Shown: positions 1-25,375 of the stretch, piece by piece | Layout: each line of letters begins with the position of its first letter | Position numbering within the stretch: position 1 is the first letter of the stretch | NCBI GenBank assembly: GCA_050248915.1 | Contig: JBFWRL010000077.1 | Location: forward strand, 1-25,375 | Reading direction: 5' to 3' | Source of the DNA: Candidatus Sericytochromatia bacterium | GTDB lineage: Bacteria > Cyanobacteriota > Sericytochromatia > UBA7694 | DNA length: 25,375 bases | Notes under the pieces: model-generated | What the model was told of the DNA's origin: nothing | Seen by the model: the letters and a program-made list of their open reading frames with translations, nothing else | The model's database searches: none | Translations under genes and position numbers: made by a program

Positions 1-7132: not shown

Positions 7133-8407
7133 TTAAACTTTTTGATACAAACCTTTTGCGCGAATATAGCCCGCCACCTCAGGCAGCAGAGCTTGCTCCC
7201 AGCCTGATTGACCTGTTGCTACCGCCTGCCGGATCTGGGTCGAAGCCACGGGCAAATGCAGGGCCAAATACCTGCAACAATCAGCCCAATGTTTAGCCGC
7301 CGCCTGGCCAGCCTCAGAAAAGACCAATTCACTTTCGCGCCCACAGACCCAGAGCTGGGTATTTTGGGCAAAAAGACGTTCCAATCCCTCCTGCAATCCG
7401 CCGGAGAGCGTCGTATAATAACGCGGCTCAAAGACCCGGCGGTAGAGATCTTCGCCGCAGACAAAATCCACGCGCGCAGCGCCACCCGCCCGCCTGAATA
7501 ATTCGGCGGTTTGATACAGCGCGGGGGTGCAAGTCAGAGCCACAGGCCAGGGCTGAAAGGCCAACATCGCCAAACGATGGGCCAAATCGGTACTGGCGGC
7601 CTGGCCTTTATCGGCATTGCTGAGGCTGATTTCCAGCACTGGCAGTAATTCTGGGGCCTGTTTGAGCACAGCTTGGGGCAAGGCCAAATGGGCCTGTGTA
7701 AGGGGATTAAAGGCCCCTTTGTGCAAAAGTAGATTTTTGCCACGCAGCGCTTCCAATGGGCGTACCGCTTGCAAAGAACCCGCTTGGGGCAAAAACAGCA
7801 ATAACTCCGCGTGACCCGCTTGCAGCAATTCACAGGCTTTGAGGGTATTCTCAAAGGCTGAGAGATGCCAGCCCTGCCAGAGATCCATCTGAAATCCCGC
7901 AGGCAAAACCAAATGCAAAGGTGACAAGTCATTGTTTTCAGCCAATTGGCAAAGCAATTGCACCCCCACTTGACCCAGGCCAAATTGCTGCTCCAGCCTT
8001 GAAACCGCAGGCAAACGCAGGTGAATGCTCCAGCCCCGGCCATCAGACAGGGCCAGCGCCACCCAGACATGGTGATCGCCACGGATCTCGGTATCCGAGG
8101 CCACAACGCCACTCAAAGCCAACGAAAAAAAATGGTTCTGACTGTGTAAATTCTGCCGGGCCCAATTTTCAACCGTCTCACAGGCCACGGAACGGGCCTG
8201 TTGACCATAACGCAAAAGCTGGGCCGCTTGGGCATAAGTGCTGTATCCCGCCCAAAGGGTTGAAGAGGCACCGGGGGCACTTTGTAACAAAGTCTGTACC
8301 CAAGACCCTGTGCCCACCTCTTCGATCACACCCTGCCAAGGGGAATCATGCAAACAGAGCAGACCCTTCTGCAGAGCCAAAATTCGGTTTTCAAGCGAAT
8401 CTAACAT
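7133..8407 (-). CDS. Fusion protein: CinA C-terminal-like (PncC-type NMN deamidase) domain plus a NadD-like nicotinate/nicotinamide-nucleotide adenylyltransferase domain
   Basis: The N-terminal half (EEVGTGSWVQTLLQSAPGASSTLWAGYSTYAQAAQ...LSGVVAS...HVWVALALSDGRG) parallels the CinA-C/PncC core (ESCTGGW...AGSSAWFERGFVTYSNEAK...ISGIAGP...TVWFAFA). The C-terminal half (LLLHKGAFNPLTQAHLAL...FVCGEDL...ASTQIRQAV...IRAKGLY) parallels NadD (GGTFDPVHYGHL...ISATIIRERL...QQGLY), but the H-x-G-H motif reads T-Q-A-H. Confidence 0.55.
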   Translation of the reverse strand: MLDSLENRILALQKGLLCLHDSPWQGVIEEVGTGSWVQTLLQSAPGASSTLWAGYSTYAQAAQLLRYGQQARSVACETVENWARQNLHSQNHFFSLALSGVVASDTEIRGDHHVWVALALSDGRGWSIHLRLPAVSRLEQQFGLGQVGVQLLCQLAENNDLSPLHLVLPAGFQMDLWQGWHLSAFENTLKACELLQAGHAELLLFLPQAGSLQAVRPLEALRGKNLLLHKGAFNPLTQAHLALPQAVLKQAPELLPVLEISLSNADKGQAASTDLAHRLAMLAFQPWPVALTCTPALYQTAELFRRAGGAARVDFVCGEDLYRRVFEPRYYTTLSGGLQEGLERLFAQNTQLWVCGRESELVFSEAGQAAAKHWADCCRYLALHLPVASTQIRQAVATGQSGWEQALLPEVAGYIRAKGLYQKV

Positions 8408-8411
8408 GGAA

Positions 8412-9509
8412 TTAAACCTGGCTTTCCTGTTGCAATCCTGTCGATGCCGAGACAGATTCTGGGGGCAAGAACATAACCTTGAGTTCGGGACACTGGCTGA
8501 ATTTCCAGATCTTGCCGTCGATATAATAATGGAACAGGGTCAACATACTAAAAGGGGCAAAGAGCAGATAAAAAGTGGGCTGAGAATAGCCAAAGACCTC
8601 GATCACGCCCGCAATCAGGCCATAGAGCAAAGCCGCTCCCAGCCAGCGCAGGGCCACGTGGCGAATCTGGGGAAAGCGCCGCTGCTGATACACAGCCACA
8701 AAGCCATGGTACTGGGCATTGTGGTAGGCCGTTTCGAGGGCCTCTGCCACCAAAAAAGGCACGGCTGCCACAACAAAGATACAAAAATGGGTGAGCAGGG
8801 CCATGGCCATCACCAGCAATTTGGGCAAATTGAGGGCCTGTTTGGCACTGGCCAGATGCAATTGGCGCAGCACCAAAATGCCAAAGGCCATAAAACCAGC
8901 GGCCACGGCGGTATTGCCCAGCCATTCGGGCACAACCGGAAACCAGCCAAAATGGGGGCCGTAAATCGTCAGGGCCGTGATCGGCTCATCGCTGAGCTCG
9001 ACATAGTCGTAGACCACACAGGAGAGCAAAGATATCTGAATACACCAGGCATCGAGCCGGTGATCCAAGAGTCGTTCGGGTTCGTTGAGACCATGATACA
9101 AGCGCACAAAGCCCAAATGCTGCCTGACAATATGCCAAGAGCCATAAAGTGAGACCAGCCCAATCGCCCAGGGCTCCATGCCACTGGGCACAAACAAAAA
9201 TCCCGAGAGCAAAAACAGGGCCAGGCCCCAGGTATAGAGATGGGGGTGGCGCTTAAATTCATCGGGGTCGGCATGGGTGCGCGAAAAGGTCTGAAAAATA
9301 TGCGGCAGATCGAGAAAGGTGGTGAAAACAAAGTAGGTGATCAACACCGACATGCCGGTCGGATGGTAACCCAGATAGCGCAGCCCCTCATAAAAACCCC
9401 AAAAGACAAAACAGAGCAGACCTGAACCAACAAAGAGGGTCAGGTCATAGCGGGCGCTGACCAGCCAGCGGGAGCGAAAGGTCAGGCGGGGAGGGGCCGT
9501 CGTGGACAT
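8412..9509 (-). CDS. Polytopic membrane protein of unknown function with His-containing motifs (WHIVRQH, HNAQYHG, FHYY); translationally coupled to the next gene (4-nt gap)
   Basis: The product has about 8 hydrophobic segments. A GAGGT Shine-Dalgarno lies 5 nt before the ATG at 9509. No family was recognised from sequence. Confidence 0.45.
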   Translation of the reverse strand: MSTTAPPRLTFRSRWLVSARYDLTLFVGSGLLCFVFWGFYEGLRYLGYHPTGMSVLITYFVFTTFLDLPHIFQTFSRTHADPDEFKRHPHLYTWGLALFLLSGFLFVPSGMEPWAIGLVSLYGSWHIVRQHLGFVRLYHGLNEPERLLDHRLDAWCIQISLLSCVVYDYVELSDEPITALTIYGPHFGWFPVVPEWLGNTAVAAGFMAFGILVLRQLHLASAKQALNLPKLLVMAMALLTHFCIFVVAAVPFLVAEALETAYHNAQYHGFVAVYQQRRFPQIRHVALRWLGAALLYGLIAGVIEVFGYSQPTFYLLFAPFSMLTLFHYYIDGKIWKFSQCPELKVMFLPPESVSASTGLQQESQV

Positions 9510-9519
9510 GGATTACCTC

Positions 9520-9560
9520 GTTTAAACAAAAAGGCTGCACTCACTCAAGAGTACAGCCAA
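9520..9560 (-). terminator. Rho-independent terminator or attenuator hairpin downstream of the Gly/Pro-rich gene, immediately upstream of the membrane-protein gene's Shine-Dalgarno
   Basis: The minus strand reads GGCTGTACTC-TTGAGT-GAGTGCAGCC, a 10-bp stem with one G:U pair and a 6-nt loop, followed by TTTTTGTTT. Confidence 0.5.
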
Positions 9561-9586
9561 AAGAGGGGGAAGAAAAACTAAAACAT

Positions 9587-10468
9587 TTAATTGGATTTGG
9601 GTTTGTGGGAGGCAACGAGGTTAAAACCAGCCAGGAATTCTTGGCCGACAAAGCTCTCTTTGACCTGTTTGCCGGTCCAAGCAGCGCCCCGGTACATGCC
9701 GTAACCGACGGCAGCGACACCACCGACAGCCACGCCAGCGGCTTTGGCGGTCAGTTCCAGACCTGCCAAGGGAGCGTAAACAATCATGCCAGCGGCACCT
9801 TCAGCAGACTGCGCCATGCCGTTGACCATTGTGCCCATGCCCTGGCCCATATTGACAAAGCCATCACCCATCTGTTGACCAGGGGTCGTGCCTTCGTAAA
9901 CCACTTTGCCGCCCGTTAAGGCCACAGCGGTGCGGCCCACACCTTCTAAAGCACCAGCGGGAGCATAAACCACGGCTTTGCCTGCGCCGTAGAGGGTTTG
10001 GCCCATGCCCTGAGCTTGGGTGACTTGGCCACCCCAGAAATGTTCAAAAGAACCTGCAAATTTATCGCTAAAACGGGGACGACCAGCGGGTTGATTGTTG
10101 ATTGGGCTGGCCACAGGCGGCACAAAGGGATCAGAGAAAACAGGCGCGCCACCATTGGGATTGCCCACGGGAGCACCGGGATAAGTGCCGGGTTTGGTCG
10201 GAATTGGGAAAAAGGGTTGGGGAGCAGCAGCCGGACCGCCCATAAAATATTCGTCTTGACCAACTTTGACAAAGTGAATTTCTTCTTTGGGAACACGGGG
10301 AGAGACATTCAGACGGCCGGTATCAAATTTCATGTGGGCGACATCGCGCTGAATTTGGGTATAGCGATCGGTATTGCCCCGCGCAAGGCTCTGCACCACA
10401 TTGGGTGTATATCTGAACTGGACACCTGCGTCCATTTGAGTGGGTCTGTAAGCGGCTACGGCTGTCAT
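9587..10468 (-). CDS. Hypothetical Gly/Pro/Ala-rich protein (293 aa) with an internal VYAP-x-AG-LE repeat
   Basis: A good Shine-Dalgarno (GGAAGGAAAAAGACA-ATG) precedes the start. The middle is Pro-rich (PFFPIPTKPGTYPGAPVGNPNGGAPV) and the C-terminal half is Gly/Ala-rich with the repeat KAVVYAPAGALEGVG / GMIVYAPLAGLELTA. No family was recognised. Confidence 0.5.
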   Translation of the reverse strand: MTAVAAYRPTQMDAGVQFRYTPNVVQSLARGNTDRYTQIQRDVAHMKFDTGRLNVSPRVPKEEIHFVKVGQDEYFMGGPAAAPQPFFPIPTKPGTYPGAPVGNPNGGAPVFSDPFVPPVASPINNQPAGRPRFSDKFAGSFEHFWGGQVTQAQGMGQTLYGAGKAVVYAPAGALEGVGRTAVALTGGKVVYEGTTPGQQMGDGFVNMGQGMGTMVNGMAQSAEGAAGMIVYAPLAGLELTAKAAGVAVGGVAAVGYGMYRGAAWTGKQVKESFVGQEFLAGFNLVASHKPKSN

Positions 10469-10567
10469 TGTCTTTTTCCTTCCCCAGTTTAAACACTTCT
10501 AAATCTTGAGTTAGTCTCTTAATATTCTTTATAGGAAGAAAAAGATTTATCTTACGTCAACATTGAG

Positions 10568-11365
10568 TTAAGAATTAGTTAATTCAGACCAGAGCAAATG
10601 GGCCAATTGAGCCAGCCACAAATCAGACGCAGACTCATTTTCGAGCTGATCGGCAAAAACCGCCAAGACAATTTCTGCTTGCCCATCATGAATATATCCG
10701 ACATCGCTGCGGGTGCCTGGCAGCTCTCCGGGTTTATTGGCCACAAACACGGGCGGGTTAAAGAGAAAGGGAATTTTTTCGCGATCTTGCTGCTGGTGCA
10801 AAATGGCCAACATCTGTTCACAGCCCTCGGGGCCAGGTTCAGACAATTGGTGTCTGACCAATTTTTTCATCAGCAAGACCATATCTTCGGGGGTCGTCCA
10901 ATTGTCGATGCCGCGGGCACGGGCCTCTAAATCCATCATGCGCCGCTCGATGCGGGTCTGTTTGAGGCCATTTTTGCGAATCCAGCCCTGCAGCCGGGGC
11001 AGGCCAAAGAGCTTGATCAAGAGGTTGGTGGCCGTATTGTCGCTGATTATCGTCATTTGCCGCGCCACTTCATACCAGGAGACCGGCGTGCCGGGCGCTA
11101 AATGCTCAAAATAAGGGGAATCTTCGATCCAATCTTCACTCTGATAATAATAAGGCACATCGGGAATCCAGTCGCGTTCAGCGGCGGCGCAGTACATGGC
11201 CAGAATCGGCAATTTGATCGTGCTGGCAGCAAAAAAAGGGCGATTGCCATAACTCAGGCGTTTGCCCGTTTTTAAACACTCAGCGACAAAACCCGCCTGT
11301 CCCGCCAATTGCTCTAAATGCGTCTGCAGGCTCAGGGGCAAACCTGCAGCAGGATTTTTAGCCAT
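10568..11365 (-). CDS. Class A beta-lactamase-like serine hydrolase
   Basis: The start MAKNPAAG is at 11365; the ORF track extends to 11416. The S-x-x-K motif is ASTIKL, the SDN motif is ISDNTATNLL, the omega-loop-like segment is RIERRMMDLEA..NWTTP, and the KTG position reads KPG. The ATG overlaps the AI-2E stop (ATGGCTAA). Confidence 0.7.
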   Translation of the reverse strand: MAKNPAAGLPLSLQTHLEQLAGQAGFVAECLKTGKRLSYGNRPFFAASTIKLPILAMYCAAAERDWIPDVPYYYQSEDWIEDSPYFEHLAPGTPVSWYEVARQMTIISDNTATNLLIKLFGLPRLQGWIRKNGLKQTRIERRMMDLEARARGIDNWTTPEDMVLLMKKLVRHQLSEPGPEGCEQMLAILHQQQDREKIPFLFNPPVFVANKPGELPGTRSDVGYIHDGQAEIVLAVFADQLENESASDLWLAQLAHLLWSELTNS

Positions 11366-12506
11366 GAGACTCCCCATCCGGAACAGGACCCGTGGGCATC
11401 TGTGGCTCAGGCACAATCACATGTTTAACTTGGGGATAACCCAGGCCAATTTGCACCAATTCGATCAGGGTTAAAGTCAACACGACCATCAGCGGCGCCA
11501 AAACAAGCCCCAAAAAGCCAAAGACTTTTAATCCTCCCAAAACGGCCAGAAACAGAACCAGGGTATTCAGGCGATTGTCTTCACTGCTGACCGAGCTGAT
11601 CAGAATCGGACGCAAAATATTGTCGATCGTACCCACCACCAACATTCCCCAAAGCACCAGAATCAGGGCTTTGATCGGGTGCCCCTGAAAAAAGAGCCAA
11701 GCGGCAGCTGGGGCCCAGACCACAGGCGGGCCCACCAAGGGCAAAAAAGACATCACAGCCATGGTCACCCCCCAGAGAATGGCCGAAGGCACGCCCAAAA
11801 CCAGAAAGCCAATCCCCCCCAACAGGCCCTGGGCACAGGCCGTGCCGACCGAGCCAAAGATCGAGGCCTGAATCACCTCGCGCATGCGTCCCAAGACCAG
11901 ATCTTTGTATTGAGACTCTATCGGAATCAGGGATTTGAGGTAATCGACAAAGCGTTTGCCATCACAAAAGAGAAAAAAGAGATTGATCTCCACCAGCAGT
12001 AACAAAATCACCATGCCCGAGAGCGCCTTAAAAAAGTCTTTCGAACTCGCCAGCATAAACTGGCTCAGGCCCTTGAGGGCATTCATGGCCGTTGCTTTCA
12101 AATCAAGGGTTTCGACTTTGACAAAGCGGCTGAAGGTCTCTTGGATTTGTAATAGCCAGGGATGCTGCAAAAATGGGTGATGTTGTAGAGATTCAAAATC
12201 GAAATTTTGGGCAGAATGAGAGAGCTGTCGAGCGCCAGTGCTCATGTCTTGAAAGAGCAAGACCATTAAAAATATAAATGGCAAAACCAACCCCAAGGTC
12301 AATCCCAGACACATGAGCAAAGAAGCCAGCTCTGGATGCTTGGGCATGCGCGCCAGCAGACGGGCATAAAGAGGGTAAGTCAGGCTGACAAGCACCCCAG
12401 CCCAAAGCAATGAATTTATAAAGGGCTCAAAGATCAAAAAGATCTGCCAGAACATCGCTCCCAATAACAGAGCGACAAAAAGTGTAAAAAAGAGTTTGCG
12501 ATCCAT
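11358..12506 (-). CDS. AI-2E family transporter (PerM/YhhT-like, UPF0118)
   Basis: Eight-TM topology and a characteristic C-terminal core (LGVPSAILWGVT...SFLPLVGPPVVWAPAA...GTIDNILRPILIS...GLKVFGFLGLVLAPL). Confidence 0.8.
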   Translation of the reverse strand: MDRKLFFTLFVALLLGAMFWQIFLIFEPFINSLLWAGVLVSLTYPLYARLLARMPKHPELASLLMCLGLTLGLVLPFIFLMVLLFQDMSTGARQLSHSAQNFDFESLQHHPFLQHPWLLQIQETFSRFVKVETLDLKATAMNALKGLSQFMLASSKDFFKALSGMVILLLLVEINLFFLFCDGKRFVDYLKSLIPIESQYKDLVLGRMREVIQASIFGSVGTACAQGLLGGIGFLVLGVPSAILWGVTMAVMSFLPLVGPPVVWAPAAAWLFFQGHPIKALILVLWGMLVVGTIDNILRPILISSVSSEDNRLNTLVLFLAVLGGLKVFGFLGLVLAPLMVVLTLTLIELVQIGLGYPQVKHVIVPEPQMPTGPVPDGESHG

Positions 12507-12513
12507 GCTGCTG

Positions 12514-12519
12514 ATTATA
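12514..12519 (-). promoter_or_regulatory. Perfect -10 hexamer TATAAT exactly 7 nt upstream of the AI-2E ATG; candidate leaderless transcript
   Basis: The minus strand reads gcgggaaggTATAATcagcagcATG. The upstream -35 is weak (CAGACA at a 17-nt spacer). Confidence 0.35.
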
Positions 12520-12583
12520 CCTTCCCGCTTAAAAACTGTCTGGGAGTCCTGTCACAGCATCAAAAGCGCCCCCGTCACGCAGT

Positions 12584-15500
12584 TCAAAAGGCCTGGGCCA
12601 AAAAGCTGCGGCCCGCAAAGGTCTGAATGCGCTGCTGCCAGCGGGGCAGATCATAGCTTGCCCGCAAATACTCTCTCACAGCTCTGCCACTGTGAGAAAG
12701 CTGGGTCAAGGGCTGACCAAAAGCCTTGCGCAAGAGCCAAGCGAGTTGCAAAGGGTCATTCAACACAGCCTGTTCTGCAAAAGGGCGCTCTAAAAAAGGA
12801 AATTGACTTGCAGCAATCAGCTTACAACCAGCGGCTTGGGCTGCCAAAGCCCACAGTCCATCGCAGGCCGGATCCACTTCAATAAACACCTGAGAACCGG
12901 TATACAAACCCGGCAAATTGTGGGGGCCCAACTCTTCTTGAACAAAGGTCAGGGCGGGAATTTGCTCGGGGTCAAACCCCTGATTTTCCAACCAGGCCAT
13001 GACCTGTTCGATTGCCGAATCAAAACTTTGCATCAGGGGTTTGATCACGAGGTTGACGGGTTCGGGCTCGGCAAAGGTCTGAAGGTAGGCCTTCAACAAG
13101 TGCTGCCAAACCGGCTCAGAATCAGAAGTTGAAGAAAAATCAAGACAGGCAAAAAAACAGAAACGCCCCTGCGACTCCTCTAAAACCAAGGGAGAAGCCA
13201 TGGGTGAAAAAACATCAAAATCCACAGCCGGGGGCAAATACAGCAAGGCCTGTTCAGACCACCCCAGGGCCCTTAAAGCCAAACCTTGATCTGGATGGGC
13301 ATAAAAGACTGCGGCCACAGCAGCCGGATCAGGCAGCATCTGGGCTGGGGTTTGCAGCCAAACCCAGGCCGAGGTACCTGACCAGGGTGCCTGGGTCTGA
13401 AGTTGAAAACGGGTTTGGGCAGCGACAGGTACAAATTGCAAAAGTGCACTGGAATCAGGCACAGGGGCAAAGAACAGCGCTGGCTCAGGCCAAAAAACCC
13501 GCAGGGGGCGTTTTTCAAGCTCAGTCTCAGCCAAATTCAAACGCAAATACTGCTCCAAGCTCAACCCCCGCTCCCAGGCGTGGCCCAGATAGGCCTTAAA
13601 CTTGAGCTGCTGCCCCGTCTGCAAACATTGCGATAGCAGGTTTTGCAAACCGGGCAAACAGGGTTCTATTGCAGCGGGGATCGGCAATTCGCTGAGTTCA
13701 GGCCAGTGACCGGGCTGTTCAAGCGCGCTCTGCCAAGCGGCCTGGGCCTGAGCTGCAGCATCTCTGAGCGCGGGCTGCTGATTGCAGAGCCCGCCAATCT
13801 CAATGCGAATGCGCTCTGCCATGGCTTGCCAGGAATAAGCTTCCGCCTCTTTGCGGGCCGACCGACCTTTTTGCGCAATCAGCTCAGGTTCTGCGGCAAT
13901 CTGACGTAAACACTGGGCCAAAGCAGCCACATCCACCTCGTGATAATAAGGATAAAAAGGAGTCAGGCCAATATCCCCGAGGCTCTTGCCCAATTCAAAC
14001 GCGGTCCAGGTGGGCAGATACCAGGCTGAATCAGAAGAACTGAATTCGGGGGCTGGGCCCGCTTCGGGCACCACCACCGGCAAGCCACAGGCCATGGCTT
14101 CGAGAATGGGCAGTCCAAAGCCTTCGCCACGATAGGGATGAACATAGACATCACAGGCCCGGTAAAGTGCTGCCAAGTCTTGCTCAGAGAGATCGGAACG
14201 GGTAATTAGGTGCAACGCAGGAGCCGCTGGGTTTTCGCGAAAAAAGGCCAGGGGCTCCGCCAAAGAACCCGTGGAATAGACCCCCTGATCGCCAAATCCT
14301 TTGATCACCAAGGCCACATCATCAGCCGCACTGAAGGCCTGGGCATAGGCATTTAAAAGCAGATCAATGCCTTTGCGCTGAATCAGCCCCCCGACAAATA
14401 AAAAAACCGTTTTTTTGCGCTGGGGCAAAGGCCATTGGGGCCCATCGGGGCAATAGAGGGTTGTATCCACCCCATTTGGAATCACCCGGATGCGTTCGGG
14501 CACAAGTCCCGAATGCTCAAAGCTGCGAGCCACAAAGGCCGAAGGCACCCAGACCTGATCCAGAGCGGCATTAAATGTTTGCACCCAGCTTTCAGGCAAA
14601 ACCCCGTGTTCCCAGGGCAAAATATTGACCCACTTGCCCTGTTGGGGTGGCGAGAGCCGGGGTGGCCAACGATGGCTGATCAGCACATCGGGCCATTGCC
14701 AGTGATTGTTCAAATCCCCCGGCGGCTCAGACTCGGCAAATTCGGGGGGGTGAAAAGGCAATGTAGTGAAATAAAGAGAGGGATCTGTCTGTAATAATTC
14801 GAGCAAACGGCGGTTGATTCTGGCCAAACTGTGGTGAGACTGGATCGCACCTTCCCAGAGCAGATAGCCCTCCCGGCGCGGCTCCTGGGCAGCTGCAAAG
14901 GCAGCTGGGTGTTTGTGCCAGATCAGGCGCTCCAAAGCATGAAAAATCTCAACACTCTCCAAAGCCATCATGTGTCGCTGAGCCAGATCCCGCCCCGTTT
15001 GCACTTGGGCCAAGGCCTGTTCGGGCTGACTTTCCCCCAAGAGGGCGGCTCCGTGCAGGCGAAAGGGAATTTCCAGTGGGCAAGCGGCTTCGGCGGCAGC
15101 ATAGGCCTTTAAAAGCGCCGGGCCGTCTTGGAGAGCGGTTAAGGCCTGCAAATAGAGTTGAAAAAAGGGGGCCAACGGCGCCTCAGCCAGCACAGACTCC
15201 GCTTGTGCTCGCAGTTCGGGCCAACGCCCCAAGCCCTGAAGACACTCCAATTCAATCAATTTCAAAGAGAGTTCCAGCGCCTGTGGGGGCGGATACCAAA
15301 CGGACAAAGAGACATAAATTTGCTCTTGGGCCACCAACAGAGGCGGAAAATCCATCAGCGAAAAAGTTGAGCCTTTTAAGGCGGCCAAATGGTGCAGCGC
15401 CAGCCCCCATTGCTGTTGCTTCCAGGCCCAAACCAGGGCTTGTAGGGCCTGCAAGCGGGGGGGCAATTCAGCCAGACATTGATGCGCGGCCTGCAAGAGC

Positions 15501-16627
15501 GGCCCTGCTGCGGTCAGATTTAAGGGGTGAAAAGCCGCGCGCACATAATTGACCACCAGCCCGGAATAATAGCGCTGATCGCGCCCCCAAAGCGGGTCTT
15601 TGAGTAGATCCGGCAAAAGTGTCAAAGCCAGTGGATTCTCGGCTTGAGTCAGCGTAAGTGCCTCTGTTTCCAGTCTGAGCAAAGGTGATGAGGCATTGGC
15701 CTGCAAACGCGTTTGCACCCGCTGGTTGAGTTGTTCAGATTTTTCTTTCAGTTCCGCTTGTAGAGACCGAAAACAGGCCTGTAACGAAAAATTCGGCATG
15801 AGGGTCTGCACTGCCTGCAGAATCTGGCGGCGGCGGGGCGGATCCGCCTCCAAAGTGGCCAAGACAGTCCCCAATTGACCAGGGGCAAAATTCAGATAGT
15901 GTTCCCCCGCCTGTAAAGCAGGGGGTAACCCGTCAAAGCCTTCGGGGCAAAGCAAGACTGCGCCACAGGCCAAGCTCTCCAACAACCGTGCCGTCAAGCC
16001 AGGGTCGTCACAGATCACGTAGCGGCTGCGCTGGAAATAAAAAGGCAAAAAAGCGGGGGTGGTGGCAATAAAATAGCGGCATTTCCAAGGCGCGGGCAGG
16101 GATTCATAAGCGGGCAAAGCAGGCGAGTAGGGATTGCTGGCAATATAGATCAGGTCATAGAGCGGTTCTGGCTCTGCCAGCGGATGGTGCAAAGCGGGTT
16201 CAAGGCCCTGCCAGCGGGTCTGCAAAACCGGCAAACCCAGGCGCGAAAAAAGCGCAAAGGCCTTTTCAGACAGAGCCACCAGACCATCATAAAGCGCCAA
16301 AACCCGACGGATATCCGCCTCAGACAACCCCTTGGGCAGATCCGCAAAAGCGATCAATGGCAACCCACTTTGAAAGCAATGGCGGGGAGGCAAACGTTTG
16401 TGGGGCTCCAAGAGAAAGAGCCATTCCGCCTCAGGAAAATGGACAGAGCAAAGCGCATTTAAGGCCGGCAATTGTGTGCTGACCTGCGTTCCCGGCAGTT
16501 CATAATTAAAGGCCTTGCTCTCCCAAGGGGTGTCAGACAATTCCAGCGCTCGCTCATCTGCCAAAGTCCGGCGCAAGGCCTGATCCAATCCCTGGCGGAA
16601 GTCGGGCCCCCAGAGTATTTTCACCAA
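12584..16627 (-). CDS. Giant multidomain glycosyltransferase (1347 aa): N-terminal GT-B C-half-like domain, helical/TPR-like region, complete GT4 domain, and a C-terminal third GT-B-like domain
   Basis: The GT4 signature is KKTVFLFVGGLIQRKGIDLL...CDVYVHPYRGEGFGLPILEAMACGLPVVV. The N-terminal region has ESLACGAVLLCPEGFDGL and the C-terminal region has FFACLDFSS...NLVIKP...AAGCKLIAAS. The start is TTG at 16627 or GTG at 16624, directly after the upstream TAA. Confidence 0.8.
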   Translation of the reverse strand: MVKILWGPDFRQGLDQALRRTLADERALELSDTPWESKAFNYELPGTQVSTQLPALNALCSVHFPEAEWLFLLEPHKRLPPRHCFQSGLPLIAFADLPKGLSEADIRRVLALYDGLVALSEKAFALFSRLGLPVLQTRWQGLEPALHHPLAEPEPLYDLIYIASNPYSPALPAYESLPAPWKCRYFIATTPAFLPFYFQRSRYVICDDPGLTARLLESLACGAVLLCPEGFDGLPPALQAGEHYLNFAPGQLGTVLATLEADPPRRRQILQAVQTLMPNFSLQACFRSLQAELKEKSEQLNQRVQTRLQANASSPLLRLETEALTLTQAENPLALTLLPDLLKDPLWGRDQRYYSGLVVNYVRAAFHPLNLTAAGPLLQAAHQCLAELPPRLQALQALVWAWKQQQWGLALHHLAALKGSTFSLMDFPPLLVAQEQIYVSLSVWYPPPQALELSLKLIELECLQGLGRWPELRAQAESVLAEAPLAPFFQLYLQALTALQDGPALLKAYAAAEAACPLEIPFRLHGAALLGESQPEQALAQVQTGRDLAQRHMMALESVEIFHALERLIWHKHPAAFAAAQEPRREGYLLWEGAIQSHHSLARINRRLLELLQTDPSLYFTTLPFHPPEFAESEPPGDLNNHWQWPDVLISHRWPPRLSPPQQGKWVNILPWEHGVLPESWVQTFNAALDQVWVPSAFVARSFEHSGLVPERIRVIPNGVDTTLYCPDGPQWPLPQRKKTVFLFVGGLIQRKGIDLLLNAYAQAFSAADDVALVIKGFGDQGVYSTGSLAEPLAFFRENPAAPALHLITRSDLSEQDLAALYRACDVYVHPYRGEGFGLPILEAMACGLPVVVPEAGPAPEFSSSDSAWYLPTWTAFELGKSLGDIGLTPFYPYYHEVDVAALAQCLRQIAAEPELIAQKGRSARKEAEAYSWQAMAERIRIEIGGLCNQQPALRDAAAQAQAAWQSALEQPGHWPELSELPIPAAIEPCLPGLQNLLSQCLQTGQQLKFKAYLGHAWERGLSLEQYLRLNLAETELEKRPLRVFWPEPALFFAPVPDSSALLQFVPVAAQTRFQLQTQAPWSGTSAWVWLQTPAQMLPDPAAVAAVFYAHPDQGLALRALGWSEQALLYLPPAVDFDVFSPMASPLVLEESQGRFCFFACLDFSSTSDSEPVWQHLLKAYLQTFAEPEPVNLVIKPLMQSFDSAIEQVMAWLENQGFDPEQIPALTFVQEELGPHNLPGLYTGSQVFIEVDPACDGLWALAAQAAGCKLIAASQFPFLERPFAEQAVLNDPLQLAWLLRKAFGQPLTQLSHSGRAVREYLRASYDLPRWQQRIQTFAGRSFLAQAF

Positions 16628-17947
16628 TTATAACCAGACGATGCGGGCCCGCGCGGGCTGACAATCGCGCAGGGCATTGCGGGTATCCACCAAAAGAGGC
16701 AGTTGATCGCAGAACATCTGGTGATCTACCCCTTGCCGGTGGTGGGTCACCACCACGCCGCAGGCATAAGCCGAGAGATCGGTCAAAGAGACCGAATGCA
16801 GGATCTGCCCTTCGAGCTCAAATTGGGGAATATACGGATCAAAATACTCCACTTGGGCCCCTTTCGACCAGAGCAATTGAATCAGCTCCAAGGCCGGTGA
16901 TTCACGCATATCATCGACATCAGACTTATACGCCACGCCAATCACCAGCACTTTGCTGCCTTTGAGTGGCAGGCCATGATCGTTGAGGGCCTCCATGATC
17001 AATTGCAGCACCTCGCGGGGCATGGCTGAATTGATCTGCTCTGCCAAGGCCATAAAACGCGGCTCATAGCCATGTAAGCGGGATTTCCAAATCAAATAAT
17101 GGGGATCGAGGGGAATACAGTGGCCGCCAATGCCGGGTCCGGGTAAAAATTTCATAAAGCCAAAAGGTTTGGTGGCAGCTGCATCAATCACTTCCCAGAC
17201 ATCCACCCCCAAGACCCGACAAATGCCTGCAAATTCATTCACCAAGGCAATATTGACACTGCGAAAGGTATTTTCCAAAATTTTAGCGGCCTCCGCTACC
17301 CGAGCCGAAGAGACCGAGTGAACCTGTCCCATCACCTGCCGATACAAGGCTGCGGCGACTTCGGTACAGGCGGGGGTGACTCCCCCCACTACTTTGGGAA
17401 TTTGAGCAACCTGAAACTGTTGATTGCCCGGATCTATCCGCTCGGGTGAAAAGGCCAATAAAAAGTCTTGACCGACTTTATAAGCGGTTTTTTCAAACAT
17501 CGGCAAGAGAATTTCGTCGGTGGTGCCGGGATACGTTGTGCTCTCCAAGATGACCAATTGACCGGGTCTGAGTATGTTGACAATTTCTTCAGCCGCCGCC
17601 AAAATATACGAAATATCGGGTTCTTTGCTCTTGCGCAAAGGGGTGGGCACACAGATAATCAGGGCATCTGCGTCTTTTAAATGGGAAAAATCGCTGCTAA
17701 AGACCGTGCTGGGCAGGGTGTTTAAACGGGCCACAAAATCGTCGGGGATATCTTGAATATACGATTTTCCTGCCTGTAGAGCCTGAATTTTACGGGCATC
17801 CACATCGATCCCTGTCACGGGAAAGCCTTCCCGAGAAAAGGCCTCCAAAAGTGGCAAGCCGACATATCCCAGCCCAATCACACCAATTCGGGTGGTTCGC
17901 TGCGCCAGCGTGTTTAAAAATTTTGCAACAAGGGATGTATTTGACAT
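16628..17947 (-). CDS. Nucleotide-sugar dehydrogenase of the UDP-N-acetyl-D-hexosamine dehydrogenase family (WbpA/TviB/WecC-like)
   Basis: The start MSNTS is at 17947. The Rossmann motif is IGVIGLGYVGLPL, and the product also contains ICVPTPL and the family-typical ERIDPGN and C-terminal region. The ORF-track start at 18040 is probably an upstream extension. Confidence 0.85.
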   Translation of the reverse strand: MSNTSLVAKFLNTLAQRTTRIGVIGLGYVGLPLLEAFSREGFPVTGIDVDARKIQALQAGKSYIQDIPDDFVARLNTLPSTVFSSDFSHLKDADALIICVPTPLRKSKEPDISYILAAAEEIVNILRPGQLVILESTTYPGTTDEILLPMFEKTAYKVGQDFLLAFSPERIDPGNQQFQVAQIPKVVGGVTPACTEVAAALYRQVMGQVHSVSSARVAEAAKILENTFRSVNIALVNEFAGICRVLGVDVWEVIDAAATKPFGFMKFLPGPGIGGHCIPLDPHYLIWKSRLHGYEPRFMALAEQINSAMPREVLQLIMEALNDHGLPLKGSKVLVIGVAYKSDVDDMRESPALELIQLLWSKGAQVEYFDPYIPQFELEGQILHSVSLTDLSAYACGVVVTHHRQGVDHQMFCDQLPLLVDTRNALRDCQPARARIVWL

Positions 17948-17954
17948 GGATTTT

Positions 17955-17960
17955 ATTATA
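17955..17960 (-). promoter_or_regulatory. Perfect -10 hexamer TATAAT exactly 7 nt upstream of the dehydrogenase ATG; candidate leaderless transcript
   Basis: The minus strand reads caagagTATAATaaaatccATG. There is no convincing -35. Confidence 0.35.
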
Positions 17961-18023
17961 CTCTTGATCCTGGGTCGCTGCAGTTGCTCAGACTCAAACC
18001 CAAGAAAGGCCCCAAATTGAGAT

Positions 18024-18656
18024 ATGTCAGCCTGCCCCAACTGTCAAAATTCTGAACAGAAACGCGAACCCACGGCTTACGGAGATTGGACCCGCTGTCT
18101 CAAATGTCGGGCCTACTACGCCCCCACCCCCAACAAAACCATGCCTGCAGAACCAAGTGCCCAAAACGCTTTAAACATCTTTCAAACCATCCAGAATGAA
18201 ACGGGTCAGCACCTCTCCTGGCAAGCCCCCTCTCCCAAAATTTATCTTTTGACAGGGGGGATCACAGCCCTGTTTGGCGGCCTTTTTCTACTGGGTGGCG
18301 TCTGGCTGGGCCATTGGAGTTATGCCCTGATCGGCCTCTTATTTGGGGGGCTGATGCTCTGGATCGGCGGAGATCAATTGCGCAAAGGCCTGAATACCCA
18401 CCAGCTCAGCCTGAGCAGCAGCGGAAAAATCCAGGTAAAAACCGGCCCTTGGCCCCATCAGGGCTACCCACTGGCAGTGGAACCCAGTGAGCCACTGTTT
18501 TGCAGGGTTTTTCGGCAAGAGCAACTTTCGCTGTTTGAGCTTTACACGCGTCAAAACGGCAAAGCCAAACGTGTCACCCCCGCTGAGTTGGCAAGCAAAG
18601 AACAGGCCTTTTGGCTGCTCTATCGCTGCAAAAGACCATCACAGCCCCCCATTTAA
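18024..18656 (+). CDS. Zn-ribbon (CPNC...CLKC) membrane protein with 2 TM segments, unknown function
   Basis: N-terminal C-x2-C-x17-C-x2-C, two hydrophobic helices rich in GxxxG (LLTGGITALFGGLFLLGGVWLG; LIGLLFGGLMLWIGG) and a soluble C-terminal domain. Its stop shares a TTAA tetramer with the convergent gene's stop. Confidence 0.5.
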   Translation: MSACPNCQNSEQKREPTAYGDWTRCLKCRAYYAPTPNKTMPAEPSAQNALNIFQTIQNETGQHLSWQAPSPKIYLLTGGITALFGGLFLLGGVWLGHWSYALIGLLFGGLMLWIGGDQLRKGLNTHQLSLSSSGKIQVKTGPWPHQGYPLAVEPSEPLFCRVFRQEQLSLFELYTRQNGKAKRVTPAELASKEQAFWLLYRCKRPSQPPI

Positions 18657-20125
18657 CGGCGTTGGCAGCGCCAAACGGGCAGGGCATTGCTGATGCCTTT
18701 GAGAAACGCCGAACGGGCCTCAAAAGCATAACCTGATTCACTTAAAATCACCTCGGTGGTGGGGTTGAAGACGGTCTCACTCACCCAGATTTCTCCCGCT
18801 TCAGCGAGTCCCTGAATGCGAGCGGCCAAATTGACGGTCTGCCCAAAGAAATCAAGACGTTCATTGGCATTGACTGCCAAAACCGGCCCTGTGTGCAAAC
18901 CCACCTTGAGCCCCAATTGTACTTCTGCGCTGGGCTGATTGAGGGCCTCAATGGCTTCCACCATTTCCAAGGCTGCCCGCAAACCATCAGCAGGGCTAGA
19001 AAAGGTCGCCATAATCGCATCTCCAATGGTTTTGACCACCGAACCAGCATGGTTACGGGTGCAGGCCGTGAGCAAATCAAAATGACGCTGCACCAAGGCA
19101 TAAGCCTGATAATCTCCGGTTTGTTCATACATCGCTGTTGAGCCCTTGAGATCGGTAAACATCACCGTTTGACTGCCGATCGAGAGGCGCAGGTCGGGAT
19201 CCAATTGCTGAATTTTATAGATTTCGCGAAAGGTCTGGTGATTGAGCAATGCTTTGGCACTCAAAAAAGGCAGCAACTGACTGGGATATTGCTGCAAAAC
19301 CGCCACGATGGCCTCAAAATCAAATTTCCAAAAGGTCAAAATGCGGGTCGTGGCACTGCAATTGTGAATCCGCACACTGACCTCCCCGGCCGGCAAGTGG
19401 CGCTCATTTTCAACAAAGCCCATTTCGCTGATATCCGTATCCACGACCACAGGCAGTTCGGCCAAGTCGCTGCCGGTTTTGAGCCAAAATTGGCTGTGAC
19501 TTTGCAAATTGATCACCCGGTAAACACAGTTGGGTTCGGCCTTCAGCGGCAAACTGACCCGCTCATTGGGGTCCACCCAATAGAGCCCCAAACACAGGGA
19601 CTGCATCAGCGGCAGCAATTGCGGCGCATGTTTCATGCTGGCCGAAAAATAGCTGCGATAATAATTTTCGAGACTGGCCATGGGAGCCACCTGTTCTGAA
19701 AAGTCGGCAATACCCGGATGCAATCCAAAGGTCACTTCCACCTGTTGATCCAGAGAAAAATTGACGTCTTTATTGCAAACAGGACAAAAGACATGGCCCT
19801 CTTTTAAACCGTTGATACTCCCATAGGTGTATTCGGTGCTGCCACAACCCAGACAGACAATCGTCCAATTCAGGTCAAAGAGGCCAATCCGGGTGCTGAA
19901 AAGCAGCAAATCGAGCAAACTAGAAAGATCTAAATCGTAATCCTGCGCCAATTGCAAAGGGTTCAAACGCAGCAATTGCCAAGGGCTGAGCTGAGGCAAA
20001 ATCTCACCAAAACGCTGAACCAAGCCCACCGGCAATTGGGGATAATGTTCCAAGGCCTTGAGCTTGCGTTGCAGGGTTTCATTGAACACGCTGAGACACC
20101 TCATTTGAATCAGTTTTGCCTGCAC
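18653..20125 (-). CDS. Class III adenylate/guanylate cyclase with an N-terminal domain containing a Zn-ribbon
   Basis: The C-terminal cyclase homology domain reads VMFTDLKGSTAMYE..GDAIMATF...GLHTGPV...DFFGQTVNLAARIQ. The N-terminal region has CLGCGS-x18-CPVCNKD. The start is ambiguous: GTG at 20125 or ATG (M8) at 20104. Confidence 0.8.
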   Translation of the reverse strand: MQAKLIQMRCLSVFNETLQRKLKALEHYPQLPVGLVQRFGEILPQLSPWQLLRLNPLQLAQDYDLDLSSLLDLLLFSTRIGLFDLNWTIVCLGCGSTEYTYGSINGLKEGHVFCPVCNKDVNFSLDQQVEVTFGLHPGIADFSEQVAPMASLENYYRSYFSASMKHAPQLLPLMQSLCLGLYWVDPNERVSLPLKAEPNCVYRVINLQSHSQFWLKTGSDLAELPVVVDTDISEMGFVENERHLPAGEVSVRIHNCSATTRILTFWKFDFEAIVAVLQQYPSQLLPFLSAKALLNHQTFREIYKIQQLDPDLRLSIGSQTVMFTDLKGSTAMYEQTGDYQAYALVQRHFDLLTACTRNHAGSVVKTIGDAIMATFSSPADGLRAALEMVEAIEALNQPSAEVQLGLKVGLHTGPVLAVNANERLDFFGQTVNLAARIQGLAEAGEIWVSETVFNPTTEVILSESGYAFEARSAFLKGISNALPVWRCQRR

Positions 20126-20152
20126 AGCTTACGCCCTTACAAGCCAAAGGTC
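20124..20152 (-). promoter_or_regulatory. Candidate promoter for the cyclase gene: -35 TTGACC (20152..20147), 17-nt spacer, -10 TAAGCT (20129..20124)
   Basis: The minus strand reads TTGACCtttggcttgtaagggcgTAAGCT. The -10 overlaps the GTG at 20125, so if this promoter is real the start codon is the downstream ATG at 20104. Confidence 0.25.
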
Positions 20153-20175
20153 AAATCAGTCAAGGCTTGAGTACA
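20138..20175 (+). promoter_or_regulatory. Inverted repeat CAAGCC-N18-GGCTTG (20138..20167) ending 2 nt before a TACAAT -10 (20170..20175) of the merR-family gene; candidate operator/promoter
   Basis: The 6-bp perfect arms are seen directly. TACAAT lies 31 nt upstream of the ATG, which has an AAGGAG Shine-Dalgarno. Confidence 0.3.
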
Positions 20176-20206
20176 ATAGAGACAGCCCTCGCCAAAGGAG
20201 AAAAAA

Positions 20207-20599
20207 ATGAACATTGGTCAACTTGCCAAAGCCTCAGGCGTCAATGCCAAATTGATTCGCTATTACGAATCCATTGGCCTGATTCCCCCTGCCGAGCGCA
20301 GTGAATCAAACTACCGGGTCTATCGCGAAACAGATGTCCATTTTCTCAAATTTATCAAACGTTCGCGCAAATTGGGCTTTGGCATTCCAGATATTCAGGT
20401 TCTGCTCAGCCTCTGGCAAGACAGCGCCCGCTCCAGTGCCGAAGTCAAAGAATTGGCACAAAAGCATATTCAGAGCCTCGAAGCCCAAATGACTGAGATG
20501 CAGGCCATGCTCAAGACGCTCAAACGCCTGTCGCAAACCTGCCACGGCGACGAGCGTCCTGAATGCCCCATTCTGGAGGAGCTGGCCCAAGACCGCTAG
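20207..20599 (+). CDS. cueR: MerR-family Cu(I)-responsive regulator (CueR/HmrR type)
   Basis: The N-terminal helix-turn-helix is MNIGQLAKASGVNAKLIRYYESIGLI. A dimerisation helix follows, and the C-terminal metal-binding loop CHGDERPEC has the same Cys-x7-Cys spacing as the CueR Cu(I) site. Confidence 0.75.
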   Translation: MNIGQLAKASGVNAKLIRYYESIGLIPPAERSESNYRVYRETDVHFLKFIKRSRKLGFGIPDIQVLLSLWQDSARSSAEVKELAQKHIQSLEAQMTEMQAMLKTLKRLSQTCHGDERPECPILEELAQDR

Positions 20600-21372
20600 T
20601 TCAGGCTTTGAACCTCAAACCGGCTCACGTTCATCGAGCAGGCATAGGTCAGCAGGCCCACACGCCCGCCCGGAAAGCCGGCTTCACTTATATTGAAGCG
20701 CTGACTGCCATTGACATTGAAGCTGATTTGACCATTCGAAACAGTGATCTGCAATTCCACGGCTTGAGTCGCTTCATACAAGGGGATTTTATCGCTGGCA
20801 AGCGTGGTATAAACACCATTGCGCTTGACTTCTATGCGTGTAAAGGGACCATTATTGGCCGTGTCTTGTACACTCAAGACACGGTAAAAATTTTGCTCAT
20901 CTTGATAGCCAAAGAGCACCCCAAAGCCATCGTTGTCGGTGGGTCTGATCGTGGCATTGAGCCGAAAGTTTTGCAGCTCAGCCGGGCTTTTTAAGATAGC
21001 ATGGGTGCCTTCATAAAATTTAAACTCGTCGTCATTGCGGTAAATATTGCTGCTCTGGCTCAAAACCCCTTGGCTGGCACTCCAGCGCGAAGGCCCCGAG
21101 CTCACATCTTTGGCATCGACAATGTCCCAACGGGCCAAAAACGCCGTGTCGTCACTAAATTCAACCGCGCTGGGCTTGGGAATCGGGGTGCCCAGGGCAG
21201 TGGGTTCAGGCAAAGGCACGCTGGTTGGTCGGGCCGTTGCCACTGGGGTAGCCATGGACGTGGGTACTGCACTGGGCAAGAGGCCAGAGATCTCTCCAGG
21301 CGAAACCACGATACAGCTGCTCAAGCTGAGAGCGGTAAACAGCGAAAAAGGCAAAAGTGAAATACGTTTCAT
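20596..21372 (-). CDS. Secreted lipoprotein with a ConA-like/DUF1080-like (lectin/glucanase superfamily) domain
   Basis: From the ATG at 21372 (Shine-Dalgarno AAGAGG) the product starts MKRISLLPFSLFTALSLSSC, i.e. signal peptide plus lipobox, followed by a Pro/Thr-rich linker and then W...GPSRWSASQGVL...NDGFGVLFGYQDEQNFYRV. The ORF-track start at 21444 is a probable extension. Confidence 0.55.
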   Translation of the reverse strand: MKRISLLPFSLFTALSLSSCIVVSPGEISGLLPSAVPTSMATPVATARPTSVPLPEPTALGTPIPKPSAVEFSDDTAFLARWDIVDAKDVSSGPSRWSASQGVLSQSSNIYRNDDEFKFYEGTHAILKSPAELQNFRLNATIRPTDNDGFGVLFGYQDEQNFYRVLSVQDTANNGPFTRIEVKRNGVYTTLASDKIPLYEATQAVELQITVSNGQISFNVNGSQRFNISEAGFPGGRVGLLTYACSMNVSRFEVQSLN

Positions 21373-21514
21373 AATAGGACCTCTTTTCTGGAGGCAGCTT
21401 CTGCAAACGACAACGATTGCTTCAGCCTCCCCTGTGTTCAGCATATTTCAGGGCCTGATGCTTGTCGAAGAGCCAAGACAACGCTTTCTTTGATCTCCAT
21501 CAAGAAAAAGGGTG

Positions 21515-21523
21515 TGTTATGAT
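21515..21523 (+). promoter_or_regulatory. Extended -10 element TGtTATGAT upstream of the prolyl oligopeptidase gene
   Basis: The plus strand reads ggtgTGTTATGATaccc, about 65 nt before the ATG at 21589. No good -35 was found. Confidence 0.3.
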
Positions 21524-21588
21524 ACCCGCAAATCTGTCGGGGTCCCCACTTAAGGCCCTGTGAATCAAGGTCAAAGAAGGTATAAACG

Positions 21589-23661
21589 ATGAGCCTGGAG
21601 CATACCCCGTTTGTCTATCCCGACGCCCTGCGCGAAGAAGTGGTCGAAGACTACCACGGAACCCCCGTGGCAGATCCCTACCGCTGGCTCGAAAATCCTG
21701 CCTCTCCTGAGAGTCGGGCCTGGACCGATAGCCAGAATCACCTGACCCGCCAATTTGTCGATGGGTCCGAGCGTGAGCAGATTTTGGCGCGTTTTCGCGA
21801 GGTCTGTAATTATGACCGCTGGTCAGCCCCGCTCAAAGCTGGGGATCACTATTTTTTCTGGAAACACGAGGGCCTGAAAAACCAGCCCGTTTTGTATACC
21901 TCGACCCGCTTTACGTCAGAGCCTGAGGTTTTGCTCAATCCCAATGCCCTGAGCAAAGAGGGCACAGTCTCTGTGATGAGTATCAATCCCAGTTGGGATG
22001 GCAATTTGCTCGCTTACAGCCTCTCACACAGGGGCTCCGACTGGCAGGAGATTCGCATTCGCGAAGTCAAAACCAAACACGATCATTATGAGGTCTTGTT
22101 ACACAGCAAATTTGCGGGCATCGCCTGGAACCACGACAATACCGGCTTTTATTATAATCGCTACCCCGATCCGGGCACGGTTCAAGACGCGGCTCTGAGC
22201 TATTACAACGCCGTCTATTGGCACGAATTGGGCACGATCCAAGACGATGACAAACTCGTCTACGAGCGCCCCGACGAAAAAGACTTTGACTTTTGGCCCG
22301 TCATGACCGAAGATGGCAAATATCTCTTGCTGCAAATTCATCTCGGCACCGATCGGCGCAACCGGATTTATTACCGCGAGGAGAATTCGCGCGGCGGCTT
22401 TGTGCGTCTGCTCGACAAGGGAGATGCCCATTACCAATTTGTCGGCAATGAAGGAGAGACCTTCTTTTTCTTCACCGATCACAGCGCCCCCCATGGTCGC
22501 CTGATTGGCATTTCACTCAAGAAACCCGACCCCGAACATTGGCTGGAAATTATTCCCGAACATGAAGATATCTTGGTCAATGTCACCCTCTCGGGCAATC
22601 GCTTTGTGGCGGTCTATCAGCACCATGCCCATCACAAGCTCTCGATCTACGATCTGGAAGGCACCTACAAAGACAATATCCCCCTGCCAACGCTGGGCGC
22701 CGTCAGTGAGTTAAATGGTCGGCGTTACCAAGATGAACTCTTCTTTGGCTTTACCTCCTTCCTCTTCCCCACCCGCACCTATAGCTACCAAATGGCGGCC
22801 CATGATCTGATAGATTTACACGAACACACCCATATTCCCGGCTTTAACCCCGACGATTATGTGGTAAAACAGGAATTTGCCACCAGCAAAGATGGCACGC
22901 GGGTGCCGATGTTTATTGTGCACCGATGCGATTATACCCCCCAGGGCGATACGCCCACATTGATGTACGGCTATGGGGGCTTTCGCCAATCACTCACCCC
23001 CCAATTTACAGCGACGCTGCTGCCTTGGCTCGAAAGGGGCGGCATCTACTGCCAGGTCAATTTGCGCGGCGGCTTTGAATACGGCGTGGACTGGTACCAG
23101 GCCGGAACCCTTGAGCGCAAACAGAACGTCTTCGACGATTTTATTGCCGCAGGTGAATATCTCTGCGCGCAAAACTACACCTCTCCCAAACACCTCGCCA
23201 TTCGCGGGGGCAGCAATGGAGGCCTGTTGGTGGGGGCCTGTATGTTGCAGCGTCCCGATCTGTTTGGGGCTGTGGTCTGCCAGGTACCTGTCTTGGATAT
23301 GCTGCGCTATCACCGTTTTACGATTGGTCGCTATTGGGTCTCAGACTATGGCAATGCCGAGGCCTCAGCCACAGATTTTGACTTCCTCTATGCCTATTCG
23401 CCCCTGCACAATGTCAAAGGGGGCCTTGTCTATCCCCCAGTCTTAATTACCAGCGCCGATCACGACGACCGCGTGGTGCCGTCTCATGCCAAAAAATTTG
23501 CGGCGACATTGCAATATGCCTCCCATGGGCAAAATTTGGTCTTGTTGCGGGTGGATACCGATGCCGGACACGGACGGGGCAAACCCCTGAACAAAAGTTT
23601 AGAAGAAATGGCGGATATTTACGCCTTTTTGCTGAAACTGGTGGGCCCTTCCTCGGTCTGA
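21589..23661 (+). CDS. Prolyl oligopeptidase (S9A family serine peptidase)
   Basis: An N-terminal beta-propeller region, and a C-terminal alpha/beta-hydrolase domain with the nucleophile motif GGSNGGLL plus downstream Asp/His segments (TSADHDDRVVP, DAGHG). A Shine-Dalgarno (AAGGT) precedes the start. Confidence 0.9.
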   Translation: MSLEHTPFVYPDALREEVVEDYHGTPVADPYRWLENPASPESRAWTDSQNHLTRQFVDGSEREQILARFREVCNYDRWSAPLKAGDHYFFWKHEGLKNQPVLYTSTRFTSEPEVLLNPNALSKEGTVSVMSINPSWDGNLLAYSLSHRGSDWQEIRIREVKTKHDHYEVLLHSKFAGIAWNHDNTGFYYNRYPDPGTVQDAALSYYNAVYWHELGTIQDDDKLVYERPDEKDFDFWPVMTEDGKYLLLQIHLGTDRRNRIYYREENSRGGFVRLLDKGDAHYQFVGNEGETFFFFTDHSAPHGRLIGISLKKPDPEHWLEIIPEHEDILVNVTLSGNRFVAVYQHHAHHKLSIYDLEGTYKDNIPLPTLGAVSELNGRRYQDELFFGFTSFLFPTRTYSYQMAAHDLIDLHEHTHIPGFNPDDYVVKQEFATSKDGTRVPMFIVHRCDYTPQGDTPTLMYGYGGFRQSLTPQFTATLLPWLERGGIYCQVNLRGGFEYGVDWYQAGTLERKQNVFDDFIAAGEYLCAQNYTSPKHLAIRGGSNGGLLVGACMLQRPDLFGAVVCQVPVLDMLRYHRFTIGRYWVSDYGNAEASATDFDFLYAYSPLHNVKGGLVYPPVLITSADHDDRVVPSHAKKFAATLQYASHGQNLVLLRVDTDAGHGRGKPLNKSLEEMADIYAFLLKLVGPSSV

Positions 23662-24362
23662 GCCGTTTCAACAGCTTTGAGACGATTGCGGGCAACGCGT
23701 CCCAACAAGGTGAGCAGGCCTAAAACCAAGAGCAGAACCCCCAACAGTGGCCAGGGAATTTTTCCCTGAGTGAGCGCACTTTTGAGTGCATCACTGCCGA
23801 CCACATAGAGAAGGGTGCCTGGCAGCATACAGAGCCAGGAGGTCAGCAAATAACTGAGAAAAGAGACCTTGGTCAAACCAAAGCCATAATTGAGCAGATT
23901 AAAGGGAAACAGAGGCACCAAACGGGTCAAAGCGACAATCAACACGCCATTTTTTTCAGTCAAGGCATCCAGCTTTTGAAAGGCGGGATTGTTGCGCAGG
24001 CTGTTTTCCAAGTCCTTGCGGGCAAAATAGCGCGCAATCAGAAAACAGGTACCGGCAGCCAGCGTTGAGGCCAGACTGACCCAAAAAGTCCCCCAAAAGG
24101 CCCCAAAGATCACCCCTCCTGCGAGGGTTAAAACGGAGCCCGGCAAGGCCACAATCGAGGCGCCCACATACAGGGCCACAAAAACCAGCGGCCCCCAAGG
24201 CCCGAGAGATTCCAACCAGGGTTGTAATTGTTTTAAGGCCTGATCCCAGCCCAGGGTTTTGGCCAGAACCAAAAGGGCAATAATGGTGCCCATTAAAGCC
24301 AGGGGTTTCCAAAGTTTGGCAGAAACAGATTTTTCTGAGGGAGGGGTATTTGGAGCAGACAT
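23619..24362 (-). CDS. DedA/TVP38/SNARE-associated family membrane protein
   Basis: Typical DedA core (GPWGPLVFVALYVGASIVALPGSVLTLAGGVIFG...LTRLVPLFPFNLLNYGFGLT). Its 3' end overlaps the convergent peptidase gene by 43 nt. Confidence 0.8.
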   Translation of the reverse strand: MSAPNTPPSEKSVSAKLWKPLALMGTIIALLVLAKTLGWDQALKQLQPWLESLGPWGPLVFVALYVGASIVALPGSVLTLAGGVIFGAFWGTFWVSLASTLAAGTCFLIARYFARKDLENSLRNNPAFQKLDALTEKNGVLIVALTRLVPLFPFNLLNYGFGLTKVSFLSYLLTSWLCMLPGTLLYVVGSDALKSALTQGKIPWPLLGVLLLVLGLLTLLGRVARNRLKAVETAQTEEGPTSFSKKA

Positions 24363-24563
24363 GGGGGTTCTTTCTTTTGCTTAGCTTGTTTTTAGCATAG
24401 CGCTTTCTGAATATTTTGTCTGCCAGCCGACAAATGATGACAGTTCTTGGTATCTTTAGATTCAAAGATGCAGAAAGATTAACTTTTGTTAAAATTTAGT
24501 TCATCTTTTGTTTGTCTGTGGCGATAATGAAAACAATAAGCCAAAACCCAAGGAGCATGATTC

Positions 24564-25103
24564 ATGCAAATTTCTGCCCAGAGCCTGCAGCAGAATTCCC
24601 TGATTCAGGGGAAACGCCCAACCACGCCTCCCCCTACTGCCAAAGTGGCGTCCCCTGCCGCACAGCCCCCCTTGGGTGAAGATCAGGCCTTTTTATCGGG
24701 CGTTGTCATACAGGTCAAACACCACCCCTTGATTGCCAGTACCATTACAGGCTTGGCAGTGGGGGCGTCTTCAGGCGCAGCCTTGGGGGCATTATTGCCT
24801 TTGCCAACAGCAAAAGGGCTGGGCCTGGGTGCAGCTTTTGGCGGTGGTGCAGGTTTGGCTGCAGGAGTTGGCGCGGGTCTGATGGTGAATAAATGGCTCG
24901 ATGGCAAAGTGTCTGCCGGCACAGCCGGTGCCCTGGCGGGTGCGGCTGCAGGTGCCGCCAGTGGTGTCTTATTGGGAGTCAGCCTGAGTGGCAACAAACT
25001 GATGGGCGCGGCTGTGATGGCTATTCCCGGTGCTCTTGCTGGTTTTGCCGGTGGCATGGCAGCCAATGCGTATAAAAAACAGCACCCTGATCCCATTCCT
25101 TGA
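24564..25103 (+). CDS. Glycine-zipper (GxxxG-rich) protein, unknown function
   Basis: A strong Shine-Dalgarno (AAGGAG, 8 nt) precedes the start. The N-terminus is Pro/Ala-rich and the remainder is Gly/Ala-rich (GLGLGAAFGGGAGLAAGVGAGL...GALAGAAAGAASG...GALAGFAGGMAANA), like glycine-zipper 2TM / SlyB-like proteins. A terminator lies downstream. Confidence 0.5.
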   Translation: MQISAQSLQQNSLIQGKRPTTPPPTAKVASPAAQPPLGEDQAFLSGVVIQVKHHPLIASTITGLAVGASSGAALGALLPLPTAKGLGLGAAFGGGAGLAAGVGAGLMVNKWLDGKVSAGTAGALAGAAAGAASGVLLGVSLSGNKLMGAAVMAIPGALAGFAGGMAANAYKKQHPDPIP

Positions 25104-25119
25104 ATCTAGGCCTAGATTC
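25102..25119. repeat. Perfect 18-bp palindrome GAATCTAGGCCTAGATTC overlapping the stop codon of the glycine-zipper gene
   Basis: Read directly from the sequence. It contains two CTAG tetramers and AGGCCT. Confidence 0.6.
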
Positions 25120-25130
25120 TGCCATCTGCA

Positions 25131-25168
25131 AAAGGGCGCTTGGTTTACAAGCGCCCTTTTCTTTTTTC
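25131..25168. terminator. Rho-independent terminator, probably bidirectional: stem GGGCGCTTG / CAAGCGCCC, loop GTTTAC, then a T-run on the plus strand (TTTTCTTTTTTC) and TTTTGC on the minus strand
   Basis: A hairpin plus U-tract read directly from the sequence. It lies between the plus-strand gene ending at 25103 and a probable minus-strand gene ending at 25247. Confidence 0.6.
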
Positions 25169-25246
25169 TGAGCGGTGTTGGCTTGCTTTTGGGCGGATAA
25201 TCTGCCCGATTTTTTGCCCGATTTCCGCTGCGATTTCTGCTCCTAT

Positions 25247-25375
25247 TTAAGGGGGGGGCGGAGGCAGTTTTCCTCCCGGGGGCGGTGGCAAAGGACTGCT
25301 CCCAGGGGGCGGTGGCAAAGGACTGCTCCCAGGGGGCGGCGGCAAAGGACTGCTCCCATGGGGCGGCGGCAGAGG
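25247..25375 (-). CDS. Probable 3' end of a minus-strand gene entering from beyond the window; the repeat encodes a proline-rich C-terminus ...(SSPLPPPPG)n GGKLPPPPP*
   Basis: The minus-strand frame is open from the window edge to TAA at 25249..25247, and the 27-nt repeat translates to a 9-aa Pro-rich repeat. The plus-strand alternative (GGGGKGLLP repeat) has a TAA immediately upstream and no start codon. Confidence 0.3.
   Translation of the reverse strand, partial: PLPPPHGSSPLPPPPGSSPLPPPPGSSPLPPPPGGKLPPPPP
25275..25375. repeat. 27-nt tandem repeat (about 3.7 copies, running to the window edge): CC(A/C)GGGGGCGG(T/C)GGCAAAGGACTGCTC
   Basis: Three near-identical 27-mers and a partial fourth are seen directly. 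Copies differ by 1-2 substitutions. Confidence 0.8.

Follow-up and report, generated by a model that had tools for sequence, protein, structure and literature searches.

Both of the domain families that concern us here are well known, as is the habit of fusing modules of NAD salvage to one another. The PncC/CinA_C deamidases (PF02464), represented by the A. tumefaciens protein (2a9s), E. coli YgaD, and T. thermophilus CinA (4ct8/4uoc), depend on a Ser/Lys dyad whose Lys, the general base, has been described as "absolutely conserved." A. tumefaciens CinA (AtCinA) carrying S31A, K63A, Y58A, or R145A has no detectable activity (PMC5384747), and the S29A and K61Q variants of E. coli PncC are inactive but still bind NMN with a Kd of 37-125 µM (PMC8231969). 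For K61Q, which was built as a probe for an NMN biosensor, the Kd for NMN is about 91-125 µM, and NaMN is not significantly bound (PMC8231969). An alternative mechanism proposed for T. thermophilus CinA (TtCinA) has water make the attack, with the Lys again serving as the base (PMC4246079). Phosphate is held in part by the backbone amides of a Gly-x-Ser segment (PMC5384747; PMC4246079), and the backbone amide of Tt G341 forms part of the oxyanion site. The second family comprises NadD and the eukaryotic-type enzymes NMNAT1-3 (PF01467, TIGR00482). Fusions with the same logic as the one described below are found in NadM-Nudix proteins (Synechocystis, Francisella, and NatV of KVP40), in NadR (HTH-NMNAT-RNK), and in CinA itself (COG1058-PncC), where the deamidase is preceded by an N-terminal COG1058/MocF pyrophosphatase; in our protein, by contrast, a CinA-like domain is followed by a C-terminal adenylyltransferase.

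The gene comes from Sericytochromatia, a class that does not photosynthesize and is sister to the oxygenic cyanobacteria. It lies on the minus strand at 7133..8407 of the 25,375-nucleotide stretch of DNA that we analyzed (the window), begins with ATG, and encodes a two-domain protein, CinA_C-like and NadD/NMNAT-like, of 424 aa plus stop. An earlier note had proposed such a fusion for this open reading frame, and profile searches and folds place both halves inside the superfamilies it named. The AF2 model of the whole protein has a pLDDT of 90.3 and a pTM of 0.88. Scored as a single sequence, the protein matches both Pfam families that the note had singled out, in each case below threshold: PF02464 (CinA) gives 16.4 bits over aa 30-123 against a GA of 23.5, and PF01467 (CTP_transf_like) gives 16.2 bits over aa 231-283 against a GA of 21. 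TIGR00482 is likewise below its cutoff (37.9 bits versus 112.45). Half-profiles built from the family match CinA and NadD/NMNAT structures. The sub-threshold Pfam and NCBIfam scores count against the reading that we favor below. Automatic labels for the homologs vary: NCBI calls them "CinA family protein" or "hypothetical," one is annotated by IMG as NadD / NMN deamidase PncC, and one homolog (P0010) carries a precomputed PF02464 match.

Twenty-two clusters in the named protein database match the open reading frame at 47-92% identity, all of them full length (420-463 aa) and, where the source is named, all from Sericytochromatia or Blackallbacteria. Nine species-representative genomes carry the gene, every one of them Sericytochromatia, the best match being 93% identical and coming from a Ca. 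Blackallbacteria MAG. A search of the named database with a more diverse alignment (A4) returned the same clade and nothing else; the clade to which the window protein belongs is confined to Sericytochromatia. The family as we use the term consists of 23 sequences (alignment A1), which were split into N- and C-terminal halves (A2 and A3) for profile searches. We also used A1 as an HMM to search exhaustively through 1.84 billion representatives clustered at 50% identity. At E<=1e-3 there were 2966 matching proteins, of which 824 reached E<=1e-10; 142 of the 150 best matches span both domains, and these are the 142 superfamily representatives to which the counts below refer.

The adenylyltransferase half

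The C-terminal domain (aa 223-424; 7136..7741, minus strand, as are all features that follow) has a NadD/NMNAT-type Rossmann fold that is distinct from those of the PPAT, NadM/NadR, and cytidylyltransferase subfamilies. When its profile is compared with the PDB, only NadD/NMNAT structures are found, among them S. aureus NadD (E = 3.9e-7), E. faecium NadD (2.5e-6), and human NMNAT3 (3.3e-6). Compared with NadD and NMNAT1-3, the protein is about 14-24% identical and has approximately 220 extra residues at its N terminus.

Nucleotidyltransferase motif I, G-x-F-N-P-x-T-x-A-H, is contained in HKGAFNPLTQAHLAL (aa 229-243; 7679..7723). The (H/T)-x-x-H element is present within GxFxPxH/T as G231-A-F-N-P-L-T237-Q-A239-H240, and K230, G231, F233, N234, P235, T237, A239, and H240 are invariant (23/23). 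The earlier note read aa 237-240 correctly as T-Q-A-H and took the departure from HxGH as a possible sign of a non-catalytic or regulatory role, a suggestion that does not survive comparison. In HMM alignments, GAFNPLTQAH is matched to GQFNPIHTAH in S. aureus NadD, GTFNPVHLAH in E. faecium NadD, and GSFNPITNMH in human NMNAT1/3, so that HTAH, HLAH, and TNMH all occur in solved enzymes; Thr at the first position of the element and Ala or Met at the third are each found in characterized NadD/NMNAT proteins. TxAH is also the most frequent form among the 142 superfamily representatives (26, compared with 10 for HxGH and 3 for TxGH). Since TQAH is invariant in the family, belongs to the commonest class in the superfamily, and uses residues seen at the same positions in characterized enzymes, we do not regard it as decay.

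The remaining hallmarks of the fold can be followed along the domain. LSNADKG (aa 262-268; 7604..7624) has N264, D266, and K267 invariant in the family alignment, with K267 aligned to the first Lys of the "SPLKK" segment of S. aureus NadD. DFVCGEDL (aa 314-321; 7445..7468) is the NadD "hhhGxD" motif, in which G318 and D320 are invariant in the family and retained in every superfamily clade with an intact C-terminal domain. In PRYY (aa 328-331; 7415..7426), the invariant Y330-Y331 is aligned to the W-Y pair of S. aureus NadD, which we take to be the pair that stacks on the pyridine ring. The ISxTxxR-like motif that the earlier note had recognized is indeed retained as motif II, ASTQIRQ (aa 388-394; 7226..7246): neither A388 nor R393 varies, two members have Ala in place of S389, and only Ser or Thr occurs at position 390. 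Relative to the S-S-T of NadD the motif reads A-S-T, only the first Ser being replaced, by Ala, and this form of motif II is another observation that counts against the reading we prefer.

One might argue from such departures that both domains are inert and that the protein is a pseudoenzyme that regulates or senses in response to NAD metabolites. Motif I is not the textbook HxGH, Ala stands in for the first Ser of ISST, all scores against curated families are sub-threshold, and real decay of the C-terminal domain has occurred in a related clade. We consider this very improbable: the clade of the window protein shows no variation at any alignable NadD/NMNAT hallmark, the Thr, Ala, and Met found at the motif positions in question occur in active enzymes, and clades that share the motif appear to fill the NMNAT slot beside NAMPT genes, as described below. 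From these alignments the adenylyltransferase half looks intact, and the gene product is probably an active NMN/NaMN adenylyltransferase.

The PncC-like half

The N-terminal domain (approximately aa 14-160; 7928..8368), which has the CinA_C three-dimensional fold, is predicted not to deamidate. Its profile matches A. tumefaciens CinA/PncC (2a9s, E=0.001) and T. thermophilus CinA, and the alignment with 2a9s is ungapped across the critical blocks, where identical E30, T33, G34, G46, S48, and Y58 serve as anchors. The counterpart of PncC block P-I ("AESCTGG") is EEVGTGSW (aa 29-36; 8300..8323), in which E30, T33, and G34 are retained and Val31 (8315-8317) occupies the position of the nucleophilic Ser (At S31, Ec S29); within the family this position is Val in 21 of 23 sequences, Ala in one, and Ser in one. 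YAQAAQ (aa 58-63; 8219..8236) supplies the phosphate-binding Tyr as Y58, retained in the PncC alignment, and ends with Q63 (8219-8221) at the position of the general-base Lys (At K63, Ec K61, Tt K301). Position 63 is Gln in 23/23, and the family alignment has no invariant Lys anywhere in this domain. Among the 142 superfamily representatives, Ser never appears at position 31, nor Lys at position 63, where Ser (66), Gln (58), and Arg (3) are found instead.

The residues that hold the 5'-phosphate of the nucleotide have fared differently. GASSTL (aa 46-51; 8255..8272) provides G46 and S48, the counterparts of residues whose backbone amides bind phosphate in PncC (At G46/S48; Tt G284/S286), and R137 (7997..7999) corresponds to the Arg that makes a salt bridge with phosphate (At R145, Tt R377); with Y58, these make up a set of clamp counterparts (G46, S48, Y58, R137) that is invariant in the family. 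S99-G100 (8108..8113), also invariant, aligns with At T105-G106 and Tt T340-G341. Among the PncC positions that PMC5384747 lists as the 17 most highly conserved, E30, T33, G46, S48, Y58, G106 (=G100), and R145 (=R137) are retained in the family, T105 shows a tolerated change (S99), and S31, C32, G35, K63, M88, and A108-G109-P110 (replaced by V-A-S) have been lost, with no equivalent of G120. Every PncC residue that contacts phosphate is among those kept, and the further changes include Cys32 to Gly, Met88 to Trp (W82), and GIAGP to GVVAS in the ribose loop. On these alignments, the catalytically suspect half is the CinA-like domain and not the adenylyltransferase. The pattern is what one would expect of a domain that still binds its ligand and has lost the PncC reaction, and we predict ligand binding on that basis.

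The earlier note had proposed that deamidation of NMN is channeled into adenylylation of NaMN. A bifunctional enzyme of this kind would convert NMN to NaMN in its N-terminal domain and pass the product to a NaMN-specific NadD domain, on a route that depends on NadE. In S. oneidensis, NMN derived from NadV is reportedly routed via PncC to NadD/NadE. The combination of a functional PncC with NadV in that species (Galeazzi et al. 2011, in the summary given in PMC3855486) counts in favor of the proposal, as do the correctness of both folds, the retention of the residues that bind the phosphate of NMN and of the oxyanion Gly, and the NadD/PncC label that IMG assigned to one homolog. The dyad decides the matter for us. 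With Val at position 31 and an invariant Gln at position 63, the family resembles point mutants that are inactive (PMC5384747; PMC8231969), and the Lys is needed in both of the mechanisms that have been proposed (PMC4246079); deamidase activity is predicted to be absent by analogy with those mutants. Because both residues of the dyad are missing, the protein is probably not a deamidate-then-adenylylate enzyme, and we regard the bifunctional scheme as the least probable of the readings considered here. Automatic annotation, or a naive reading of the domains, would nevertheless assign the gene to NMN-deamidating salvage, an assignment that the catalytic residues do not support. If the deamidase annotation is wrong, NAD metabolism in Sericytochromatia will be mis-modelled by those who rely on it.

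We suggest, with a probability of roughly 0.6, that the protein is an adenylyltransferase joined to a non-deamidating domain of PncC fold that binds a pyridine mononucleotide, whether for capture, for sensing, or for dimerization. It would be monofunctional, converting NMN and/or NaMN with ATP to NAD or NaAD and PPi, with catalysis seated in the C-terminal NadD/NMNAT-type domain. The N-terminal domain, lacking the deamidase dyad and retaining the clamp for the 5'-phosphate of NMN or NaMN, would most likely act as a non-hydrolyzing nucleotide binder that captures substrate or senses it allosterically, and it may also provide a scaffold for dimerization. It would be packed rigidly on the transferase by way of a family-specific bridging segment (aa 161-222; 7742..7927), which falls outside both the CinA match (aa 29-157) and the NadD match (from about aa 223). 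This bridge has β-strands at 173-179, 202-208, and 211-215 and a helix at 184-196; D175 is nearly universal, and R216 and R222 are invariant in the family.

Among proteins studied experimentally, the K61Q variant of E. coli PncC (PMC8231969), with Gln at the same position, comes nearest to the N-terminal domain. That variant was engineered by a single mutation in a dimeric enzyme that stands alone, whereas the Gln of our protein is natural and invariant and is accompanied by the Ser to Val replacement and other changes. If the domain is a natural NMN-binding module, it could offer a ready-made scaffold for NMN biosensors.

Genomic context and the NAMPT connection

The window gene sits in a chromosomal context. 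The window contains no NAD-related neighbors, a PADLOC scan found no match to a defense system, and scans for promoters and terminators at the gene were at chance level. Its upstream neighbor (8412..9509), with a stop 4 nt ahead of the ATG of our gene, encodes a His-rich membrane protein of 365 aa. That neighbor is conserved only in close relatives (at least 67% identity), so we see no conserved operon; in more distant members of the family the membrane protein is absent, and the gene adjoins FTCD or ferrochelatase. An operon-based inference of function was accordingly rejected, the contexts being different beyond close relatives. Such varied chromosomal surroundings across Sericytochromatia are as expected for a stand-alone metabolic gene.

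A distant clade has a more telling context. The protein P0128 (locus L015), which is 23% identical to the window protein and has the same TxAH motif and Gln at position 63, has a divergent regulator of the NrtR type on one side and, on the other, a NadV/NAMPT gene and then an AAA_28 gene. AAA_28 is, we presume, the Pfam family that includes the RNK domain of NadR. We collected 55 further loci of this clade, 11 from viral contigs and 44 from metagenomes, counting as well flanked those that extend 3 kb or more in each direction. A NAMPT homolog is present within the flanking DNA at 10/11 of the viral-contig loci (9/9 of those well flanked) and at 5/44 of the metagenomic loci (4/14 well flanked), frequently 45-320 bp downstream. 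None is present in the window or in the 14 Sericytochromatia loci (L001-L014) examined with 10-kb flanks. Among 131 neighbor ORFs of the P0128 clade, the top Pfam families are NAPRTase/NAMPT_N (11/10) and NUDIX (7). Of the 46 families matched by these ORFs, 25 are listed, and the list does not include NAD synthetase (NadE), which also argues against the bifunctional scheme.

The logic of the phage NARP2 pathway, in which NAMPT is joined by an NMNAT and in some cases a Nudix protein, has been published (bioRxiv 10.1101/2024.02.11.579819), and the distant relatives, lying beside NAMPT and Nudix genes, resemble modules of that type. By analogy, proteins of the P0128 clade would occupy the NMNAT slot of a NARP2-type NMN-salvage module, and that slot, read in the same way, is the amidated route from NMN to NAD, which has no need of a deamidase. 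A NAMPT gene nearby on a phage genome, the mark of NARP2-type membership, was found for this distant clade and not for the clade of the window protein. That the evidence for linkage to NAMPT is drawn from a distant clade is a further point against our main reading. Because related clades are linked to NAMPT, and the natural Gln mirrors that of the NMN-selective K61Q, NMN may be weakly favored over NaMN as both ligand and substrate.

A bolder version of our proposal is that the CinA-like domain is a natural, non-hydrolyzing NMN receptor, which captures or senses NMN for the adenylyltransferase to which it is fused, and that proteins of this type constitute an unrecognized and widespread class of NMNAT. 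We offer this tentatively, as somewhat doubtful on present evidence. If it is true, the class would consist of hundreds of 50%-identity clusters across bacteria, and the phage NAMPT/Nudix modules would be NARP2-like with a different NMNAT. The occurrence of members beside NAMPT and Nudix genes in large viral contigs has a bearing, in any case, on how phage might reconstitute NAD+ in the face of NAD-depleting defenses.

The wider two-domain superfamily

The window gene is a well-conserved entry point to a large superfamily of two-domain proteins. No model in Pfam, NCBIfam, PHROG, or PADLOC covers the architecture, and our literature search found no publication that describes it. Two candidates for an earlier description, the S. 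elongatus "NMNAT-C" (PMC13036487) and NARP3 (PMC13464706), were rejected since each has another architecture. What appears to be new is the absence of the dyad from the PncC-like half across a whole superfamily, large and uncurated, in which some members seem to partner NAMPT in viral contigs. The C-terminal motifs are complete in several clades: a WOR-1 clade has TxGH, another, short and AT-rich, has HxxH or TxAH, and a third is marked by an "ENRK" motif. It was only through IMG/VR contigs and BFVD that a phage origin for the short AT-rich clade came to light; PHROGs gave no sign of it, and two of its members (P0083 and P0060) had no tblastn match in 50,697 phage records.

Within the N-terminal domain, E30 is found in 139 of the 142 representatives, G32 in 141, Y58 in 141, H113 in 126, and H129 in 134, and both His residues are invariant in A4. 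H113 (8069..8071), a hallmark of the superfamily without a counterpart in PncC (it is aligned to At P118), and H129 (8021..8023), the second such hallmark, set the window protein apart from PncC enzymes. That H113 and H129, the two His residues absent from PncC, are nearly universal, together with E30, counts against the main reading. The main alternative is that the N-terminal domain is catalytic by some other chemistry. A nucleotide of the pyridine or ADP-ribose type would then be acted on by His113 and His129, possibly together with Glu30 and perhaps with the help of a metal or an activated water, and the protein would be a two-step enzyme of a kind not yet described. The rank of H113, H129, E30, and Y58 as the top-conserved positions of the domain is consistent with this idea, and the same residues persist in the "AEIGAG" clade even though H240, GxD, and SSTxxR are mostly lost there. 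Retention of N-terminal hallmarks where C-terminal motifs degenerate hints at an independent function for the N-terminal domain, possibly a catalytic one. Such conservation could equally reflect ligand binding or a domain interface, however, and we know of no CinA-fold enzyme with a His site of this sort. We think a second chemistry unlikely and continue to favor a nucleotide-binding domain attached to an active adenylyltransferase.

The "AEIGAG" proteins are approximately 470 aa long and make up more than 8000 clusters, from Verrucomicrobia and others. The contexts of their loci offered nothing informative. In current databases these proteins are labeled "hypothetical" or, wrongly, "TonB-dependent receptor."

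Gene organization upstream of the fusion gene

The gene for the CinA_C-like/NadD-like fusion protein (window 7133-8407, minus strand) is preceded on the same strand by one for a multi-pass membrane protein of 365 residues (window 8412-9509), which stops 4 nt before the fusion gene starts. Directly upstream of this membrane-protein gene lies a strong terminator-like hairpin (window 9533-9558, minus strand; 10 bp stem with 6 GC pairs, followed by a T-run). The hairpin suggests that, in this lineage, the two genes are transcribed as a single unit. The overall count of terminators is at chance level. The pairing is kept in close relatives only (locus L001). The membrane protein has no match in Pfam or NCBIfam; its histidine-rich motifs (HIFQTFSRTH, WHIVRQH, YHNAQYH and LFHYY) recall the boxes of membrane di-iron desaturases and hydroxylases.

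Relatives of the fusion protein in viral contigs and other bacteria

A short clade with the architecture of the fusion protein adjoins NAMPT on large viral contigs, and also on some from metagenomes (loci L063-L073, from IMG/VR contigs of up to 482 kb, and L021, L023, L027, L029, L041 and L015). Separate Nudix genes are often nearby, and PARP-domain genes occasionally so. This arrangement is a NARP2-like NAD-reconstitution module, in which a CinA-like/NadD-type NMNAT takes the place of the NMNAT-Nudix fusion of KVP40. A further two-domain relative, A0A6J5RR79 from an uncultured Caudovirales phage, is present in BFVD (E=3.8e-16).

The same two-domain architecture is found in a very large clade of ~470-aa proteins ("AEIGAGQEV...") not encoded in the window, which comprises >8000 clusters at E<=1e-20 (representatives P0034-P0040, P0036 and P0186-P0304; loci L017 and L018) and occurs in Verrucomicrobia, Limisphaerales and others. 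Its members retain the N-domain hallmarks, and their adenylyltransferase motifs are mostly degenerate, with H240 replaced by N, T or S and both GxD and SSTxxR lost. No conserved gene context was seen at L017 and L018. Some members are labeled "TonB-dependent receptor" by NCBI, which looks like a mis-annotation.

Other genes in the window

A 469-aa bacterial protein (window 5549-6958, minus strand) carries a shoulder domain like that of the major vault protein, with hits to MVP_shoulder (E=4.6e-9) and SPFH/Band_7 (E=6.5e-8) and no NCBIfam match. The 293-aa Gly/Ala/Pro-rich protein (window 9587-10468, minus strand) matches nothing in Pfam or NCBIfam; its syntenic counterpart in L001 is a 296-aa ORF between a beta-lactamase-family gene and the membrane-protein gene. 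Farther along, a protein of 1347 residues (window 12584-16627, minus strand) contains GT4-type glycosyltransferase domains, including PF20706 "GT4-conflict" (E=5.5e-11). Its gene is followed by one for a UDP-glucose/GDP-mannose dehydrogenase (window 16628-18040) and then one for a DUF5939-containing adenylate/guanylate cyclase (window 18653-20125), an order that is identical in L001.

Follow-up and report, generated by a model that had tools for sequence, protein, structure and literature searches.

Described systems related to the locus

Several described systems resemble parts of the locus reported here. The Vi machinery of Salmonella Typhi: like our locus, it joins an NDP-HexNAc 6-dehydrogenase of the TviB branch to a soluble retaining glycosyltransferase (GT) of family GT4 with non-catalytic extras, and TPR elements take part, in Vi through the TPR-containing TviD. 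The lone GT4 domain of TviE can act as a processive polysaccharide polymerase that makes the Vi antigen polymer alone, and TPR domains organize the complex (PMC8760489). Our locus lacks the TviC epimerase, the TviD acetyltransferase and the Vex export genes, misses the TviB equivalog score and carries the TPR element and two pseudo-GT modules fused into the GT itself. The large GT4/GT2-TPR proteins of flagellin loci, such as that of Geothrix (L008): these are likewise cytoplasmic and TPR-bearing, come without export genes, and have GT4 domains to which the GT4 core of our protein is 37-45% identical. They possess genuine tandem GT4 domains, whereas the flanks of our GT are degenerate; an adjacent dehydrogenase is almost never theirs, and no flagellin gene was seen near our GT. 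FlmG-type enzymes, flagellin glycosyltransferases that likewise bear TPR, transfer nonulosonic acids and belong to a different family from that of our GT. The FlmG TPR domain is described as binding flagellin (PMC7591256). The tandem multi-GT4 polymerases of the WbdA type: these too combine several GT-B modules in a single soluble chain exceeding 800 aa, but here donor motifs are found in one module only, a TPR solenoid is inserted and ABC-transporter O-antigen genes are absent.

For the second half of the locus, the nearest relatives of the hydrolase are Tll2115 (PBP-A), 4EWF and 4HES: all have the fold of class A beta-lactamases and its S-x-x-K and S-D-N motifs, and the R-x-MMD omega-loop motif of 4HES recurs in our protein. 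Unlike these, our group is predicted to be cytoplasmic, has an invariant K-P-G and is translationally coupled to an AI-2E permease. That permease belongs to the same Pfam family of multi-helix membrane proteins as the autoinducer-2 exporter TqsA/YdgG and the UPF0118 Na+(Li+)/H+ antiporter; the characterized members transport either cations or a small signaling molecule rather than glycans (PMC9475539, PMC7221264). It differs from YdiK and YtvI in not being their equivalog and in its pairing with a serine hydrolase gene, of which a limited search of the AI-2E literature yielded no mention.

Organization of the locus

The locus comes from Candidatus Sericytochromatia bacterium, an uncultured relative of cyanobacteria (GCA_050248915.1, contig JBFWRL010000077.1). 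The whole stretch analyzed, 25,375 nt, is referred to as the window. Four ORFs occupy positions 10568-17947 of its minus strand, with junctions of 3, 77 and -8 nt:

16628-17947, minus strand: dehydrogenase, 439 aa from the ATG at 17947 (homologues 439-444 aa)
12584-16627, minus strand: giant GT ORF, 1347 aa if started at the TTG at 16627
11358-12506, minus strand: AI-2E transporter, 382 aa, 77 nt past the GT stop
10568-11365, minus strand: beta-lactamase-like (Bla-like) hydrolase, 265 aa from the ATG at 11365 (homologues 256-279 aa), sharing 8 nt with the AI-2E ORF

Because GT homologues begin MKILWGPD, the real GT start is probably the GTG at 16624, which places the protein 3 nt after the dehydrogenase stop. 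The four consecutive genes of the original prediction were all recovered as placed, each with Pfam support; its junctions of 0-76 nt hold as to tight spacing, the GT-AI-2E gap being 77 rather than 76 nt. The same order recurs in seven related Sericytochromatia loci, which lie on six distinct contigs, L001 and L004 sharing one. Such recurrence goes far beyond chance and shows that both the genes and their close packing are real. All relatives compared are metagenome-assembled genomes. This synteny is drawn from close genomes, in which the flanking genes are conserved as well.

We give somewhat better than even credence to the reading that the block comprises two side-by-side modules, a dehydrogenase with a one-site GT acting on a protein acceptor, and a separate AI-2E transporter with its hydrolase.

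The dehydrogenase-glycosyltransferase module

The dehydrogenase displays the three UDPG_MGDP_dh domains (Pfam; E 2.5e-44, 1.7e-30 and 2.4e-18), a readable GGHCIP catalytic-Cys motif and a score of 409 bits on the NCBIfam model TIGR03026 (cut-off 190). Scores on the equivalog models for WecC, TviB and archaeal UDP-ManNAc dehydrogenase were 231-266 bits, each short of its cut-off. Its closest solved structures are the UDP-ManNAc dehydrogenases 4R16 and Cap5O (E ~1e-65), with UDP-glucose dehydrogenase matching more weakly (E 7e-40); this bears out the earlier proposal of a UDP-HexNAc-type enzyme. By homology it is an NDP-sugar 6-dehydrogenase of the UDP-N-acetylhexosamine-type branch, a placement that implies no finer substrate assignment.

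The giant GT resolves into the following parts:

12584..16624, minus strand: giant GT, 1346 aa from the GTG at 16624 (ORF reaching the TTG at 16627)
15743..16627, minus strand: N module, aa 1-295, complete GT-B fold with non-canonical motifs
14876..15742, minus strand: TPR-like alpha-helical solenoid, aa 296-584
13793..14875, minus strand: central canonical GT4 catalytic domain, aa 585-945 (Pfam and motifs)
14099-14125, minus strand: E835-x7-E843 of the central GT4
12587..13510, minus strand: C module, aa 1040-1347, divergent GT4-type, without donor-binding motifs

The central domain is recognized by Pfam as Glycos_transf_1 (6e-20), Glyco_trans_1_4 (9e-20) and Glyco_transf_4 (2e-7). The C module aligns with it in hhalign (E 6e-5 across 212 columns), and in an exhaustive profile search its profile matched genuine GT4 stretches (Pfam Glycos_transf_1/Glyco_trans_1_4) in the proteins checked, at E 1e-8 to 1e-12. 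Together with the GT-B fold of the N module and the TPR-like spacer, this upholds the proposed architecture of three GT-B modules with a helical spacer. No transmembrane segment was predicted in the protein, and by this measure it is soluble.

Among the three GT-B modules E-x7-E and R-K-G are confined to the central GT4, where R-K-G and EGFGLPILE are invariant or nearly so in 23 family members. The C module has E/P at the positions of R751/K752 and D-x7-Q in place of E-x7-E, its Q nearly invariant family-wide; in the N module Pro stands where the first Glu would be, and no residue holds a majority at the position of the second. The degeneracy that had been raised as an objection to the triple-GT reading thus applies to the flanks, which lack canonical donor-binding motifs, and not to the center, which keeps E-x7-E. 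The GT4 core is also the best-conserved part of the protein (71-97% identical in close relatives, whose other parts reach only 46-77%, the nearest relative excepted). On motifs and profiles, then, the protein is one of three GT-B-type modules and a TPR-like solenoid with a single canonical active site. We infer that the N and C modules are inactive, the Gln/Asp substitutions not being proof.

In the preferred reading, the dehydrogenase would oxidize a UDP-N-acetylhexosamine-type sugar to the uronic acid, and the giant GT, translationally coupled to it across the 3-nt gap and cytoplasmic, would transfer that sugar at its central GT4 site with retention of configuration, as in GT4 enzymes. The TPR-like solenoid and the flanking GT-B modules, having lost the canonical donor motifs, probably bind the acceptor or serve as a scaffold.

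The nature of the acceptor is suggested by genomic context. Of 79 loci with GT4-core homologues (37-45% identical), 13 have flagellar genes within 10 kb, 12 of them flagellin and the remaining one only FliD; among the 51 loci of at least 10 kb the number is 10. GT2-TPR homologues are present in roughly 45 loci. The Geothrix relative adjoins fliC, flaG, fliD and fliS. In the window, L001 and L003-L005 a flagellar hook-family gene follows the block ~5 kb further downstream, but none is near the dehydrogenase-GT pair in L002, L014 and L094; neither the window nor any Sericytochromatia locus examined has a flagellin gene. No initiating phosphotransferase, flippase, polymerase or polysaccharide exporter was seen beside the pair in the contexts examined, and no recognizable glycan-export genes near it in L014, L094 and L002. 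Given this absence of export and polymerization genes and the relatives in flagellin loci, the likeliest acceptor would be a cytoplasmic protein, modified by flagellin-type O-glycosylation, over a lipid-linked surface polysaccharide. The dehydrogenase thus probably feeds a soluble GT that glycosylates a protein; both assignments, its product as the donor and a protein as the acceptor, are ones we infer. The donor link is not universal, since an adjacent dehydrogenase is absent in the two deepest GT family members checked, L095 (30% identity) and L096 (25-30%); near the GT4 homologues of flagellin loci a dehydrogenase is rare (one of the 79 core-only loci).

A less probable alternative, which we hold as tentative, makes the giant GT a TviE-like processive polymerase producing a poly-HexNAcA-type capsule or exopolysaccharide, with the TPR and pseudo-GT parts scaffolding an export machinery encoded elsewhere. 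Because TviE polymerizes with a single GT4 domain, a polymer is a possible product of the giant GT. The pairing of a TviB-branch dehydrogenase with a GT4 mirrors TviB/TviE, the dehydrogenase reaches 231 bits on the TviB model, and the giant GT evolves fastest of all genes in the block, a fast divergence typical of surface-glycan genes. Against this, that score falls short of the equivalog cut-off of 592, no TviE-type model is among the 22 NCBIfam matches, the surroundings of the pair in the window, L002, L014 and L094 contain neither a TviC-like epimerase nor an acetyltransferase nor an ABC/Vex-type exporter, and the GT4-core relatives associate with flagellin rather than capsule loci.

It is quite unlikely that all three GT-B modules are active and build an oligosaccharide repeat in one protein, after the manner of WbdA-type O-antigen polymerases. 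All modules are conserved (57-61% identity at the deepest close relative) and retain family-invariant polar residues, the GT-B fold of the N module is complete, and true tandem triple-GT4 proteins of ~1250 aa are common; but the R/K and E-x7-E donor motifs are missing from the N and C modules family-wide, both evolve faster than the core, and the family HMM of the giant GT matches tandem GT4 proteins through the central domain only.

Two modules rather than one operon

The dehydrogenase is directly upstream of the GT in L014 (GT 46%, dehydrogenase 70% identity) and L094 (37% and 64%), with no AI-2E/Bla genes within 8-10 kb. Conversely, AI-2E is directly upstream of, and overlaps, the Bla orthologues (47-59% identity) in L009, L010, L011 and L013, and no dehydrogenase or GT is shown beside the pair in L010, L011 and L013. 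The two pairs adjoin each other only in the window's own clade. Judged from gene order, these are two independent conserved two-gene modules, dehydrogenase-GT and AI-2E/Bla.

Candidate promoter elements precede both:

17955..17960, minus strand: TATAAT hexamer, leaderless-type, 7 nt upstream of the dehydrogenase ATG, kept in L001-L003
12514..12542, minus strand: promoter-like CAGACA-17-TATAAT, leaderless-type, ending 7 nt before the AI-2E ATG

The dehydrogenase ATG has no Shine-Dalgarno sequence before it; the consensus scan listed no full promoter at its TATAAT, so the -35 element is poor. The AI-2E site scores 10/12, tied best in the 11.7-kb scan, and is kept in L001-L003. The AI-2E/Bla module thus probably has its own leaderless-type promoter, in agreement with the earlier description of the AI-2E gene as leaderless. 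The sole terminator-like hairpin ahead of the 77-nt gap is weak, and read-through from the GT into AI-2E may occur.

These observations make it very unlikely that the block is a single four-gene operon, as originally predicted, in which a HexNAc-uronic-acid glycan is made, exported by AI-2E and processed by the beta-lactamase-fold hydrolase. That model draws on the co-orientation and close junctions of the genes, their order in the window and the seven related loci, and the want of a strong terminator between GT and AI-2E. The shared order, however, comes from close genomes with conserved flanks, and outside that clade the pairs part; the four genes are not co-conserved, an outcome the prediction had itself named beforehand as counting against it. 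Moreover, the promoter-like site belongs to AI-2E itself, processing of an exported glycan does not fit a cytoplasmic hydrolase, and the cargo of characterized AI-2E proteins is not glycan. As the pairs occur apart, nothing is left to support exporting or processing a glycan as the role of these two proteins, and the AI-2E/Bla module would be unrelated to its neighbor.

The AI-2E transporter-hydrolase module

The transporter matches AI-2E_transport (PF01594, E 1.5e-42, 146 bits against a cut-off of 34), shows multiple hydrophobic segments and falls below the NCBIfam YdiK and YtvI equivalog cut-offs. The hydrolase matches Beta-lactamase2 (PF13354, E 5e-51, 173 bits); its best solved-structure matches are 4EWF, 4HES and the cyanobacterial Tll2115, at E values of 4e-23, 9e-15 and 6e-14. 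All 38 orthologues have STIK and SDN, and 36 of the 38 have NKPGELPG, KPG being invariant. Only 39-55 residues precede the active Ser, which leaves no room for a signal peptide. By these features it is a cytoplasmic class-A-beta-lactamase-fold serine hydrolase and not a canonical beta-lactamase. In an ungapped reading (TEM numbering) no Glu166 equivalent is visible, which we take to count against a resistance enzyme. A functional resistance beta-lactamase with AI-2E as efflux partner is scarcely credible, for all that the class A fold, S-x-x-K and S-D-N are intact: beta-lactam targets sit outside the cytoplasmic membrane and the protein has no signal peptide, KPG stands in place of KTG/KSG, the NCBIfam class A model gives 81 bits against a cut-off of 200, and the closest structures are uncharacterized proteins and Tll2115.

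The earlier doubt about a role of this gene in antibiotic resistance is supported, and so is its pairing with AI-2E: the two genes stay adjacent, in most cases with an overlap, even in relatives of only 47% identity. The preferred reading is of a permease coupled to a cytoplasmic acyl-serine hydrolase of the 4EWF/4HES/Tll2115 relationship, which presumably treats the small-molecule cargo of the transporter before export or after import; any substrate proposed for the module is tentative.

Conserved downstream genes

Further features follow on the same strand:

10469..10567, minus strand: highly conserved intergenic region, putative promoter and 5' UTR of the 293-aa gene
9587..10468, minus strand: 293-aa Pro- and Gly/Ala/Met-rich protein, adjoining AI-2E/Bla in L001-L007 and L009
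9533..9558, minus strand: intrinsic-terminator-like hairpin after the 293-aa gene, 10 bp followed by a T-run
8412..9509, minus strand: 365-aa His-rich membrane protein, conserved in L001-L007 and L009
7133..8407, minus strand: 424-aa protein, its N half weakly resembling CinA and its C half a NadD-like nucleotidyltransferase

The 293-aa protein has no match in Pfam, NCBIfam or PADLOC, and the 365-aa protein none in Pfam, NCBIfam or PDB. The intergenic region is nearly identical in L001-L007, and a ~30-nt block of it hardly varies even in L009, despite protein identities of 59-74% there. The hairpin is kept in relatives, with changes in both arms. The 293-aa gene is part of the conserved block and probably a separate transcript. 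The 424-aa gene, syntenic in the close clade only, probably has an NAD-related housekeeping function.

Two independently conserved gene pairs

The region contains four minus-strand genes, which are real at the originally predicted coordinates when the open reading frames are read from the sequence, and whose assigned identities are each backed by Pfam (E-values 1e-18 to 1e-51).

Genes of the region and its flanks
275-2191, minus strand: flagellar hook-family gene, 638 aa, about 5 kb downstream of the gene block
5549-6958, minus strand: 469-aa protein with a major-vault-protein shoulder/SPFH domain
7133-8407, minus strand: 424-aa protein, weakly CinA-like N-terminal half and NadD-like nucleotidyltransferase
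8412-9509, minus strand: 365-aa membrane protein with conserved histidine motifs (WHIVRQH, YHNAQYH, FHYYIDGKIWK)
9587-10468, minus strand: 293-aa protein, proline-rich in the middle and Gly/Ala/Met-rich in its C-terminal half
10568-11365, minus strand: class-A-beta-lactamase-fold (Bla-like) hydrolase, 265 aa from the ATG at 11365
11358-12506, minus strand: AI-2E transporter
12584-16627, minus strand: giant glycosyltransferase (GT), 1347 aa from a TTG
16628-17947, minus strand: NDP-sugar dehydrogenase, 439 aa from the ATG at 17947
18024-18656, plus strand: 210-aa open reading frame, divergent from the dehydrogenase
18653-20125, minus strand: DUF5939-adenylate/guanylate cyclase, just upstream of the dehydrogenase
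20207-20599, plus strand: MerR-family regulator, just upstream of the dehydrogenase

Since the GT homologs begin with MKILWGPD, the true start of this gene is probably the GTG at 16624, 3 nt past the dehydrogenase stop. The GT is separated from the AI-2E gene by 77 nt, and the AI-2E and Bla-like genes overlap by 8 nt.

Close relatives (loci with 60-78% GT identity; the 94% identical relative P0001 was left out) retain the order dehydrogenase, GT, AI-2E, Bla-like, 293-aa, 365-aa membrane and 424-aa NadD-like protein. This synteny says little about function because the genomes are so similar that flanking genes are kept too. At greater distances the four genes fall into two pairs. In two loci with GTs of 46% and 37% identity (L014 and L094), the dehydrogenase, respectively 70% and 64% identical, lies directly upstream of the GT, and both AI-2E and Bla genes are absent within 8-10 kb of this pair. 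Orthologs of the Bla-like protein with 59, 55, 49 and 47% identity are found in the loci L009, L010, L011 and L013, and in all four the AI-2E gene is immediately upstream of the ortholog and overlaps it. The dehydrogenase and GT are absent around this couple in L010, L011 and L013; the sequence of L009 starts at the AI-2E gene. As distant relatives carry either pair without the other, the region reads as a juxtaposition of two independently conserved pairs, dehydrogenase-GT and AI-2E/Bla-like. The original prediction was of a single functional unit of four genes, in which the AI-2E and Bla-like proteins might serve glycan export or processing. This unit does not hold, as co-conservation of the four-gene order fails beyond the close clade, and the glycan-related role of the second pair is to be counted wrong given the independent conservation. 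These comparisons correct a plausible error of annotation by adjacency: the AI-2E and Bla-like genes are to be taken neither for glycan export or processing genes nor for resistance genes.

Putative transcription signals, recognized as consensus matches with conservation, agree with separate transcription units. Among the best promoter-like sites in a consensus scan of 11.7 kb is CAGACA-17-TATAAT at 12542-12514 (minus strand), which ends 7 nt from the ATG of the AI-2E gene and is kept in the close relatives L001-L003. The AI-2E start had been predicted to be leaderless: this is backed by the position of the TATAAT (12514-12519, minus strand) and the lack of a Shine-Dalgarno sequence. Comparably, the ATG of the dehydrogenase has a TATAAT 7 nt upstream (17955-17960, minus strand) and no Shine-Dalgarno sequence, an arrangement conserved in close relatives. 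The same spacing before both genes suggests that leaderless mRNAs are in use in this lineage. Transcription may also read through the short junction from the GT into the AI-2E gene, in addition to its putative start at the site before the latter.

The dehydrogenase and its predicted product

The dehydrogenase displays the complete three-domain UDPG_MGDP_dh architecture (PF03721, PF00984 and PF03720), a TIGR03026 score of 409 bits against a cut-off of 190 and the catalytic-cysteine motif GGHCIP. Its best matches are the models and structures of UDP-ManNAc and UDP-GlcNAc dehydrogenases, with scores below every equivalog cut-off (TviB, 231 against 592 bits; WecC, 238 against 459; archaeal UDP-ManNAc dehydrogenase, 266 against 750); UDP-glucose dehydrogenase models score lower still (38-179 bits). 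Because the equivalog scores beat those of the UDP-glucose models yet miss their cut-offs, the HexNAc-type branch is supported and a specific substrate is not: a UDP-N-acetylhexosamine-type substrate is likely. We saw no 2- or 4-epimerase in the neighborhoods examined. The tight dehydrogenase-GT coupling persists at GT identities as low as 37%, so the sugar that the dehydrogenase converts to its uronic acid is likely the donor of the GT; in the two deepest GT relatives checked (about 30% and 25-30% identity) no dehydrogenase adjoins. The GT family is usually partnered with a HexNAc-type dehydrogenase.

A giant glycosyltransferase with a single canonical active site

The giant GT comprises an N-terminal module (aa 1-295), a helical spacer (aa 296-584), a central GT4 module (aa 585-945) and a C-terminal module (aa 1040-1347). 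Pfam recognizes one clear GT4 domain in the whole protein (aa 665-940), with the central module passing PF00534 and PF13692 (71.9 and 71.8 bits against cut-offs of 26.4 and 27; aa 737-862). Searched alone, the N part is barely above the PF13524 threshold (26.7 bits), and the middle and C parts have no Pfam match. In a structure prediction of aa 1-600 from a 13-sequence alignment (pLDDT 88.9, pTM 0.86), the N module adopts a GT-B fold of two Rossmann domains and the spacer a TPR-like solenoid of helical hairpins. The prediction for aa 585-1347, from only six sequences, has a pLDDT of 42; the GT-B fold of the central and C modules is instead inferred from sequence profiles. The C module aligns with the central GT4 of the same protein in hhalign (E 6e-5, 212 columns), and its profile aligns in hundreds of matches with stretches of Pfam Glycos_transf_1 or Glyco_trans_1_4, identifying it as homologous to the C-terminal domain of GT4 enzymes. 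The originally predicted architecture of three GT-B-type modules with a helical spacer is thereby upheld. Neither the N nor the C module finds a significant match in profile searches of PDB sequences, and no transmembrane segment is predicted in the protein.

A word-indexed search recovers only five full-length relatives; the remaining list entries of about 1250 aa are genuine tandem triple-GT4 proteins that match via the central domain only. With the C part as query, an exhaustive profile search finds 19 protein clusters below E 1e-30, of which almost all are about 1070-1340 aa long and carry the C module C-terminally, as well as two further members at 7e-20 (P0181) and 5e-14 (P0198); members of this profile family are 25-46% identical to the query. 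A scan of a genome collection is empty with the single GT protein as query and with the GT alignment yields four Sericytochromatia genomes and no others, each at about 78% identity; a large homology search with the 23-member alignment adds nothing to the five close relatives already known. A possible defense function, raised by the Pfam label 'GT4-conflict', was rejected: the match is just generic GT4 similarity, and PADLOC finds no defense-system match.

Mapping of the donor-binding motifs distinguishes the three modules. Both R751-K752-G753 and the E-x7-E motif (EGFGLPILE, aa 835-843) are confined to the central domain, and vary little or not at all across the 23 aligned members. Neither motif is retained in the C module: it has E/P at the columns of R751 and K752, and D1256-x7-Q1264 in place of E-x7-E, with Q1264 being nearly invariant within the family. 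The N module likewise lacks E-x7-E: Pro209 occupies the position of the first Glu, and the second, E217 in this protein, falls in a column with no majority residue (family consensus HFxALAxGA) that contains Q in some members. Hence, of the three GT modules, the central GT4 is intact while the N and C modules are degenerate. As the donor motifs exist only in the central domain, we conclude that the giant GT has a single canonical active site. The modules on either side, conserved and inactive by inference, probably bind rather than catalyze. Among close relatives the GT4 core is 71-97% identical; the other parts are at 46-77%, the nearest relative excepted. Taken whole, the GT diverges faster than every neighboring gene.

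Candidate acceptors of the glycosyltransferase

For the dehydrogenase-GT pair we favor glycosylation of a protein in the cytoplasm, after the manner of flagellin islands, because export genes are lacking near it and relatives of its GT4 core occur in flagellin loci. In the neighborhoods of L014, L094 and the close relative L002, genes for an initiating transferase, a flippase, a polymerase or a polysaccharide exporter are absent. Scanned with two family motifs, metagenomes yield more than 555 relatives of the GT4 core. Among the best 80 of these, the L014 protein is the sole full-length family member; in the other 79 loci the GT4 core is 37-45% identical, and about 45 of them have GT2-TPR homologs. 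Flagellar genes lie within 10 kb of the GT4-core relative in 13 of the 79 loci (12 with flagellin, one with FliD only), or in 10 of 51 when restricted to loci of at least 10 kb. By our own estimate, rather than a computed control, approximately one flagellin gene would turn up per 1 Mb or so of random bacterial DNA. The Geothrix relative adjoins fliC, flaG, fliD and fliS; tblastn with the Geothrix FliC, FlaG, FliD and FliS finds none in the window or the Sericytochromatia loci compared. Flagellin itself is accordingly a tentative candidate, with the chances leaning against it. A literature search on Sericytochromatia flagella gave no information specific to these genes.

The main rival, drawn by analogy, is that the GT would be a TviE-like processive polymerase that makes a polymer of N-acetylhexosaminuronic acid (HexNAcA; PMC8760489). 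Vi-antigen-type genes (the TviC epimerase, the TviD acetyltransferase and Vex export) are found neither in the window nor among the flanking genes of the relatives. The GT family, in which one GT-B module is live and two are degenerate and which includes a TPR solenoid, is evolutionarily tied to flagellin-locus glycosyltransferases.

The flagellar hook-family gene of the window codes for a protein with the FlgE/F/G D1 domain as its only match and an apparent large central insertion.

A permease coupled to a cytoplasmic class-A-fold hydrolase

The Bla-like protein shares S-x-x-K and S-D-N with class A beta-lactamases: STIK and SDN are present in all 38 orthologs. Unlike these enzymes, it has K-P-G in place of K-T/S-G (38/38 orthologs, within NKPGELPG in 36) and R-x-MMD as its omega loop; no Glu166 is evident in an ungapped reading with the TEM numbering, and a secretion signal is missing. 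As just 39-55 residues precede the active serine, the hydrolase is predicted to be cytoplasmic, without a signal peptide. Its score is below the NCBIfam class A equivalog cut-off (81 against 200 bits), and its nearest solved relatives are the uncharacterized 4EWF and 4HES and the cyanobacterial Tll2115 protein. Together, the K-P-G motif, the absence of an evident Glu166, the predicted location and the low score characterize it as a putative acyl-serine hydrolase rather than a canonical beta-lactamase, in line with the original suggestion that it is not concerned with antibiotic resistance.

The AI-2E protein matches PF01594 over aa 7-349 (146 bits against 34.3) with six to eight hydrophobic segments, and misses the YdiK and YtvI equivalog cut-offs. 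Characterized members export autoinducer-2 or exchange Na+/H+, with none tied to glycans (PMC9475539, PMC7221264); a literature search on AI-2E function brought up no information specific to these genes. The conserved gene overlap supports the earlier proposal that the two proteins work together; most simply, the hydrolase would act on the small-molecule cargo of the permease inside the cell. In the locus L012 a 35% identical Bla-like gene (8001-8771) adjoins a DUF3267 membrane protein, which takes the place of AI-2E; the first base of the Bla-like gene, 8001, is the last of this neighbor. Given this alternative partner, coupling to a membrane protein may be a general theme of this hydrolase group.

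The permease translationally coupled to a cytoplasmic class-A-fold hydrolase is one of the two conserved units defined here, both previously uncharacterized, in the poorly known Sericytochromatia. Sericytochromatia/Blackallbacteria are the non-photosynthetic sister lineage of cyanobacteria; we know of no cultured representatives of Sericytochromatia and of almost no experimental biology. A further reading of both units, which we regard as improbable, would be as follows. The cytoplasmic GT family of about 1300 aa, built from a GT-B pseudo-module, a TPR solenoid, an active GT4 and a GT4 pseudo-module, would by itself act as a protein O-glycosyltransferase, taking N-acetylhexosaminuronic acid from the partner dehydrogenase as donor; its acceptor would be flagellin or some other secreted protein of high abundance, e.g., the strongly signaled 293-aa neighbor. 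If true, this would present a so far undescribed flagellin/protein glycosylation chemistry and enzyme architecture, occurring in this lineage. Separately, AI-2E and the KPG-type hydrolase would be a new couple that, e.g., takes up and cleaves a cell-wall fragment or a peptide with D-amino acids. Both units are directly testable by heterologous expression, and neither overturns current understanding: both are uncharacterized forms of familiar types, whose moderate interest lies chiefly in serving as defined targets.

Neighboring genes

A seven-gene operon extending to the NadD-like gene was rejected, as the downstream genes come with a conserved promoter region and a terminator of their own, and the last gene resembles NAD housekeeping. 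The 99-nt region upstream of the 293-aa gene (10469-10567, minus strand) is almost invariant across the window, the close clade (L001-L007) and L009. Within it are an approximately 30-nt block, AGACTAACTCAAGATTTAGAAGTGTTTAA, and a ribosome-binding site, GGGGAAGGA, both retained in L009 despite neighboring proteins that are only 59-74% identical. Rfam has no match in the whole window, this region included; the region might act as the regulated 5' UTR of a gene with high expression. On the 3' side of the gene is a strong, conserved 10-bp terminator-like hairpin (9558-9533, minus strand), whose retention in relatives with base changes on both arms suggests that the 293-aa gene forms a monocistronic unit. 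Its product has no family match in Pfam, NCBIfam or PADLOC, and the gene accompanies the AI-2E/Bla-like pair in L009 and the close clade.

The gene for the 365-aa membrane protein is conserved adjoining the 293-aa gene; the protein is without a match in Pfam, NCBIfam and PDB, and its histidine motifs suggest that it may be a membrane metalloenzyme. The NadD-like half of the 424-aa protein has T-Q-A-H at the H-x-G-H position, and a distant homolog (23% identity) lies near the dehydrogenase-GT pair of L014. The gene for the 469-aa protein, present in the window and L006 and absent at the same position from L001 and L003-L005, is by this distribution a variable insertion inside otherwise conserved synteny. 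On the other side of the block, the cyclase gene likewise adjoins the dehydrogenase in L002 and L006, and the 210-aa open reading frame, with no family match, is a real conserved gene that is 60-76% identical in relatives.
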